Sequence record: PZ445437.1
Strand: one strand, 5' to 3'
DNA length: 64,000 bases
Source of the DNA: a phage
Shown here: positions 1 to 64,000 of the stretch, in pieces
Layout of the letters: each line of letters opens with the position of its first letter
How positions within the stretch are numbered: the stretch's first letter is position 1
Notes under the pieces: model-generated
The model's input: only the letters and a program-made list of their open reading frames with translations
Databases searched by the model: none
Told to the model about the DNA's origin: nothing
Position numbers and translations under genes: made by a program

Positions 1-241
1 CATCGTCAATCATCCAGATTCGTTGACCTGCATACATATCAGTAATTGCTTTACGAGTACCGGCAATTCCGTTTACATCATCAGGAATAGTTACAATTTT
101 AGCTCTAGACCCGTAAGCGTCATAATAAGCTTTTTCTTCGTGTTCACGCACTACAATATGGGGTTCATAATCAGTCGGAAACATATCAAGGGCAGAAACT
201 GCCCCGACACGCTGATAACTTGGAATTACGAATTGAATCAT
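1..241 (-). CDS. Glycosyltransferase, GT-A-like N-terminus (5' part only; gene runs off window start)
   Basis: ATG at 241..239 overlaps gene 42 stop (ATGA). N-term MIQFVIPSYQR... resembles GT2 'VIPxYN' motif; does not resemble T4 beta-gt N-terminus. Confidence 0.45.
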   Translation of the reverse strand, partial: MIQFVIPSYQRVGAVSALDMFPTDYEPHIVVREHEEKAYYDAYGSRAKIVTIPDDVNGIAGTRKAITDMYAGQRIWMIDD

Positions 242-978
242 TTCCACTCACCTTTATAGTCTTTTTTCACAATATGAGTTTCGCCAGTATTCCACCAATG
301 ATCAACCAAGTAAAAATGACGAGAATATACATGAAGACTTCCGACATTCCATATAATAGAACCTGCTTTATACTGACGAGTTGAATCGCCTGCATTCAAA
401 TCAGATACTAATTTATCTAATACGTATTTTTGCCATGCATAATCATTACGGAATCCGAAGACCACGTCATTTGAGCGCATGCTTACTACTGCATTGACTT
501 TCTTATCACGAATCAGGTACTGCACTGTATTAGTACACATGAAATCTGACATACCATCTTTATTGTAGTCAAATTGCATGGATGGACGAGTATAAATCAT
601 GATACCACGTCGAGAATCAGGATTTTGACCAAGTTCAGCTAAACACATATCATACTGGGCATAGTTATCTTCTGACCAAATAGCCCAACCATAATTCGAG
701 TTAATTTCGCCTTTAGAAGATGCTACTTGTTGCCAAATCTTTGGTGTTTCACCTGGAATATCTTTAACAAACAGACTTTGAGACTTGTACCATTCAAGTT
801 CACGCTGAATGTATTCATCATTAAGAGCGCCAAAAATAAACGGTTCATCTGCTACAAATGATGCGCCAATAATTTCAATAGTTTTAACACCGGTTTTATC
901 AACTACGAAATCTTTTTCTTTTAATGCAAGCCCCAAATGAAGACGGATTTCTTCAACTGTCATAGAGTCACTAATCAT
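238..978 (-). CDS. 42: dCMP hydroxymethylase
   Basis: 246 aa, same length and sequence as I recall for T4 gp42; position next to imm/43. Confidence 0.95.
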   Translation of the reverse strand: MISDSMTVEEIRLHLGLALKEKDFVVDKTGVKTIEIIGASFVADEPFIFGALNDEYIQRELEWYKSQSLFVKDIPGETPKIWQQVASSKGEINSNYGWAIWSEDNYAQYDMCLAELGQNPDSRRGIMIYTRPSMQFDYNKDGMSDFMCTNTVQYLIRDKKVNAVVSMRSNDVVFGFRNDYAWQKYVLDKLVSDLNAGDSTRQYKAGSIIWNVGSLHVYSRHFYLVDHWWNTGETHIVKKDYKGEWK

Positions 979-985
979 TTAAACC

Positions 986-1135
986 TCAATTGATACATTC
1001 ATATTTAACTTGTAACAGTAATAAACCCCAACCTAAAATAATAGTTGGAATCATAAGAGGAACCGTTACACTATAGTATATACTTATTATAATCATCAAG
1101 ATTAAAAGCAACACTGCTATAATTTTGCTTTTCAT
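986..1135 (-). CDS. Small hydrophobic peptide (49 aa)
   Basis: Hand-translated: ATG overlaps imm stop (ATGA), ends just before gene 42 RBS; MKSKIIAVLLLILMIII...; below ORF-track size cutoff. Confidence 0.35.
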   Translation of the reverse strand: MKSKIIAVLLLILMIIISIYYSVTVPLMIPTIILGWGLLLLQVKYECIN

Positions 1136-1383
1136 TCCTTCTCTCTGATGATAATTACCTGATTTGGTTGTGCAGACTTTTTAGTTTCACCCGCAATTGA
1201 CCAAATAAATGTAATAAACCAACCAATAATTGACCAGTTAAACAGTAAAGATGTGAAAAAGATTCCTACTGTCGATTTTGACCCACGCATCAAGGCGATA
1301 AACCATGGAAGCATGTATATAATAATAGCCAACACACCTGAAACTAAAACCATAAAAATTGAACCTGCTACTAAAGTTTCCAT
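1132..1383 (-). CDS. imm: Superinfection immunity membrane protein
   Basis: 83 aa, two hydrophobic segments, T4 Imm length and position between 42 and 43. Confidence 0.9.
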   Translation of the reverse strand: METLVAGSIFMVLVSGVLAIIIYMLPWFIALMRGSKSTVGIFFTSLLFNWSIIGWFITFIWSIAGETKKSAQPNQVIIIREKE

Positions 1384-1390
1384 GTTTTCC

Positions 1391-1771
1391 TCACTTAGTC
1401 AAATTTTTTACACATGAATTATAAGAATTCACTACATACTCCATCGGAGCATTTTTACCAGTACGCCATTGGTAATTATTAGCCCAATTAGCCCAAATTT
1501 CGGCGCAGTAGTTTTCAATTTTTTCTTCGCGTGTAATTACATCCGAATTACGATATGCTTGAGCAGATTCATCTGGACGAATAGCTTCGTCAAAATTCGC
1601 CTGCATTTGTTCTACTGTTTGCTTTGGAGCTTCTTTATAACACTTGACATTAGGATTATAAAACTTGCTTGAACAGTTTACAATTTTTCCTACATCAGAC
1701 TGATTTACTACCGGTCCTTGAGCCACACAACCAGTAAGACCTAATGCAATAACCAAAATAGCGATTTTCAT
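1391..1771 (-). CDS. Predicted lipoprotein (126 aa)
   Basis: N-terminal signal peptide with lipobox LTGC; multiple Cys; imm.1 position. Confidence 0.6.
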   Translation of the reverse strand: MKIAILVIALGLTGCVAQGPVVNQSDVGKIVNCSSKFYNPNVKCYKEAPKQTVEQMQANFDEAIRPDESAQAYRNSDVITREEKIENYCAEIWANWANNYQWRTGKNAPMEYVVNSYNSCVKNLTK

Positions 1772-1783
1772 AATAATTTCCTC

Positions 1784-2035
1784 TTAAAACTTAACAAATA
1801 ACTTTAAAGCATCTTCAGTTTTAATTCCTTTTCTTACACCCATAACAGAAATTGGCTGTGACTGAAATTTTCCTTTACCATTATAAATTTCTAATCCAGT
1901 AACCATTCCATTTTGTTCTATAATACCGTAAGTGTTACCTTCATTTTCAAATTCTTTAACTTTAAAGAGTTTATTAGCTTTTTCTGCGTTAACAACTTTT
2001 AAATTTTGAATAAAATTAGTTTGAATATTTTTCAT
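1784..2035 (-). CDS. Hypothetical protein (83 aa)
   Basis: ATG preceded by GGAGG RBS and early promoter. Confidence 0.5.
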   Translation of the reverse strand: MKNIQTNFIQNLKVVNAEKANKLFKVKEFENEGNTYGIIEQNGMVTGLEIYNGKGKFQSQPISVMGVRKGIKTEDALKLFVKF

Positions 2036-2063
2036 TTTGTGTTCCTCCGTAGTTGATAGTTGT

Positions 2064-2092
2064 ATAGTACCATGGAAGAACAGTCTTGTAAA
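2064..2092 (-). promoter_or_regulatory. T4 early-class promoter (-35 TTTACA, 17-nt spacer, -10 TACTAT)
   Basis: Minus-strand GTTTACA..17 nt..TACTAT; one of a dispersed family of near-identical elements. Confidence 0.5.
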
Positions 2093-2180
2093 CAGTTTTG
2101 TGAAATTTTTTTAGGGAATTCTAAAGGTCCAGAATCATCTGTTTTTCATAAGTATAGATTTATATTACTTGTATGAAAAA

Positions 2181-2196
2181 GGGACCCGGAGGTCCC
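2181..2196 (-). terminator. Intrinsic terminator after gene 43
   Basis: GGGACC-UCCG-GGUCCC hairpin followed by U-run on minus strand, 14 nt after gene 43 stop. Confidence 0.6.
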
Positions 2197-2209
2197 TAGA
2201 TTTATTCTA

Positions 2210-4906
2210 TCAGCCAAACAGGAAGTCTAACGAAGCTTTTTCTTCATAGTCCATACCAGCCGATTCACACATGCCTGCAAGCGGTTTAACAAACGATTTT
2301 TGGAACAAAGTTGAGTAGTCAATCCAAGACAGTACGTCAGAACGAATTTCTTTTGGAAGTTCTGTGCCCGACGGCCAAGCAATGCACTTTTCACCAAATG
2401 GATTTCCTTCACGCAATGGAAGAACCATTACTTTATTTCCATCCAAAATTGGAGCTACACCTAAACCGCTAACAGCTCGACGATAAGTTAGCACCCCACG
2501 AATATGGAACGGGCATTTAAATCCTGGCCAACCTTTATCATCATATTTCGCTATATCGTTCGCAGTTTTTACTTCAGCAATAACTTTATAGTCAAGTTGA
2601 CGATATTCTTTCTCGAAGTTCTTGTAATATTCTTGGACAGACTCTTCACCTTCCTGAAGAATACGACGAATACTTTCTTCGAGAGCTTCTTGGACCGCTT
2701 TAGGCGTTGAACTCTGCTGAGTTTCCATACCCATGATTTTTAGATGCGGTTCAGCAAATCGCTTATCTTCCATATCATAAACGTTCAGAGCATAACGCTT
2801 TTTCGCTTTCCAAAATCCACCGACGCCCTTTGAACCAAGTGGAGGGCAAGAAATAGCTTCACGGTCCATATGCATCAGATGCTCGCGGTTATTCATATAA
2901 TCACATAACTCACGATATGCAACATCAATCATAGGTTCCATCTTTTTCTTACCGAACTGATTCATGAATTCAACTAAATCGTTCTGCTCTTTGAATCGGT
3001 CAAGACCAACTTTTTCAATAACTTTATCTACACAAACATATACCGAATCAGTATCACCTGCTGCAATGAAATCTTCGCCATTAGTTCCGCATACTTTATT
3101 CAGATATTCATTAATTTTACGAGCAATCCACTGAATACCAACTTGGCCGAAAATTGTGATAGCAGTAGCATTTCGCAAATCATAGTAACGGAAATGAATA
3201 TTACCAAGAGCACCATAAAGACTGTTAATAAGAATTTTACGGTTCAGCTGATTTGTGTTAGCAAGTGTAGCTGCTTTTTCACATTCTTCAATCAAACTAT
3301 TGAGAACAGATTCAGTATAATTCGATAGTTCATTTAAGAAATCATCACTGAACTTAACATATCGTTCAACTTCTGGTTTAGTTGAACAAGACCCTGCGCC
3401 TTTCATAATAATCTTTTTAATAGCTTCGGCATTCATTTCTTCAGCGAACATTTTCTTTTTCCAATCTTTACGCTGGAAAAATACTTTAGCGATTTCCTTT
3501 GGAATGATACCTTCTTGATGCTTATCATACATCCATCCATTCGGAGAACAAGAATATTCATCACTTGGTTTAGGAGCTGTTCCTGCGATATATTCATGAA
3601 TTGGATGAACTTTAAACTGACCACGAATAGTCTCAGGACTAATGTTAACCTGACGAATAATGCTCGGATACAGAGACGTCAAGTCAAAACTCATAATATA
3701 TCGACGAGCAATTGGTTTAGGTTCAAACACAAATGCACCCGGAAAACTCTGTTTAACATGCGAACCTTGTTGAGGAATAACCTTATGTTCACCTTTCAAT
3801 GAGTTAAAAATAATGGCATCCCAGGTTTTAATAGGACTCATTACACCGGAAAAAGGCATTTTAGCGTAATAAGACATACTTAAAACTAGATCGATAAACC
3901 CGCGAATTTTATCAATTGCTTGAACTGATTCTACGTCAATGATGTTATAACTAATGTATCGTTGATGATTAGTCTCACGAAGTTTATTAATAGGACCGTC
4001 GTATGGTAATTTACCTTTTTTGGTTTCATGTTGAGCAACTGATTCCAAAGAGAATGACGGCAAATTAGTAAAAGCAAATTTCTTGTACAAATCTAAATAA
4101 TCAAGAATAGATACACCATCAATAGAATAAATTTCTTTGCTGCCGTACATATTTTGAATTAGTTTAGATTTTACTCGACCGATTGGAGAGAAGCGTTTCA
4201 TACTACGTTCACCGAGAACCATTTTAACGCGATTCATGATATACGGAACGTCAAATCCCTCAATATTCCAACCAGTAAAAATAGCAGGTCGTTTCTGTTC
4301 CCAGAGATTGATATATTCCATGAGCATATCACGCTCATTATCGAATGGCATATAAATTACTCGGTCAAGAATTTCTTGAGGAACTTCATCACCACCTTCA
4401 CAGTCAAGCTTAGCAGCTAACTTTGCATCCCATTTTGATACTGAACCATACATTGAATTCAAAAGGTCGAAAACATAAAAACGATCATCAATTGAATCGT
4501 AATGAGTGATAGCATCAATTTCATATTCAGCTTTCATTGGGTCAGGAAATTTATCACCAGTAACCTCAATGTCACAGTTAGCTACACGAACAAATTTTCG
4601 GTCATAAACAATTTCTGAACCGTATGTATCACTGATATAAGCGAGTTTAAAATCGTTCATACCGAGAGCTTCGAGACCGATGTCTTCCATTCGTTTCATC
4701 CAATCTCGAGCATCTTTCATTGATGGAAATTTTTGAGGAGCGCAGTTTTTACCATAGATGTCTTTGTACTTTGACTCTTCCTTACAATGCCTAAACATAG
4801 TTGGAAGATATTCTACTTCACGAGTACGTTCCTTTCCATTTTCATCAATATAACGTTCAACAATATTATTTCCGACTGTTTCAATAGAGATATAAAATTC
4901 TTTCAT
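2210..4906 (-). CDS. 43: DNA polymerase (family B, with 3'-5' exonuclease)
   Basis: 898 aa, identical length to T4 gp43; exo and pol motifs (e.g. YGGA.., DTDS). Confidence 0.97.
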   Translation of the reverse strand: MKEFYISIETVGNNIVERYIDENGKERTREVEYLPTMFRHCKEESKYKDIYGKNCAPQKFPSMKDARDWMKRMEDIGLEALGMNDFKLAYISDTYGSEIVYDRKFVRVANCDIEVTGDKFPDPMKAEYEIDAITHYDSIDDRFYVFDLLNSMYGSVSKWDAKLAAKLDCEGGDEVPQEILDRVIYMPFDNERDMLMEYINLWEQKRPAIFTGWNIEGFDVPYIMNRVKMVLGERSMKRFSPIGRVKSKLIQNMYGSKEIYSIDGVSILDYLDLYKKFAFTNLPSFSLESVAQHETKKGKLPYDGPINKLRETNHQRYISYNIIDVESVQAIDKIRGFIDLVLSMSYYAKMPFSGVMSPIKTWDAIIFNSLKGEHKVIPQQGSHVKQSFPGAFVFEPKPIARRYIMSFDLTSLYPSIIRQVNISPETIRGQFKVHPIHEYIAGTAPKPSDEYSCSPNGWMYDKHQEGIIPKEIAKVFFQRKDWKKKMFAEEMNAEAIKKIIMKGAGSCSTKPEVERYVKFSDDFLNELSNYTESVLNSLIEECEKAATLANTNQLNRKILINSLYGALGNIHFRYYDLRNATAITIFGQVGIQWIARKINEYLNKVCGTNGEDFIAAGDTDSVYVCVDKVIEKVGLDRFKEQNDLVEFMNQFGKKKMEPMIDVAYRELCDYMNNREHLMHMDREAISCPPLGSKGVGGFWKAKKRYALNVYDMEDKRFAEPHLKIMGMETQQSSTPKAVQEALEESIRRILQEGEESVQEYYKNFEKEYRQLDYKVIAEVKTANDIAKYDDKGWPGFKCPFHIRGVLTYRRAVSGLGVAPILDGNKVMVLPLREGNPFGEKCIAWPSGTELPKEIRSDVLSWIDYSTLFQKSFVKPLAGMCESAGMDYEEKASLDFLFG

Positions 4907-4924
4907 AGATATTCCTTAGTTTAT

Positions 4925-4943
4925 AGCCCGAGTTATTAGGCTC
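4925..4943 (-). promoter_or_regulatory. gp43 translational operator hairpin
   Basis: Minus strand reads GAGCCTAATAACTCGGGCTATAAACTAAGGAATATCTATG, matching the known T4 gene 43 autoregulatory operator upstream of the RBS. Confidence 0.6.
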
Positions 4944-4966
4944 TTGATATATTATACTCCAAATAA

Positions 4967-4980
4967 GGGGCCGAAGCCCC
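4967..4980 (-). terminator. Intrinsic terminator (GGGGC-UUCG-GCCCC)
   Basis: UUCG-tetraloop hairpin followed by U-rich tract, between regA and gene 43 operator. Confidence 0.5.
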
Positions 4981-5234
4981 TTTGCTTTAAATTTCTATTG
5001 TACGACGCGATATAACGGACTTGCCATCTGTATTTGTGGTTTTGATAATCGCATGAAATGCGCGTTGGCGTGGGTAAACTAATCGTTGGAATTCTTTTTG
5101 GAATTCTATTTGTTTATCTTCCGGGAGGTCAAAAACCAGTTGGGTAGAAGACAGACCATATGTTTGTTTTTAGATTTTCGAATATTAGAAAAGCTTCGGT
5201 AAACTGAATCTCTGATTGTGTCATATAATTTACC

Positions 5235-5603
5235 TTAATTACCAATCGTATATTTAGGAACGAGTTTCCATTCATGTTTTTGTTTAAAAGAAATAACTCG
5301 GAAGTTATTAGTTAAATCTTTCATAAAAGTTCTTTGACCAGGAACGATTTCAATCAGTCCCCAATCTTCTAATAGCCATGCAATCGAATCACGACGAACT
5401 TCATCTTCTTCTGTCATTTCAACTTGACGGCCATCCATACGAAGCATTTCTTTAAAATGAACGATATAGTATAGTCCTTTTTTCTGAAGAATATGACAGG
5501 ACTGATACAGAACTTTATCTTTATTATTAGCAATTCCCATACGAGTCAAAGTTTCTTTTACTTTCAGAAAATCTTCAGGTTTTTTAAGAGTAATTTCAAT
5601 CAT
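5235..5603 (-). CDS. regA: Translational repressor RegA
   Basis: 122 aa, T4 RegA length and position downstream of 62. Confidence 0.9.
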   Translation of the reverse strand: MIEITLKKPEDFLKVKETLTRMGIANNKDKVLYQSCHILQKKGLYYIVHFKEMLRMDGRQVEMTEEDEVRRDSIAWLLEDWGLIEIVPGQRTFMKDLTNNFRVISFKQKHEWKLVPKYTIGN

Positions 5604-5604
5604 T

Positions 5605-6168
5605 TTACCATTCCAATGCTAGTTTTTTGAGTTGTTTCTGTTCTTTTACGTTCTTAGTCACTTCTTTCAAAAAATCATCCGTGACTAATCCTTTAAGTTC
5701 TTTTAATACTAAAGGTAGTTTTCCATTTTTAGTAAGAATTGATTTATAGTTAATTGCATCATTTGTATTAACTTGATACCGCTTAGCAAGTAACTTAATA
5801 ATCAATACTTCGGTGGAATCTTCAACTAGTTTTGCCCATTTACCATATCTTTTACCACGAGGAACTGCAGCCATTAGATAATTAAAATGAGCTTCATCAC
5901 TTAAGCCTGATCCAATTAAATTCATAGCATATACAGCTGGCATGCACTCTGGAAATTGTGATAATGCATTTTCAACCATGAATTTTGAATAATCTTTTTG
6001 AGCAATAGAGCATTTAGTTTTATTATTAATAGCTCCAATTATTTCAAAAAATTCATTTTCAGCTTTTTCTTTAAAAGAATCAGCAGCAGATTGGACAGCT
6101 GTCCAATCTTTTGAATACCAAGCAACTTGATGCTCGTTTAATTGAATATCATCTTCAAATAAGCTCAT
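5605..6168 (-). CDS. 62: Clamp loader small subunit
   Basis: 187 aa, T4 gp62 length; translationally coupled to 44. Confidence 0.9.
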
Positions 6169-6169
6169 A

Positions 6170-7129
6170 TCACTTCCACTGCATTTCGCATGCTAATTGA
6201 ATGAAAAGATAAGCTAGATGCAATTCAGTATTAGCTGCAATACCATGATACTGATTATTTTCGCCGACAATTTCGTACATACGAATAATACTCTGTGGAG
6301 TTACACGTGAATAGATTTCTTCGGCAAGTTTACCTACGAACCACGAATAATCGGCTGCATATTTTGGTGCTAAAGCTCTGAGTTGTTTAACATCTTTATT
6401 TTTGAGAGACTCAAGAACATCATCAATAGCACCACGATCATTAGTAACCAGTGATAAAATACCAGCATCCAAAACACCTTTAGATGAATAACTATCGAGC
6501 TCGCCAATAGTTTTACGAAAATCAGGAAAATTCTTTTTAACCAAAGCTGCTACAACTTTCATATCAGCTATAGCAATACCTTCATGTTTACAGATTTCGG
6601 TCAACCGACGAATCATCTGCTTCATCATTTCAATTTTATCTTCATCGGTCGGTTGACCGAATGTGATAACTCGGCAGCGTGACTGAAGCGGTTTAATAAT
6701 ACCATCAATATTGTTAGCAGTAATAATAATACTACAGTTTGAGCTGTAAGCTTCCATAAAGGAACGAAGATGTCGCTGAGATTCTGCTAAACCTGAACGG
6801 TCAAATTCATCAATAACGATTACTTTTTGACGACCATCAAATGAAGCGGCGCTGGCAAAATTAGTCAAAGGACCACGAACGAAATCAATTTTACAATCTG
6901 ACCCATTCACAAACATCATATCAGCATTTACATCATGACACAATGCTTTTGCTACAGTTGTTTTACCTGTTCCTGGAGAAGGAGAATGAAGAATAATATG
7001 TGGAATCTTACCTTTACTTGTAATAGATTTAAAGGTTTCTTTATCAAAGGCGGGAAGAATACATTCATCGATAGTAGATGGACGATATTTCTGTTCAAGA
7101 ATGTGTTCTTTTTCATTTACGGTAATCAT
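6170..7129 (-). CDS. 44: Clamp loader ATPase subunit
   Basis: AAA+ Walker A GTGKT and SRC motif; ATG at 7129 gives 319 aa as in T4 (ORF-track start 7144 is an upstream TTG). Confidence 0.9.
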
Positions 7130-7163
7130 AATTTCCTCATTCAAGTTTTAGTGTAAATTATAA

Positions 7164-7177
7164 AGGGCCGAAGCCCT
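7164..7177 (-). terminator. Intrinsic terminator-like hairpin after gene 45
   Basis: AGGGC-UUCG-GCCCU hairpin 3 nt after gene 45 stop. Confidence 0.45.
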
Positions 7178-7180
7178 CTA

Positions 7181-7867
7181 TTAAAAATCGTGGGTAGAAT
7201 CAGCTTCAAGAGCTACTACATAATTCGCATGTTCACCTTCAAATTTAGCAGCGCCTTGTTTACCTTTTGCCCAGAGCAGAAGTTTATAATTTCCTGGTTG
7301 CATTTTCATATTTGCCATATTGATAATGAAATTAAATGTGTTTTCACCATCATAATCACCAAGAGTCAAAGAATATTTAACACGGGTCAGAGCAGAATCT
7401 TCTACTTTATTAAAACCGTTAATTACGATTTTACCTTCTTTTACTGTGATAGCAATTGTATCAATTTGCAGACCACGAGATACACGCAACAGTTGTTGAA
7501 GGTCTTCAGCTTTAATTTCAGTAACAACAGATGCTACCGGGAATGGAATTGGTTTATTAGGAGCAACTACTGTGCTCGGATCGGCTGCTGGCCAAAAAAT
7601 TGTTGAGCGGGCATCAGCAATTTTAATATTTCCATCTTCTGACTGGGAAATTTCTGCATCATCATTAACTAGAGACAGAATGCCGAGAAAACCGTTCAAA
7701 TCGTAAATTGCTACATCAAAATCAATAACGTCAGAAATATTTGCTTCCGCGTAAGTTGTACCATTAACTGCGCGAGTCATAATAAATTGACCGGATTTAA
7801 GCATAATGCCAGAGTTAATAGTAGCGAAATTTTTAAGCAGAGCAGTAGTATCTTTAGACAGTTTCAT
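7181..7867 (-). CDS. 45: Sliding clamp
   Basis: 228 aa, T4 gp45 length and position. Confidence 0.93.
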   Translation of the reverse strand: MKLSKDTTALLKNFATINSGIMLKSGQFIMTRAVNGTTYAEANISDVIDFDVAIYDLNGFLGILSLVNDDAEISQSEDGNIKIADARSTIFWPAADPSTVVAPNKPIPFPVASVVTEIKAEDLQQLLRVSRGLQIDTIAITVKEGKIVINGFNKVEDSALTRVKYSLTLGDYDGENTFNFIINMANMKMQPGNYKLLLWAKGKQGAAKFEGEHANYVVALEADSTHDF

Positions 7868-7922
7868 GTAATTTCCTTCAATTCAAATGGGATTTAATTT
7901 TATAACTAATTAAATAAAGCAA

Positions 7923-8312
7923 TTAACGATTAAAATCAGCTGCGATTGTTTCGGCAACAATTTGAGCAGCAACAATCAGACGTTCATCTGCATTACCGCA
8001 ATAATCATCTTCAAGGCGTTCACCGCATGAAGTCATAATAAATTTAGCACCGGCGTTTAGGGATTCTGTAGTATGTTTGCGCATTAGTTCAATCCATTTA
8101 TTACTTACTTCACGATCGATAGCTTCATAATACGCATGACGAGCAGGTGCAGATTTAATTTTGTTCTGAATAACTTCCATCGCGTTATCAGAAAGAGACA
8201 AAACCCACGCTCGACGAATTTTATTTTGGTTTTGTGGATTTGATTCAGAACGCACATGTTTTGGCTGAATATCTTTTACATCAACAGTATAATTCACAGT
8301 AATTTTAGTCAT
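7923..8312 (-). CDS. rpbA: RNA polymerase-binding protein RpbA
   Basis: 129 aa, T4 RpbA length and position between 45 and 46. Confidence 0.7.
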
Positions 8313-8321
8313 AATACACCT

Positions 8322-8510
8322 TTAGTCATAATAATCAGTAACAGTCCAAGCTTCATTTCTATTGGACATTATTTTTGTATATTCTGCTTTAAATGCATTC
8401 TTAAGCATAGATTCAGTAACTATATGCTCTTCATTAGAAAAATTATTTCTCAGAATATATCGTTTTATTTCAGGAATAGTTAATAGATGCTGTCCAGTTG
8501 AATATTCCAT
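8322..8510 (-). CDS. Hypothetical protein (62 aa), 45.2-like
   Basis: Small ORF in conserved position. Confidence 0.4.
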   Translation of the reverse strand: MEYSTGQHLLTIPEIKRYILRNNFSNEEHIVTESMLKNAFKAEYTKIMSNRNEAWTVTDYYD

Positions 8511-8565
8511 GTTTTTCCTCCATAGAGATTATACTCTAATAAATTAAAGCATAATCTCTTATAAA

Positions 8566-10248
8566 TTAAACCATTACAGTAAATCGACCAACTTTCTTCA
8601 TTTGAAGATGCTGACCGTATGCTTGCGGGTCATGGTCTCTATGCGAAATAACAAAAACGTTAGTATTTTTTAAACTATCTAAAATAGTTGAAATAGCTTT
8701 TACACCTTCAACGTCGGTCGCTGAATCAAAAACTTCGTCAAGAATTAACGTGTTTATTTTAACACCTGAAACTTTTTCAGCAATATCACGCCAAGTAAAT
8801 AAAAGAGCAATATCAATTCGTGCTTTTTCACCTTGACTGAATGAAGCATAACTAAAATCTTCGCGACCACGGGATTTAATTGTCTCATTAAATTCTTCAT
8901 CTAATGTAAACACATAATCCGCTTCCATTATTTTAAGATAATGGTTAATCTGCTTATTAAATAATGGAATGTACTTTTTAATAATAGCACCTTTAATACC
9001 AGAATCTTTGAGCATATCAGTCAAAATTCCTCGGTGGTATTTTTCCATTACTAAATTAGTTTTTGTCTTAACAATTTTATCAAGTTCTTCTTGAAGCAGT
9101 GCTATTTCATCAGCATGGTCAATAAACTCAGAAGATGCTTTTTCTATAGCCGCTTTAACTTTTTTAGCTTTATCTACCGTTGTGATTAGAGATTGTTTTT
9201 TATTGCGAATATCATTTGCCAACGACTGCTGGGTTTTAATATTATCTCGGTATTCATCAACAAGAACTTTTAAATTATCACGATGCGTTGAAAGCTGTTC
9301 AAACGAATGCGTGCATTCAGAAACTTTATCTTTAATTTTAGAAACAACTTTATCACCGGAACTCAATTGTGACAAACAGGTTGGACATAATCCACCTTCG
9401 TGATACATATTAATGACTTTATTATACGAGTCAATTTTTGATTTAATTAAAACTGCTTCTTGACCGATTTTATTAAATGCATCAGTCGGGTCTTCATCCA
9501 AAACAATATTAACTAATCTTTCGTTAGCTTCTTCTATTTCCGATTTTAGCGTTCTAGCTTCTTTTGCCAAATCATCATACATATTTTGCAGACGAGTAAG
9601 GTTGTCACCTGTTAATTTTTTCTGGCGTTCAACGTTATCATTATATATTTTAATTTGTTGGATAATACTATCTTTTTTAACATCAAGCACTTGGTTCTGC
9701 GAATTTAATTCACGTATTAGTGCTTTATTAAGCTTATCCATTTCAGCTAATGTTCCTACCTCAAGCAGGTCTTCCACAAGCTTTCTTCGCGCAGGGGTCG
9801 ACAAACCCATGAAAGGGGTATACCCTGCTGTACCAAGGACAACAATCTGCTTGAAACTGGCATATGACATTCCGATAAGCTGTTCAAATTCTGCTTGGAA
9901 ATCTTTACTGCTGGCAGATTCATTAAGACGTGTACCGTTAACGGTGATTTCAAAAACGTTCGGTTTTTGTCCTCTTTTGATATAGTACTTTTTCTCATCA
10001 TATTCCATCCACAGTTCAACTAAAAGTTCTTTCTTATTTGTGCTGTTTATTAATTGACCTTTCTTTACATCACGGAATGGCTTGCCAAAAAGCCCAAATG
10101 TGATGGCTTCTAACATAGTAGACTTACCACCGCCATTTCGTCCAGTAATAAGAGTTTTTTGAACCTTATCTAATTGAATGTCAATAGGATTTCCACCTAC
10201 TGACATTATATTTTGATACCTAACTCGGTTTAGTTTAAAATTCTTCAC
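8566..10248 (-). CDS. 46: Recombination endonuclease subunit, Rad50/SbcC-like ATPase
   Basis: 560 aa (T4 gp46 length); Walker A GRNGGGKST, coiled-coil, CPTC zinc hook, signature/Walker B at C-terminus. Confidence 0.93.
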   Translation of the reverse strand: MKNFKLNRVRYQNIMSVGGNPIDIQLDKVQKTLITGRNGGGKSTMLEAITFGLFGKPFRDVKKGQLINSTNKKELLVELWMEYDEKKYYIKRGQKPNVFEITVNGTRLNESASSKDFQAEFEQLIGMSYASFKQIVVLGTAGYTPFMGLSTPARRKLVEDLLEVGTLAEMDKLNKALIRELNSQNQVLDVKKDSIIQQIKIYNDNVERQKKLTGDNLTRLQNMYDDLAKEARTLKSEIEEANERLVNIVLDEDPTDAFNKIGQEAVLIKSKIDSYNKVINMYHEGGLCPTCLSQLSSGDKVVSKIKDKVSECTHSFEQLSTHRDNLKVLVDEYRDNIKTQQSLANDIRNKKQSLITTVDKAKKVKAAIEKASSEFIDHADEIALLQEELDKIVKTKTNLVMEKYHRGILTDMLKDSGIKGAIIKKYIPLFNKQINHYLKIMEADYVFTLDEEFNETIKSRGREDFSYASFSQGEKARIDIALLFTWRDIAEKVSGVKINTLILDEVFDSATDVEGVKAISTILDSLKNTNVFVISHRDHDPQAYGQHLQMKKVGRFTVMV

Positions 10249-10508
10249 AAAAGATTCCTTTTAATGTATCTTTTAGACCATTCTATCATATCATCATAAT
10301 CTAAAAAGTATTCATCAAATTCAGCCATGCAAACAACACCTTGTGCTGCTTTTGATGTGATATAAATTATTCCAACATATCTAGAATCTTCTTCGGTGTA
10401 ATCAATATTTGCTATGAATTCATCATTAATGTCAAATGTCGAAAACTTCACAGTATGCATCCTTAATACAAGATACAGCCATATCTTGTAATGATTTAGG
10501 TGTGTCAT
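10245..10508 (-). CDS. Hypothetical protein (46.1 position; start uncertain)
   Basis: ORF overlapping the next ORF by 77 nt; internal Met at 10460 may be the true start. Confidence 0.35.
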   Translation of the reverse strand: MTHLNHYKIWLYLVLRMHTVKFSTFDINDEFIANIDYTEEDSRYVGIIYITSKAAQGVVCMAEFDEYFLDYDDMIEWSKRYIKRNLL

Positions 10509-10695
10509 TATCTAAAATGTTGAAGTTAAAAGATACAGCCCAGTCAGTGCAGACTGTAACCTTTTTAATACAATTATCTTCAACCTCTAGCGGTTCAAAC
10601 CAATATTCAATAATTTCTTTATGCCCAATATCATCTTTTACTTCGCATTCAAAATGCTGACTCATCATAACATTTTTAAATTCATCAAAAGTCAT
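10432..10695 (-). CDS. Hypothetical protein (87 aa, 46.2 position)
   Basis: ORF translationally coupled to gene 47 stop. Confidence 0.45.
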   Translation of the reverse strand: MTFDEFKNVMMSQHFECEVKDDIGHKEIIEYWFEPLEVEDNCIKKVTVCTDWAVSFNFNILDNDTPKSLQDMAVSCIKDAYCEVFDI

Positions 10696-11711
10696 TGTGT
10701 TGCCTCTACATATAGCTGGTTTGCATATTGAATAAGTGCTTCACGGTCAGAATCAGTGATGTCTGGAATTGCATTAATGTATTCTTCCATCAACGTCTGA
10801 AGAGATTGAACTTCAACTTCTTCACTGTCATCTGACTCGACAGAGTTATCAATTTTTGACACAACTCGTAATGAATGCACAACTTTTTCTAGTTCAGATT
10901 CGAACTTCGTTAGATTTTTGTCTACTTCAGTTACTATAACACGTACTGATAGATTTGTAAAATCTTTATAGTCAATTTTTCCTTTAAATGGATAATGAAT
11001 TCTACGATGCCAGGTAGTGTTGTTTGGAATAAATTCCATTCGTTCTGTTTCTGTATCAAACATCCAGAACCCACGAGGGTCATTCTCGTCACCTGCAGTT
11101 AGTGTCCATGGTGTCCCAATATATCTGACGTTAGCAGCCTCAGAGATAGTATGGAAGTGACCAGACCACACTTCTTTATAAGTCTTAAGGAAATCAGGTT
11201 CAAGACCATGAGATTTCATTCCTTTATAAAAATAAAATCCGTTCAGTTCCCAGTGACCAACGCAAAAAGAAGCAGATGAAGTTTTGATGTGTTCAAGAAT
11301 TTCACCAGTATTTTCTTCACACATCCAAGGAATTAAATCAATTAAACATCCGTCAAAATCTACTGTAGTAGGCTTATCATATACTTTAACATTAGGATAT
11401 TTAGCCAAAAGCTCAGTAGAGGCATTTGGATGCATTACATTTTTATAGTGGAGATCGTGATTTCCTACAATAGTGTGTAATGTAATTCCAGCATCATCAA
11501 GCGTTTGAACTATTTCACGGGCAAACTCCATAGTTTTATGTGTGATCGCTTTTCTCACATCAAAAATATCACCATATTGAATCCAGGTAGTAATTCCATT
11601 TTTCTTAGAATATTCTATTGCTTGTTTAATTCCATCAATTTGAATACCGCGAATCCACTCATCATCAGCTTTAACGCCTAAATGCCAATCACCCAAGTTT
11701 AGTATTTTCAT
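10692..11711 (-). CDS. 47: Recombination endonuclease subunit, Mre11/SbcD-like phosphoesterase
   Basis: 339 aa (T4 gp47 length); calcineurin-like motifs GDWH, GNHD. Confidence 0.93.
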   Translation of the reverse strand: MKILNLGDWHLGVKADDEWIRGIQIDGIKQAIEYSKKNGITTWIQYGDIFDVRKAITHKTMEFAREIVQTLDDAGITLHTIVGNHDLHYKNVMHPNASTELLAKYPNVKVYDKPTTVDFDGCLIDLIPWMCEENTGEILEHIKTSSASFCVGHWELNGFYFYKGMKSHGLEPDFLKTYKEVWSGHFHTISEAANVRYIGTPWTLTAGDENDPRGFWMFDTETERMEFIPNNTTWHRRIHYPFKGKIDYKDFTNLSVRVIVTEVDKNLTKFESELEKVVHSLRVVSKIDNSVESDDSEEVEVQSLQTLMEEYINAIPDITDSDREALIQYANQLYVEATQ

Positions 11712-12312
11712 GGTGTCTTTTCCATCCTAATTTAGCTGCTTTTGAAACTAGTTCTTTAATTTTTCCTTTTGTCCATTCAGGACCAGGAGGTTCATGACAT
11801 AACATTTGCTTAACTCCGTTATTATACCATTTTTTACCTTTATTATGTGATGAAGCTTTAAATTTATTTGACCTTCCTTTTACATAACCTTCTGGAATAT
11901 AAGGCAAAAAGGCAGATTTTCCTGTTAATGGATCATGTGAATGTATATTTCCTTTACAATTATGAGAACCATATAATGGATGATTTTGTCCTTTATTATC
12001 TCTTCCAAATGAACCTTTTGGAGCAGCATATGACATATTAAAGAATAATGGATTTTTAACTGCATCATGCAATCGTTGATAATATAACTCGCATTTAATA
12101 GCTTCTTCACGCGTATCAAATTCAGCTAAAATGCATGAATCAAATAAGTGAGGATTATCTGAAAGCTCTTTATTATAAATTTTCTTATACTTTTTAGATA
12201 AAACTGAACCATGATATCCAGCTAAATGCCTATCTAAAGACGTAGATCCAATATAAAAAGGAGGAAGTTTATCTCCACTATATATTGTTAAATAAGTTAT
12301 ATATTTTTTCAT
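11689..12312 (-). mobile_element. Freestanding GIY-YIG (Seg-type) homing endonuclease gene, 207 aa
   Basis: N-terminal YITYL..(x10)..FYIGS GIY-YIG motif; NUMOD-like GxNHPLYG repeat; 3' end overlaps gene 47 start by 23 nt. Confidence 0.65.
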
Positions 12313-12449
12313 ATATCAAGAACCGTCATTGAAATGCAAAATAAAATTATTGAAATAAATCCATCTGGAGTGCTAAAGAACCCAATCCAACATGCTCTAG
12401 TGAATAGATAAAATGCAAGAAAAAGTATCACATATCCAAGAAATATCAT
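12309..12449 (-). CDS. Small hydrophobic peptide (46 aa)
   Basis: Hand-translated MIFLGYVILFLAFYLF...; its TGA overlaps the ATG of the GIY-YIG gene (ATGA). Confidence 0.3.
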   Translation of the reverse strand: MIFLGYVILFLAFYLFTRACWIGFFSTPDGFISIILFCISMTVLDI

Positions 12450-12472
12450 TATATCAAACTCCGTATAAAGCT

Positions 12473-12490
12473 AAAGGGCCGAAGCCCTTT
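12473..12490 (-). terminator. Intrinsic terminator after a-gt
   Basis: AAAGGGC-UUCG-GCCCUUU hairpin overlapping the a-gt stop codon. Confidence 0.5.
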
Positions 12491-13691
12491 ATTTTGTAAT
12501 AATGTCAAACTGTTCTTTAAAGCAGAAGCTTGAATCTTGATGCTGATACAAAAATTCATATGCTTTTTCTCGCTCACGGTCATAAAGAGCTCGGTCAGAT
12601 GACAGTTCTTTAATACGTTCAAATGTTGATTCCATATCATTTTCATCAAACCAAATGATACCGCTATCATGCGAGGTCAAAGGAGTATTATCAACACGGA
12701 ATTTTAAATTTTCGCCAGTAGATTTCCAAAATACCGGAATTGTTCCACATGCACCAAGCTCGAGATGAGTATATTCTAAAGAACGTTGTAGATATTTTTT
12801 ATCCAACTTACTCAACTGATAACCAAAACCGGATTTACTCATACGCTCAAGCATTTCGCTATTTACATAACGATCGAGAATTTGCGTTGGCAAATTAGGA
12901 GCAATTTTAATTTGGTCTACTTGATGAAGACGATAATACTCGTATTGAATTCCTTTTTCTTTAATAGGAATGAACGCTGGAGAACGTTCCAGACCTTCCA
13001 TAATAGTACTTAGTCCTGCAGGTTTAAGATGTTTTTCATGAAAATCAAACATCTGATAAAAACCTTTCCATGTAGTCGTACGACCAATCCAACGGTTGAT
13101 ATTCATGTTAATTTCAGAAACATCTTTCCAGTAGGTTGACCGAACCTTCGCAATATCCATAGGAGGCTGAAAGTTATATACTGTCGGTGCTTCTTCAATA
13201 TCATCAAACAGAGAAACAGTTTCTGGATACCATTCTTTCATCAGAACTTTATTAAAATCACCATTATCAGAATGGCTAAAAATAACATCAGCTCGACGAA
13301 CAGTTTCTTCTAATCCCAAATTTCGACGCAAAGAAAGAGAAGAATGGTCATGCTGATAAACTACAACACGAACCGAAGGTTTAATGTTATCAATAATTTT
13401 TTTATAGTTATTAATAGTGTCTTCTTCAACCGAAGTAGCAGGAACTGAATTGATAATTAGAATATCACAATCATTTACCAGCTTAAGTGTTTTATCATAT
13501 TCTTTTGCCAATAAAACCGGAATTGAAAATGATTTATAATCATGCGCGCAATTACGAGTAAATGATTTATCTTTAGCATAAACCAAAGTCACTTCATGAC
13601 CATTTTTAATAAACCAATCACGTTGCTCGAGTGAGAATTTTGTTACACCACAACCTTCAAGACCTCGAGCCATAAAAATACATACTTTCAT
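12489..13691 (-). CDS. a-gt: DNA alpha-glucosyltransferase
   Basis: 400 aa, T4 alpha-gt length; N-term MKVCIFMARGLEGCGVTKFS matches T4 alpha-gt as recalled. Confidence 0.9.
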   Translation of the reverse strand: MKVCIFMARGLEGCGVTKFSLEQRDWFIKNGHEVTLVYAKDKSFTRNCAHDYKSFSIPVLLAKEYDKTLKLVNDCDILIINSVPATSVEEDTINNYKKIIDNIKPSVRVVVYQHDHSSLSLRRNLGLEETVRRADVIFSHSDNGDFNKVLMKEWYPETVSLFDDIEEAPTVYNFQPPMDIAKVRSTYWKDVSEINMNINRWIGRTTTWKGFYQMFDFHEKHLKPAGLSTIMEGLERSPAFIPIKEKGIQYEYYRLHQVDQIKIAPNLPTQILDRYVNSEMLERMSKSGFGYQLSKLDKKYLQRSLEYTHLELGACGTIPVFWKSTGENLKFRVDNTPLTSHDSGIIWFDENDMESTFERIKELSSDRALYDREREKAYEFLYQHQDSSFCFKEQFDIITK

Positions 13692-13715
13692 TTAATATCC
13701 TCTTTGTTTTGGTTT

Positions 13716-13740
13716 ATTTTACCAAAAATTTATAAAGCAA
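13716..13740 (-). promoter_or_regulatory. Middle (MotA-dependent) promoter upstream of a-gt
   Basis: Minus strand TTGCTTTA (MotA box) then 11 nt then TAAAAT (-10), followed by GAGGA RBS and ATG. Confidence 0.4.
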
Positions 13741-13742
13741 TA

Positions 13743-13760
13743 TAGGAGCCGAAGCTCCTA
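13743..13760 (-). terminator. Intrinsic terminator (UAGGAGC-UUCG-GCUCCUA)
   Basis: UUCG-tetraloop hairpin plus U-rich tract upstream of the a-gt promoter. Confidence 0.5.
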
Positions 13761-13934
13761 TCCGCATAATACGCCATACAGAGGCTCGTTAGAACTTTTA
13801 AATTTTATGCGCTTATATTTTATAGTTCCTTCTGCTTTAGCTTTATCATGAGACTCTTTAAAGCGTCTCATCATTTCCTCTTTAGAGGAACGAATTTTAT
13901 TATAATCTATTTCAGAAGTCTGGGTGTTCATCTT

Positions 13935-14141
13935 TCATAGTTGCCACCATTTTTTGACTTGATAGGAATCAACCCACACTTTCATATTAGGGTCTGCTCT
14001 TACAATAGGAGGATTAACTTCTTTAATTGAACTATCATGGTATTCTTTTTCAGAAATTTTCACACAAAGATGACCATTCAAAGATTCAGTAAATCCTGCA
14101 TTAATTTTAAGACGCTTGAATTTTACGTGTGTAAGCATCAA
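13935..14141 (-). CDS. Hypothetical protein (68 aa)
   Basis: ORF on early strand; overlaps next ORF. Confidence 0.35.
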   Translation of the reverse strand: MMLTHVKFKRLKINAGFTESLNGHLCVKISEKEYHDSSIKEVNPPIVRADPNMKVWVDSYQVKKWWQL

Positions 14142-14424
14142 TCATATCCTCAATTTGCGATCTAGTAGTCTTCCAAAGAATACTGATGAGTTCATCGTTA
14201 TATGGCTGTTTTAGAATATCCCGACTTTTCTTGATAGCATATTCGTATTGAGCAAAATTATTGTTTTCAGCTGCGATCTGAGCGTGCTTATAAAGACGAT
14301 TCAGTTCGCGTTTGTTTTTAGACAATAACTTATTTGCTTTTCTTTCTGCTTCAAGACGGTTCTTTTCTTCAATAGAAGAAATAAGCTTTTCCACTTCATC
14401 ATTAATTTCGGGTTTATCAGTCAT
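14107..14424 (-). CDS. Hypothetical protein (105 aa)
   Basis: ORF, coupled to neighbours. Confidence 0.45.
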   Translation of the reverse strand: MTDKPEINDEVEKLISSIEEKNRLEAERKANKLLSKNKRELNRLYKHAQIAAENNNFAQYEYAIKKSRDILKQPYNDELISILWKTTRSQIEDMIDAYTRKIQAS

Positions 14425-14425
14425 A

Positions 14426-14644
14426 TTATTTCTCTAATATAAAATAAAAATCATCATCTGTTAAATGATACCGATAGTTTAATTCTACACCATTAGATTT
14501 AAAAGCGGTATCATACGGATTTTCTGGATCAATATCAATGTCAAGAGCTAAAACTTCCCTGAGATACATTTTAAGTAAATAGGGAATAGCTTCAACTTCA
14601 GGTATTTCTTCCAAGAATCCGGAGAGGTTAATCGTTAGCCTCAT
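14426..14644 (-). CDS. Hypothetical protein (72 aa)
   Basis: ORF immediately downstream of gene 55. Confidence 0.45.
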
Positions 14645-15185
14645 ATAAAAAATCCAAACTAGGAGAATCGTCTACAACACTTTTCTTTTCAGCCCCCGGT
14701 GTTCTATAGGTTGATTCTTCGTAATGCGTCATTTTATCGTAGATGTCTTGAATAAAAGTTTCATCTACTAACGCAACCATATCGTCGTCACGACTGTCAT
14801 AGACATTGTGAACGAAGTAACTATATTTCTTTGCAACTTCCTTACGTTCTTTTTTAATACGCTGGACGAATGCATTAAAACAAGCTTGAGTTATATACGC
14901 ATGTGGGTTTTTATATTTCGTTTCATCAAAATTATGAAGCCCCTTAATAGAAGCTTCTATACCATCTGCAATCATTTCTTGTTTCCAAGACTGGGTGTAT
15001 CCTGAAAAGTTGAAACGTTTAGATAAGCCTTCTGCAATAAGCATAATGGCTAATCCAATAGTATCATTTTGACGAACTACTTTATTTGGGTCTTTATTAT
15101 TTGCTAATTCTGTTTTCCAATCAATAATAGCTTGTAAAAGCTCTTTATTGTTTACGTAATTATATTTAGGCTTAGTTTCTGACAT
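14628..15185 (-). CDS. 55: Late-transcription sigma factor
   Basis: ATG at 15185 gives 185 aa (T4 gp55 length); N-term [20 protein letters not shown]. Confidence 0.9.
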
Positions 15186-15263
15186 TTTCACCTCTTAGCT
15201 CAATTCATAGATCTATTATATCATAATATTTGAAGATCTATCTTAAAGCATAGAGGATATCAG

Positions 15264-15533
15264 TTATCTAAGTAAACAGTATGCTTGGAATACTTTTTCC
15301 ATCATCTTTTTAAATTCATGAATATCTATATAATGACTAGTTAAATCAGCATGATATAAAAAGTCTAAAAACTTTTCATGTGTACTAACATATTCACTTT
15401 CATTTAATTCAGAAACATGGCTTTCCCAATATCCAACACCAGTTTTATTTGGGAAAAATGAAATTTTCATGTATTGGTCAACATAGAAAATGCCATAATT
15501 TTCAATAGTAATAGAAATATTAATAAATTTCAT
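15264..15533 (-). CDS. Hypothetical protein (89 aa)
   Basis: ORF in 55.x position. Confidence 0.45.
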   Translation of the reverse strand: MKFINISITIENYGIFYVDQYMKISFFPNKTGVGYWESHVSELNESEYVSTHEKFLDFLYHADLTSHYIDIHEFKKMMEKVFQAYCLLR

Positions 15534-15745
15534 ACATTCATCAACTTAGCCGCTTCAAGAGCTGCATCTAGTGAATCAAATTGGTCAACATATTCAATCA
15601 ATTCGCCATAATTGGCATATAACCACCATTGGCTAAATTCATACTCAAGGATGAATCCATTTCCTTCAATTTGAGTTAAACCATTGCCGTTTGTATTTAC
15701 TTCATATCCGGCAAGACGCAAATCGTTAATAAGAGCTTCGTTCAT
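15530..15745 (-). CDS. Hypothetical protein (71 aa)
   Basis: ORF coupled to neighbours. Confidence 0.45.
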   Translation of the reverse strand: MNEALINDLRLAGYEVNTNGNGLTQIEGNGFILEYEFSQWWLYANYGELIEYVDQFDSLDAALEAAKLMNV

Positions 15746-15747
15746 AA

Positions 15748-16074
15748 TTATACCTTAGTAATTTTCAGGTCTGCAAATTTTTTCTTGCGTTGATTTTTCA
15801 TGCGACGAATAGTTTTATCGGAAATTTCATGCTTTTGATAAGCTTTAGATTCTACACCAAAAGCTTTAACATCAAATTCTGACAAGATATATTGAACCAA
15901 CAATTCACGGACAGTATTGCGTCCAATCTTCTGATCATTCTGTTTCATCGTCTGATGAAGCTCTTTTTCCCATTTATCCAAAATTTGAGGAGTTACAATA
16001 TCGCCTTTTTCTAGCAAAGAAACTACTTTATCATATGCGTAAGAATTAATGACGTTTTTAATTTGAATAGTCAT
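15748..16074 (-). CDS. Hypothetical protein (108 aa)
   Basis: ORF with basic C-terminus. Confidence 0.45.
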   Translation of the reverse strand: MTIQIKNVINSYAYDKVVSLLEKGDIVTPQILDKWEKELHQTMKQNDQKIGRNTVRELLVQYILSEFDVKAFGVESKAYQKHEISDKTIRRMKNQRKKKFADLKITKV

Positions 16075-16112
16075 ACATTATCCTCAATTACGTTAAAATT
16101 TTATTATCCAAA

Positions 16113-16128
16113 AAGGGCCGAAGCCCTT
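16113..16128 (-). terminator. Intrinsic terminator (AAGGGC-UUCG-GCCCUU)
   Basis: Hairpin overlapping the stop of the 16127..16327 ORF, followed by U-run. Confidence 0.5.
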
Positions 16129-16327
16129 AGCTAAACTTTTTGGCACCCTTCCAGCCTTCATACATCATTGCGGCTGATATTAATATTGCTCCTGAGCAAC
16201 TTGAATATTTGTGATTCCAAAACCAGTTTAGAAAAACTTCATCATCAATACCTTGGGCTATCATATTTTCAAAGAACTGACGACGAGATTCGGCAATTCG
16301 TTGTGATAATTTAGATTCAGGATTCAT
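16127..16327 (-). CDS. Hypothetical protein (66 aa)
   Basis: ORF followed by terminator. Confidence 0.4.
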   Translation of the reverse strand: MNPESKLSQRIAESRRQFFENMIAQGIDDEVFLNWFWNHKYSSCSGAILISAAMMYEGWKGAKKFS

Positions 16328-16543
16328 TTAAATTTTCCAGTTACCGTTTTCATCAATAAATTTAATCCAGTCATTTACTGACCACTTAGTTGTATCACCT
16401 TTTGGAGTAACATTTAAAGTGTATAACCCCTGCTTAAAAAGCATTCGTTTGATATTCATAATTTCCTCAGCTGTAACGATAACACTCGTTTGATTTACGT
16501 TTAGCAACTCGTTGAGAAGTATTATAATCAAAATCATCGTCAA
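16328..16543 (-). CDS. Hypothetical protein (start uncertain)
   Basis: ORF; probable start at internal Met near 16459. Confidence 0.35.
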   Translation of the reverse strand: MTMILIIILLNELLNVNQTSVIVTAEEIMNIKRMLFKQGLYTLNVTPKGDTTKWSVNDWIKFIDENGNWKI

Positions 16544-16799
16544 TGTAAACTGATTTTTTCAACTTTCTTACTTCACCACGTAATTGGCGATTTAGCTCAT
16601 CTTTAACTTCTGAATCAATACCTTTCATTCTACGCCATTTATCTGAGCGAAAAATGTTTTCAACCATATCTTTATGACTTACCCCATCAGGAGCTTTACG
16701 CTTTCCGAAATAGTCATAATCACGCACTTTTAAGTCTTTACGACGATACGTTTTACCCATGGAGTTTAATTTCCTTAGCAACTGAACTAAATGCAGCAC
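16467..16799 (-). CDS. Hypothetical basic protein (start uncertain)
   Basis: ORF; probable start at internal Met near 16760. Confidence 0.4.
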   Translation of the reverse strand: MLHLVQLLRKLNSMGKTYRRKDLKVRDYDYFGKRKAPDGVSHKDMVENIFRSDKWRRMKGIDSEVKDELNRQLRGEVRKLKKSVYIDDDFDYNTSQRVAKRKSNECYRYS

Positions 16800-16935
16800 G
16801 ATCGCAAATCATGCGTTTATGTAACTTGAGTATAATATAGCAAACTTCAAAACTATTTACATGAGTAACACGAACAGCATTACCATTAATGAGATAATAC
16901 TGTCCCTTTTTAATTTCTTTATCAACCATAACCAT
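16753..16935 (-). CDS. Hypothetical protein (60 aa)
   Basis: ORF downstream of early promoter. Confidence 0.35.
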   Translation of the reverse strand: MVMVDKEIKKGQYYLINGNAVRVTHVNSFEVCYIILKLHKRMICDRAAFSSVAKEIKLHG

Positions 16936-16965
16936 ATCAATTCCTCAAAGGTAATTCATATGTTA

Positions 16966-16994
16966 ATAATACCACGGTTTGAACTTGTTGTAAA
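16966..16994 (-). promoter_or_regulatory. T4 early-class promoter
   Basis: Minus strand GTTTAC..17 nt..TATTAT. Confidence 0.4.
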
Positions 16995-17076
16995 CAACTT
17001 TGTGAAAAATATTTCAGGGAATGATAAGAAAGGAACGATAGCTTAGAATGGTAATATACAGAATGTAAGAAAGAAA

Positions 17077-17089
17077 GGCCCAGAGGGCC
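17077..17089 (-). terminator. Intrinsic terminator after nrdH
   Basis: GGCCC-UCU-GGGCC hairpin followed by UUUCUUUCUU. Confidence 0.45.
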
Positions 17090-17093
17090 CATC

Positions 17094-17417
17094 TTAGTCT
17101 TCTATGATATCTCTATTATATCCAAGTGAAATGAGAGTTTCTTTGAAGTGTTTAATGTTCTTTTGTCTGGAATCATTAATGAAAATGACTGGATAACGAA
17201 TGTTAAGAGATGTGAATCCAGCGCGTTTAGCAAGAGATACAATCAGTTGACGATCATACTCAATCTTACCATTATTAGTAAGAACTTTATAAAAAGTAAA
17301 AGGAACATTGAGCTCCTTTAGAAGTTTTGTAACTGATTGACATCCAGGACAACAACCTACTTCATCTGGAATTCCATAGACTTCAATCTTATTCTTTAAG
17401 TTCGAGTTTTGTTCCAC
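17094..17417 (-). CDS. nrdH: Glutaredoxin-like protein NrdH
   Basis: C-terminal ~100 aa KIEVYGIPDEVGCCPGCQ... is a thioredoxin fold with CPGC; no in-frame ATG after upstream stop, proposed GTG start at 17417 with AAGGA RBS. Confidence 0.55.
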   Translation of the reverse strand: MEQNSNLKNKIEVYGIPDEVGCCPGCQSVTKLLKELNVPFTFYKVLTNNGKIEYDRQLIVSLAKRAGFTSLNIRYPVIFINDSRQKNIKHFKETLISLGYNRDIIED

Positions 17418-17700
17418 GAGAAATAATTCCTTGGTAAGCCCAATAAGGAGGATTAACAGAATCCTCACCAGAGTTTTCTTCAGGAAAATAAACCTGGATA
17501 ACGAAGCCGGATTCATCAAAGGTAAAATAAACCGTAGGCAGTTCACCTAACAAATCGGCACGAGCGTTGATTTCTTCGAGGTCTTGTTCACGTCCAGCCC
17601 AGAAGCTTGGGTTCAGACTACATTCATAGAAATAATAGTCATTACCGAACATATCAAAACCATTCCAACTCTCTACTACATACCGCTCAAAACTAATCAT
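17389..17700 (-). CDS. Hypothetical protein (103 aa)
   Basis: ORF; acidic. Confidence 0.45.
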   Translation of the reverse strand: MISFERYVVESWNGFDMFGNDYYFYECSLNPSFWAGREQDLEEINARADLLGELPTVYFTFDESGFVIQVYFPEENSGEDSVNPPYWAYQGIISRGTKLELKE

Positions 17701-17702
17701 AA

Positions 17703-17918
17703 TTAATCCTTTTTATCAAGAACCGCATTCAGCTTGTTAGTAATTTTATCCAGACGCTCATTGAACTCACTAGAAGATAAGCCCTTTTCTGGAGAAATTA
17801 AACTAATCACGAAAAATATAGCAATAAAAGGAATAAGGAAAATAGCTCCAACTGCCATAAACAGAAAGAATGTTACAGTTGTAAGAAAATCAGCTAAACC
17901 TTTACGAAATTTATACAT
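17703..17918 (-). CDS. Hypothetical membrane protein (71 aa)
   Basis: One TM segment. Confidence 0.45.
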   Translation of the reverse strand: MYKFRKGLADFLTTVTFFLFMAVGAIFLIPFIAIFFVISLISPEKGLSSSEFNERLDKITNKLNAVLDKKD

Positions 17919-18033
17919 ATTTTACCCTTAATTGATTAACCAAGCATTGATAAGCACTAAACTATATTGCGAATAAAATTCTGGACCAAAATGAAAAATC
18001 ATATCATTTATAGTATCCATAATGTAATTCAAT

Positions 18034-18504
18034 TTAATCATGTGTCCACACCCCATCGGTATTTGACCAAAGTCGCTGATTATCTGATCCTCGCCACAGC
18101 TTTTTAGTCGGAAGATTTTTCTCATACTTCCCATCAATAATAACATCAACATATTTAAGCATTTCTAGTTGTTTAATATCTTCAAACTTATATCCTGTCC
18201 ACAACCAAATGCTTTTATTGGGATAAAGATTTTTAATAGTTTGAACCACAGAGTGAATCACGTCTCTGTTATCAGGATAAAGAGGGTCACCTCCGGTTAT
18301 AGTCAATCCTTCTATATAATCATTATTCAAACATTCAATTAATTGTTCTAGTGTTTCACCAGTGAATGGAACACCATTTCTAGCATTCCATGTTGATTTA
18401 TTATAACACCCTTCGCATTTATGCAAACAACCTGTAACGAAAAGAACTGTCCTGCATCCAGGACCATTAACAAAGCAGCACGGGTATATTCTGTCATAAT
18501 TCAT
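18034..18504 (-). CDS. nrdG: Anaerobic ribonucleotide reductase activating protein (radical SAM)
   Basis: 156 aa (T4 NrdG length); CxxxCxxC cluster motif. Confidence 0.9.
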   Translation of the reverse strand: MNYDRIYPCCFVNGPGCRTVLFVTGCLHKCEGCYNKSTWNARNGVPFTGETLEQLIECLNNDYIEGLTITGGDPLYPDNRDVIHSVVQTIKNLYPNKSIWLWTGYKFEDIKQLEMLKYVDVIIDGKYEKNLPTKKLWRGSDNQRLWSNTDGVWTHD

Positions 18505-19333
18505 TTATATATTTCCAATTATAGCCTTCAACACTTTTACGTTCGCCATTTAAACATTTTAAAATATTTCCTTTGCTAGAAATATTAAAATATTTTGCTG
18601 CGTCTGGTATATAATTAAATGTTTTTAAAAGAACACCATCTTTATATGCGCCAAATAAATTAAGAGTATATTTTTCTCGAAGACGCTGATGTTTCCTTTT
18701 CATAACCTCAGGATTTGCATACGCCAACTTCAATGAATTTCTGTGTTTTTCTTTTACTTCAGGTTTTTGCATTGCTAACTTAGTTAGCCTGGAAATTTTA
18801 TTTCTAACTTCGTCAGTTTTCATTGCATTTGACAAATTTAATAAAGTTTTATTTCTAACTTCAGGTTTTTGCATTGCTAGCTTAGTTAGTTCTCTATGTC
18901 TTTTTCTAAAATCGTCATCCTTCCATATATTTTTCGATAATTTTGACATAGAGCGGTGAAATAATTCCTTTTCACTGGAATACAATTTAAAAATTTCATC
19001 CAATTCATCCGCATTAAATCTATCGGTATTCGAGTTTATCATTCTATGAAAGGCATAACACATTTTACTATTGCTTGTTTTAGCTAAATAGTAATGAGCT
19101 AACGCATGGTCATAATATGACAAATTAACAATATTCCATTTATCTGTTTTATATTCAGGAAATATAGATTTGGGAAGCACGTGATGTGCTTCCGTTTTTC
19201 CTTTTATTTTAGGATTATTATAATTTTTTGTTATCAAATCAACATATGACAATAGTAAATCATTATTTTCTTCAAATATTAAAGATAATTTATCATTCAC
19301 AAAATCGCAAGGATAAAATCTATCATAATTCAT
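18494..19333 (-). mobile_element. Freestanding HNH homing endonuclease gene (279 aa, Mob-like)
   Basis: HNH motif EAHHVLPKS..N..YDHALAHYY; tandem NUMOD-like repeats (TKLAMQKPEV x2); ATG overlaps nrdD stop; first 13 codons resemble nrdG. Confidence 0.8.
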
Positions 19334-21147
19334 TGGTGTTTAACCCTATGCATGATTTCTTTATTTTTACCGAGATTAAATCCGCGTTCGTTCGGATTTC
19401 CCAAATAACCACATGTTCTTCTTATTGTGTTCATCTTTTTAGGATCAGTTTCTCCACAAATAGAACAAACAAATCCGTTTTCAGTAGGAGTCATTTCATG
19501 GGTACTTCCACATGTAAAACATTTATCTACTGGCATATTAACACCAAAATAATCTAAATGTTGTGCAGCATAATCCCATACGGCCTCAAGACCCTTTAAG
19601 TTATTTTTCATATCAGGAAGTTCAACATAAGAAATGTGACCACCTGTCGCAATGAAATGATATGGCGCTTCACGAGAAATCTTTTCAAACGGAGTAATAT
19701 TTTCTTCTACTGAAACGTGGAAACTGTTAGTGTACCAGCCTTTATCGGTAACATCTTTTACACTTCCATATTTTTCTGTATCAAGTTTACAGAAGCGATA
19801 ACAAAGGTTTTCAGCAGGAGTAGAATACAAACTAAAAGCAAACCCAGTTCTTTCAGTCCACTGTTTAAGACGAGCATTCATTTTAGTTAAAATTTCTCGT
19901 CCAATATCACGACCTACAAGAATATTCAATTCGTGAATACCAATGTATCCTAGAGACACTGAACTTCTGCCATTTTTAAATAACTCAATTATATCGTCAT
20001 CAGGTTTAAGACGAACCCCGAATGCACCTTCTTGGTAAAGAATAGGAGCAACAGTTGCTTTAACTCCTTTTAAGGAACTAATTCTACACATCAAAGCTTC
20101 AAAACACAAATCCATTCGCTCATTGAACAATTCGATAAATTTCTGTTCATTGAACTGTGTTCCAATATAAGAATCTAATGCGATACGAGGAAGATTCAGT
20201 GTTACAACACCAAGATTATTACGTCCATCAAGAATTTCATTACCAGTCGAATCTTTCCATACGCTCAAGAAACTACGGCAACCCATCGGAGAAACAGGAA
20301 CAGATGAACCAGTGATAGCTTTATTGTTCTTAGCTGAAATAATATCAGGATACATCCTTTTGCTTGCGCACTCTAGAGCAAGCTGTTTAATATCATAGTT
20401 CGGATCGTCTTTATAAAGATTAACACCTTCTTCAACAAACATAACAAGCTTAGGGAAAATAGGAGTTATCCCATCACGACCAAGACCTTTAATACGATTT
20501 TTCAGAATTGCTTTCTGAATCATTCGTTCAGTCCAGTCAGTTCCCGTACCAAATGTAATTGTTACAAAAGGCGTTTGTCCGTTTGAACTAAAGAGAGTAT
20601 TTACTTCATATTCATAAGCTTGGAATGCATCGTATACATCTTTTTCTGTTTTAGATTGAGCATAATTCAGTGCATCGGCGATTTGCCATTTTTCTGCATC
20701 CTCAATATGTTTTGCATAGGTGCGTTTAACATAAGGAGAAAGTACTTTATCTACATTAGCAAAAGTCGTTCCGCCGTATTGATGGGAAGCAACCTGTGCA
20801 GTAATTTGTGCCATAATTGCAGTAGCAACTCCAATTGATTTAGGAGTTTCAATCTGCGCATTACCAAGCTTAAATCCGTTCTCAAGCATTCCTTTTAAAT
20901 CTACTAAACAGCAATTAGTAAAAGGCAATGATATACTGTAATCTAAATCATGAAAATGAATTAATCCAACATTATGGGCATTTACAATATGACTTGGAAG
21001 AATACGACAAGCGATATGTTTAGAAACAATACCGGCCATTAAATCTCTTTTTGTTGGAAAGACGCGAGAATCTTTGTTGGCGTTTTCTGTATTTAATTCT
21101 TTATCTTTATTTGAAATAAAATTTAAAACATCTTTTTCTAAAGACAT
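19330..21147 (-). CDS. nrdD: Anaerobic ribonucleoside-triphosphate reductase (glycyl radical enzyme), uninterrupted
   Basis: 605-aa continuous ORF (T4 NrdD spliced length); C-terminal glycyl radical region and Cys-rich zinc site. Confidence 0.95.
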   Translation of the reverse strand: MSLEKDVLNFISNKDKELNTENANKDSRVFPTKRDLMAGIVSKHIACRILPSHIVNAHNVGLIHFHDLDYSISLPFTNCCLVDLKGMLENGFKLGNAQIETPKSIGVATAIMAQITAQVASHQYGGTTFANVDKVLSPYVKRTYAKHIEDAEKWQIADALNYAQSKTEKDVYDAFQAYEYEVNTLFSSNGQTPFVTITFGTGTDWTERMIQKAILKNRIKGLGRDGITPIFPKLVMFVEEGVNLYKDDPNYDIKQLALECASKRMYPDIISAKNNKAITGSSVPVSPMGCRSFLSVWKDSTGNEILDGRNNLGVVTLNLPRIALDSYIGTQFNEQKFIELFNERMDLCFEALMCRISSLKGVKATVAPILYQEGAFGVRLKPDDDIIELFKNGRSSVSLGYIGIHELNILVGRDIGREILTKMNARLKQWTERTGFAFSLYSTPAENLCYRFCKLDTEKYGSVKDVTDKGWYTNSFHVSVEENITPFEKISREAPYHFIATGGHISYVELPDMKNNLKGLEAVWDYAAQHLDYFGVNMPVDKCFTCGSTHEMTPTENGFVCSICGETDPKKMNTIRRTCGYLGNPNERGFNLGKNKEIMHRVKHQ

Positions 21148-21959
21148 AATTCTAATTTATCCTTTTGAAATTCTTCGTCTAAATATGGGTTCCAACCCAT
21201 TTTAAACCTTTTGATGAAATTATCAATTCTAAATTTCGGTAAGTTTAAATCCGCAAAAATAGATGATTTACTTTTAAAATCTGGACTTAAATAATCATAT
21301 AAAATTTCTGCGTATTTTAACCATAATATACAAGTACCAGATTTAATTGCTCTCGGAGTTTTCCAAGGTTTTACACCATACATCGGATTTCCGCTTCCTT
21401 TATGCCTGATAGAAGATGAAATTCCAATTTTAATTTTAGCTTCCTTTGTATGCGAAAATCCACGATGTGGATTTTCTTTCCAGTATTTTTTAGAAGCTTC
21501 TGATATTTTCTTTCTGGCTAAATTAGTATGATGCTTTCCATAAAATCCATGATTTTTGCCTTTATTACGATTTCTTTTAATCATGGTTATTGATTGCTTT
21601 TCTCTAGTTTCTTTAGAAGGAGAAATACCATATGTCGTAAATTTGCCATCAGCATATGCTAAATTAAAATACTCTTTATTCCATACATCTTTTTCTATAT
21701 TCTTTTGAAATTCAGCTTCAATGCTAGTTATTTGTTCATCTCCGACTAATTGAAAATATAATATTTCAACTTTCGGCGTTTCTTTCAATAAGGCTTTTTG
21801 AAATTCGGAAGATGACGAAGACGAATAATAAAATTTACCATTTTTATCAATAATATTCGTTCCATCAAAAGTGCAATTGGTTTTACTTCCAATGTAATAA
21901 TATGGTGGGGTTTTAGCATTAATTCTATTAATAAATGATAGTTTATATACTACATTCAT
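21138..21959 (-). mobile_element. Freestanding GIY-YIG (Seg-type) homing endonuclease gene, 273 aa
   Basis: VYKLSF..(x9)..YYIGS GIY-YIG motif; GKNHGFYGKHH and GSGNPMYG NUMOD-like repeats; paralogous to 11689..12312; ATGA overlap with gene 49 stop. Confidence 0.6.
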
Positions 21960-22429
21960 TTTAAACTCTTTCTAAGCTGCTTCTTAAATGAAGCTATTAA
22001 TTGTGTTTTAGTGTCAGATTCATTATATTCAAATCCTCTTTGAAGCATCTCAGCCATCATTTCCTCTTTTCCTAAACGAGAAAATTCCTTTGATTTATCT
22101 CCAACGAAGTTAGGGTGAATATTATTTTGGGTGTAATCGGATTTTAAATAAGTAAGTAAATTTTCTAACCATTCAAGATAATCAACTCCTTGTCCCTTTA
22201 AGCCAGAACGATTAAATTTATGCTTCATTTGACCTTCTGCGGCATTGCAGAGATTACAAAGCAATCCACGTACCTTTCCTGCTTTTGGTCCATTTAATTC
22301 ATGGTCATGGTCGAGGTGATTAGCTTGAACATCAGGATTTAGTTCTCGTTGGCAAATTAAGCATTTACCATTTTGTGCATCATAAAATTTCTGTTTTTCT
22401 TCTTTATATAATTTGCCAGTCAATAACAT
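21956..22429 (-). CDS. 49: Endonuclease VII (Holliday junction resolvase)
   Basis: 157 aa (T4 endo VII length); zinc/His box CLIC...HLDHDHELNG. Confidence 0.9.
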   Translation of the reverse strand: MLLTGKLYKEEKQKFYDAQNGKCLICQRELNPDVQANHLDHDHELNGPKAGKVRGLLCNLCNAAEGQMKHKFNRSGLKGQGVDYLEWLENLLTYLKSDYTQNNIHPNFVGDKSKEFSRLGKEEMMAEMLQRGFEYNESDTKTQLIASFKKQLRKSLK

Positions 22430-22471
22430 AATAAAACCCTTACCTTAAATAGATAAGGGTATTTATTATTT

Positions 22472-22957
22472 TCAAGTATTGTAAAACATTTGATTCAATC
22501 GCTTATATTGCCGAATCTTTTGGTCAGAAAAAGAAATTTGGGTTTCAAGCCATTCAATATATTCTGCCGCAGCTTGCATCAAATTTCCTTCATAGCCATC
22601 GTTATTTTCTTGTGCAGCTAATTTAGCTAATGCGTATGGAATACGTTCACCTTGAAAATCGGCTTTAGGCTTCTGAACAACTTGATTAGTTCTCTCTACA
22701 ACTTCTTCAATTTCGCCATTTTCTACTGATTCAGTATTCCACAAGCACCAATACGTAATTGGCTTATCGTAGATGTTAATAATCTTTCCGTCGGAAAGTT
22801 CAATTTCAACAATTCCAGTATCAGGTTCTATATCATCTTCACATTCTTTTGCAAGTTCACGAACTTTAAAGACAGTACCTGCGCTAAGTTCCGGCCAGTA
22901 ATTACATAGCCCTGTATCAGCACGATTAATTCTAAACCACTTATCTACTGTAATCAT
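22472..22957 (-). CDS. pin: Protease inhibitor Pin-like protein
   Basis: ATG at 22957 gives 161 aa (T4 Pin length); position upstream of 49. Confidence 0.6.
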   Translation of the reverse strand: MITVDKWFRINRADTGLCNYWPELSAGTVFKVRELAKECEDDIEPDTGIVEIELSDGKIINIYDKPITYWCLWNTESVENGEIEEVVERTNQVVQKPKADFQGERIPYALAKLAAQENNDGYEGNLMQAAAEYIEWLETQISFSDQKIRQYKRLNQMFYNT

Positions 22958-23079
22958 GTCCCATCTCCATATCAATTAAGTCATTTATCGTTGGTTCATT
23001 ATATACTGTTTCTTCATCAGTGTAAACCGGTTCTTCCGGCTCTGGTTCTACAGTTTCCCATCTAGACGCCCACCAAGGT

Positions 23080-23289
23080 TTAACCCCGAAGCTTATTAAG
23101 TTCTTCATAATCAATCCAGGATTCTAATCCTGATGGCAAATCAGATTCAATTTCCCAAAGAAGTTCTTCAATTTTATGAAGACGATCTAGTTCTTTAGCA
23201 GGAATAGTAACCATTGACGGAGCTCTTGCTACATTAATATCGTAAATCATATTTACCCCAGTTTGACCATACAATCGCCATATTTCCAC
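23080..23289 (-). CDS. Hypothetical protein (69 aa)
   Basis: ORF. Confidence 0.35.
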   Translation of the reverse strand: MEIWRLYGQTGVNMIYDINVARAPSMVTIPAKELDRLHKIEELLWEIESDLPSGLESWIDYEELNKLRG

Positions 23290-23468
23290 TTAGAAATAGA
23301 CTTTTCACCATTAGAATAATAAACTTCAAGTTTAGCACGATTATTTTTAATTTGAATAACCTTTGCTGTCATCAAAGTTCCATACCCATAATAAACTGCA
23401 ACTTCATCACCTACATATACCGCGCTTCCGCGGTAATCGTGAATATAGTCAGTTCCTTCGAGCATCAT
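23253..23468 (-). CDS. Hypothetical protein (71 aa)
   Basis: ORF coupled to nrdC stop. Confidence 0.4.
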   Translation of the reverse strand: MMLEGTDYIHDYRGSAVYVGDEVAVYYGYGTLMTAKVIQIKNNRAKLEVYYSNGEKSISKWKYGDCMVKLG

Positions 23469-23728
23469 TTAAAATATTCTCGCAGTTGGTCAAATCCACC
23501 AATATGACTTCCATCAGGAGCAAATACCTGGGGCATTGTCAAGCCGATTTGAGTATCACGACCTAGTTTAGTTAGAAGCTCAGCGATTTTCTCATCATCA
23601 AAAACACCTTTTTCCGGCATAATGTTGATAAATTCAAACGGCTGTTTCTTCACGGTCAAAAGACGTTTTGCATTATCACAATACACGCATTTATGAATGT
23701 TGCTATCATAACCATATACTTTAAACAT
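23465..23728 (-). CDS. nrdC: Thioredoxin/glutaredoxin NrdC
   Basis: 87 aa (T4 NrdC length); CVYC active site. Confidence 0.85.
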   Translation of the reverse strand: MFKVYGYDSNIHKCVYCDNAKRLLTVKKQPFEFINIMPEKGVFDDEKIAELLTKLGRDTQIGLTMPQVFAPDGSHIGGFDQLREYFK

Positions 23729-23729
23729 A

Positions 23730-23987
23730 TTATTCCTTAATTCCTAGTACTTGTTTAAAAGTCTCGTCGTAATCAAGACTTTGGCCCGTTTGTTCTTTAT
23801 GTTTGTATATAATATCACTTACTTCTAATAGCATATTTTTATATGAACGAGTTAAAGCAGATTTAAGCACGCTGTATTTATCAGGAAATTTACCATGTTC
23901 ATTATAATAAGCTATTGCTAATTCACGGACTGCCTTTTCAGCAGTCTCCATATATTCTTTACGCTTGGCCATTTTCTTCTCTCTCAA
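23730..23987 (-). CDS. Hypothetical protein (85 aa)
   Basis: ORF. Confidence 0.4.
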
Positions 23988-24276
23988 ATCGGTGTTTGCA
24001 ATGACGGCATTTATAACGAAGAATACTAGTCTGCCAATGAACTAATTGTACCTGTTCAGTACCACATTTTGGGCAGTTCGGAACATTCTTAGAAGCCCTT
24101 TCGCGACGTTCAACCATAACCATAATGGCATCCAAAGCAGGAGGTTTAAAGTCTAAATCGTCACAACCATGAATCTTTCCACGCATTTCCAGATCGTCTT
24201 CTTCACCAGTCATAATAATTTTAATTAGACTAGAATTACTTGAAGCTGCAATGTCTTCTAATAGACGCTTTTTCAT
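23959..24276 (-). CDS. Zinc-ribbon protein (105 aa)
   Basis: CPKC...CRHC four-Cys motif. Confidence 0.45.
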
Positions 24277-25202
24277 TTCAATACCTCAATAGCATTACGT
24301 AAACCATTTGCTTTTGCATTAAGAGCTTTTAACAGTTTGGTGTGTTCGGCAATCTGGGCTTCAACTTCAATCAAACGAGCATTGAGATATTCACGTTCTT
24401 CGCTCAGGTTATCAACCTTTTCTACTTTAGGTTCTTTTACAACTTGCTTATATGTATTAGGGTTCTTCAGTTTAATTAGAATGCGTGAACTGTACAGCAT
24501 TGAACCATTATCTTCGGTTTCGTCATACATTTCCACTACGTCCATCATCTCCACCATCGTGCAGAGTTTATAAGACAACGAACGAATAATTTTGTTGTGC
24601 TTATTAATTTCTCTAGCTGTCATGGTGCCGAGATTACGTGAGTAATAATAAGGAACCTGGATATTAATTAATACTGATAAACCACCTGGCTTGTGTGTTA
24701 CTTCATCAGCAATAACCCAATCCTTAACATGAACTGTATTTGTACGGTCATCGCCCGCGGTAAATAGTTTACGAGCATGCTTAAAAAGCATATTCACTTG
24801 GGTATTGAATTGACAAGCGAATTTATCAGCAAATTTAGTTTCGGGAATGGTAGATAACCAATCAGCTAAATGGGTCTTTTTAACATCGTTAACAATAGTA
24901 AATTCAACCAAATCGGTTATAGATGTCTCAGATTTAATGAAGCTCGGCTTCATAAAGTTTTTAATGTTATCACTAGCTACAGTAGAAGATAACAGACGAG
25001 AACGTTTAAACCATTGAAGCAAATTGCCTAACGAATGAGAATAAGCGTTTTGAGTATCTTTACAGATATGATTTTCCTGACCAACATATTGAAGGAAATC
25101 ACGAAGAATATTATTGATTACTGCTCTGTGCCCGATCTGATAATTACGGTGTTTAGTAATAAGACTGTCAAAATAATCAATATAATGTTTACGAGTTTTC
25201 AT
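24273..25202 (-). CDS. Hypothetical protein (309 aa)
   Basis: Long ORF, C-terminal coiled coil. Confidence 0.5.
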   Translation of the reverse strand: MKTRKHYIDYFDSLITKHRNYQIGHRAVINNILRDFLQYVGQENHICKDTQNAYSHSLGNLLQWFKRSRLLSSTVASDNIKNFMKPSFIKSETSITDLVEFTIVNDVKKTHLADWLSTIPETKFADKFACQFNTQVNMLFKHARKLFTAGDDRTNTVHVKDWVIADEVTHKPGGLSVLINIQVPYYYSRNLGTMTAREINKHNKIIRSLSYKLCTMVEMMDVVEMYDETEDNGSMLYSSRILIKLKNPNTYKQVVKEPKVEKVDNLSEEREYLNARLIEVEAQIAEHTKLLKALNAKANGLRNAIEVLK

Positions 25203-25257
25203 ATTCTTCTCACTTGGTTAATGGTTTATACTCCGAGCCATCCTTGGTATAAAGCGG

Positions 25258-25785
25258 TTATGCGAGTACCGTCTTTAACCGTTCTTCAAACTTCCGAAGA
25301 GTATTCTGGCGTTCAGCTCTTTGCTTTTTGTAAGTTTCAATACGCTCTGAAATGAGAGTGTATCGTTCATTTACTGATTCTTTCATAAAATCAGGAATTT
25401 CACGAGAAGCTTTAATCTCATCAAATTTATCAATAACAGCTTGCTCTTCAGCAATTAAGTTATCATACATCAAAATATCTTTCTTGATGAACTCAATATC
25501 TTCTTGAGTTACACGAGATAATTTAGATGCTTTATCCTTTTTGTACTGTTCGTTAGTATCACGAGACCAGTGTAATGTACGATTTTTATTCGTATTCTTG
25601 TAAATTTCTACAATACCAATCTCATCGATAATAACGATCCAATTCCAACGAGATTTGTAAATTTGTCCTCCGTCAACCGTGATTTCACCTCCGATTGAGA
25701 TGTCATTAAAGAACTTGCTTTGTGCTTCTGATTTAAATTTACCATCGTTGTAATTTACCAGGTTGAAAATATCTTTAGCGTTCAT
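25258..25785 (-). CDS. Hypothetical protein (175 aa)
   Basis: ORF with GGAGG RBS and early promoter. Confidence 0.5.
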   Translation of the reverse strand: MNAKDIFNLVNYNDGKFKSEAQSKFFNDISIGGEITVDGGQIYKSRWNWIVIIDEIGIVEIYKNTNKNRTLHWSRDTNEQYKKDKASKLSRVTQEDIEFIKKDILMYDNLIAEEQAVIDKFDEIKASREIPDFMKESVNERYTLISERIETYKKQRAERQNTLRKFEERLKTVLA

Positions 25786-25813
25786 TTTGTGTTCCTCCGT
25801 AGTTGATAGTTGT

Positions 25814-25842
25814 ATAGTACCACAAAGGAACAGTCTTGTAAA
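25814..25842 (-). promoter_or_regulatory. T4 early-class promoter
   Basis: Minus strand GTTTACA..17 nt..TACTAT; block 25781-25822 is identical to 2031-2072. Confidence 0.5.
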
Positions 25843-25845
25843 CCA

Positions 25846-26160
25846 CTAAAAGAAACTTCTTTCACAATTTTTTCCACTGAACCACGCGCTCACCGCTTTC
25901 TTAGTCTCAGGAGCAGTGTTATCCATAAACCATTCAAAGGCAGCCTTTTTATGATTCTGGAGGGCTTCTCGGGCTTTAATCTGCTCACGGTCTATTAACA
26001 CTAACATATGAGCCTTTCTTGTCACCATGGGCTTCTTATGATTTTTTGAATACTCCCAATCATTTGTCCATCGCATCGTTGTTGCGAACTGAAATACTGC
26101 TTCTTTAATTTTAGTTTCGTAAATTTCACGAGCCTTTGAGTATAACATCACTACCTCCAT
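25846..26160 (-). CDS. Hypothetical protein (104 aa)
   Basis: ORF. Confidence 0.45.
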   Translation of the reverse strand: MEVVMLYSKAREIYETKIKEAVFQFATTMRWTNDWEYSKNHKKPMVTRKAHMLVLIDREQIKAREALQNHKKAAFEWFMDNTAPETKKAVSAWFSGKNCERSFF

Positions 26161-26249
26161 TTACCAGTTTAATTCTAGTCATCTTTTTGATGGCAGTCCA
26201 TATAATCTATTTCTGAACTGCCTTTTTGTCATAGAAGGCCTCTTATGAA

Positions 26250-27218
26250 TTATTTCAGAAGAGTAACCTCAGCAATTTCTTCCCAACCATTTTTGTCGGT
26301 CATAATAAAGTCAGCAAGATAAAGAGCAGTACGCAGTGAAACATTGCGTAAACGATTAACATTGACTTTCATCCATGATAATGCTTTATAAGTTTCTTCA
26401 TCAGAAAGACCGCGCTTTTGCATCATATCAGTCGAAAGAATAACATCTTCAACCCTGACCATAATTTCTTCATTAGTGTGAACACCCAAATCCAAATAAA
26501 CTGAGCGGGACACTAATGCTTGTAAATGTGGAGCAAGTTTAGTACCACGGTCTAATTCGCGGTCAATGTCAACGTTTGTGATAAAAACAATCGTTCCTTT
26601 AAATTCAAACTCACGCTCAATGCCTTTTTCTTCTAAGTAAGAAGATGCAGTGCTCCAGCAGACTTTACGGGTCTCTCCAGTGTCCAGAGCAGCTTTCAGA
26701 AGATTAAGAATGTCCATATCAGAGAAAACATCCACATCATCAATCAAAAGGACAGAATTCTCTTCACGATTATTCCAAAGCTGTTCATAAAGACCGATAC
26801 CAGAGATTTTACCGTTAATGCTTTTATATTCAATGTATCCAATATCATTTGCTTTATTTAAAGCTTTATCTAAAGAATACGTTTTACCAATACCCGCCGC
26901 ACCAGAGATAATTAATGAACGAATATTTCCATTAATAATACCATTCGTCATCATTCCCATAACATTAAATCTTTTATTAATGCGGGTTTTCATATCTTCA
27001 TATGATTCTTTAACTTCTTCAACTTTTACACCATCATATGAAATGTCTGATTTATAAACCCAAACACCGCGACGTTTACCGTCAATTTCAACAAAAACTT
27101 TACCATCTCCTTGTGCATCTACCGGAGCATTATCTGGGAACCATTCGCCTAAGAGCTCAAAAGTTCCAGAGATTTCTTTACCGAAGTAGATACCCTTATT
27201 GATAGTTACAGTTTTCAT
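26250..27218 (-). CDS. AAA/P-loop ATPase (322 aa)
   Basis: Walker A GAAGIGKT, Walker B LLIDDVD. Confidence 0.6.
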   Translation of the reverse strand: MKTVTINKGIYFGKEISGTFELLGEWFPDNAPVDAQGDGKVFVEIDGKRRGVWVYKSDISYDGVKVEEVKESYEDMKTRINKRFNVMGMMTNGIINGNIRSLIISGAAGIGKTYSLDKALNKANDIGYIEYKSINGKISGIGLYEQLWNNREENSVLLIDDVDVFSDMDILNLLKAALDTGETRKVCWSTASSYLEEKGIEREFEFKGTIVFITNVDIDRELDRGTKLAPHLQALVSRSVYLDLGVHTNEEIMVRVEDVILSTDMMQKRGLSDEETYKALSWMKVNVNRLRNVSLRTALYLADFIMTDKNGWEEIAEVTLLK

Positions 27219-27275
27219 TTTATTCTCCTTTGATTTGATAGGACTACTATAACATAGTCCTATCAGTTTGTATAC

Positions 27276-27476
27276 TTATTTTGACATTTCTTCGATGTCA
27301 CGACGATACCCGTCACGAACTTCACGAAGAGCTTCAAGGCCACACATAGGCTCGATACCTGTAATGTGAACTTGATTAATCTGATACTCTACATCTTCTA
27401 ACTGAGCGAAAACATAACGACGTTCAGCTGCACAACCAGATTTAGCTTTACCGAAACGTTTATTCAAAGTAGTCAT
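27276..27476 (-). CDS. Hypothetical protein (66 aa)
   Basis: ORF downstream of early promoter. Confidence 0.4.
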   Translation of the reverse strand: MTTLNKRFGKAKSGCAAERRYVFAQLEDVEYQINQVHITGIEPMCGLEALREVRDGYRRDIEEMSK

Positions 27477-27514
27477 TTTGTATCTCCAATTTACTCATTT
27501 GTTTTGATAGGTCT

Positions 27515-27543
27515 ATAGTATCAACAACTACAGACCATGTAAA
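27515..27543 (-). promoter_or_regulatory. T4 early-class promoter
   Basis: Minus strand GTTTACA..17 nt..TACTAT. Confidence 0.45.
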
Positions 27544-27574
27544 CCGTTTTGTGAAAAATTTTTGAAATAAAAAA

Positions 27575-27592
27575 GGGAGCCCGAAGGCTCCC
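27575..27592 (-). terminator. Intrinsic terminator (GGGAGCC-UUCG-GGCUCCC)
   Basis: Strong hairpin plus U6 run 3 nt after the stop of 27595..28608. Confidence 0.6.
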
Positions 27593-27594
27593 TA

Positions 27595-28608
27595 TCATTT
27601 ATAATAACTTCGGTGGTTTTCAAGATAGACCTTCTCAAGGAAGTCATCCCAGAAACTCATGTCTACTGTTTTAGGCATACCGTTCTTAGAAGCTTCAGTA
27701 GATGCTGCTTCTACTTGATCGACCACATCTTCCAAAAACTCTTGAACTGTTTTAAATGGATGTTTACCCAACTTCACGTCGAGAATAAATGGAGCATCTT
27801 GAAGTGGATAGACTAAGTCACCAGTTTTGTAAATTTCCAATAGTTGGAGTCCACCACGACAAGCATGACTCAAAGCTTTCCAGTCAATACCTTCATTGGC
27901 TTCAGCCTTACGAGCACGTTCACCGTATTCAGCATCTAATTTGTTCAGTGACTGCTTAAGCTCAATAAGAGAAAGCGTTGTCTGATATTTACGACCCAAC
28001 ACTGTGTAAAACGTCTGTGGGCCTGTTTTCTCATGATTATGGAACACCCATTCACAGAATTCGTTTTCTGGAAGACGATGCTTAATATCTTCAACTTTAG
28101 TACGACGCTGCTTAATGGAACCGTCTTCTTGGTAATCAACCCATTGCTCAGGGATTTGATTAACTACTTTCAATACATCGCGTAATGCAGCCAAACGAGA
28201 ACCCTTGACACCGTATTTAGAAGCTTGCTTGCGGACATATCCTAAATAGGATTTCATGTTAGTCGTATAAAAACGAGAACGGTTGTCTTGAATAAACTTC
28301 CACACATCAGGCAAATCAGATTTAACCACTAGTTCAGGTGGAGTGTGAAGCATATCCAATGCTACAGTTTCACCATCTGCTGCTAATTTAAAGAAATATT
28401 TAAGACTGTATAGTTCATGGTCAATATCATCTTTAGTGTTTTTAGATGATGTGTTGTTAGTGTTTTTACTCATGTGCTCTTTGACATTTCCGATAAGAAT
28501 ATCACGAGCAGGAGGAACAAAAATTTCTTTAAAATCTACATCAGATTCTGGGGTAGAAGTTCCATAAAGATGACTACCAAAATAGCTTTTCATTACTGTT
28601 TTCATCAT
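27595..28608 (-). CDS. Predicted nucleotidyltransferase-fold protein (337 aa)
   Basis: N-terminal GS..(x10)..DVD motif (YFGSHLYGTSTPESDVDF) typical of pol-beta-type nucleotidyltransferases. Confidence 0.55.
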   Translation of the reverse strand: MMKTVMKSYFGSHLYGTSTPESDVDFKEIFVPPARDILIGNVKEHMSKNTNNTSSKNTKDDIDHELYSLKYFFKLAADGETVALDMLHTPPELVVKSDLPDVWKFIQDNRSRFYTTNMKSYLGYVRKQASKYGVKGSRLAALRDVLKVVNQIPEQWVDYQEDGSIKQRRTKVEDIKHRLPENEFCEWVFHNHEKTGPQTFYTVLGRKYQTTLSLIELKQSLNKLDAEYGERARKAEANEGIDWKALSHACRGGLQLLEIYKTGDLVYPLQDAPFILDVKLGKHPFKTVQEFLEDVVDQVEAASTEASKNGMPKTVDMSFWDDFLEKVYLENHRSYYK

Positions 28609-28778
28609 TCAGCCTTATATTCAATAACAGGACATACTTTAGCTTTACGAGCTTTTAAAAATTCAACGATAATCGATTTCTTGGGTTGAATAGGAGGTAA
28701 ACCTTTATACGCCCTATCAATATTTTCTATGTGTAAAGCATAATCCTTTTTTCCATTTATAATCTTTATATTTTTCAT
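28605..28778 (-). CDS. Small hypothetical protein (start uncertain)
   Basis: C-terminal 57 aa of track ORF 28605..28904; stop overlaps ATG of the NTase gene (ATGA). Confidence 0.3.
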   Translation of the reverse strand: MKNIKIINGKKDYALHIENIDRAYKGLPPIQPKKSIIVEFLKARKAKVCPVIEYKAE

Positions 28779-29067
28779 GCAAATGTGCAGGAATAACAAA
28801 TGAACCGATAATAAGTAAAACAACCAAAAGCGCAAGTATAAATGCTGATGGAAGAAGAGTCCATAAACTACCGAAAATAAGCCAACGTTGTAGGCTTTCT
28901 GCACAAATAATTGTTAGCCCTACGAGTATAGCACATCCAAAAATAGAAACGAAAAATGTAGGAATGGCAATAGACCAAAAATATGCGCATAGTGTCTTAG
29001 GTCGTTGCCATTCATCGTTAAACAATTTGAATAATTTATAGTGCCAAGCGTTTTCATTAATAATCAT
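28717..29067 (-). CDS. Integral membrane protein (116 aa)
   Basis: Three predicted TM segments. Confidence 0.45.
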   Translation of the reverse strand: MIINENAWHYKLFKLFNDEWQRPKTLCAYFWSIAIPTFFVSIFGCAILVGLTIICAESLQRWLIFGSLWTLLPSAFILALLVVLLIIGSFVIPAHLHEKYKDYKWKKGLCFTHRKY

Positions 29068-29069
29068 AA

Positions 29070-29360
29070 TTATCCTTTCATTGAAGGCGTAACAGTTGTT
29101 AAATACTTAATCATAGCTTCAGCTTCTGATTTTGATAATGAAATTTCTCCATTGTTTTGACGAATAGAAATAAAATCCGGATGACGGTCACCACCAGCTT
29201 TTAAAACACACATATAAGTATCAACTTCATCACACATATTATAACGTTTCTTAAGAAGTTCTACAAGTTCTTCACTAGTAACTTCATCCATGTCGACGAA
29301 AAAATCACCATTAATGATGACGTAGATATTTCCTTCTTGATTGAGTGCTTCAATTTTCAT
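29070..29360 (-). CDS. Hypothetical protein (96 aa)
   Basis: ATG at 29360 with GAGGAG RBS, downstream of promoter; track ORF start 29405 lies upstream of the promoter -10. Confidence 0.45.
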
Positions 29361-29388
29361 GATGTTCTCCTCTTTATCTGATAGTTGT

Positions 29389-29417
29389 ATAGTACCACAG
29401 CTCAAACGGAAAGTAAA
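29389..29417 (-). promoter_or_regulatory. T4 early-class promoter
   Basis: Minus strand TTTACT..17 nt..TACTAT. Confidence 0.45.
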
Positions 29418-29434
29418 CCGGTAAAATGAAAAAA

Positions 29435-29450
29435 GTCTCCCGAAGGAGAC
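29435..29450 (-). terminator. Intrinsic terminator (GUCUCC-UUCG-GGAGAC)
   Basis: Hairpin plus U-run after the stop of 29456..29842. Confidence 0.55.
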
Positions 29451-29455
29451 TAATG

Positions 29456-29842
29456 TTATTCGAGGGAAAGAAGATACTTACTCTGATAAAACATTCCAGT
29501 AATATCATCTATCGTGCTTTGGATGGCTGGAGGCATTTCTTTATAAATGCTGTTAGATTGGTCTAGTATGCGATCAATCATTTTAATTGTGTCGGTAGGA
29601 AGTTTACTGGCATCTGGAATTGAAGGTGTGTATTTTCTACCAGAATACCCCAAATATTGCTCACCAAATTTATCAATCAAATCTGGCAACTCGGAGAAAA
29701 TAAAATCGTATGCTTTGTGTCTAGCATAATTTTTAGTTTCAAAATGTGCAGAATGAAAATAAGCTTGTGCAGCCATTAATAAACCTAAGTATTCATCTGC
29801 CTTTGAAGGTTTTCCACTTTGTGAAAAGTCGCTGAATTTCAT
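29456..29842 (-). CDS. Hypothetical protein (128 aa)
   Basis: ORF, coupled to rI stop. Confidence 0.45.
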
Positions 29843-30132
29843 TCAGTCTCCAATTTAATGTTCATAATTCTAGCGTATGATTGTGCCATCTCCGCGCCTC
29901 GTTCTATACATTCAAAATCAGAAGAGCACGGGTCATTTTTATAGGTCGTTCTCATAAAACTATAGAATTGTTCAGACGATTCTATAGTTTTATTTTCAAA
30001 AAGCATATAAACGTGCCTAATACCAGATTCCATAAATTTATCAAAATGAGGATCGACATTCGCTTCAATCGATGGAGATAAAACAAATGACAATCCTAGC
30101 ATGGCAAAAAGTGCCGTTGCTTTTAAGGCCAT
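29839..30132 (-). CDS. rI: Lysis inhibition regulator rI
   Basis: 97 aa (T4 RI length); N-terminal signal-anchor, position upstream of tk. Confidence 0.85.
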   Translation of the reverse strand: MALKATALFAMLGLSFVLSPSIEANVDPHFDKFMESGIRHVYMLFENKTIESSEQFYSFMRTTYKNDPCSSDFECIERGAEMAQSYARIMNIKLETE

Positions 30133-30144
30133 AAAGGCCTCCTA

Positions 30145-30357
30145 TCATTTTTGTCCTGTATTTACTTTATGCCGATGCACGGCCTTAACTTTATCAAGGT
30201 ATTTTTCAAAATTTCGCAATCTAGTATAGTCTGCCGGAGATTGGTTGAGTGATACTTCTCGACGCAAAGCTGAAATGATATTTCCAACTTCCCTACGAAT
30301 TTCATCTAATTGAAGCACAGTAAGATTGCGAAGTTGCTTTTCAGTTAATTGTAGCAT
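30145..30357 (-). CDS. Hypothetical protein (70 aa)
   Basis: ORF between rI and tk. Confidence 0.4.
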
Positions 30358-30399
30358 ATATACCCCTTTAGTTAGATAAACCTATTTATAACTTTTACA

Positions 30400-30981
30400 C
30401 TAACCGAGCTTTTTAGTTAATTCATTCCAATGTTTTCTGCACAAAGAAACATAAATTTCATCACCAATACAGATTTGATTACCTTCTTTAACTGGTGTTC
30501 CATCTTCCATTAATCGAGCTGTCATAATCGCTTTTTTGCCGCAATGACAAACTGCCTTTAGTTCAATAAGTTTATCTGCAATCGCTAAAAGTTCTTTAGA
30601 ACCTTCAAACAATTTTCCAGCGAAATCAGTCCTTAATCCATAAGCCATAACAGGAACATTATATGTATCAACAATTCGACTTAATTGATGCACCTGTTCA
30701 GTTTTTAAAAACTGAGCTTCATCTACAAATACGCAATGAATATCTTTTTGTGCTTCAGCCCATTTATAGAACTCGAAAATATCCATATCATCTGTAATAA
30801 TATTCGCTTCCTGTTTAATTCCAATGCGAGAAACAACTTCACAGACAGAATCGCGAGTATCAATAGCAGGCTTAAGAACTAATACACTCATTCCACGTTC
30901 TTTATAATTATGTGCAGCAGTCAAAAGAGAAGCAGATTTTCCAGCATTCATTGCTGCATAAGTAAAAATTAAACTCGCCAT
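30400..30981 (-). CDS. tk: Thymidine kinase
   Basis: 193 aa (T4 Tk length); P-loop AMNAGKS and C-terminal zinc ribbon. Confidence 0.95.
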   Translation of the reverse strand: MASLIFTYAAMNAGKSASLLTAAHNYKERGMSVLVLKPAIDTRDSVCEVVSRIGIKQEANIITDDMDIFEFYKWAEAQKDIHCVFVDEAQFLKTEQVHQLSRIVDTYNVPVMAYGLRTDFAGKLFEGSKELLAIADKLIELKAVCHCGKKAIMTARLMEDGTPVKEGNQICIGDEIYVSLCRKHWNELTKKLG

Positions 30982-30982
30982 C

Positions 30983-31171
30983 TTAGTCCTTAGTTAAATT
31001 TTCTAAATATGTTTCTAAATCATTTTCAGCTTTATCGATAGATTTTACTAATTCGTAATATGTTTCGGCATCTCCATATTCAGAAGATATTTCAAAAGAC
31101 AAATCCTTTTCTAAACTAATAATTTCACCAACTAAAAATAATATTTCGTTCTTTTGTTCGCGAGTAATCAT
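30983..31171 (-). CDS. Hypothetical protein (62 aa)
   Basis: ORF; paralogous to the next ORF. Confidence 0.4.
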   Translation of the reverse strand: MITREQKNEILFLVGEIISLEKDLSFEISSEYGDAETYYELVKSIDKAENDLETYLENLTKD

Positions 31172-31353
31172 AAGGAATTTATATAATTAATAAGTTCTTG
31201 TTCTTTATTATCGAATTCTTTAGAAAGTTCTTCGTACTCGTTTGCACTAAAAGGACCGCATTCATTACAAACTTTTTCCAATTCGCTATTTTTATCCATA
31301 ACTTCGTGGATAAGAGAAAAGAGTTTGTCTTTTTGTTCTTTGCTTAGGCTCAT
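31168..31353 (-). CDS. Hypothetical protein (61 aa), tandem paralogue
   Basis: Shares ..EQK..LF.L..E... pattern with 30983..31171. Confidence 0.4.
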   Translation of the reverse strand: MSLSKEQKDKLFSLIHEVMDKNSELEKVCNECGPFSANEYEELSKEFDNKEQELINYINSL

Positions 31354-31523
31354 ATATTAATTTCCAGAAGTTTTAAAATAATTCGCTTTTGCTTAAATAT
31401 TTCCATAGTTAAATGATCAGTATCTTTTTGACCAATTCCAATGGCAAAACCTTTATTAGCAGCGAGTTCAATTAAATTATCAAGTTCACGTAACACTTCG
31501 TACTGTAACTCAGAACTATTCAT
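31350..31523 (-). CDS. Hypothetical protein (57 aa)
   Basis: Hand-translated MNSSELQYEVLRELDNLIEL...; ATGA/TGA overlaps with both neighbours. Confidence 0.4.
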   Translation of the reverse strand: MNSSELQYEVLRELDNLIELAANKGFAIGIGQKDTDHLTMEIFKQKRIILKLLEINI

Positions 31524-31732
31524 TTCGGTTTACCTTCTTTAACGAAATCTGGATAAGGATAAAATCCCGAATAAAATCCTTCACCTTTATGATTGACGCA
31601 TCCTTTATTAGAACAATAGCACCAATAATCGAAATCACAAGCCATTTCATCGTTGCATAAAGCAAAAACAACCGGCCACTTACACTTTTCACAATGGGCA
31701 TTTTTAAGAATACTAGTTTGGCTCATAACCAT
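31520..31732 (-). CDS. Cys-rich small protein (70 aa)
   Basis: 10 Cys in 70 aa (CEKCKW...CNDEMACDFDYWCYCSNKGC), likely zinc-binding. Confidence 0.45.
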   Translation of the reverse strand: MVMSQTSILKNAHCEKCKWPVVFALCNDEMACDFDYWCYCSNKGCVNHKGEGFYSGFYPYPDFVKEGKPK

Positions 31733-31950
31733 GTCACCTTTAAGCAGTATTCTTCTACATGCTGTTTACGACCTTTCTTATCAATAAAGGTATATTCAAC
31801 GAATGTTCCAATGTAGTCTTTATCTACATCATGTGGACTATTAATTGGACATTTAGTACGGCAAATGCGTTCCCATTGACGAATAATTACTGCCTTATTC
31901 TTTGGGTCATACGGATGTGGATAATGTATATTCATAATAACGGTTCCCAA
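31723..31950 (-). CDS. Hypothetical protein (75 aa)
   Basis: ORF. Confidence 0.4.
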   Translation of the reverse strand: MGTVIMNIHYPHPYDPKNKAVIIRQWERICRTKCPINSPHDVDKDYIGTFVEYTFIDKKGRKQHVEEYCLKVTWL

Positions 31951-32399
31951 TCAACAATCACAATTTCTAATTTAGAGGAATATGTATCTAAAATCCCCTC
32001 AATAATATCCCAGTTCCCTTTACCTATGCCTGCACCAATCCTAGGCATATAGATTGTAGGTTTAATCAGTTTATTTTCACCAAACTCATTTAATTCTAAC
32101 ATACAATTCATTAAAGCGGAATACTCAAAATTTGGCCCCGGTTGAAATTGAGTATAAAGATTGAAGCAGTAAGCTTTATGAGTCCTAAAGTATTTTTCAT
32201 AGACTGAGTAAGAACCGAGTTTAGTTACATCGCCCCATTCTGTCTGTAATTTATCAGCTTCCAAAATTTTAGGGAAAGCTTTGGTTAATTGACCCGCTAC
32301 GCCTGAACCCATAGTATGAAAACAATTGCATCCATGCGCAATATTTTTACCTTCAGCGAAAAGGGCGACAATATCGCCCTTGATATATTTTACAATCAT
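31932..32399 (-). CDS. Macro-domain-like protein (155 aa)
   Basis: Motif HGCNCFHTMGSGVAG resembles the macro-domain N..x5..G[GS]GV ADP-ribose-binding signature. Confidence 0.45.
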   Translation of the reverse strand: MIVKYIKGDIVALFAEGKNIAHGCNCFHTMGSGVAGQLTKAFPKILEADKLQTEWGDVTKLGSYSVYEKYFRTHKAYCFNLYTQFQPGPNFEYSALMNCMLELNEFGENKLIKPTIYMPRIGAGIGKGNWDIIEGILDTYSSKLEIVIVDWEPLL

Positions 32400-32743
32400 C
32401 TAGTACTCAATCCTCGATTATAAGAATCTACCAAACAGTCAACCATTGAATGACAAGCGGCTTTATCTTTCTCCTCCGCAACTGAGCATTCTAAGGTATT
32501 CCACTTTTTAGCATATCGTTTTAATAATGTATCGTTTTTGTATCTGCTTGATTTATCTCTTTCTCCGTCTTTATATGCATATATTAATTTCTGTGCAAAT
32601 TCAACTTGGCATGCTTTATTTTTCCCACAATAATCTGCCGCAGTGCGGTTTACATATTCTCTAATTTCAGTATATGATGTATCTGCTGATGCAGAAGCAG
32701 AAAATGAAATTAATCCTATACATAAAACCAAAATTTTAGTCAT
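32396..32743 (-). CDS. Secreted small protein (115 aa)
   Basis: Cleavable signal peptide; 4 Cys. Confidence 0.45.
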   Translation of the reverse strand: MTKILVLCIGLISFSASASADTSYTEIREYVNRTAADYCGKNKACQVEFAQKLIYAYKDGERDKSSRYKNDTLLKRYAKKWNTLECSVAEEKDKAACHSMVDCLVDSYNRGLSTR

Positions 32744-33281
32744 TTACTATTTCCAAAAGTTTATTATTTTTAAGGTAATTAGCCTTTTCTAGGACTTCAG
32801 AAGCATATTTAGAACCTGCTTTAACATTCCATCCCGAATTATAAGAGGATATTGCTTTTCTTATATCGCCCTTATGTATATTTAACCAATAAGAAAGTTC
32901 AATGTACGCCCAGGAAGCTGAATTGGATCGTTTATTCAACATTCTTTTTATTTCAGCATCAGTCATATTATAACCAAGTTCCTTAACTCTCGCTCGCATA
33001 GTAGGCAAATAATTTTGGAACATTCCATAAGCGTGATGCTTTGGTTTAGATTTTAAATTAACTCCGCCAGAGCTTTCTTGCCATAAAATGGCTGCCATTA
33101 TATGACCTAATCCGCTCTTGTGGATATTTTTATGTGTTTTATATTTTCCATCCTTAGAAAATTGTTCCCCGAATTGATACGCGTAACGCATGTTATCGAG
33201 TTGGACATTACTGAAAGTATGCTCGGAGCTATGTGCCATCATTGAAATGGCCAATAGACCAGCGAGTAGTGCTTTTCTCAT
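32736..33281 (-). CDS. Secreted lytic-transglycosylase-like protein (181 aa)
   Basis: Signal peptide; ILWQESSGG motif resembling the SLT catalytic Glu-Ser. Confidence 0.45.
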   Translation of the reverse strand: MRKALLAGLLAISMMAHSSEHTFSNVQLDNMRYAYQFGEQFSKDGKYKTHKNIHKSGLGHIMAAILWQESSGGVNLKSKPKHHAYGMFQNYLPTMRARVKELGYNMTDAEIKRMLNKRSNSASWAYIELSYWLNIHKGDIRKAISSYNSGWNVKAGSKYASEVLEKANYLKNNKLLEIVND

Positions 33282-33288
33282 GCTTACC

Positions 33289-33750
33289 TCATTGAGTTTT
33301 AATTACTGCTTTAGAAGCCTTTCCTGGTAAACGACGACTGTTAATAATTGCCATCCTACATTGAAGTGACGGGTCTTTGAACTTCTCGTTAGGTTTACAA
33401 ACTGTAAATCCAAGCCAAAGATTTCCATCTGTGATTTCTAAACGTCCAGGACGATATTCAACCCCATCAATAAAATCCTCGTCAATGTCAGGACGCGGAG
33501 GCATACTCAGGAATTCATTAACTTCTAAAACATGGTCTTTTATTTTATGGAATAATTCAAAAACATATGTCTCATCAATCTCCCGCTGAATTGCGCGATC
33601 AAGAAGATGCTGAGAATATTTTAGATGAAACGATGAGACCCCTGCTGCTTTTGATGCCTCACGAATCTCATTGTTAATTTGACGAAACTCCGACTCAAAG
33701 TGACGACGAAGCTTATTTCGACGAATAAAAACTTCTGTATTGATAGTCAT
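33289..33750 (-). CDS. regB: Endoribonuclease RegB
   Basis: 153 aa (T4 RegB length), position downstream of early promoter. Confidence 0.9.
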   Translation of the reverse strand: MTINTEVFIRRNKLRRHFESEFRQINNEIREASKAAGVSSFHLKYSQHLLDRAIQREIDETYVFELFHKIKDHVLEVNEFLSMPPRPDIDEDFIDGVEYRPGRLEITDGNLWLGFTVCKPNEKFKDPSLQCRMAIINSRRLPGKASKAVIKTQ

Positions 33751-33777
33751 GTTGTTCTCCTCTTAACTGATAGAAAA

Positions 33778-33806
33778 ATTATACCACAGTCAAGAGGAAA
33801 AGTAAA
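33778..33806 (-). promoter_or_regulatory. T4 early-class promoter for regB
   Basis: Minus strand TTTACT..17 nt..TATAAT then GGAGAA RBS. Confidence 0.5.
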
Positions 33807-33809
33807 CAG

Positions 33810-34130
33810 TTATTCTTTAAATCTAATCAATTTATTCATAGACTTTGAAACTTCTGCACGAACCTCATGTAGATTTTTGAGCTGTTCAAGACGCTGCGTA
33901 TAGTAAGCAATTTCATCTTCTTCGAGACAGTCCTGCGAATCTTCTTTAAGATAACGTGCATAGTCCTGAAAAGCGTTACGGATTACTTCCTGGAAGTCAT
34001 CAAGACTTTGAATTTTCTTAGGAGCAGCAGATACACGACAAGGGGCAGTATAATACTCATAACCAAACCCTGCGCTTAATTGAGCCATTAGTATTTTTCC
34101 TCTGGTTGGAACACTGCACGACAAGCCCAC
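33810..34130 (-). CDS. Hypothetical protein (106 aa)
   Basis: ORF. Confidence 0.4.
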
Positions 34131-34390
34131 ATACTGGCTTCTTTGAGTTTCGTTTTAGCAATAGTTAACTGATCGAGGCTTTCGGCGTAATTCTTCGCGA
34201 GTTCATCATCTTCACAGCTATCAAATGCTTCCCAAAATTCATCGTATAAAGCATCAAAGATAAGTCCTAAACGAACTTCAGCGTCTTTAATAGCATTTAC
34301 TTTACCGATTTTTTCGTCGGTATGTGGCTTATAACCTTTAATATCTTCAATCATATTTGACTTCCTCACCAGTACATAAATCGTATTCAA
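34088..34390 (-). CDS. Hypothetical protein (100 aa)
   Basis: ORF, acidic. Confidence 0.4.
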
Positions 34391-34568
34391 CTAAACGAAT
34401 AGGTTCATGAATGCCATATCCCTGAACAGAAATTTCTGTAGTAGGATAAATTCCATTAATATCACCCATGTTCCATGCTTCGTTAAATTGCTGTTCGCCT
34501 GAATTACTAAACCATTCGGCGAAAGCATTTAGCACATCTTCAGAACCTTCAATAATTATCTTTGCCAT
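34347..34568 (-). CDS. Hypothetical protein (73 aa)
   Basis: ORF. Confidence 0.4.
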   Translation of the reverse strand: MAKIIIEGSEDVLNAFAEWFSNSGEQQFNEAWNMGDINGIYPTTEISVQGYGIHEPIRLVEYDLCTGEEVKYD

Positions 34569-34930
34569 TACAAACTCTCGGTAAAGGTACGAGCGATAAC
34601 GTCGCGCTGCTGTTCCGGAGTCAGAGAGTTAAAGCGAACTGCATAACCGGATACACGGATGGTCAGCTGCGGATATTTTTCCGGATGCTTAACTGCATCT
34701 TCCAGAGTTTCGCGACGCAGAACGTTAACGTTCAGGTGTTGACCACCTTCAATTTTAACTGTAGGCTGTTGCTCAATTTCAATTTCACGGGCATGCAAAC
34801 CGTAGAAAATTTCTGGGTCTACAAAAGAGTCCTCTTTAAAGGTTTTGGAGACAATAATTCGTGCTTGAATACCATCTTCAAAATAAATAGTACCTTTATG
34901 TGTGCCTTCAAGAATTTGATATGCTTTCAT
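34568..34930 (-). CDS. Autonomous glycyl radical cofactor (GrcA/YfiD-like)
   Basis: C-terminal ...[31 protein letters not shown] carries the glycyl-radical RVSGY motif; C-terminal half looks nearly identical to E. coli GrcA as I recall it. Confidence 0.7.
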
Positions 34931-34937
34931 ATAAACC

Positions 34938-35318
34938 TCAATTAGAAAATAAATTTATCCAAGATTGTTCTTTAATTAAAAATGGCTCAGAATCATATGC
35001 CATTAAACTTTGCGTAATTAATCCTTTAAAAGGTCCATCAATAAATTCCATGGTAAAATATGGAATTTTATTCATTAGCCGTGCATTAGGAGCAGTGCAC
35101 AAAACTCTGCATCCTTTGAATACGCCTTTTTGTAATTTGTATTGCTTAGGATAAAATTCACTTAAAATGTTATTTTTTGCCAAAATTTCAAAATGATTCA
35201 CCAATTTATTTTTAATAGTTTTTGGTGAAAAATAAAGATACTCGAAAAGTTGCGCATCTGTCATCATTGCATTCCGATTACGAAAAACTGCGGACGAGTA
35301 ATACCACCAATGCAACAT
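34938..35318 (-). CDS. Hypothetical protein (126 aa)
   Basis: ORF. Confidence 0.4.
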
Positions 35319-35851
35319 TTACTATTACAGCAGTAGTGTACAGTGTCAATATGGACACTATAAATCTTATCCATATCAGGAGATTTGACAGGCTCATCAA
35401 TTATATACAAAATTCGCGAAAGCGATAAACCTCTGAACTTGCTTCCTTTATTACCAATAAAACTGCGCACAGAATCAGTAAATAAACGAAAACGTATATC
35501 ATCATTAGAATAACGCGAAAATTCCTTTTTAATGTTATTTGCAGAAATTTTAGCGTAAGCTGAAGTATTAGAAAGAACAATAACTGTTCCGCCATCATAC
35601 AGCCAATTAGCAGCAAAGTTAGTCACAGCAATTGATTTACCAGATTGACGTCCACCGTCTAGTCGAAGTGTGCAGTACTGTTTAAGTAATTCTTCAAATG
35701 GCGGGATATATTCGTTTTTACAAATTTCTTCTACTCTAGCATCAGAATGGTGTGTAAAAGCATTCATCAGGGATAGATAAGGACCAGTTAAAAATGTTCT
35801 CATTTTCTTCTCTCTAAGTTTGGGCCATTCCATGGCGCATGAATTGTCCAT
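35264..35851 (-). CDS. Hypothetical P-loop protein (195 aa)
   Basis: GGRQSGKS Walker-A-like motif. Confidence 0.4.
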   Translation of the reverse strand: MDNSCAMEWPKLREKKMRTFLTGPYLSLMNAFTHHSDARVEEICKNEYIPPFEELLKQYCTLRLDGGRQSGKSIAVTNFAANWLYDGGTVIVLSNTSAYAKISANNIKKEFSRYSNDDIRFRLFTDSVRSFIGNKGSKFRGLSLSRILYIIDEPVKSPDMDKIYSVHIDTVHYCCNSKCCIGGITRPQFFVIGMQ

Positions 35852-35944
35852 TTCTGTATTTACCCATTACCGCACTTGGGCTCGACCTTATTACAGGTTG
35901 GCGGGAATCCCTCACAGAATCATGAGGTCCAGGTTGTTCCCATA

Positions 35945-36418
35945 TTATTTGAACGATTTAACGTACTGAATAGAACCTTTACTATTCACAAAGGCAATTT
36001 TACCATTTTTGTTATACATGGTAGCAGTACGTTGATAGCCATAAGTTTGTTTACCAGATTGATAACCAACTAATGCAAAATTATCTTCACCCATTTTATT
36101 CTGTTTAGCGCGAATGCGTTCATGGCCATGTGCCATAAGAACCTTAGCATCACCTGTTGCAATGGATCGACGAGTTTTTTCATCTTCAACTGTATTAACA
36201 AAGTCGTCAAATGAATCAAATTTAGCATGAGATTTATTATACAGTTTTCCATCTACTGCATAATTATATCCTTGTACATCCATCTCAACTTCTGTACCAT
36301 CATCCAGTACAGCAGTGATTTTCTGTCCTTTTTTAAATTTCAAAAGATCAGTAAAAGATTCAGCAATAATTTGAGAATTAATAGTTGCTTCAGTAATAAA
36401 TTCTTGATATGTTTTCAT
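35945..36418 (-). CDS. Internal (capsid-injected) protein with capsid-targeting leader
   Basis: N-term MKTYQEFITEA matches the T4 IP capsid-targeting sequence (cleavage after L/I-x-E); ipII/ipIII locus position upstream of e. Confidence 0.65.
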   Translation of the reverse strand: MKTYQEFITEATINSQIIAESFTDLLKFKKGQKITAVLDDGTEVEMDVQGYNYAVDGKLYNKSHAKFDSFDDFVNTVEDEKTRRSIATGDAKVLMAHGHERIRAKQNKMGEDNFALVGYQSGKQTYGYQRTATMYNKNGKIAFVNSKGSIQYVKSFK

Positions 36419-36512
36419 GTGTATCCTTTAAATGTAAATATTTTAATTAATAATTTGGCTCTTCAAGTAACTGTGAATATACTATCACAATTCTAGGAGA
36501 AAGTAAACAACT

Positions 36513-37481
<969 letters not shown>

Positions 37482-37500
<19 letters not shown>

Positions 37501-37970
37501 TCAGTGATAAAGTTATTTAAATTTTGAGTGTATTTCTTTTCATCAAAAATCTTTTGCTGTCTGCGTAGCCGCCATGGCATTTCAATGAACACGCACCATA
37601 TCCCAGATAATATTGCTGCTGTAAAAATATTAACAAGTATGGTTAAAAGAATCCAATCTCCTATTCTGTCCATTGGATTTTTTATAAAAAAGTAAAATAC
37701 GAATGATGTCACAGGAAGACTAATAATATACCACAGAATCATAATTTTATCTGTGAACCAATCAGCGTTCGTTAACTTAGCACGACCATTATGAATACAC
37801 ACGAATTTATCATCTGTTATAATAGATGGCTTAGCTGCTTGATATCCCATTCTAAACTCCCTAATCAACAAATTTTTCATATCTTCGGAACAACCATTCC
37901 AGTCAACTCTATCAACTGAAATGCCATCATCCCCATCATCTAAATCATACCAGCGAGTTTTTAAAATCAT
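37482..37970 (-). CDS. Membrane protein (162 aa)
   Basis: Three TM segments. Confidence 0.45.
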
Positions 37971-38329
37971 TTAATTTTCCTACAATCACTCACAAACTCT
38001 TCCATTGATTCTTTTTCAATATAAGACATATAGCTATTATATTCCTTTAATTGTATTTTGTAATCCTTTTTTCTTTGCCAATTTATTTTAAAATTATCAT
38101 AATGAAAATATAACATTGTACCAAAGAATGAAAATAATGAAATAATTTTAGTATAGCGAAGTTCACTCCAAACTTCTATTATATTTACTGTGCCGTCGAT
38201 GTTTAAAATAAGACAGTCAATTAACAATCCAAAAAGACTACCCGCAAGAGCTGCAGCCAACGCCACAGCAAAAATTAAAAATGACTCAGGAAGCGAATAT
38301 TTGACTTTATTTAGTTTTGGCTTTTGCAT
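37967..38329 (-). CDS. Membrane protein (120 aa)
   Basis: Two to three TM segments. Confidence 0.45.
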   Translation of the reverse strand: MQKPKLNKVKYSLPESFLIFAVALAAALAGSLFGLLIDCLILNIDGTVNIIEVWSELRYTKIISLFSFFGTMLYFHYDNFKINWQRKKDYKIQLKEYNSYMSYIEKESMEEFVSDCRKIK

Positions 38330-38724
38330 CGTGATTCCTTAACAAATTTCATAATTTCATCAAATTCATACGCAGCAAGTTTAAGCTGGTGTTCCTTTTT
38401 AATCTTTTTACACTGTGCTTTCCATTCGCGTACGCGTTTACGATAATGTCTTCCTTGATACCAGTATCCTACCCAATTTACAGGTACTAATAAAAATGGA
38501 ACTACTAATGGAAGAATTAATACTAACAGAAATATTACGCCAGATTCAATATCAGTCATAACGTCTATAATCATTCCAACAATCAATAGAATTACAAATG
38601 ATATAGCTGTCACAGGACCTATTAATACATCAGTAGAAATTAGCTGGCGCTTTAATTCATACTTTAAGGGTTTACTTGGAAGATACATTGATGGCTTTGA
38701 CATATTCTCTACATTCCTTAACAA
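38311..38724 (-). CDS. Membrane protein (137 aa)
   Basis: Two TM segments. Confidence 0.45.
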   Translation of the reverse strand: MLRNVENMSKPSMYLPSKPLKYELKRQLISTDVLIGPVTAISFVILLIVGMIIDVMTDIESGVIFLLVLILPLVVPFLLVPVNWVGYWYQGRHYRKRVREWKAQCKKIKKEHQLKLAAYEFDEIMKFVKESRCKSQN

Positions 38725-39277
38725 ATTTTTCTAGTAATAAATCGCTTTCAAAACTAGGATTTTCCACGAATTTATCAAAAAGATCATCAACAATAGTTAA
38801 GATATTCTTTTTACTAAGAATACGCTTATTTTCATGCTTCGTTTCAGAATCAACTATAAGAGTAAAGAAATATTTCTTGCCCTGAAATTTTACAGTAGTA
38901 TCAATATAGAATAAATTTGACTTTTGTAAATTACGTTTAAACCATGCATCACTTAAACTATAAACGCCAAGATAATCATAATCGTCGTTTAAATAACAGA
39001 CCGTCCATTCAGGAGAAACAAAATCAGTAAATTCAACGTCAAAATCGCATGTTAATAAATGAATTGATTCAATACTGTTAATAAGTATTCCAGGACGTAT
39101 TAAAGACTTTTTACCTTTATAAAATCCAGAAAGACTTTCATCAGTTTCATATGAAGAACCCCAATAATAATTACGTCCTTCTGCCATACGTTTAAGAGCA
39201 TTTAATAATTGGTCTGGAACATCAACCTGTCTTTGGAACTCTTCAAACATTGAATTGAAATCACTTTGCATTTTCAT
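38672..39277 (-). CDS. Hypothetical protein (201 aa)
   Basis: ORF. Confidence 0.45.
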   Translation of the reverse strand: MKMQSDFNSMFEEFQRQVDVPDQLLNALKRMAEGRNYYWGSSYETDESLSGFYKGKKSLIRPGILINSIESIHLLTCDFDVEFTDFVSPEWTVCYLNDDYDYLGVYSLSDAWFKRNLQKSNLFYIDTTVKFQGKKYFFTLIVDSETKHENKRILSKKNILTIVDDLFDKFVENPSFESDLLLEKFVKECREYVKAINVSSK

Positions 39278-39297
39278 TCCTACTTACTCCAAGTAAT

Positions 39298-39313
39298 AGG
39301 GGCCGAAGCCCCT
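39298..39313 (-). terminator. Intrinsic terminator-like hairpin (AGGGGC-UUCG-GCCCCU)
   Basis: Hairpin 5 nt after the stop of 39319..39912. Confidence 0.45.
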
Positions 39314-39318
39314 TATCA

Positions 39319-39912
39319 TTATTTCAGAGAATTAATGTATTCCTGAACATCGGCAGAGGTAGTTTCAACCCCAGAAATATTGCCATTAAAGGTTTCAACT
39401 CGAGCAAGAGTATCTTCAATATCAACCTTAGTCAGTGCTGCAATTTCAACTACATCATCAGCAGTACTAATTCCGAGGGCATTCGCGGCGCGAGTTTCAC
39501 GGATATATTCCAATTTAACTGCAAGTTCTTGGCGAGCATCATCTAACTCAACTACTTTCTTGGCAATTTCAATTCGCATTTCAGCATAACCATCAGCTTT
39601 AGTAGTCAACTGCTCAGCTGTTCGACGATATAGTAAACCGAGTTTAGCATGCATTGTTACATCTTGACCTTCAGAAAGAAGCTTGCGAATTTCACGCTCT
39701 TTTGATTCGGCCTGCTTATTCTTTTCGACAATAAGTTCACGAATACGCTTTTCTTCATTAATAGATTTAACAGAAGCAGTTTTTAGATCTTTAATCTTAT
39801 CAAGTAGTTTTGCTGCCGCAGCAGTATACTGTTCTTCAACAGATAGATTTTTAGCCATAGCAGAACCAAGTTTAGTGCGAATAAACTCAACAATTTTCTT
39901 CAGCATGTTCAT
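39319..39912 (-). CDS. Coiled-coil protein, PspA/IM30-like (197 aa)
   Basis: Long amphipathic helices; composition and heptad pattern reminiscent of phage-shock protein A; weak assignment. Confidence 0.4.
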
Positions 39913-39986
39913 AGCATTTCCTTTAGTTAATTAAGGGTTTTATAATCCGTGGGAGTATTATACTCTACTCCCAAGAGTTTGTAAAC

Positions 39987-40319
39987 TTATTCTTCGTCCA
40001 ATTCATCAATAAATTTATCGATACTACTATTAATAGACTCATCGATGATTAACAAAGCATCATCATCTATAATATTAATATTTTCTAAAGCATCAATATA
40101 AGCTTGATTGACTATAGACCATGCCCTTTGAAAATATGGGGCTTCATCATCAGGACTGAACCAACGTACACCTTCAAAGATACGTTTAGCATAATCCAAC
40201 ACCCATTGTACAGGCATGTTTTGAGAGCGTTCATTAAACTCTTCAAAGTCCTTAGATTCAAAAAGCTCTTCAGGATAATAATTTCTATTACAAAAAGCTT
40301 TACTAAAGTTACGTTTCAT
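39987..40319 (-). CDS. Hypothetical acidic protein (110 aa)
   Basis: ORF. Confidence 0.4.
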   Translation of the reverse strand: MKRNFSKAFCNRNYYPEELFESKDFEEFNERSQNMPVQWVLDYAKRIFEGVRWFSPDDEAPYFQRAWSIVNQAYIDALENINIIDDDALLIIDESINSSIDKFIDELDEE

Positions 40320-40375
40320 AATGTTCTCCTCAAAGTTATAGGCTCATAATATCTCAATCATGAGCCTGTGTAAAC

Positions 40376-40639
40376 TTATTTCATATTATTGAAATATTCT
40401 TCTGCGATTTCGTCGTTATCATGGTAAACTTTAGAAGACAGTTTAACATAACTTTCAGCAGTGAACATGTTAATCACAACCTTTACAGTATACCACTGAC
40501 CATCTTCATTACCCATTACTGCGTAAGTTTCAAACATCGGATGATCAGGACCGATAACTTTAATATCATTCACTGTACGACCAAAATCTTCTGAAACACA
40601 TTTCATAAAGAAGTTGAACAGTTCGCCGTAATTATCCAT
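40376..40639 (-). CDS. Hypothetical protein (87 aa)
   Basis: ATG at 40639 with GGAG RBS; track start 40702 (TTG) lies inside the promoter. Confidence 0.4.
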   Translation of the reverse strand: MDNYGELFNFFMKCVSEDFGRTVNDIKVIGPDHPMFETYAVMGNEDGQWYTVKVVINMFTAESYVKLSSKVYHDNDEIAEEYFNNMK

Positions 40640-40682
40640 TTCATTCTCCAAGTTGTTTTCTGTATCAGTAGTTGATAGTTGT

Positions 40683-40711
40683 ATAGTACCATGGAAGGAC
40701 AAGGATGTAAA
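40683..40711 (-). promoter_or_regulatory. T4 early-class promoter
   Basis: Minus strand TTTACA..17 nt..TACTAT. Confidence 0.45.
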
Positions 40712-40849
40712 CCGTTTTGTGAAAAAATTTTTAAAAAGTTTTGGGGAATTCTAGGGCAGGGAGGGGAAATCAAAGGATAGGATAATATATTATAAAGGGT
40801 AGAAACTAAATGATGTCTAGAGAGGCCTGGAAAGGCCTAGATACCAAAA

Positions 40850-40873
40850 AGCCCCAACCTTTCGGCTAGGGCT
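40850..40873 (-). terminator. Intrinsic terminator (GNRA tetraloop), copy B
   Basis: Minus strand AGCCCUAGCC-GAAA-GGUUGGGGCU + U4, 7 nt after the IP-like gene stop; preceded by a second hairpin GGCCU..AGGCC at 40824-40837. Confidence 0.6.
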
Positions 40874-40880
40874 AAGAATG

Positions 40881-41354
40881 TTATTTGATTTGTTTAGCAG
40901 ACCAAATGCGGTCTTTAATAATTTTTTGGATGTCTTCAACATACTCAAGAGAGTGAGCATGTGGGTTATCTTTGAAACTATAAGCACGAGCTAGCTTTTG
41001 GCCTTCAGTTTTGATTACTAAAAGCTCTTTAAGGATAGCTTCATATTTGGAGATAATTCCTTTAACGATATTTTTCTCTTGCGTGACTTTAGGATCTGCT
41101 TTAGGAGCAGGTTTACCTGAAGCCTTTGCAAAAGCAGCTCCAGTAGCAACTAAACTTTTCCAAGCCATACTAACTGCATTCCCTGTAAATCCTTCGGCTT
41201 TCATATCACGAGCAAATTGGAATCGTGATTCATCGGAAGCATCTTTATAGGAATATTTACCCGCGGCAATGGCTGCTTTTGCGACAGCTTGAATTTCGGT
41301 GCTAGATGCTTCATTTAACACCGCTTCATTTAAAAATTGAGCATATGATTTCAT
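40881..41354 (-). CDS. Internal-protein-like protein with capsid-targeting leader (157 aa)
   Basis: N-term MKSYAQFLNEA follows the IP leader pattern M-K-[ST]-Y-x-[EQ]-F-[IL]-x-E-A; Ala/Lys-rich; own late promoter and flanking terminators. Confidence 0.55.
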   Translation of the reverse strand: MKSYAQFLNEAVLNEASSTEIQAVAKAAIAAGKYSYKDASDESRFQFARDMKAEGFTGNAVSMAWKSLVATGAAFAKASGKPAPKADPKVTQEKNIVKGIISKYEAILKELLVIKTEGQKLARAYSFKDNPHAHSLEYVEDIQKIIKDRIWSAKQIK

Positions 41355-41390
41355 CTTATTTCCTGTTTTAATTTGTGGTTTTAATATACT

Positions 41391-41398
41391 TATTTATA
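41391..41398 (-). promoter_or_regulatory. Late promoter (TATAAATA)
   Basis: Minus strand TATAAATA about 35 nt upstream of AGGAAA RBS and ATG at 41354. Confidence 0.55.
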
Positions 41399-41404
41399 CT
41401 AAAA

Positions 41405-41428
41405 AGCCCCAACCTTTCGGCTGGGGCT
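41405..41428 (-). terminator. Intrinsic terminator (GNRA tetraloop), copy A
   Basis: Minus strand AGCCCCAGCC-GAAA-GGUUGGGGCU + U5; near-identical to copy B. Confidence 0.6.
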
Positions 41429-41430
41429 AA

Positions 41431-41739
41431 GCCTTGCGGCAACCTTGTCGGGGTTCCACCTGCTAAGGCAAGTGTTTGTACGAAACGCCGGGATTCGAAC
41501 CCGGTTATCAAGCAGTTGACGCTACTCAATATTTTTAAAAGGCCATATCTCGACCATATCCGAACGTTCCGTCAAAAACGCTACTCGGCTTACGGCAAAG
41601 ATATTTCCTCGAATCGATAATTCGGTGCGCCGTTTCTGCTGTGATATAAGGGGACATTAACAAAACATAAAGATTTATTAATGCCAGTCCTTAAACAGGG
41701 AACATCAGTCCGACGACTTACCGGTAGCGACCCGGTTTC
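41431..41739 (-). ncRNA. Candidate stable small-RNA region (boundaries unknown)
   Basis: ~310 nt without convincing ORF between the ORF downstream of tRNA-Arg and a strong terminator; contains tRNA-like T-arm CCGGG-TTCGAAT-CCCGG (41488-41504); T4 has RNA C/D near tRNA-Arg. Confidence 0.3.
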
Positions 41740-42090
41740 TTAATATTCTTTTAAAGCATCAATCTGTTCACGGCGTTTACGCCATAAATCAATTGCTTCA
41801 TACACAGATTCAGCATTTCGAATTAGCCGGCATTTATGTAAAGACTTATGATTTTGATATTGTGTAGATAATGGAATTGTATCTAAAAGGTCTTTACGAT
41901 CAAAGTATTCGTAACCATCTAAACCAAATGAACGATTTTTGAGAAATTGCCAATGGCCAAATTCATTTTCAACATAAACATAATCTGCATGCTGATAAAG
42001 TAAATTAATTACACGTTCAGAAATAGCAGTATCATTATGATTAAAATAGAATGTTAAATCATGAACTACTAAATAAACATTACCTTTCAT
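41740..42090 (-). CDS. Hypothetical protein (116 aa)
   Basis: ORF starting 19 nt after tRNA-Arg 3' end. Confidence 0.5.
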   Translation of the reverse strand: MKGNVYLVVHDLTFYFNHNDTAISERVINLLYQHADYVYVENEFGHWQFLKNRSFGLDGYEYFDRKDLLDTIPLSTQYQNHKSLHKCRLIRNAESVYEAIDLWRKRREQIDALKEY

Positions 42091-42108
42091 ATTTTCCTCA
42101 CTTATAAT

Positions 42109-42184
42109 TGGTCGAGGCAGTAGGGATCGAACCTACGACCTAGGACTTAGAAGGTCCTTGCTCTTCCTTCTGAGCTATGCCCCG
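42109..42184 (-). tRNA. tRNA-Arg (anticodon UCU)
   Basis: Hand-folded cloverleaf, 76 nt, CCA encoded, anticodon loop CUUCUAA. Confidence 0.85.
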
Positions 42185-42188
42185 TAAT

Positions 42189-42264
42189 TGGGGTGACCGA
42201 TGGGAGTCGAACCCATGACTACGAGAATCACAATCTCGAGTTCTACCAACTGAACTACGGCCAC
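42189..42264 (-). tRNA. tRNA-His (anticodon GUG)
   Basis: Hand-folded cloverleaf, 76 nt, CCA encoded, anticodon loop UUGUGAU. Confidence 0.8.
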
Positions 42265-42378
42265 ATTAATACCTACTCCAACAATCAAGATGTCTTCACA
42301 CGAAATTAAGAGAAGAGTGATCAGTTCAACCCCTATAATCGCGTCAAGTAGATATTAATGTGACAGTTGTCACAAATT

Positions 42379-42453
42379 TGGCGGACGTGATAGGATTCGA
42401 ACCTATAACCAATCGCTTAACAGGCGATCGCTCTGCCATTGAGCTACACATCC
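42379..42453 (-). tRNA. tRNA-Asn (anticodon GUU)
   Basis: Hand-folded cloverleaf, 75 nt, CCA encoded, anticodon loop CUGUUAA. Confidence 0.8.
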
Positions 42454-42457
42454 AAAT

Positions 42458-42544
42458 TGGTGGGGAGTGATGGAGTCGAACCACCCGAGTCGCAATGACA
42501 ATGGATTTACAGTCCACACCGCTACCTCTACGGGATAACTCCCC
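42458..42544 (-). tRNA. tRNA-Tyr (anticodon GUA), class II
   Basis: 87 nt with long variable arm, anticodon loop CUGUAAA, CCA encoded. Confidence 0.8.
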
Positions 42545-42553
42545 AAATTAATT

Positions 42554-42628
42554 TGGTGGCCCTGGGTGGAATTGAACCACCATCTGGCGATTATGAGTCG
42601 CTTGCTTGAACCTTCCAGCTACAGGGCC
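42554..42628 (-). tRNA. tRNA with CAU anticodon (Ile2/lysidine type or Met)
   Basis: 75 nt cloverleaf, anticodon loop CUCAUAA; T4 tRNA-Ile occupies this position after Thr. Confidence 0.8.
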
Positions 42629-42629
42629 T

Positions 42630-42705
42630 TGGTGCTGATTGACGGAATCGAACCGCCGACCTTCTCATTACAAGTGAGTTGCTCTACCTACTGAGCTAAA
42701 TCAGC
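42630..42705 (-). tRNA. tRNA-Thr (anticodon UGU)
   Basis: 76 nt cloverleaf, anticodon loop CUUGUAA. Confidence 0.85.
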
Positions 42706-42710
42706 AAAAC

Positions 42711-42800
42711 TGGCGGAGGCGATAGGATTTGAACCTATGAGTCGCCGGAGCGACTGCCGGTTTTCAAGACCGGTGCATTAAACCACTCTGCCACGCCTCC
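42711..42800 (-). tRNA. tRNA-Ser (anticodon UGA), class II
   Basis: 90 nt with long variable arm, anticodon loop CUUGAAA. Confidence 0.85.
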
Positions 42801-42806
42801 AAATAT

Positions 42807-43457
42807 TTATATATTGTTAATTTGATTTAGAATTCTTTTTGCTTGAGTATGACTTACGCCAATATGCTTAGCATATTTAGATAATTCACCACGCTTAGAA
42901 AAATCATATAATTTAGAAATTTCTATTCTTCTTTTTCTTTCATCCACAGAAACTTTTGCTTCGTTTGCTTTTGCTATTTTACGTTTAGCTTCTTGAGAAT
43001 GAGTTTTACCAGCAAAGCCATTCTTCATTAATCCATTTGAAGACCATCCTTTTAATTTTCCGTTAGAATGTGCCTTTTTAACACCCAATGAAATTAATTC
43101 GCGTTGCTGGTCTGTCATAGGATAATTATTTATATGATCCCATCCACCTTCACCGCCAAGTTTTAAATTATACACATCTGGTCTATTTAAAAACTCTTCT
43201 GTAACAATATTTTTCTCGGCTTCAAGCATAGATTCTTTATCATCAAAATACTCTAATATTTCTTTAGAAAAATTTTCTATACCATACTTATCTTGGGCTC
43301 TTTTTAATAATTTACCAGAACCCATATATCCATCATCTAAATTTTCGGTAGAATGCACACCAATATAAATTTTATTATTAATTTTATTTGTTATTTTATA
43401 AAGATAAAAATGCATATCAGTCCCTAATAAAGAACTGAGCGTCTCACGACGAGTCAT
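42807..43457 (-). mobile_element. segB: GIY-YIG homing endonuclease SegB-like, inside tRNA cluster
   Basis: FYLYKITNKINNKIYIGVH...DDGYMGSG GIY-YIG motif; located between tRNA-Gly and tRNA-Ser as segB is in T4; probable true start at internal Met (43415). Confidence 0.8.
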
Positions 43458-43461
43458 AAAT

Positions 43462-43535
<74 letters not shown>

Positions 43536-43540
43536 AAATT

Positions 43541-43627
43541 TGGTGCGAGAAGTGGGACTCGAACCCACAAGGAAATCATTCCGCAGCATTTTAAGTGCTG
43601 TGCCTTTACCAATTTGACCATTCTCGC
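43541..43627 (-). tRNA. tRNA-Leu (anticodon UAA), class II
   Basis: 87 nt, anticodon loop CUUAAAA, long variable arm. Confidence 0.85.
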
Positions 43628-43628
43628 G

Positions 43629-43701
43629 CTGGGAATAAAGGACTCGAACCTTTGCATCCTGGAATCAAAATCCAGTGCCTTACCAACTTGGCTAATTCCC
43701 A
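43629..43701 (-). tRNA. tRNA-Gln (anticodon UUG)
   Basis: 73 nt, U1-A72 pair, anticodon loop UUUUGAU, CCA not encoded; 1 nt from tRNA-Leu. Confidence 0.85.
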
Positions 43702-43787
43702 ATTATTAACAAAGGCTCTCAAGCAAGAACCCTTGATGATAGAGGGTATTAATCAGTGCGGTATGAGTTAATAATAACAAATAATTC

Positions 43788-44303
43788 TTAAAGCAAATTA
43801 AACATTTTAACAGTCGGCAAAACAATTTCTTTTTCTATATAAGAGTATTTAACACTCTCAACTACGCGCAGAAAATCATAATCATAATATTCAGAAGCAC
43901 TGCCTAAAATATTAATAAGTCCTTCAAGCACTTTATTACCATTCACAAAGAATAAGTCAAATACACGTTCTTCATCTTCTTCAGATTTATTACCAAGGTC
44001 AACTTCTATATCAAAGACCTTTTTAATGAATTCTGGATAAAGCTGGTCTGAGAACAGTCCTTCAACCAAGTATTCATAGATAAAAAGCGATTGCTCGCTG
44101 AACAAGCCATTACCACAATAACGTTCAGCTTTAGTACTAGAATGTCTACTTTTAAACTTCTTTAAAAGATATTGAAATTGTAAGATTTCATGCTCTTCTA
44201 CGCCAAACAGTGTTTTAGTTTTATAGTTGTCACCATCATTTTCCCAGGTAGTGACATCAATTACGTAACCCTGTGGAATTGTAGTACCTAAACAAATATT
44301 CAT
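43788..44303 (-). CDS. Hypothetical protein (171 aa)
   Basis: ORF upstream of tRNA cluster. Confidence 0.45.
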   Translation of the reverse strand: MNICLGTTIPQGYVIDVTTWENDGDNYKTKTLFGVEEHEILQFQYLLKKFKSRHSSTKAERYCGNGLFSEQSLFIYEYLVEGLFSDQLYPEFIKKVFDIEVDLGNKSEEDEERVFDLFFVNGNKVLEGLINILGSASEYYDYDFLRVVESVKYSYIEKEIVLPTVKMFNLL

Positions 44304-44593
44304 TTGCTCACCATATTAATGTAAGTATATTCAATACATTCAAGACCCAAAGGATTCTTGAAAATATCATATTCAAGAGGACCTTTTTCCGTTTCAATAA
44401 AGAAATCAAAATTTACTGTATTAAATTTACGGTCTTCCTTCACTAATTTAACCTGAGAAGATGAACGGTCAATGTAAACCTTTTCAACTTCAAAACATGT
44501 TAAAATGCCATAATCATCAATCAAGGCTTTAGCTGCTTCTTGATCATATTTATATCCATTTTCAATGGATGATACTTTAGCATAAAGAATCAT
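44300..44593 (-). CDS. Hypothetical protein (97 aa)
   Basis: ORF, ATGA-coupled. Confidence 0.45.
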   Translation of the reverse strand: MILYAKVSSIENGYKYDQEAAKALIDDYGILTCFEVEKVYIDRSSSQVKLVKEDRKFNTVNFDFFIETEKGPLEYDIFKNPLGLECIEYTYINMVSK

Positions 44594-44595
44594 TA

Positions 44596-45006
44596 TCAGC
44601 CTCTATCAACGATAGCATGAGTATGGGCATTTACGATTTGCCACCAGTCGAAACGATTGGAACCATAATCTGGTTTATTTTCATTTTCTTTAATGATATC
44701 ACGCAACTTATCTTCTGTTTCAGCATACGCAATTAAATCATCATATCCACCGCAAGGATAATAATTATCACCTGCGAATAAAAGAAAATTTACCTTAGAT
44801 GGATTTACGTAATAATGGTCTTTAGGATATTTAGTTCCTCTCCAATCAGTTACTTCAACATAACGGTAAGAAAATCCATTTTTACTTTCAATCCAACTCC
44901 ACGCTTCAAAAGGAGTATTAAAAACTTTATCAGGTATTAAATTACCTTCAAAATGAGAAGGATTTGCATAATCCCCGGCATAAACATAATATTCGTTAAT
45001 ACTCAT
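44596..45006 (-). CDS. Hypothetical protein (136 aa)
   Basis: ORF. Confidence 0.45.
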   Translation of the reverse strand: MSINEYYVYAGDYANPSHFEGNLIPDKVFNTPFEAWSWIESKNGFSYRYVEVTDWRGTKYPKDHYYVNPSKVNFLLFAGDNYYPCGGYDDLIAYAETEDKLRDIIKENENKPDYGSNRFDWWQIVNAHTHAIVDRG

Positions 45007-45192
45007 TTATTCACCTTTAGAAATTTTATCCATAACGATAGCGATTAAACCAATTAAAAATGCTACTACAAGCGAAAACACATTTTCTGCTGTAGTTAAT
45101 AATCCGCATATAAATCCAACAAACATTGAAAAACTAAAAGCGGAAGCAGAAATTGCAATAGCAACATTTCGAATTAATTCACAACGTTTCAT
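45007..45192 (-). CDS. Small membrane protein (61 aa)
   Basis: Two hydrophobic helices. Confidence 0.45.
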   Translation of the reverse strand: MKRCELIRNVAIAISASAFSFSMFVGFICGLLTTAENVFSLVVAFLIGLIAIVMDKISKGE

Positions 45193-45220
45193 TTTATTCT
45201 CCTCAGTAGTAGATAGGGTA

Positions 45221-45249
45221 ATAGTATCACTACCCTATCTAAAAGTAAA
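45221..45249 (-). promoter_or_regulatory. T4 early-class promoter, -10 inside a 9-bp inverted repeat
   Basis: Minus strand GTTTAC..17 nt..TACTAT; GATAGGGTA..TACCCTATC palindrome spans the -10. Confidence 0.45.
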
Positions 45250-45250
45250 C

Positions 45251-45484
45251 TTATTTTTTACGAAAAATTGATTTATATTTATCAGCCCATTTCTCGATGA
45301 CTTTTGCCGGGCCATAGATAACAAAATAATCACCAAACTCTTCACCACCGAGTTGACCGAAATTATCTAATGCATCACGAAGAACTCCATGAGGCATTTC
45401 GCCCATTTTATCTTTCTTACCAATGTAAATAAACTCAACTTTTACATCAGCAGCTTCAGCAATAAATTCTTGATACGTTTTCAT
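45251..45484 (-). CDS. Internal protein IPI-like (77 aa) with capsid-targeting leader
   Basis: ATG at 45484 with GGAG RBS gives MKTYQEFIAEA... leader identical to the T4 IP leader; ipI position upstream of 57B. Confidence 0.6.
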   Translation of the reverse strand: MKTYQEFIAEAADVKVEFIYIGKKDKMGEMPHGVLRDALDNFGQLGGEEFGDYFVIYGPAKVIEKWADKYKSIFRKK

Positions 45485-45520
45485 TTTATTCTCCAATTTC
45501 ACATTTGTTTTGATAGGGTA

Positions 45521-45549
45521 ATAGTATCACAACTAAAACCCTATGTAAA
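45521..45549 (-). promoter_or_regulatory. T4 early-class promoter (duplicate module of 45221-45249)
   Basis: Minus strand GTTTACA..17 nt..TACTAT; shares GATAGGGTAATAGTATCAC and the RBS block with the module 300 bp away. Confidence 0.45.
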
Positions 45550-45562
45550 CAACTTTGTGAAA

Positions 45563-46259
<697 letters not shown>

Positions 46260-46260
<1 letters not shown>

Positions 46261-46985
46261 TATAGTACCTTTAGTGTATTTTTAATTTTAGAAAAAAGTT
46301 CTTCAAGAGAACCATCGTTTGTAATTACTAAATCGCCATCACGAATTGGCAATCCAGCTTCTGTAATATGTGTATCATTGGATTTTTGACCAGGACGAAC
46401 TACATGAATTACTGTAGCACCCATCGCCCTAGCCGCATCCATTTCATGATCTTGACGGGTATCAGGAACGATATAATAATCATAACCTGAGTTAAATTTA
46501 TCAAGATAATCTAAAGCAAATAATTTTACCCAGTACATGCGGTCGAAGTTATTAACAATCAAATCCGTACCTAGGGCTTGCATCAGACGACGGACTGACC
46601 ATTGATCTTCAATATTATTTATAACGTCAATAATCTTGTTAAATGCTACGGAATTAACTGATTCTTGTCCTTCGTCATCAAAAACAAACACACCTTTAAT
46701 CGGGCTTTTACCATTAAGATAGCAAAATGCTTGTTCCATAATCGTGATTACTTCTAATTTAGTCAGATTTAAATTAGTCTCACGATCATAGTCAATTCCT
46801 TCAAACTCTTTACGAGTTAAGCAAGGATAGTCAGTGTTTGCTGCAAATACTCCCCATGCATAAGCCAATGCATCCTTAATAGGACCAGCAAGTTGGTATT
46901 TAACTGCAGAATAATTGCTCATGATAAAATCAGCAGTAGTATCTTTTCCACTGCGCTTTACACCGCTTAAAAAGATTAGTTTCAT
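46260..46985 (-). CDS. 1: Deoxynucleoside monophosphate kinase
   Basis: ATG at 46985 gives 241 aa (T4 gp1); P-loop GVKRSGKDT. Confidence 0.92.
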
Positions 46986-47034
46986 GTGTTTCTCCTCAAA
47001 TTTAATTAAGATTATAACACACAAAACTGAAGCA

Positions 47035-47565
47035 TTAAACTTCCGCTATAATTTTTCCATCTTTTTCTACTTGAAAATAGGTGTAAGGAATCGTTGCAGT
47101 ACATACTAAAGCCGGGTCTGAATCTTCTGTGTAGCTAAATTCTACTTCAGACAGGTCAGAAACCCAAGGCTTATAAAAATTTATTGACATCACGATTTCA
47201 GTTTTGCTATTATCTAAGATGTAAAGCGTAATGTATTCAGGACCTGTTTTTTGAGCAGTATTTTCACCTGTAAGATAGTTACTAGTTCCTAGCATCCATT
47301 CATACATTCCTATCCACGACTTAAGTTCTTCATCAACTATAAATCTCACAATGAGTGGATCGTATTCAAATGTAACACCTGGTCGTTGTGCTCGGCCAAG
47401 TCCAAACGGCCCAGTCACGGTATCAGTAACAGGTATTCTAATTCCTGGAATAGGAACTGACTGAGCATTTAAAGTAAAAGCAGATGTAGTATTACTATGT
47501 GGTATTGATACTACAAAGTTAGTTGTATTTGCTTGGTTAAAAATTTGTTGCAGAGCTTGCGACAT
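47035..47565 (-). CDS. 3: Tail completion / sheath stabiliser protein
   Basis: ATG at 47565 with GAGGA RBS gives 176 aa (T4 gp3 length). Confidence 0.88.
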   Translation of the reverse strand: MSQALQQIFNQANTTNFVVSIPHSNTTSAFTLNAQSVPIPGIRIPVTDTVTGPFGLGRAQRPGVTFEYDPLIVRFIVDEELKSWIGMYEWMLGTSNYLTGENTAQKTGPEYITLYILDNSKTEIVMSINFYKPWVSDLSEVEFSYTEDSDPALVCTATIPYTYFQVEKDGKIIAEV

Positions 47566-47671
47566 ATATTCCTCATAATGCTTTATAACTGTTGGTGGTA
47601 TAATGGGTCTAAGTCCCTTCCATTCAATTCCATTTAGAACAAACAACAGAAAAGAATGGAAGATAATAGAA

Positions 47672-48496
47672 TTAGATATTTGACCAGACTTTGTTTGCAG
47701 AGAAACGTTTTCCTTTTGAAACGAACTGCTGAAGTGGCATCAACACAACGTTCGCCCAGTCTTTCGGGGCGATTTCAACAAGGCTACCCATAATATTACC
47801 GGGTATATATGCCTTAATCATTTGGTCTGCACCCCTAAATCCTTTCACTTGACTCCAATCAATTTTTAATTTCGTTTTATTAGTAATAGTAGGTGTATTT
47901 GAATATTGCTTTAAAAGCTCTTCTAGAAATTGCTGACGAGCTTTAGGTGGAATATAGTGCAAGTTCAATCCGTACATTAAATTATGCTTACCTAAACCAA
48001 GGTAAATTATCAAAGGAAATTTATCCCAGTAAGGAAGAGTTTCCTTGTGTTTAGCATCATAAGCAAAAGCATATATTCGTCCCGGCTGCGGGCGAACAAC
48101 TTTATGTCCTTTTACTTGCTTAATAGTTTCAGCAAACCACTTTCTGGTTTTATTATTAATTGCTGCACCTTCATTACGAATTTTATCACGCAATGTTTGT
48201 CTGAATGAATTTATCATAAGCAGTTGTCTTTCTTGCTTATTGAGTTTATTCATTGGTTTTGATTCAAGTTTTTGAATCTTTTCAGCTGTTTTAATTCCTG
48301 AAGCATATTTTGACATTGCCGAAGTAAACGTAGAGTATTTGATTCCTCTTTCTTCAGCAAATTGCTTTCCTGTCATTCCTTTTGCTTTGGCCTTTTTATA
48401 TTCAAGACCTATTTGAATCCATTTCTTTTCGTTTAATGATTGCTTAACCTTTGGAACTTGGGGAGTGCTTTCATTAATTATTTGAAAAATAGCCAT
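47672..48496 (-). CDS. 2: DNA end-protector protein
   Basis: 274 aa (T4 gp2 length). Confidence 0.9.
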
Positions 48497-48948
48497 TATG
48501 CCCCCTTAAAGCCAAGAGCTCGTAATCCATCTTCTGTTAGAATTCTAAATTTTATTCCACGCTTTTCAGCTAAAGATTGTGCTGCTTTCCATTTATCAGT
48601 GTTCACAGACCAGGTATAAATTTCATTCATAAATCTTTTCTTCGCTGCGGTTGTTAGATGTGCTGGTTTAACTGGTGGTTGTGTTTCTTTTTTAGGTTTT
48701 ATTTCAATAAAAAATTCTTGTCCAGAAGAATCTTTCATCCAAATATCCATGAAGTATCTACGTTTTTTCCCTTCTGCATTACAAAAATAAGGAATTACTG
48801 CTGTTTCACTACCCCATGCAATAATTTCTGGATTTTTATCTAACCATTCAAAAAAGAATTTTTCCCAATTTGATCTATACGTAATTTTTTTAGGGTCACC
48901 TCTATACTTTGATATATTTTTAGGAACCCATTTTCCAGAATATGCCAT
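48496..48948 (-). CDS. 4: Head completion protein
   Basis: 150 aa (T4 gp4 length); stop overlaps gene 2 start. Confidence 0.9.
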
Positions 48949-48959
48949 TGGATTCTCCT

Positions 48960-48967
48960 TATAAATA
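48960..48967 (+). promoter_or_regulatory. Late promoter (TATAAATA) for gene 53
   Basis: Exact TATAAATA about 28 nt upstream of gene 53 ATG with AGGAGG RBS. Confidence 0.6.
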
Positions 48968-48974
48968 GATAATA

Positions 48975-48982
48975 TATTTATA
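48975..48982 (-). promoter_or_regulatory. Late promoter (TATAAATA) for gene 4, divergent
   Basis: Exact TATAAATA on minus strand about 27 nt upstream of gene 4 ATG. Confidence 0.55.
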
Positions 48983-48995
48983 AACAGGAGGGCCC

Positions 48996-49586
48996 ATGCT
49001 CTTTACATTTTTTGATCCGATTGAATATGCGGCCAAAACGGTGAATAAAAACGCGCCGACTATTCCTATGACAGATATTTTTAGAAACTATAAAGACTAT
49101 TTTAAACGCGCTCTTGTGGGATACCGCTTACGTACTTATTATATTAAAGGTTCACCACGCCCGGAAGAATTAGCAAATACTATATATGGAAATCCACAGT
49201 TGTATTGGGTTTTATTGATGTGTAATGATAATTATGATCCATATTATGGATGGATTACTTCACAAGAAGCTGCTTATCAAGCATCTATACAAAAATACAA
49301 AAATGTAGGTGGAGACCAAATAGTATATCATGTGAATGAGAATGGTGAAAAATTTTATAATTTAATATCATACGATGATAATCCATATGTTTGGTATGAT
49401 AAAGGCGATAAAGCTAGAAAATATCCTCAATATGAAGGAGCACTTGCTGCGGTCGATACGTATGAAGCGGCTGTTCTTGAAAATGAAAAACTTCGTCAAA
49501 TAAAAATAATAGCAAAATCAGACATTAATTCATTTATGAACGACCTTATACGTATAATGGAGAAATCTTATGGAAATGATAAGTAA
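48996..49586 (+). CDS. 53: Baseplate wedge protein
   Basis: 196 aa (T4 gp53 length). Confidence 0.92.
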   Translation: MLFTFFDPIEYAAKTVNKNAPTIPMTDIFRNYKDYFKRALVGYRLRTYYIKGSPRPEELANTIYGNPQLYWVLLMCNDNYDPYYGWITSQEAAYQASIQKYKNVGGDQIVYHVNENGEKFYNLISYDDNPYVWYDKGDKARKYPQYEGALAAVDTYEAAVLENEKLRQIKIIAKSDINSFMNDLIRIMEKSYGNDK

Positions 49587-51297
49587 TAACCTTAATTGGT
49601 TTGTTGGTGTTGTTGAAGATAGAATGGACCCATTAAAATTAGGTCGTGTTCGTGTTCGTGTGGTTGGTCTGCATCCACCACAAAGAGCACAAGGTGATGT
49701 AATGGGTATTCCAACTGAAAAATTACCATGGATGTCAGTTATTCAACCTATAACTTCTGCAGCAATGTCAGGAATTGGAGGTTCTGTTACAGGGCCAGTA
49801 GAAGGAACTAGAGTTTATGGTCATTTTTTAGACAAATGGAAAACTAACGGAATTGTCCTTGGCACGTATGGTGGAATAGTTCGCGAAAAACCGAATAGAC
49901 TTGAAGGATTTTCTGATCCAACTGGGCAATATCCTAGACGTTTAGGAAATGATACGAACGTATTAAACCAAGGCGGAGAAGTAGGATATGATTCGTCTTC
50001 TAACATTATCCAAGATAGTAACTTAGACACCGCAATAAATCCCGATGATAGACCACTATCAGAGATTCCAACCGATGATAATCCAAATATGTCAATGGCT
50101 GAAATGCTTCGCCGTGATGAAGGATTAAGATTAAAAGTTTATTGGGATACTGAAGGATATCCGACAATTGGTATTGGTCATCTTATCATGAAGCAGCCAG
50201 TTCGTGATATGGCTCAAATTAATAAAGTTTTATCAAAACAAGTTGGTCGTGAAATTACTGGAAACCCAGGTTCTATTACAATGGAAGAGGCGACAGCTTT
50301 ATTTGAGCGTGATTTGGCTGATATGCAACGGGACATTAAATCACATTCTAAAGTTGGCCCAGTTTGGCAGGCAGTTAATCGTTCTCGTCAAATGGCGTTA
50401 GAAAATATGGCATTTCAGATGGGTGTTGGCGGTGTAGCTAAATTTAACACAATGTTAACTGCTATGTTAGCCGGAGATTGGGAAAAAGCATATAAAGCTG
50501 GTCGTGATTCATTGTGGTATCAACAAACAAAAGGCCGTGCATCCCGTGTTACCATGATTATTCTTACAGGGAATTTGGAATCATACGGTATTGAAGTGAA
50601 AACACCGGCTAGGTCTTTGTCTGCAATGGCTGCTACTGTAGCTAAATCTTCTGACCCTGCTGATCCTCCTATTCCAAATGACTCGAGAATTTTATTCAAA
50701 GAACCAGTTTCTTCATATAAAGGTGAATATCCTTATGTGCATACAATGGAAACTGAAAGTGGACATATCCAAGAATTTGATGATACCCCTGGGCAAGAAC
50801 GATACAGATTAGTTCATCCAACTGGAACTTATGAAGAAGTATCACCGTCAGGAAGAAGAACAAGAAAAACTGTTGATAATTTGTATGATATAACCAACGC
50901 TGATGGTAATTTTTTGGTAGCCGGTGATAAAAAGACTAACGTCGGTGGTTCAGAAATTTATTATAACATGGATAATCGTCTTCACCAAATAGATGGAAGC
51001 AATACAATATTTGTACGTGGCGATGAAACTAAGACGGTTGAAGGTAATGGAACTATCCTAGTCAAAGGTAATGTTACTATTGTAGTTGAAGGCAATGCTG
51101 ACATTACAGTTAAAGGAGATGCTACCACTTTAGTTGAAGGTAATCAAACTAATACAGTAAATGGAAATCTTTCTTGGAAAGTTGCTGGGACAGTTGATTG
51201 GGACGTTGGCGGTGATTGGACAGAAAAAATGGCATCTATGAGTTCTATTTCATCTGGTCAATACACAATTGATGGATCGAGGATTGACATTGGCTAA
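49570..51297 (+). CDS. 5: Baseplate hub / cell-puncturing device with lysozyme domain
   Basis: 575 aa (T4 gp5); internal lysozyme domain EMLRRDEGLRLKVYWDTEGYPTIGIGHL paralogous to gene e; C-terminal VxGxxxxx beta-helix repeats. Confidence 0.95.
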   Translation: MEMISNNLNWFVGVVEDRMDPLKLGRVRVRVVGLHPPQRAQGDVMGIPTEKLPWMSVIQPITSAAMSGIGGSVTGPVEGTRVYGHFLDKWKTNGIVLGTYGGIVREKPNRLEGFSDPTGQYPRRLGNDTNVLNQGGEVGYDSSSNIIQDSNLDTAINPDDRPLSEIPTDDNPNMSMAEMLRRDEGLRLKVYWDTEGYPTIGIGHLIMKQPVRDMAQINKVLSKQVGREITGNPGSITMEEATALFERDLADMQRDIKSHSKVGPVWQAVNRSRQMALENMAFQMGVGGVAKFNTMLTAMLAGDWEKAYKAGRDSLWYQQTKGRASRVTMIILTGNLESYGIEVKTPARSLSAMAATVAKSSDPADPPIPNDSRILFKEPVSSYKGEYPYVHTMETESGHIQEFDDTPGQERYRLVHPTGTYEEVSPSGRRTRKTVDNLYDITNADGNFLVAGDKKTNVGGSEIYYNMDNRLHQIDGSNTIFVRGDETKTVEGNGTILVKGNVTIVVEGNADITVKGDATTLVEGNQTNTVNGNLSWKVAGTVDWDVGGDWTEKMASMSSISSGQYTIDGSRIDIG

Positions 51298-51331
51298 TAT
51301 ACTTCCAATGAGCGCTGATTTAGGAGAATCC

Positions 51332-51826
51332 ATGGAAGGTTCTTCTATCGACGTCACCTTTACCGCTCAATTAGAAACAGGTGAAACGTTAGTATCTATA
51401 AATATAACTAGTTACGAAGAAACTCCTGGGGTTTTAGTAGAAGAAAATCGCTTATATGGAACATATGAATCTGTGTTTGGATTTGGAAATGACGCGTTGA
51501 AATATCGTTTAGGCGATGAATTTAAAACTTCTGCTTCATGGGAAGAACTTCCTACTGATTCTGATACTCAGTTGTATTTGTGGAAAGCTCCTCAGAATCT
51601 CCAGAAGACATTCACTTACGAAGTAACATTAATATATGACTACCAAGAACAAAGTGAATCTGGAGGTTCTGGTAGTAATTCTAGGTCATCTTCTGATACT
51701 ACTGAACCAACAGATCCTCCTGCTCCAGTAAGAAAAACTCTCGTTAAAAATTATACTAAAACTATAGTTGGAAATTGGAGTCGTTGGGCTAATAAACTGA
51801 GAGAATATGTCTATGCAAGACCATAA
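51332..51826 (+). CDS. Hypothetical protein (5.1 position)
   Basis: ATG at 51332 with GGAG RBS (track ORF begins 51269 inside gene 5). Confidence 0.5.
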   Translation: MEGSSIDVTFTAQLETGETLVSINITSYEETPGVLVEENRLYGTYESVFGFGNDALKYRLGDEFKTSASWEELPTDSDTQLYLWKAPQNLQKTFTYEVTLIYDYQEQSESGGSGSNSRSSSDTTEPTDPPAPVRKTLVKNYTKTIVGNWSRWANKLREYVYARP

Positions 51827-52403
51827 ATATTTTTATTTGTATTCAATAACTAATAAAACAACAGGAAAAATTTATGTAGGCGTCCACAAAACTTCAAATT
51901 TGGATGATGGGTATATGGGTTCTGGCGTTGCCATTAAAAATGCCATTAAAAAATATGGCATAGATAATTTTTATAAGCATATTATAAAATTCTTTGAATC
52001 TGAAAAAGCTATGTATGACGCAGAGGCAGAAATAGTCACAGAGGAATTTGTTAAATCTAAGAAAACTTATAATATGAAACTAGGCGGTATCGGTGGCTTC
52101 CCAAAACATAACACAGCGGGTGCTAAAAATGGATTTTACGGTAAATCTCATTCGCGTGAAACTAGATTGAAAATTAGCATTAAATCGTCTAGAAAAAGAG
52201 GGCCTAGAGGGCCTAGAGGTAAAACTCTGAAGATGTGTGGCGCCAATAACCCAAGGTATGGCAAAATAGCCCCTAATGCTAAATCTGTTATTATCAACGG
52301 CGTTTTATATAAAAGTATTAAAATCGCAGCTAAAGCTCTTAATATAAATTATAGTACCTTAAAGGGGCGAGTTAAAGCGGGGTATTATAAATGTCAGGAT
52401 TAA
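51807..52403 (+). mobile_element. GIY-YIG homing endonuclease, SegC-like (198 aa)
   Basis: YFYLYSITNKTTGKIYVGVH...DDGYMGSG; clear paralogue of the segB-like gene; sits between 5.1 and 5.4. Confidence 0.75.
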
Positions 52404-52684
52404 GTTATGATAAGTGTGTTACTGCTGGCCATGAAGCGTGGCCTCCAACAGTTGTGAATGCTACACAAAGTAAAGTATTCACTGGAGGAATTGCTGTTCT
52501 CGTAGCAGGTGATCCAATTACAGAACATACAGAAATTAAAAAGCCATATGAAACACATGGCGGAGTGACACAACCTAGAACTTCTAAGGTATATGTCACT
52601 GGAAAGAAAGCTGTTCAAATGGCTGATCCAATATCATGCGGTGATACTGTGGCTCAGGCATCATCTAAAGTATTCATTAAATAG
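52391..52684 (+). CDS. 5.4: PAAR-repeat spike tip protein
   Basis: 97 aa (T4 gp5.4 length); PAAR-like fold protein following gene 5. Confidence 0.8.
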
Positions 52685-52692
52685 GATTTAAA

Positions 52693-54675
52693 ATGGCAAA
52701 TACCCCTGTAAATTATCAATTAACAAGAACAGCAAATGCTATTCCCGAGATATTCGTCGGGGGTACGTTTGCTGAAATAAAACAAAACCTCATTGAATGG
52801 CTTAATGGCCAAAATGAATTTTTGGATTATGATTTTGAAGGCTCAAGATTAAACGTTCTGTGTGACCTTTTGGCTTATAATACGCTGTACATTCAGCAGT
52901 TTGGTAATGCTGCTGTGTATGAAAGCTTTATGCGTACTGCTAACTTACGAAGTTCAGTTGTTCAAGCTGCACAAGATAACGGATATTTACCTACTTCAAA
53001 ATCCGCTGCGCAGACCGAAATTATGTTAACATGCACCGACGCATTGAATAGGAATTACATTACTATTCCTCGCGGAACTCGCTTTTTAGCATATGCAAAA
53101 GATACTTCTGTTAATCCATATAACTTCGTTTCTACCGAAGACGTTATTGCTATTCGTGATAAAAATAACCAATATTTTCCACGTTTAAAATTGGCCCAGG
53201 GACGTATAGTAAGAACTGAAATCATTTATGATAAATTAACACCTATTATCATTTATGATAAAAATATTGATAGAAACCAGGTTAAATTATATGTTGATGG
53301 AGCGGAATGGATTAACTGGACGAGAAAGTCAATGGTTCATGCTGGTTCAACATCAACGATTTACTATATGCGTGAAACTATTGATGGAAACACTGAATTC
53401 TATTTTGGCGAAGGTGAAATTTCTGTTAATGCTTCTGAAGGAGCTTTGACCGCTAATTATATCGGAGGTCTTAAACCTACTCAGAACTCTACGATTGTTA
53501 TTGAGTACATCAGTACTAACGGTGCAGATGCGAATGGCGCAGTCGGATTTTCATATGCAGATACATTAACAAATATAACTGTCATCAATATTAATGAAAA
53601 TCCAAACGACGACCCAGATTTTGTCGGAGCAGATGGTGGTGGTGATCCGGAAGATATTGAGCGTATTCGCGAATTGGGTACTATTAAACGCGAAACCCAG
53701 CAACGCTGCGTAACTGCAACTGATTATGATACATTCGTTTCAGAGAGATTTGGTTCTATTATTCAAGCAGTTCAGACTTTCACTGATTCTACTAAACCTG
53801 GGTATGCATTTATTGCTGCTAAACCTAAATCAGGTCTGTATTTAACTACCGTACAGCGCGAAGATATTAAAAATTATCTCAAAGACTATAATTTAGCTCC
53901 TATTACGCCATCAATTATTTCTCCTAATTATCTTTTTATTAAGACTAATTTAAAAGTCACATATGCTTTAAATAAACTGCAAGAATCCGAGCAGTGGCTT
54001 GAAGGTCAAATAATTGATAAAATTGATCGCTATTATACCGAAGATGTAGAAATTTTTAACTCGTCTTTCGCTAAATCTAAGATGTTGACATATGTAGATG
54101 ATGTAGATCATTCTGTCATTGGTTCATCAGCGACTATTCAAATGGTTCGTGAAGTACAAAACTTCTATAAAACGCCTGAAGCGGGTATTAAATACAATAA
54201 TCAAATAAAAGATCGTTCTATGGAATCTAATACGTTTTCATTTAATTCTGGACGAAAGGTTGTAAATCCTGATACTGGTTTAGAAGAAGATGTATTATAT
54301 GACGTTCGTATAGTATCAACAGACCGAGATTCTAAAGGAATTGGTAAAGTTATTATTGGTCCATTTGCTTCTGGCGATGTTACAGAAAATGAAAACATTC
54401 AGCCGTATACAGGCAACGATTTTAACAAATTAGCAAATTCTGATGGACGCGACAAATATTATGTTATCGGTGAAATAAATTATCCAGCTGACATGATTTA
54501 TTGGAATATCGCTAAAATTAATTTAACATCTGAAAAATTTGAAGTTCAGACTATTGAATTATATTCTGACCCAACCGATGATGTTATCTTTACTCGCGAT
54601 GGTTCACTGATTGTATTTGAAAATGACTTACGTCCACAATACTTAACTATCGATTTGGAGCCTATATCACAATGA
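52693..54675 (+). CDS. 6: Baseplate wedge protein
   Basis: 660 aa (T4 gp6 length). Confidence 0.95.
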   Translation: MANTPVNYQLTRTANAIPEIFVGGTFAEIKQNLIEWLNGQNEFLDYDFEGSRLNVLCDLLAYNTLYIQQFGNAAVYESFMRTANLRSSVVQAAQDNGYLPTSKSAAQTEIMLTCTDALNRNYITIPRGTRFLAYAKDTSVNPYNFVSTEDVIAIRDKNNQYFPRLKLAQGRIVRTEIIYDKLTPIIIYDKNIDRNQVKLYVDGAEWINWTRKSMVHAGSTSTIYYMRETIDGNTEFYFGEGEISVNASEGALTANYIGGLKPTQNSTIVIEYISTNGADANGAVGFSYADTLTNITVININENPNDDPDFVGADGGGDPEDIERIRELGTIKRETQQRCVTATDYDTFVSERFGSIIQAVQTFTDSTKPGYAFIAAKPKSGLYLTTVQREDIKNYLKDYNLAPITPSIISPNYLFIKTNLKVTYALNKLQESEQWLEGQIIDKIDRYYTEDVEIFNSSFAKSKMLTYVDDVDHSVIGSSATIQMVREVQNFYKTPEAGIKYNNQIKDRSMESNTFSFNSGRKVVNPDTGLEEDVLYDVRIVSTDRDSKGIGKVIIGPFASGDVTENENIQPYTGNDFNKLANSDGRDKYYVIGEINYPADMIYWNIAKINLTSEKFEVQTIELYSDPTDDVIFTRDGSLIVFENDLRPQYLTIDLEPISQ

Positions 54676-57600
54676 CAGTAAAAGCACCTTCAGTCACTAG
54701 TCTCAGAATTTCCAAGTTATCCGCAAATCAGGTGCAAGTACGCTGGGATGACGTTGGTGCTAATTTCTACTATTTTGTAGAAATCGCTGAGACAAAAACA
54801 AACTCGGGGGAAAAACTCCCGAGTAATCAATATCGTTGGATTAATTTAGGATATACAGCAAATAATAGTTTCTTTTTTGATGATGCTGATCCATTAACAA
54901 CATACATTATTAGAGTAGCCACAGCTGCGCAAGATTTTGAGCAGTCTGACTGGATTTATACAGAAGAGTTTGAAACTTTTGCTACAAATGCTTATACATT
55001 TCAAAACATGATTGAAATGCAATTAGCCAATAAATTCATTCAGGAAAAATTTACTCTTAATAATTCTGATTATGTTAATTTTAATAATGACACTATAATG
55101 GCTGCATTGATGAATGAATCGTTCCAATTCAGCCCATCATATGTTGATGTTTCATCAATAAGTAATTTTATTATTGGTGAAAATGAGTATCATGAAATAC
55201 AAGGTTCTATTCAGCAAGTATGTAAGGATATTAACCGAGTTTATTTGATGGAATCAGAAGGAATTCTATATCTTTTTGAGCGCTATCAACCTGTAGTTAA
55301 AGTATCCAATGATAAAGGACAAACCTGGAAAGCCGTAAAGCTCTTCAATGACCGTGTAGGATATCCTTTATCTAAGACAGTATATTACCAATCTGCGAAC
55401 ACAACATACGTTCTAGGATACGACAAGATTTTCTATGGCCGTAAATCTACTGATGTTAGATGGTCAGCTGATGATGTCAGATTTAGTTCTCAGGATATAA
55501 CATTTGCTAAACTTGGCGACCAGTTATATTTAGGATTTGATGTAGAAATCTTTGGTACTTATGCGACTTTACCAGCGAATGTATATCGTATAGCTGAAGC
55601 CATTACTTGTACGGATGATTATATCTATGTTGTTGCCAGAGATAAAGTTAGATATATAAAAACGAGCAATGCACCTATAGATTCTGATCCATTATCTCCA
55701 ACATATTCGGAAAGGCTATTTGAATCTGATACAATGACTATAACTGGAAATCCTAAAGCAGTATGCTATAAAATGGATTCTATTGGTGATAAAGTTTTTG
55801 CTCTTATTATTGGTGAAGTTGAAACATTAAATGCTAATCCTAGAACATCAAAAATAATTGATTCCGCTGATAAAGGAATATATGTTTTAAATCATGACGA
55901 AAAAACATGGAAAAGAGTTTTTGGTAATACTGAAGAAGAAAGAAGACGTATTCAACCCGGATATGCGAATATGTCAACTGACGGTAAATTAGTTTCTCTG
56001 TCTTCGAGTAATTTTAAATTTTTAAGTGATAATGTTGTTAATGACCCTGAAACTGTGGTGAAATATCAGTTAATCGGTGCTGTTAAATATGAATTTCCTC
56101 GTGAATGGTTAGCTGATAAGCATTATCATATGATGGCATTTATAGCGGATGAAAAATCTGATTGGGAAACTTTTACGCCTCAGCCAATGAAATACTACGC
56201 AGAACCGTTCTTTAACTGGTCTAAAAAATCTAACACACGTTGTTGGATAAACAACTCCGATAGGGTTGTAGTAGTTTATGCTGATTTAAAATACACTAAA
56301 GTTATAGAAAATATTCCGGAAACATCACCAGATAGATTAGTTCATGAATACTGGGATGATGGCGATTGTACTATAGTAATGCCAAATGTTAAATTCACTG
56401 GATTTAAAAAATATGCATCTGGGATGCTTTTCTATAAAGCCTCTGGTGAAATAATTTCTTACTATGATTTTAACTATCGCGTGAGAGATACAGTAGAAAT
56501 TATTTGGAAGCCAACTGAAGTATTTTTAAAAGCGTTTTTACAAAACCAAGAGCATGAGACTCCTTGGTCACCAGAAGAAGAGCGTGGATTAGCTGACCCT
56601 GATTTAAGACCATTAATTGGCACAATGATGCCTGATTCTTATTTGTTGCAGGATTCGAATTTTGAAGCATTTTGCGAAGCATATATTCAGTATCTTTCTG
56701 ATGGATATGGAACTCAATACAATAATTTACGAAATTTAATTCGTAATCAGTATCCTAGAGAAGAGCATGCGTGGGAATATTTGTGGTCAGAGATATATAA
56801 AAGAAACATTTATTTAAATGCTGACAAACGTGATGCTGTTGCAAGATTTTTCGAATCACGTAGCTATGATTTTTATTCTACTAAAGGAATTGAAGCATCA
56901 TACAAATTTCTTTTTAAAGTTCTTTATAATGAAGAGGTTGAAATTGAAATTGAATCTGGGGCTGGTACTGAATATGATATAATCGTTCAATCTGATTCTT
57001 TGACTGAAGACTTAGTAGGACAAACGATTTATACAGCTACAGGAAGATGTAATGTTACTTATATAGAAAGAAGCTATTCTAATGGTAAATTGCAATGGAC
57101 CGTAACTATTCATAATCTTTTGGGACGATTAATTGCTGGCCAAGAAGTTAAAGCAGAAAGACTTCCTAGTTTTGAAGGCGAAATTATTCGTGGGGTTAAA
57201 GGAAAGGATTTGCTTCAAAATAATATAGACTATATTAATAGAAGTCGATCATATTATGTAATGAAAATTAAATCCAATTTACCTTCTTCTCGTTGGAAAT
57301 CTGACGTTATTCGTTTTGTTCATCCAGTAGGATTTGGATTTATAGCAATTACCCTTTTAACGATGTTTATTAATGTTGGTTTAACTCTTAAACACACAGA
57401 GACTATAATTAATAAATACAAAAACTATAAATGGGATTCTGGATTGCCTACTGAATATGCTGATAGAGTAGCTAAATTGACTCCAACTGGTGAAATTGAG
57501 CATGATTCGGTAACAGGCGAAGCAATTTATGAGCCTGGCCCAATGGCTGGTGTAGAATATCCTCTTCCTGATGACTATAATGCTGAAAATAACAATTCAA

Positions 57601-57770
57601 TATTTCAAGGTCAATTGCCGTCTGAACGACGTAAATTAATGAGTCCTCTATTTGACGCATCTGGAACAACATTTGCACAATTTAGAGATTTAGTTAATAA
57701 ACGTCTAAAAGACAATATAGGAAATCCAAGAGACCCTGAAAATCCAACACAGGTTAAAATAGATGAATGA
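54672..57770 (+). CDS. 7: Baseplate wedge initiator
   Basis: 1032 aa (T4 gp7 length). Confidence 0.95.
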   Translation: MTVKAPSVTSLRISKLSANQVQVRWDDVGANFYYFVEIAETKTNSGEKLPSNQYRWINLGYTANNSFFFDDADPLTTYIIRVATAAQDFEQSDWIYTEEFETFATNAYTFQNMIEMQLANKFIQEKFTLNNSDYVNFNNDTIMAALMNESFQFSPSYVDVSSISNFIIGENEYHEIQGSIQQVCKDINRVYLMESEGILYLFERYQPVVKVSNDKGQTWKAVKLFNDRVGYPLSKTVYYQSANTTYVLGYDKIFYGRKSTDVRWSADDVRFSSQDITFAKLGDQLYLGFDVEIFGTYATLPANVYRIAEAITCTDDYIYVVARDKVRYIKTSNAPIDSDPLSPTYSERLFESDTMTITGNPKAVCYKMDSIGDKVFALIIGEVETLNANPRTSKIIDSADKGIYVLNHDEKTWKRVFGNTEEERRRIQPGYANMSTDGKLVSLSSSNFKFLSDNVVNDPETVVKYQLIGAVKYEFPREWLADKHYHMMAFIADEKSDWETFTPQPMKYYAEPFFNWSKKSNTRCWINNSDRVVVVYADLKYTKVIENIPETSPDRLVHEYWDDGDCTIVMPNVKFTGFKKYASGMLFYKASGEIISYYDFNYRVRDTVEIIWKPTEVFLKAFLQNQEHETPWSPEEERGLADPDLRPLIGTMMPDSYLLQDSNFEAFCEAYIQYLSDGYGTQYNNLRNLIRNQYPREEHAWEYLWSEIYKRNIYLNADKRDAVARFFESRSYDFYSTKGIEASYKFLFKVLYNEEVEIEIESGAGTEYDIIVQSDSLTEDLVGQTIYTATGRCNVTYIERSYSNGKLQWTVTIHNLLGRLIAGQEVKAERLPSFEGEIIRGVKGKDLLQNNIDYINRSRSYYVMKIKSNLPSSRWKSDVIRFVHPVGFGFIAITLLTMFINVGLTLKHTETIINKYKNYKWDSGLPTEYADRVAKLTPTGEIEHDSVTGEAIYEPGPMAGVEYPLPDDYNAENNNSIFQGQLPSERRKLMSPLFDASGTTFAQFRDLVNKRLKDNIGNPRDPENPTQVKIDE

Positions 57771-58767
57771 TTCAAGTGTTATCTATCGTGCGATAGTTAC
57801 TTCAAAATTTAGAACAGAAAAAATGTTGAATTTTTATAATTCAATTGGAAGTGGTCCGGATAAAAACACTATCTTTATCACATTTGGAAGATCAGAACCG
57901 TGGTCATCAAATGAAAATGAGGTGGGCTTTGCCCCACCTTATCCAACCGATTCTGTATTAGGCGTAACTGACATGTGGACGCATATGATGGGAACAGTAA
58001 AGGTTCTTCCATCAATGCTTGATGCTGTTATTCCTCGCAGAGATTGGGGAGATACTAGATATCCGGATCCATACACATTTAGAATTAACGATATTGTAGT
58101 GTGTAACTCAGCTCCTTACAATGCTACTGAATCAGGCGCAGGCTGGTTAGTATATCGTTGTTTAGATGTTCCTGATACCGGAATGTGTTCAATAACATCT
58201 TTAACTGATAAGGATGAATGCCTCAAATTAGGTGGAAAATGGACTCCTTCTGCTAGGTCAATGACTCCGCCTGAAGGCCGAGGAGATGCTGAAGGAACAA
58301 TTGAACCTGGGGACGGATATGTTTGGGAATATCTATTTGAGATTCCGCCTGATGTATCTATAAATAGATGCACGAATGAATATATCGTGGTTCCTTGGCC
58401 TGAGGAATTAAAAGAAGACCCGACTAGATGGGGATATGAAGATAATTTCACTTGGCAGCAAGATGATTTTGGATTAATTTACCGTGTTAAGGCAAATACT
58501 ATCCGTTTTAAAGCATATTTAGATTCAGTTTATTTTCCTGAAGCTGCATTGCCAGGAAATAAAGGATTTAGACAAATATCAATAATCACGAATCCTCTTG
58601 AAGCTAAAGCTCATCCAAATGACCCAAACGTTAAAGCTGAAAAGGATTATTATGATCCGGAAGATTTAATGAGGCATTCGGGCGAAATGATTTATATGGA
58701 AAATAGGCCACCTATTATTATGGCAATGGATCAGACAGAAGAAATCAATATTCTGTTTACATTTTAA
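57763..58767 (+). CDS. 8: Baseplate wedge protein
   Basis: 334 aa (T4 gp8 length). Confidence 0.93.
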   Translation: MNDSSVIYRAIVTSKFRTEKMLNFYNSIGSGPDKNTIFITFGRSEPWSSNENEVGFAPPYPTDSVLGVTDMWTHMMGTVKVLPSMLDAVIPRRDWGDTRYPDPYTFRINDIVVCNSAPYNATESGAGWLVYRCLDVPDTGMCSITSLTDKDECLKLGGKWTPSARSMTPPEGRGDAEGTIEPGDGYVWEYLFEIPPDVSINRCTNEYIVVPWPEELKEDPTRWGYEDNFTWQQDDFGLIYRVKANTIRFKAYLDSVYFPEAALPGNKGFRQISIITNPLEAKAHPNDPNVKAEKDYYDPEDLMRHSGEMIYMENRPPIIMAMDQTEEINILFTF

Positions 58768-58772
58768 ATTAA

Positions 58773-58790
58773 GGGAGCCCATGGGCTCCC
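58773..58790 (+). terminator. Intrinsic terminator after gene 8
   Basis: GGGAGCC-CAUG-GGCUCCC hairpin followed by U5CUUU. Confidence 0.6.
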
Positions 58791-58798
58791 TTTTTCTT

Positions 58799-58806
58799 TA
58801 TAAATA
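58799..58806 (+). promoter_or_regulatory. Late promoter (TATAAATA) for genes 9-12
   Basis: Exact TATAAATA immediately after the terminator, about 25 nt upstream of gene 9 ATG. Confidence 0.6.
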
Positions 58807-58830
58807 CTATAAACTCATAAGGAAACCGCT

Positions 58831-59697
58831 ATGTTCATTCAAGAACCAAAGAAATTGATTGATACCGGCGAAATTGGTAACGCTTCTACTGGTGATATCT
58901 TATTCGACGGTGGTAATAAAATTAATAGTGATTTTAACGCAATTTATAATGCGTTTGGCGATCAACGTAAAATGGCAGTAGCAAATGGCACCGGAGCAGA
59001 TGGTCAAATTATCCATGCTACTGGATATTATCAAAAACACTCTATTGCAGAGTATGCAACTCCAGTAAAAGTTGGCACTAGGCATGATATTGATACCTCT
59101 ACCGTAGGTGTTAAAGTTATCATTGAAAGAGGCGAACTCGGCGATTGTGTTGAATTCATTAATTCTAACGGATCAATATCAGTTACTAATCCTTTGACAA
59201 TTCAAGCTATTGATTCAATTAAAGGTGTTTCAGGTAATTTAGTAGTAACTAGCCCATATAGTAAAGTTACTTTACGCTGTATTTCATCTGATAATTCTAC
59301 GTCGGTTTGGAATTATTCTATTGAAAGTATGTTTGGACAAAAGGAATCACCAGCTGAAGGTACATGGAATATTTCTACATCTGGATCAGTTGACATTCCA
59401 TTATTTCATCGCACTGAATACAATATGGCTAAATTACTAGTTACATGCCAATCGATAGATGGAAGAAAAATTAAAACAGCAGAAATAAATATTCTTGTGG
59501 ATACTGTTAATTCAGAGGTCATTTCTTCTGAATATGCTGTCATGCGAGTTGGGAATGAAACCGAAGAAGACGAAATCGCTAATATTGCATTTAGTATTAA
59601 AGAAAATTATGTAACGGCGACTATAAGTTCTTCAACTGTCGGTATGAGAGCAGCAGTTAAAGTTATCGCTACGCAGAAAATCGGGGTGGCTCAATAA
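58831..59697 (+). CDS. 9: Baseplate wedge tail-fibre connector
   Basis: 288 aa (T4 gp9 length). Confidence 0.93.
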   Translation: MFIQEPKKLIDTGEIGNASTGDILFDGGNKINSDFNAIYNAFGDQRKMAVANGTGADGQIIHATGYYQKHSIAEYATPVKVGTRHDIDTSTVGVKVIIERGELGDCVEFINSNGSISVTNPLTIQAIDSIKGVSGNLVVTSPYSKVTLRCISSDNSTSVWNYSIESMFGQKESPAEGTWNISTSGSVDIPLFHRTEYNMAKLLVTCQSIDGRKIKTAEINILVDTVNSEVISSEYAVMRVGNETEEDEIANIAFSIKENYVTATISSSTVGMRAAVKVIATQKIGVAQ

Positions 59698-61505
59698 TGA
59701 AACAAAATATTAATATCGGTAATGTTGTAGATGATGGTACCGGTGACTACCTGCGTAAAGGTGGTATAAAAATAAATGAAAACTTTGATGAGCTTTATTA
59801 TGAACTCGGTGATGGTGATGTTCCATATTCAGCCGGTGCCTGGAAAACTTATAATGCTTCATCAGGACAAACATTAACAGCAGAATGGGGAAAATCATAC
59901 GCTATTAATACATCTTCTGGAAGAGTGACTATAAATCTTCCAAAGGGCACAGTTAATGATTACAACAAGGTAATTAGAGCTAGAGACGTATTTGCTACAT
60001 GGAACGTTAATCCAGTTACACTAGTAGCTGCTTCCGGAGATACGATTAAAGGGTCTGCAGTACCAGTTGAAATTAATGTTCAATTCAGCGATTTAGAACT
60101 AGTGTATTGTGCCCCAGGACGTTGGGAATATGTCAAAAATAAACAAATTGACAAAATTACCAGTTCAGACATTAGTAATGTAGCTCGTAAAGAATTTTTA
60201 GTCGAAGTCCAAGGACAAACAGACTTTTTAGATGTTTTCCGTGGAACCAGTTATAATGTAAATAACATCAGAGTAAAACATCGTGGTAACGAATTGTATT
60301 ACGGCGATGTGTTTAGCGAAAACAGCGATTTTGGCTCTCCGGGCGAAAATGAAGGAGAACTAGTTCCTCTTGATGGATTTAATATTCGATTAAGACAGCC
60401 TTGTAATATTGGTGACACTGTTCAAATTGAAACATTTATGGATGGTGTATCGCAGTGGAGAAGTTCATATACAAGACGTCAAATTAGATTGTTAGATTCA
60501 AAATTAACGTCAAAAACTTCTTTAGAAGGAAGTATTTACGTTACTGATTTATCAACAATGAAATCAATTCCATTTTCTGCTTTTGGATTAATTCCAGGAG
60601 AACCTATTAATCCTAATTCTCTTGAGGTTCGTTTTAACGGGATTTTGCAGGAATTGGCTGGAACAGTTGGAATGCCATTATTTCATTGTGTTGGTGCCGA
60701 TTCAGACGATGAAGTAGAATGCTCTGTTTTAGGTGGAACTTGGGAACAATCTCATACCGATTATTCAGTTGAAACTGATGAAAACGGCATACCGGAAATT
60801 TTACATTTCGATAGAGTATTTGAGCATGGTGACATTATCAATATCACCTGGTTTAATAATGATTTGGGTACATTATTAACGAAAGATGAGATTATTGATG
60901 AAACTGATAATCTCTATGTATCGCAAGGACCAGGGGTAGATATTTCAGGTGATGTAAATTTAACAGACTTCGATAAAATTGGTTGGCCAAATGTAGAAGT
61001 AGTTCAATCTTATCAACGCGAATTTAATGCTGTTTCAAATATCTTTGATACGATTTATCCTATTGGAACTATATATGAAAACGCTGTTAATCCAAACAAC
61101 CCTGTTACATATATGGGATTCGGCTCATGGAAATTATTTGGGCAAGGAAAAGTTTTAGTTGGATGGAATGAAGATATTTCGGATCCGAATTTTGCTCTAA
61201 ATAACAACGATTTAGATTCTGGCGGAAATCCTTCGCATACTGCAGGTGGAACAGGTGGTTCTACTTCTGTTACATTGGAAAATGCTAATCTTCCTGCAAC
61301 TGAAACAGATGAAGAAGTTCTAATAGTTGATGAAAATGGATCAGTCATTGTTGGTGGGTGTCAATACGATCCAGATGAATCCGGTCCAATTTACACTAAA
61401 TACCGTGAAGCTAAAGCATCTACTAACTCTACTCACACTCCGCCAACATCAATAACTAACATTCAACCATATATTACAGTTTATCGTTGGATAAGGATTG
61501 CATAA
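59697..61505 (+). CDS. 10: Baseplate wedge / short tail fibre attachment protein
   Basis: 602 aa (T4 gp10 length); TAATG overlap with gene 9. Confidence 0.93.
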
Positions 61506-62164
61506 TGAGTTTACTTAATAATAAAGCGGGAGTTATTTCCCGCTTAGCCGATTTTCTTGGTTTTAGACCTAAAGCTGGTAATATAGATGTAATGAATCGT
61601 CAATCAGTTGGGTCAGTGACAATTTCTCAATTAGCGAAAGGTTTTTATGAACCAAACGTAGAATCAGCTATTAATGATGTTCATAATTTTTCTATAAAAG
61701 ACGTTGGTACAATTATTACTAATAAAACTGGTGTTTCTCCTGAGGGTGTTTCTCAAACTGATTATTGGGCATTTTCTGGAACTGTAACAGACGATTCTCT
61801 TCCTCCGGGTTCTCCTGTTACAGTATTAGTATTTGGTCTTCCAGTTTCAGCAACAACTGGAATGACGACAATTGAGTTTGTTGCAAAAGTTCGTGTTGCC
61901 CTTCAAGAAGCTATTGCGTCATTTACTGCTATCAACTCATATAAAGACCATCCGACAGATGGTAGTAAATTAGAAGTTACTTATTTAGATAATCAAAAAC
62001 ATGTATTAAGCACATATTCTACATATGGAATAACTATTTCACAGGAAATTATTTCTGAGTCTAAACCTGGCTACGGTACATGGAATTTATTAGGCGCACA
62101 AACTGTAACTTTAGATAATCAGCAGACTCCTACAGTATTTTATCATTTTGAGAGAACAGCATGA
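61505..62164 (+). CDS. 11: Baseplate wedge / short tail fibre attachment protein
   Basis: ATG at 61505 overlapping gene 10 stop gives 219 aa (T4 gp11); N-term [20 protein letters not shown]. Confidence 0.92.
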
Positions 62165-63744
62165 GTAATAATACATATCAACACGTTTCTAATGAATCTC
62201 GTTATGTAAAATTTGATCCTACCGATACGAATTTTCCACCAGAGATTACTGATGTTCAGGCTGCTATAGCAGCCATTTCTCCTGCTGGCGTAAATGGAGT
62301 TCCTGATGCATCGTCAACAACAAAGGGAATTTTATTTCTTGCCACTGAACAGGAAGTTATAGATGGAACTAATAATACCAAAGCAGTTACACCAGCAACG
62401 TTGGCAACAAGATTATCATATCCAAACGCAACTGAAACTGTTTACGGATTAACAAGATATTCAACCAATGATGAAGCCATTGCCGGAGTTAATAATGAAT
62501 CTTCTATAACTCCAGCTAAATTTACTGTTGCTCTTAATAATGCGTTTGAAACACGAGTTTCAACTGAATCCTCGAATGGTGTTATTAAAATTTCATCTCT
62601 ACCGCAAGCATTAGCTGGTGCAGATGATACTACTGCAATGACTCCATTAAAAACACAGCAGTTAGCTATTAAATTAATTGCGCAAATTGCTCCTTCTGAA
62701 ACCACAGCTACTGAATCGGACCAAGGTGTTGTTCAATTAGCAACAGTAGCGCAGGTTCGTCAGGGAACTTTGAGAGAAGGCTATGCAATTTCTCCTTATA
62801 CGTTTATGAATTCATCTGCTACTGAAGAATATAAAGGCGTAATTAAATTAGGAACACAATCAGAAGTTAACTCGAATAATGCTTCTGTTGCGGTTACTGG
62901 CGCAACTCTTAATGGTCGTGGTTCTACAACGTCAATGAGAGGCGTAGTTAGATTAACAACAACGGCCGGTTCACAGAGTGGAGGAGATGCTTCATCAGCC
63001 TTAGCTTGGAATGCTGACGTTATCCACCAAAGAGGCGGTCAAACTATCAATGGAACACTTCGCATTAATAACACGCTTACAATAGCTTCAGGTGGAGCAA
63101 ATATTACCGGAACAGTTAACATGACCGGTGGTTATATTCAAGGTAAGCGTGTCGTAACACAAAATGAAATTGATAGAACTATTCCTGTCGGAGCTATTAT
63201 GATGTGGGCCGCTGATAGTCTTCCTAGTGATGCTTGGCGTTTTTGCCACGGTGGAACTGTTTCAGCGTCAGATTGTCCATTATATGCTTCTAGAATTGGA
63301 ACAAGATATGGCGGAAGCTCATCAAATCCTGGATTGCCTGACATGCGTGGTCTTTTTGTTCGTGGCTCTGGTCGTGGCTCTCACTTAACAAATCCAAATG
63401 TTAATGGTAATGACCAATTTGGTAAACCTAGATTAGGTGTAGGTTGTACTGGTGGATATGTTGGTGAAGTACAGAAACAGCAGATGTCTTATCATAAACA
63501 TGCTGGTGGATTTGGTGAGCATGATGATTCTGGGGCATTCGGTAATACCCGTAGATCAAATTTTGTTGGTACACGTAAAGGACTTGACTGGGATAACCGT
63601 TCATACTTCACCAATGATGGATATGAAATTGACCCGGCATCGCAGCGAAATTCCAAATATACGTTAAATCGCCCTGAATTAATTGGAAATGAAACACGTC
63701 CATGGAACATTTCTTTAAACTACATAATTAAGGTAAAAGAATGA
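62161..63744 (+). CDS. 12: Short tail fibre protein
   Basis: 527 aa (T4 gp12 length). Confidence 0.95.
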
Positions 63745-64000
63745 CAGATATTGTACTGAATGACTTACCATTCGTTGACGGCCCTCCTGCAGAGGGCCAG
63801 AGCCGCATTTCCTGGATTAAAAACGGCGAAGAAATATTAGGAGCTGACACACAGTATGGAAGCGAAGGTTCAATGAATAGACCTACAGTTTCTGTACTAA
63901 GAAATGTTGAAGTTCTTGATAAAAACATTGGAATACTTAAAACATCTTTAGAAACCGCAAATAGTGATATTAAAACAATTCAGGGCATCTTAGATGTATC
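63741..64000 (+). CDS. wac: Fibritin (whisker), 5' part only
   Basis: N-term [40 protein letters not shown] matches T4 fibritin; ATGA overlap with gene 12; runs off window end. Confidence 0.9.
   Translation, partial: MTDIVLNDLPFVDGPPAEGQSRISWIKNGEEILGADTQYGSEGSMNRPTVSVLRNVEVLDKNIGILKTSLETANSDIKTIQGILDV

What the first reader, a model, noticed from the sequence alone, without database searches (positions are those of the whole stretch)
41431..41739. ORF-free ~310-nt segment with a tRNA-like T-arm: candidate stable small RNAs
Between the ORF that follows tRNA-Arg and the strong terminator at 41405-41428 there is no convincing ORF, but the minus strand carries a canonical T-arm (CCGGG-UUCGAAU-CCCGG, 41504->41488) followed by CGUUUCG, and a possible complementary GAAACCGG near 41735. 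T4 encodes two stable RNAs of unknown function (species 1 and 2, RNA C/D) next to tRNA-Arg; this could be their counterpart, or a tRNA-like RNA with a large insertion.
Basis: partly seen in the sequence, partly recalled or inferred. Interest (0 to 1): 0.45.

Follow-up and report, generated by a model that had tools for sequence, protein, structure and literature searches.

The report
T4 stable RNAs rnaD and rnaC
This ORF-free stretch holds this T4-like phage's copies of the two long-known small stable RNAs of phage T4 (species 2/rnaD and species 1/rnaC); the tRNA-like T-arm belongs to rnaC, which comparison across phages shows to be a tRNA-derived cloverleaf locked by a loop-loop contact, but whose job is still unknown.

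Summary
The window is a Tequatrovirus (T4-like) genome. Window 41743-41480 (minus strand) aligns base for base with the annotated T4 and RB68 genes rnaD (species 2 RNA, 86.6% identity to T4) and rnaC (species 1 RNA, 97.8%). A conserved 3' trailer and the terminator follow.

The T-arm at 41504-41488 and the CGUUUCG after it are the 3' end of rnaC. Its acceptor partner is not the GAAACCGG at 41739, which is the 5' end of rnaD. It is rnaC's own 5' end, CGAUUCG (41616-41610).

Twenty distinct rnaC homologues from at least eight named Tevenvirinae genera, most of them inside tRNA gene clusters and lacking rnaD, support this fold:
- a 7-bp acceptor stem;
- a 70-nt irregular arm (P2);
- a 10-bp hairpin (P3);
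- a T-arm.

94.7% of cells are paired and 32 of 48 pairs show compensatory change. The P2 apical loop UUGACG pairs with the whole P3 loop CGUCAA, and this 6-bp contact covaries twice.

No reading frame is conserved. Rfam has no family for either RNA. Function remains unknown in the literature I could read.

Verdict: an already known feature, correctly recognised. The structural model is the only added value.

The parts
41623..41743 (-). rnaD orthologue (T4 species 2 RNA), about 118-121 nt. The conserved core starts AGAAACCGGG at 41740, overlapping the stop codon of the upstream ORF. It ends ...GGCGCACC-G at 41623; T4 has CACCA here.
   Evidence: Alignment to the T4, RB68 and Kha5h annotated genes. 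86.6% identity to T4.
41720..41736 (-). rnaD hairpin D1: ACCGG-GUCGCUA-CCGGU.
   Evidence: Predicted in all single-sequence folds and in the consensus fold. The closing pair covaries A-U to G-C in L022.
41647..41693 (-). rnaD distal hairpin, the variable cassette. Related phages carry three non-homologous versions, and each folds as a hairpin.
41617..41622 (-). Spacer/leader AAUUAU between rnaD and rnaC. A near-identical A/U-rich leader (AAUUAU, AAUAAU, AACAAU) follows the CCA of the upstream tRNA in the Karam-, Gelderland-, Kagamiyama- and Winklervirus loci that lack rnaD.
41480..41616 (-). rnaC orthologue (T4 species 1 RNA), 137 nt from acceptor nucleotide 1 (C, 41616) to discriminator U (41480). 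The encoded ACA follows at 41479-41477.
   Evidence: 97.8% identity to T4. The boundaries are those of X03016 'species 1 RNA'. Structure.
41610..41616 (-). rnaC acceptor stem, 5' strand CGAUUCG.
   Evidence: Pairs with 41487-41481. Pairs 1, 3 and 5 show compensatory changes and pair 2 varies G-C/G-U. The two central U.U become U-A and C-G or U-A in fHe-Yen9-01, L016 and PM2.
41540..41609 (-). rnaC long irregular arm P2 (five helical segments, 70 nt). Its apical loop carries UUGACG at 41575-41570.
   Evidence: 16 of its 20 pairs show compensatory change (helices 2-6).
41506..41531 (-). rnaC hairpin P3 (10 bp). Its 6-nt loop CGUCAA lies at 41521-41516.
   Evidence: 9 of 10 pairs show compensatory change (helix 8). 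X03016 annotates it as 'pot. stem-loop structure'.
41570..41575 (-). P2 loop half (UUGACG) of the 6-bp loop-loop (kissing) interaction with 41516-41521 (CGUCAA).
   Evidence: 99.2% of cells paired. It covaries as UUGGCG/CGCCAA in the Klebsiella-phage type and UUGAUG/CAUCAA in the fHe-Yen9-01 type. Predicted duplex energy is -7.5 kcal/mol.
41488..41504 (-). rnaC T-arm: CCGGG-UUCGAAU-CCCGG.
   Evidence: helix 9: two pairs covary. The loop is canonical in 30 of 33 distinct homologues.
41481..41487 (-). rnaC acceptor stem, 3' strand CGUUUCG.
41441..41474 (-). Conserved 3' trailer with two small hairpins: CACUUGC-CUUA-GCAGGUG at 41474-41457 and AACC-CCGACAA-GGUU at 41455-41441. It is kept even in phages that lack rnaC.
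   Evidence: The sequence is invariant, so there is no covariation evidence for these hairpins.
41405..41428 (-). Intrinsic terminator hairpin followed by a U run.
   Evidence: one pair covaries C-G to G-C. X03016 annotates it as 'pot. terminator'.

Best explanation
The segment encodes two separate small stable RNAs, the orthologues of T4 rnaD (species 2) and rnaC (species 1). They are transcribed on the minus strand as the tail of the phage tRNA operon and end at the terminator at 41428-41405.

rnaC is a tRNA-derived RNA. It keeps a 7-bp acceptor stem stacked on a canonical T-arm. The D and anticodon arms are replaced by a 70-nt arm (P2) and a 10-bp hairpin (P3), and the apical loops of P2 and P3 pair with each other over 6 bp.

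Inferred mechanism:
- The acceptor/T-arm minihelix acts as a processing and stability handle.
- Host RNase P cuts exactly at acceptor nucleotide 1 (41616).
- The A/U-rich leader AAUUAU is where endonuclease separates rnaC from rnaD, or from the upstream tRNA in other phages.
- The 3' side is trimmed to the discriminator U (41480) and completed to CCA.
- The RNA therefore matures and accumulates like a tRNA, in effect a natural 'tRNA scaffold'.
- The rigid P2-P3 body is the part that acts in trans, most probably as a binding surface or decoy for a host or phage protein rather than in decoding. It has no anticodon loop.

rnaD is an unrelated, independently distributed RNA. It has a small 5' hairpin and a long arm whose tip is freely exchanged.

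What is shown: identity, boundaries by homology, secondary structure, the loop-loop pairing and the absence of coding. What is inferred: the processing steps and the trans-acting role.
For: Identity:
- 806 phage records match the segment, and rnaC/rnaD features lie under the match.
- It aligns with T4; identities are 97.8% for rnaC and 86.6% for rnaD.
- The synteny tRNA-Arg, rnaD, rnaC, terminator is the same as in T4.

Structure of rnaC:
- The RNAalifold consensus has 30 of 42 pairs with compensatory change.
- The named structure including the pseudoknot has 94.7% of cells paired, against 35-45% when the partners are slid. 32 of 48 pairs changed on both sides, and 0 of 500 shuffles reached this.
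- The single-sequence minimum-energy fold gives the same cloverleaf.
- Length is constant at 135-138 nt even where the interior of P2 is not homologous.

Loop-loop contact: two independent double changes.

tRNA-like processing:
- X03016 places the species 1 ends exactly at acceptor nucleotide 1 and at the discriminator.
- In PG7, EnA02, CF-SP2, EcS1, Virsaitis27 and fHe-Yen9-01, rnaC sits between or next to tRNA genes at tRNA-like spacing.
- Position -1 is U in most homologues. The sequence after the discriminator is NCA, or a full CCA in 7 of 33.

Expression: a T4 northern blot and RNA-seq detect RNAC and class both RNAs as late (PMC9697503).

Not coding.

Independence of the modules.
Against: - No experiment was done on this phage. 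The RNA ends are transferred from T4 annotation. The two T4 records differ by 1 nt at the 5' end and 1 nt at the 3' end (137 nt in X03016, 139 nt in NC_000866).
- RNase P cleavage and CCA addition for species 1 rest on my memory of 1970s-80s papers that the library does not hold.
- Most homologues have two U.U mismatches in the acceptor stem.
- Three homologues have a non-canonical T-loop, so tRNA-enzyme recognition may not be uniform.
- The covariation counts are not corrected for phylogeny.
- Covariation cannot tell whether the loop-loop pairing forms within one molecule or between molecules.
- The rnaD fold has only 4 compensatory pairs and unremarkable folding z-scores.
- The trans-acting protein-binding role has no direct evidence. 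The literature states that the function is unknown (PMC3014915, PMC9697503, PMC12685909).
Confidence: 0.85

Rival explanations
1. One long tRNA-like RNA of about 260-310 nt whose acceptor stem is GAAACCGG (41739) paired with CGUUUCG (41487). Everything between would be an insertion.
For: The two sequences are present, and GAAAC/GUUUC are complementary. A second GAAACG at 41636-41631 is also complementary to CGUUUC. In the unprocessed dimeric precursor such pairings could form transiently.
Against: - rnaC homologues in Karam-, Kanagawa-, Teguna-, Gelderland-, Mosuguk-, Winkler- and Kagamiyamavirus lack rnaD entirely. They close the acceptor with their own 5' end, and that pairing covaries.
- JS98-type phages keep rnaD without rnaC.
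- T4 annotation and the northern blot give two separate RNAs.
Confidence: 0.03
2. A decayed tRNA gene: the T-arm is a relic and the stretch is non-functional spacer or 3' UTR of the tRNA operon.
For: The RNA fails tRNA models. Rfam gives only tRNA-Sec at 16.4 bits against a threshold of 47, and ARAGORN finds nothing. From memory, T4 deletions of the tRNA region are viable.
Against: - Length is constant at 135-138 nt.
- 32 pairs covary and a tertiary contact covaries, across at least eight named genera.
- rnaC is 97.8% identical between this phage and T4, while rnaD is 86.6%.
- A stable transcript is seen in T4.
Confidence: 0.03
3. The stretch encodes one or two small proteins. Several GenBank records annotate 'hypothetical protein' here.
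For: Automatic annotations call CDSs over it (T2 CDS0059 and CDS0060). The window has TTG/GTG-start ORFs of 42, 53 and 81 aa.
Against: - No frame on either strand is free of stops across the 20 rnaC or the 11 rnaD homologues.
- Close relatives differ by 1-nt indels.
- The variation is compensatory for base pairs, not codon-periodic.
- The ORFs have no ATG start.
Confidence: 0.02
4. rnaC is a chargeable tRNA mimic. It would be aminoacylated at an added CCA end and act through its amino acid or acceptor end. One possibility is a decoy or sink for host defence toxins that modify tRNA 3' ends. Another is a tmRNA-like or non-ribosomal aminoacyl donor.
For: - The acceptor/T minihelix is intact, the discriminator is an invariant U, and NCA or CCA follows.
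- PM2 has G3.U70 plus an encoded UCCA.
- The Klebsiella-phage type encodes UCCA.
- tRNA-targeting defences are a known selective pressure on phage tRNA genes (general knowledge).
Against: - There is no anticodon.
- Most members carry tandem U.U in the acceptor stem.
- The acceptor identity pairs vary between lineages (A3-U70, G3-C70, G3.U70).
- Some lineages have a degenerate T-loop.
- ARAGORN finds no tmRNA and there is no tag frame.
- No experimental hint of charging is known to me.
Confidence: 0.1

Closest known systems
Phage T4 rnaC (species 1 RNA) and rnaD (species 2 RNA), as annotated in NC_000866, X03016 and KM607004
   Same: Orthologous sequence: rnaC is 97.8% and rnaD 86.6% identical to T4, and rnaC is identical to that of RB68. 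The order, strand and terminator are the same. The position at the end of the tRNA cluster after tRNA-Arg is the same.
   Different: Here a 116-aa ORF (41740-42090, phrog_3355, function unknown) separates tRNA-Arg from rnaD, as in RB68 and T2. The 5' end of rnaD therefore cannot arise simply from cleavage one nucleotide after the tRNA-Arg CCA as in T4. The rnaD 3' end reads CACCG rather than CACCA.
Canonical tRNA (Rfam RF00005)
   Same: A 7-bp acceptor stem is continuous with a 5-bp T stem. The T loop is the 7-nt UUCGAAU. A single discriminator base is followed by NCA. The gene sits in a tRNA cluster at tRNA-like spacing. Overall it is a four-helix junction.
   Different: There is no D arm and no 7-nt anticodon loop. 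The arms are 70 nt and 26 nt and are joined by a 6-bp loop-loop helix. The RNA is 137 nt long. It fails RF00005 and ARAGORN.
tRNA-like domain of tmRNA
   Same: An acceptor plus T-arm module is joined directly to a long helix that leaves from the position of the D/anticodon arms, with no D stem.
   Different: There is no G3.U70 (except in PM2), no tag reading frame and no ring of pseudoknots. ARAGORN makes no tmRNA call. The RNA is about a third of the size of tmRNA.
Engineered 'tRNA scaffold' RNAs, in which a cargo RNA is grafted into a tRNA so that E. coli processes and stabilises it (own knowledge: Ponchon and Dardel, 2007)
   Same: The same logic: an acceptor/T-arm handle for RNase P and 3' processing, plus a structured non-tRNA cargo that accumulates stably.
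   Different: rnaC is natural, and both the D and anticodon arms are replaced. The analogy describes how it may work and does not place it in a family.
   Same: Two hairpin loops are fully complementary over 6 nt, and the pairing is maintained by covariation.
   Different: Those are contacts between molecules. Here it is unknown whether the contact forms within one molecule or between molecules. There is no sequence or functional relation.

Membership tests
T4 rnaC (species 1 RNA) | Sequence homology over the full length to the T4 gene | tested here: met
   134 of 137 positions are identical to T4 and all are identical to RB68 rnaC.
T4 rnaC (species 1 RNA) | Position at the distal end of the phage tRNA cluster, same strand, upstream of the terminator | tested here: met
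T4 rnaC (species 1 RNA) | Conserved secondary structure shared by the homologues | tested here: met
   The window sequence satisfies every helix of the covariation-supported model.
T4 rnaC (species 1 RNA) | Accumulates as a discrete stable RNA during infection | not testable with these tools
   Shown for T4 by northern blot (PMC9697503). Not shown for this phage.
T4 rnaD (species 2 RNA) | Sequence homology to the T4 gene and position immediately upstream of rnaC | tested here: met
   86.6% identity overall. The 5' 45 nt and 3' 25 nt are nearly invariant.
T4 rnaD (species 2 RNA) | Conserved secondary structure | tested here: inconclusive
   The consensus fold has 30 pairs but only 4 with compensatory change. 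Folding z-scores are -0.65 to -2.5. Three non-homologous cassettes all fold as hairpins.
tRNA (RF00005) | 7-bp acceptor stem plus T arm with a 7-nt T loop | tested here: met
   helices 1 and 9.
tRNA (RF00005) | D arm, and an anticodon arm with a 7-nt loop | tested here: not met
   They are replaced by the 70-nt P2 and by P3 with a 6-nt loop that is fully paired to P2.
tRNA (RF00005) | Scores at or above the family threshold, or is called by a tRNA finder | tested here: not met
   There is no RF00005 hit even at E<=10. tRNA-Sec scores 16.4 bits against a threshold of 47. ARAGORN finds nothing in the window element. It mis-calls parts of the PG7 and EnA02 homologues.
tmRNA | G3.U70 alanine identity pair, tag reading frame, pseudoknots | tested here: not met
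   The pair is A3-U70 here. No frame is conserved. ARAGORN finds no tmRNA.
YrlA / bacterial Y RNA (RF02553) | Match to the family model | tested here: not met
   The only weak YrlA hit (17.7 bits against a threshold of 69) lies on the tRNA-His/tRNA-Arg genes, not in this segment.

The most novel reading that the evidence does not exclude
rnaC defines a widespread family of tRNA-derived RNAs in Tevenvirinae, not catalogued in Rfam. Its acceptor/T-arm handle lets it use the host tRNA maturation pathway. Its kissing-loop body, or a charged or modified CCA end, acts as a decoy or regulator against a host factor, for example a defence toxin that recognises tRNA shape or tRNA 3' ends.
Probability: 0.15. 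Interest if true: 0.7.

Novelty: already known. Interest (0 to 1): 0.3.

Why it matters
The locus itself is textbook T4 biology, so finding it in another Tequatrovirus is ordinary. The function of species 1 and species 2 RNA has nevertheless been open for about fifty years. It is still listed as unknown in 2010, 2022 and 2025 papers.

The comparative model obtained here gives precise handles for experiments:
- exact ends;
- a tRNA-like handle;
- a covarying 6-bp loop-loop contact;
- independent distribution of rnaC and rnaD;
- presence of rnaC inside the tRNA clusters of many genera.

It also gives an annotation fix. Many GenBank records call hypothetical proteins, or over-long tRNAs, over these RNAs.

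Tried and rejected
- Rfam at gathering and at E<=10 thresholds found no family for either RNA, only noise-level hits.
- ARAGORN found no tRNA or tmRNA in the segment.
- Small-protein coding was rejected because no frame is conserved.
- A search for antisense or base-pairing targets of rnaD+rnaC in 5,426 E. coli genomes found only four chance 27-nt A/U-rich matches at E=3.
- Pfam and PHROGs scans of the two flanking ORFs gave only families of unknown function.
- Literature searches for 'species 1 RNA', 'p2Sp1', RNase P processing of species 1, and a tRNA-like RNAC found nothing relevant. The T4 genome review (PMC150520) is not held. Statements about RNase P and CCA addition on species 1 therefore remain memory-based.
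- The IMG/VR and metagenome pattern scans added Klebsiella-phage-type and other variants, but no lineage outside T4-like phages of enterobacteria.
- I did not run a phylogeny-aware covariation test such as R-scape, or a covariance-model scan of all Straboviridae genomes.

Full report
**What the window is.** ARAGORN and Rfam find ten tRNA genes on the minus strand between 42109 and 43701, in the order Gln-Leu-Gly ... Ser-Thr-Met-Tyr-Asn-His-Arg. A blastn search with window 41380-41760 against 50,697 phage records hits 806 records. Almost all are Tequatrovirus phages of Escherichia, Shigella and Yersinia. Three records are 100% identical (Shigella phages ESH35 and ESh33, Escherichia phage vB_Eco_EL). 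The features under the match are named 'rnaC' and 'rnaD' in Kha5h and RB68.

**Checking the observation.**
- The stretch has only TTG- or GTG-initiated ORFs of 20-81 aa.
- Across 20 rnaC and 11 rnaD homologues, no reading frame on either strand is free of stop codons.
- Close relatives differ by single-nucleotide indels.

**Identity.**
- RB68 (KM607004) annotates ncRNA rnaD and rnaC directly after a 116-aa ORF that follows tRNA-Arg.
- T4 (NC_000866) annotates rnaD at 71053-71171 and rnaC at 70908-71046, directly after tRNA-Arg.
- The original T4 tRNA-region record X03016 annotates 'species 2 RNA' (120 nt, ending GGCGCACCA) and 'species 1 RNA' (137 nt, CGAUUCG...CGUUUCGU).
- A four-way alignment shows the window collinear with these genes at a mean column identity of 94%. 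rnaC is 134/137 identical to T4 and rnaD is 86.6% identical.
- Transferred to the window, rnaD is about 41743-41623, the spacer AAUUAU is 41622-41617, rnaC is 41616-41480 and an encoded ACA follows at 41479-41477.

**The two RNAs are independent modules.**
- rnaC-only homologues were found in PG7 and EnA02 (Karamvirus), Entb_45 and Kosakonia phage 305 (Kanagawavirus), fHe-Yen9-01 (Tegunavirus), CF-SP2 (Gelderlandvirus), PM2 (Mosugukvirus), Virsaitis27 (Winklervirus), EcS1 (Kagamiyamavirus) and Klebsiella phages.
- They lie on the tRNA strand, inside or next to the phage tRNA region (tRNA neighbours were confirmed for all of these loci except Kosakonia phage 305). In several phages they sit between tRNA-Trp and tRNA-Gly at tRNA-like spacing.
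- Conversely, JS98-type phages (Dhakavirus) have rnaD joined directly to the 3' trailer, with rnaC cleanly absent. One contig (L027) has rnaD followed by unrelated sequence.

**Structure of rnaC.**
- I collected 33 distinct homologues, all 135-138 nt. Twenty of them were aligned as A4.
- RNAalifold predicts a cloverleaf-like four-helix junction. 30 of its 42 pairs are kept through changes on both sides.
- I added the two central acceptor pairs and a pseudoknot, then counted pairs. 94.7% of cells form standard pairs, against 35-45% when the 3' partners are slid by 1-3 columns. 32 of 48 pairs have compensatory changes, and 0 of 500 shuffles reach the observed values.
- The elements are these:
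  - A 7-bp acceptor stem, CGAUUCG/CGUUUCG. Its two central U.U mismatches become U-A and C-G or U-A in fHe-Yen9-01, L016 and PM2. Pair 3 switches between A-U and G-C.
  - A 70-nt irregular arm, P2, that leaves directly from the acceptor.
  - An A/U-rich linker.
  - A 10-bp hairpin, P3. X03016 already noted it as a potential stem-loop.
  - One nucleotide, then the T-arm.
  - The acceptor 3' strand, then an invariant U, then ACA, UCA or CCA.
- The window's own minimum-energy fold reproduces this shape at -49.2 kcal/mol.

**A tertiary contact.**
- The apical loop of P2, UUGACG (41575-41570), is the exact complement of the entire P3 loop, CGUCAA (41521-41516).
- The pairing is kept as UUGGCG/CGCCAA in the Klebsiella-phage type and as UUGAUG/CAUCAA in the fHe-Yen9-01 type. 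These are two independent double substitutions. 99.2% of cells are paired.
- The predicted duplex energy is -7.5 kcal/mol.
- Covariation cannot say whether the loops meet within one molecule or between molecules.
- I found no description of this contact in the searchable library. The older T4 literature is not held, so I cannot claim priority.

**rnaD and the trailer.**
- All rnaD versions fold into a small 5' hairpin (ACCGG-GUCGCUA-CCGGU, 41736-41720) plus a long arm. The closing pair of the hairpin covaries once.
- The long arm is closed by GUCGUCG (41717-41711) pairing with CGGCGCAC (41632-41625).
- The distal half of the arm exists as three non-homologous cassettes (T4/window type, T2 type, JS98 type), and each folds as a hairpin.
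- Statistical support is weak: 4 compensatory pairs and z-scores of -0.65 to -2.5.
- The 46 nt between rnaC and the terminator contain two invariant small hairpins. They are retained in phages without rnaC. Their role is open.

**How it most likely works.**
- Shown: rnaC has the acceptor/T-arm minihelix of a tRNA. In related phages it sits in tRNA clusters with an A/U-rich AAUUAU-type leader after the upstream CCA, and U at position -1 in most. The ends annotated in X03016 coincide exactly with acceptor nucleotide 1 and the discriminator.
- Inferred: RNase P makes the 5' end, an endonuclease cuts the A/U-rich spacer, and 3' trimming with CCA repair completes the 3' end. That would give 137+3 = 140 nt, the size I recall for species 1; this figure is from memory and unverified. 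The minihelix thus serves as a maturation and stability handle, like an engineered tRNA scaffold.
- The P2-P3 body carries most of the covarying pairs, and its two apical loops are held complementary. I take it to be the functional surface, most likely for a protein. This last step is a commitment, not a result.
- A TATAAATA motif (the T4 late-promoter consensus) lies on the minus strand at 42811-42804, just upstream of tRNA-Ser. This agrees with the late class reported for RNAC and RNAD (PMC9697503).

**Comparison with known families.**
- The segment is a member of the T4 rnaC and rnaD gene families.
- It is not a tRNA. It has no D arm and no anticodon loop, and it fails RF00005 and ARAGORN.
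- It is not a tmRNA. It has no G3.U70, no tag frame and no ARAGORN call.
- It is not a YrlA-type Y RNA.
- Rfam 15 has no family for either RNA.

**Verdict.** This is a correct recognition of an already known, already annotated feature, and the finding as written scores low. The residual interest lies in the unsolved function. The structural model makes that question more directly testable.

Noticed in passing
L004:1554-1648 (PG7); L011:1547-1642 (EnA02): ARAGORN calls the 3' two-thirds of rnaC homologues as over-long tRNAs: 'tRNA-Met' of 95 nt in PG7 (the GenBank record carries the same call) and 'tRNA-Phe' of 96 nt in EnA02. Many Tequatrovirus records annotate 'hypothetical protein' CDSs over rnaC and rnaD. 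These look like systematic annotation errors.
   Followed up: partly
A4 columns 75-76 and the T loop; L005, L025, L039: 30 of 33 rnaC homologues have a canonical T loop and an unpaired GG just before the CCU that closes P2. The three with T loop UGCAUGC or UGCAUC have CG there instead. This may be a contact like the tRNA D-loop GG with the T loop, but it probably reflects a single evolutionary event.
   Followed up: partly
window 41441-41474 (minus strand): An invariant 3' trailer with two small hairpins lies between rnaC and the terminator. It is retained in JS98-type phages that lack rnaC. Its CCCCGAC...AAGGUUG partly repeats the terminator stem sequence.
   Followed up: partly
window 41631-41636 and 41735-41739 versus 41482-41487: rnaD carries two GAAAC(G) motifs complementary to the 3' acceptor strand of rnaC. 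All lineages that have rnaD show A3-U70 in rnaC, which makes CGUUUC. Lineages without rnaD have G3-C70, except PM2 (G3.U70). This could be an alternative pairing in the dimeric precursor or just shared ancestry.
   Followed up: no
L009:1429-1570 (PM2); L038, L041-L043, L048, L058 (Klebsiella-phage type): These rnaC versions encode a full U-CCA 3' end. PM2 also has a G3.U70 pair, the alanine identity element used by tmRNA.
   Followed up: no
window 41740-42090 (minus strand): A 116-aa ORF (phrog_3355, function unknown) is inserted between tRNA-Arg and rnaD, and its stop codon overlaps the first conserved base of rnaD. It is absent in T4 and present in RB68 and T2.
   Followed up: partly
window 42189-42378 (minus strand): tRNA-His plus a 114-nt spacer sits between tRNA-Asn and tRNA-Arg. 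RB68 and Kha5h go directly from Asn to Arg, so the tRNA cluster is mosaic.
   Followed up: no
window 42804-42811 and 41391-41398 (minus strand): TATAAATA, the T4 late-promoter consensus, lies immediately upstream of tRNA-Ser and again immediately after the terminator, ahead of the 157-aa ORF at 40881-41354 (phrog_2280). The count of this motif in the whole window is not above chance.
   Followed up: no
L039:241-326 (Virsaitis27): The 85 nt between tRNA-Ile and rnaC look like a class-II-like tRNA ending CUCCCACCA that ARAGORN does not call.
   Followed up: no

Follow-up and report, generated by a model that had tools for sequence, protein, structure and literature searches.

The window (the whole 64-kb stretch of phage DNA that was analysed, record PZ445437.1) contains an intact ATG-initiated ORF on the plus strand at 51807-52403, which encodes 198 amino acids, the stop codon lying within these coordinates. 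Upstream of it is gene 5.1 (51332-51826, +; phrog_1168, E 4e-67), whose start at 51332 follows the T4 annotation and whose open frame reaches back to 51269. The downstream neighbour is gene 5.4 (52391-52684, +; 97 aa), whose product is a PAAR spike-tip protein (Pfam PF05488, 39 bits for a cut-off of 27). The ORF overlaps the end of 5.1, whose TAA stop is found at 51824-51826, by 20 nt, and the beginning of 5.4 by 13 nt. The original prediction had given the same ends and had placed the ORF in overlap with both neighbours, and both statements are exact; its naming of 5.4 as a PAAR gene agrees with the Pfam match, which is above the cut-off. The further flanking ORFs of 575, 660 and 1032 aa match T4 gp5, gp6 and gp7, and the location proposed for the gene, between 5.1 and 5.4 inside the gene 5 to gene 6 interval, is also the one that it has in T4 and T4T.

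A second in-frame ATG, at 51813, is a start equally good or better than the one at 51807. The Shine-Dalgarno-like GAGAG located upstream of the start codons (51799-51803, +) has a spacing of 9 nt to the ATG at 51813, better than the 3 nt that separate it from the 51807 codon, and the orthologue of Citrobacter phage CF1 begins at a Met that aligns with M3, that is, with the ATG at 51813. Initiation at this codon would give an overlap of 14 nt with 5.1. The ribosome binding site of SegC has been described as recognisable yet badly spaced (PMC2988022).

To identify the gene, we compared the 2.2-kb stretch around the ORF with phage sequences, which resulted in 703 matching records, the best of them being Tequatrovirus genomes with 98-99% identical DNA. 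The ORF is annotated as 'segC: homing endonuclease' in T4, T4T, RB55 and RB59. The window protein is 100% identical to a database cluster of 42 members (P0001) and is identical to T4T SegC in 196 of the 198 amino acids, the differences being S2P and G20E (P2 and E20 in T4). Based on the identity at the DNA level and on the 196/198 match, the sequence comparison indicates that the gene is segC itself, the orthologue of T4 segC sitting at its usual locus, and more than a SegC-like gene. The prediction of a SegC-like GIY-YIG gene was thus borne out and could be sharpened. In T4T (HM137666), segC likewise lies between 5.1 and 5.4, has 198 aa (597 nt) and shows the same 20-nt and 13-nt overlaps, whereas the genome around it is not that of T4: there are 10 tRNAs, segB is another variant and nrdD has no intron. 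As segC is already known and has been experimentally studied in T4, the finding is correct but ordinary.

In the T4 reference sequence (NC_000866.4 / AF158101.6) the second GGGCCTAGA repeat has one C fewer, which breaks the frame, and the gene is thus annotated as segC (140 aa) and 5.3 (56 aa). Besides the missing C, the reference differs from the window by 5 substitutions over 51700-52500. The site of the 1-nt difference is a tandem of two copies of the 9-mer GGGCCTAGA (52200-52217, +), which codes for an RGPRGP linker. Nearly all other T4 records have 2201 bp across the region, like the window, and T4T has a single 198-aa gene. The intact frame in T4T and in the other resequenced T4 records indicates that '5.3' is the C-terminal part of SegC and, since the resequenced genomes do not share the frameshift, it is probably a sequencing error in the reference. 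The corrected, unsplit segC is already present in newer T4 records. Annotations should therefore name it segC (GIY-YIG homing endonuclease, 198 aa) and should not carry over a separate '5.3' from the T4 reference.

The doubled GGGCCTAGA stretch in the SegC linker, where the frameshift of the reference lies, is indel-prone. The T4 records OL964745 and MZ375356 are 9-11 bp shorter across the region. Additionally, a protein from Logan assemblies (P0003) is 74% identical to SegC and has T4's E20; its differences are almost all of the kind that a change of every C to T in the DNA would cause (S to F/L, A to V and P to F/L, and further H to Y, R to C and T to I). In all likelihood this protein was assembled from T4 control DNA after bisulfite conversion and is no natural variant.

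The N-terminal GIY-YIG catalytic domain of SegC comprises about residues 8-99 (51828-52103, +). Residues 8-82 match Pfam PF19835 (SegE_GIY-YIG) with 27.4 bits for a gathering threshold of 25, and the generic GIY-YIG family PF01541 scores 19.1 bits, under its cut-off of 22.6. The linker carries a NUMOD3 motif at residues 105-124 (52119-52178, +; Pfam PF07460, 28.3 bits for a cut-off of 20.4), and residues 152-191 (52260-52379, +) probably form a C-terminal helix-turn-helix DNA-binding domain. The latter residues match the Pfam I-TevI_DNA-bd family with 23.8 bits and an E value of 4e-5, under the cut-off of 27, and the region is conserved in the orthologues found at the same locus in CF1 and COW86c; the match of the C-terminal fold to 1i3j in the fold search was without significance. 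In PHROGs, SegC belongs to phrog_314 'homing endonuclease' (E 2e-56).

When the PDB was searched with the SegC sequence, nothing matched, and we therefore used structure prediction and a fold search. Sixty homologues were aligned, and the structure was predicted with AlphaFold. The model has a mean pLDDT of 81.9, with values above 95 for residues 11-90; it matches the I-TevI catalytic domain best, followed by other GIY-YIG nucleases, namely PD-T4-3, the UvrC N-terminal domain, T4 EndoII, SLX1 and Eco29kI. In Foldseek, too, I-TevI occupies the top three places (probability 1.0, E 0.012-0.04), with the E values after these being about 100-fold worse. SegC thus displays the N-terminal alpha/beta fold of the GIY-YIG homing endonucleases, and the nuclease fold on which the prediction depended was found by Pfam and by the structure search.

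Among the 60 homologues, Y12, Y23-V-G25, E73 and N89 are invariant, and all of them are present in the SegC of the window. We take Y12, Y23, E73 and N89 to be the equivalents of Y6, Y17, E75 and N90 of I-TevI, in which the canonical GIY-YIG arginine after the YIG motif is R27. The alignment of the 60 homologues displays no invariant Arg after the YIG motif; H27, K49 and K57 of SegC are invariant or nearly so, and the Seg family signature DDGYMGSG differs from the I-TevI motif around the canonical Arg. The two proteins also differ in other respects, with about 21% identity in the catalytic domain: I-TevI is intron-encoded (td) whereas SegC is free-standing, and no zinc finger was seen in SegC.

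With the 551-bp segC body as query, we retrieved the full-length gene from 36 phage records, with a DNA identity of 98% or more throughout; many of the records are resequenced T4 lab strains, and about 16 come from independent isolates. The flanks of segC, on the other hand, were found in 490-703 records. A 240-bp probe across the empty PhiZZ23 junction matches 490 records, the great majority as one unbroken piece, and the 5.1/5.4 junction is uninterrupted in T2, RB14, RB6, KIT03 and PhiZZ23. segC is present in about 36 of about 490 related records (~7%) and missing at the junction from about 92%; universal conservation of the ORF at this position, the pattern that had been set against the prediction, is therefore not what its relatives display. 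Such a patchy presence at a conserved site, together with clean boundaries, is as expected for a GIY-YIG homing endonuclease.

Alignments with PhiZZ23, T2, RB14 and KIT03 delimit a 564-bp (188-codon) insertion at 51829-52392 (+) with respect to the segC-less phages. The hexanucleotide ATAAAT is found at both edges, just before the insertion (51823-51828) and as its final 6 nt (52387-52392). The empty sites read ...CCA TAA ATG TCA GG..., with the stop of 5.1 directly adjoining the start of 5.4. The insertion preserves the 5.1 TAA and recreates the 5.4 ATG, and the flanking host sequence supplies the first 7 and the last 4 codons of SegC. In the T2 record MH751506 (stretch 1-420), the annotated 5.1 stops about 200 nt short of 5.4, but the DNA nonetheless aligns fully with the other segC-less phages, and the short 5.1 is probably a frameshift or an annotation problem.

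The sequence around the insertion also carries possible marks of exchange. A substitution cluster in the last codons of 5.1 (51803-51820, +) splits the segC-carrying from the segC-less phages: the window and the T4 reference, which are both of the segC-carrying sequences aligned, have ARAATATGYCTATGCAAGACC, and the segC-less phages aligned (4/4) have AAGCYATGTRTATGAGAGGYC. Judged from the alignment, these substitutions are a candidate for target-site immunity or for a co-conversion footprint. The segC body differs from that of T4 by 2 substitutions in 564 bp, as against 3-5% in gene 5, and is identical to that of Salmonella phage Manna. The upstream flank is mosaic, being identical to segC-less PhiZZ23 over 50700-51500 and diverging from about 51500 to the junction. 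The mosaic flank and the little-diverged segC body would be compatible with homing in which a short tract was co-converted.

The late-promoter motif TATAAATA is found just upstream of gene 53 (48960-48967, +), a second copy lies inside 5.1 (51397-51404, +), and none was found within 430 nt upstream of segC. With 13 copies for 11 expected, the motif is no commoner in the window than by chance, and the promoter assignment therefore rests on position and literature. The copy at 48960 is the probable source of a polycistronic late transcript that would include segC. A scan for sigma-70-type promoters gave 16 sites for 16.2 expected, a number at chance that lends no support to an early promoter of segC's own. 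The terminator scan revealed 5 sites for 2.0 expected (sd 1.4), with no convincing terminator between 5.1, segC and 5.4. RNA folding around the segC start showed nothing beyond the shuffled controls (z = 0.36), and thus no evidence for a hairpin that sequesters the ribosome binding site. Inside segC, an inverted repeat with a 7-bp stem (ATGCCAT...ATGGCAT) and a T-rich tail (51940-51961, +) is the only plus-strand terminator-like site near the gene; it is weak and without statistical support, and the hairpin might attenuate read-through.

In agreement with the lack of a promoter of its own, a review counts segC among the cassettes that have no promoter and are transcribed from T4 promoters further upstream; it gives the overlap with the preceding ORF as 20 bp and suggests low-level translation via ribosome scanning (PMC2988022). 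Since segC shows no promoter of its own and is placed inside the late baseplate operon, its late co-transcription with this operon is plausible. The original prediction had concluded from the overlaps with both neighbours that the gene is expressed from late transcripts: the overlaps (20 and 13 nt) stand, and late expression is a reasonable expectation that agrees with the published description (PMC2988022). At the 3' end of segC, the sequence GCGGGG (52377-52382, +) lies 8 nt upstream of the 5.4 ATG and is likely the ribosome binding site of the PAAR gene, brought by the insertion; in the segC-less phages the corresponding signal is GAGAGG, at the end of 5.1.

Taken together, the data make us highly confident that segC belongs to the free-standing homing endonuclease genes of the GIY-YIG type, in a T4-type phage (Tequatrovirus), and we expect it to home into uninterrupted 5.1/5.4 junctions. 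T4 segC has previously been reported as free-standing, active, of the GIY-YIG type and inserted at 5.1/5.3 (PMC2988022), and efficient cleavage of an ectopically placed SegC site has been noted in T4 infections (PMC3016281). The protein would combine a GIY-YIG nuclease at the N-terminus with a helix-turn-helix DNA-binding module at the C-terminus, joined by a linker that contains NUMOD3. In a cell co-infected by a relative with an uninterrupted 5.1/5.4 junction, SegC would bind this junction and presumably cut nearby, and repair of the break from the segC-carrying genome would copy the 564-bp gene and some of its flank into the recipient, the outcome being homing with co-conversion, alias localized marker exclusion. 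The gene would be read within a late baseplate transcript with the order 53-5-5.1-segC-5.4-6..., the timing being deduced from its position. Translation of the protein is probably weak and would depend on ribosomes that re-initiate at, or scan back from, the stop of 5.1. The insertion retains the 5.1 stop, rebuilds the 5.4 ATG and appears to bring a ribosome binding site for 5.4.

The same features can be read in other ways. The position between baseplate genes, with overlaps on both sides and the co-transcription that would follow, could belong to a conserved structural or assembly protein or a regulator of the baseplate operon that is not mobile. This reading has practically no chance of being right: the ORF is missing from about 450 of about 490 close relatives, including T2 and RB14, in which 5.1 and 5.4 abut, and its product has a nuclease fold and belongs to a homing endonuclease family. 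The conserved baseplate component was rejected on the presence/absence pattern, that is, on the patchy distribution among relatives. A decaying, inactive relic that is kept only for the ribosome binding site and start context of PAAR gene 5.4 would explain why the likely 5.4 signal lies inside segC, embedded expression signals are known to favour the keeping of such genes (PMC2988022), and the T4 reference record is in fact a frameshifted version. We consider the relic very unlikely, however, because the ORF is intact in the window and, with few exceptions, in the 35 further records, all the family-invariant residues are retained, the resequenced T4 genomes are without the reference frameshift, and T4 SegC has been reported to be active in vivo (PMC2988022, PMC3016281).

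SegC might also persist mainly as a weapon or benefit to the phage, through exclusion of competitor markers, stimulation of recombination-dependent replication near oriE or immune evasion of the kind lately described for SegB. Marker exclusion by T4 homing endonucleases is documented (PMC2988022), amplification of anti-defence loci promoted by SegB is reported in a 2026 paper (PMC13096335), and oriE is annotated inside gene 5 in T4 records, about 840 bp upstream of segC. Nothing in the sequence separates such a role from plain homing, however, and the low frequency among relatives (~7%) speaks against a strong general advantage, so that we give this possibility an even smaller chance than the relic, though a somewhat better one than the baseplate component. 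Read as a homing endonuclease gene, segC is a clean textbook case of a free-standing insertion, with the upstream stop preserved and the downstream start rebuilt, and beyond correct annotation it has little significance.

SegC also has orthologues outside Tequatrovirus. Citrobacter phage CF1 (Moonvirus) and Erwinia phage COW86c have a SegC-like gene of 204-205 aa at the 5.1/5.4 junction which, like segC, overlaps the end of 5.1. Along their whole length, the C-terminal domain included, these proteins share 51-53% identity with SegC, but the genes are more diverged, have a longer linker, abut 5.4 differently and belong to other genera. A tentative hypothesis, which we regard as possible and on balance doubtful, is that the 5.1/5.4 junction is an old homing site tracked by the SegC lineage across Tequatrovirus, Moonvirus and the Erwinia phage, with the DNA-binding domain conserved alongside, and that the gene has entrenched itself by supplying the ribosome binding site and start context of the PAAR gene. 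If true, the locus would be a natural system, amenable to study, in which a homing endonuclease has coevolved with its target over a long time and the host operon has become partly 'addicted'. The persistence of SegC at one junction across genera and an insertion that carries the PAAR translation signals provide only a mildly new angle.

Within the window, SegC is related to the product of the segB-like gene of the tRNA cluster (42807-43457, -; PHROG 314), which lies between tRNA-Ser and tRNA-Gly. The two proteins share 44% identity over 147 columns (BLASTP E 3e-39, phmmer E 2e-36), confirming the parallel in their N-termini and the paralogy that had been claimed, and SegC is 53% identical to T4 SegB over 101 aa. 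No further paralogues were detected among the ORFs of the window. T4 SegB and the segB-like protein have the same Seg-type GIY-YIG catalytic domain, NUMOD3 motif and PHROG 314 assignment as SegC, whereas the C-terminal DNA-binding regions of SegB and SegC are unrelated and their insertion sites and targets differ, those of SegB being tRNA genes (PMC2330249).

The segB-like protein and T4 SegB have a near-identical catalytic domain (97 of 117 aligned residues), and their C-terminal halves are without similarity. The gene occupies the place where T4 and AdolfPortmann (the latter being the closest relative) have tRNA-Pro, and the 10 tRNAs of the window (42109-43701) include no tRNA-Pro. The appearance is that of a SegB variant whose DNA-binding domain has been swapped and whose insertion site differs.

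AdolfPortmann has no homing endonuclease labels in the stretch compared, which stops before segC, and is without segB, so the homing endonuclease genes of the window were found via alignment gaps and then with Pfam and PHROGs. The PHROGs and Pfam analysis supports the count of five free-standing genes that had been proposed for the window. All five match PHROG 'homing endonuclease' or 'HNH endonuclease' families, with E values from 2e-34 to 1e-94, and the Pfam support for the candidates other than segC is weaker than that of PHROGs. Besides segC and the segB-like gene, they are located at 11689-12312 (-; 207 aa; phrog_10820, E 1e-94, and also phrog_314), at 18494-19333 (-; 279 aa; phrog_655, E 5e-37, and the HNH-type phrog_12434, E 7e-15) and at 21138-21959 (-; 273 aa; phrog_7504, E 2e-34, with NUMOD3 by Pfam). 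Together, segC and the other four genes help to explain the mosaicism of T-even phages.

Two of these genes flank nrdD on both sides, one of the HNH type (18494-19333) and one of the Seg/NUMOD3 type (21138-21959), both free-standing. nrdD itself is an uninterrupted ORF of 605 aa at 19330-21147, within the minus-strand region 18494-21959, and is without an intron. The segment 18506-25237 is not colinear with AdolfPortmann, which is otherwise the closest relative.

We also noted that gene 5 and 5.1 are separated by about 890 additional bp in five segC-carrying phages, namely Salmonella phage Manna, T4_ev151, LH2, CJY920 and SP21535, the layout of Manna being implied for the other four. The Manna insert (1821-2687 of the stretch compared) codes for a Seg-family protein of 288 aa (phrog_314, E 1e-25) that is 30% identical to SegC in the N-terminal domain. 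This second Seg gene indicates that the gene 5 to gene 6 interval can hold two homing endonuclease genes.
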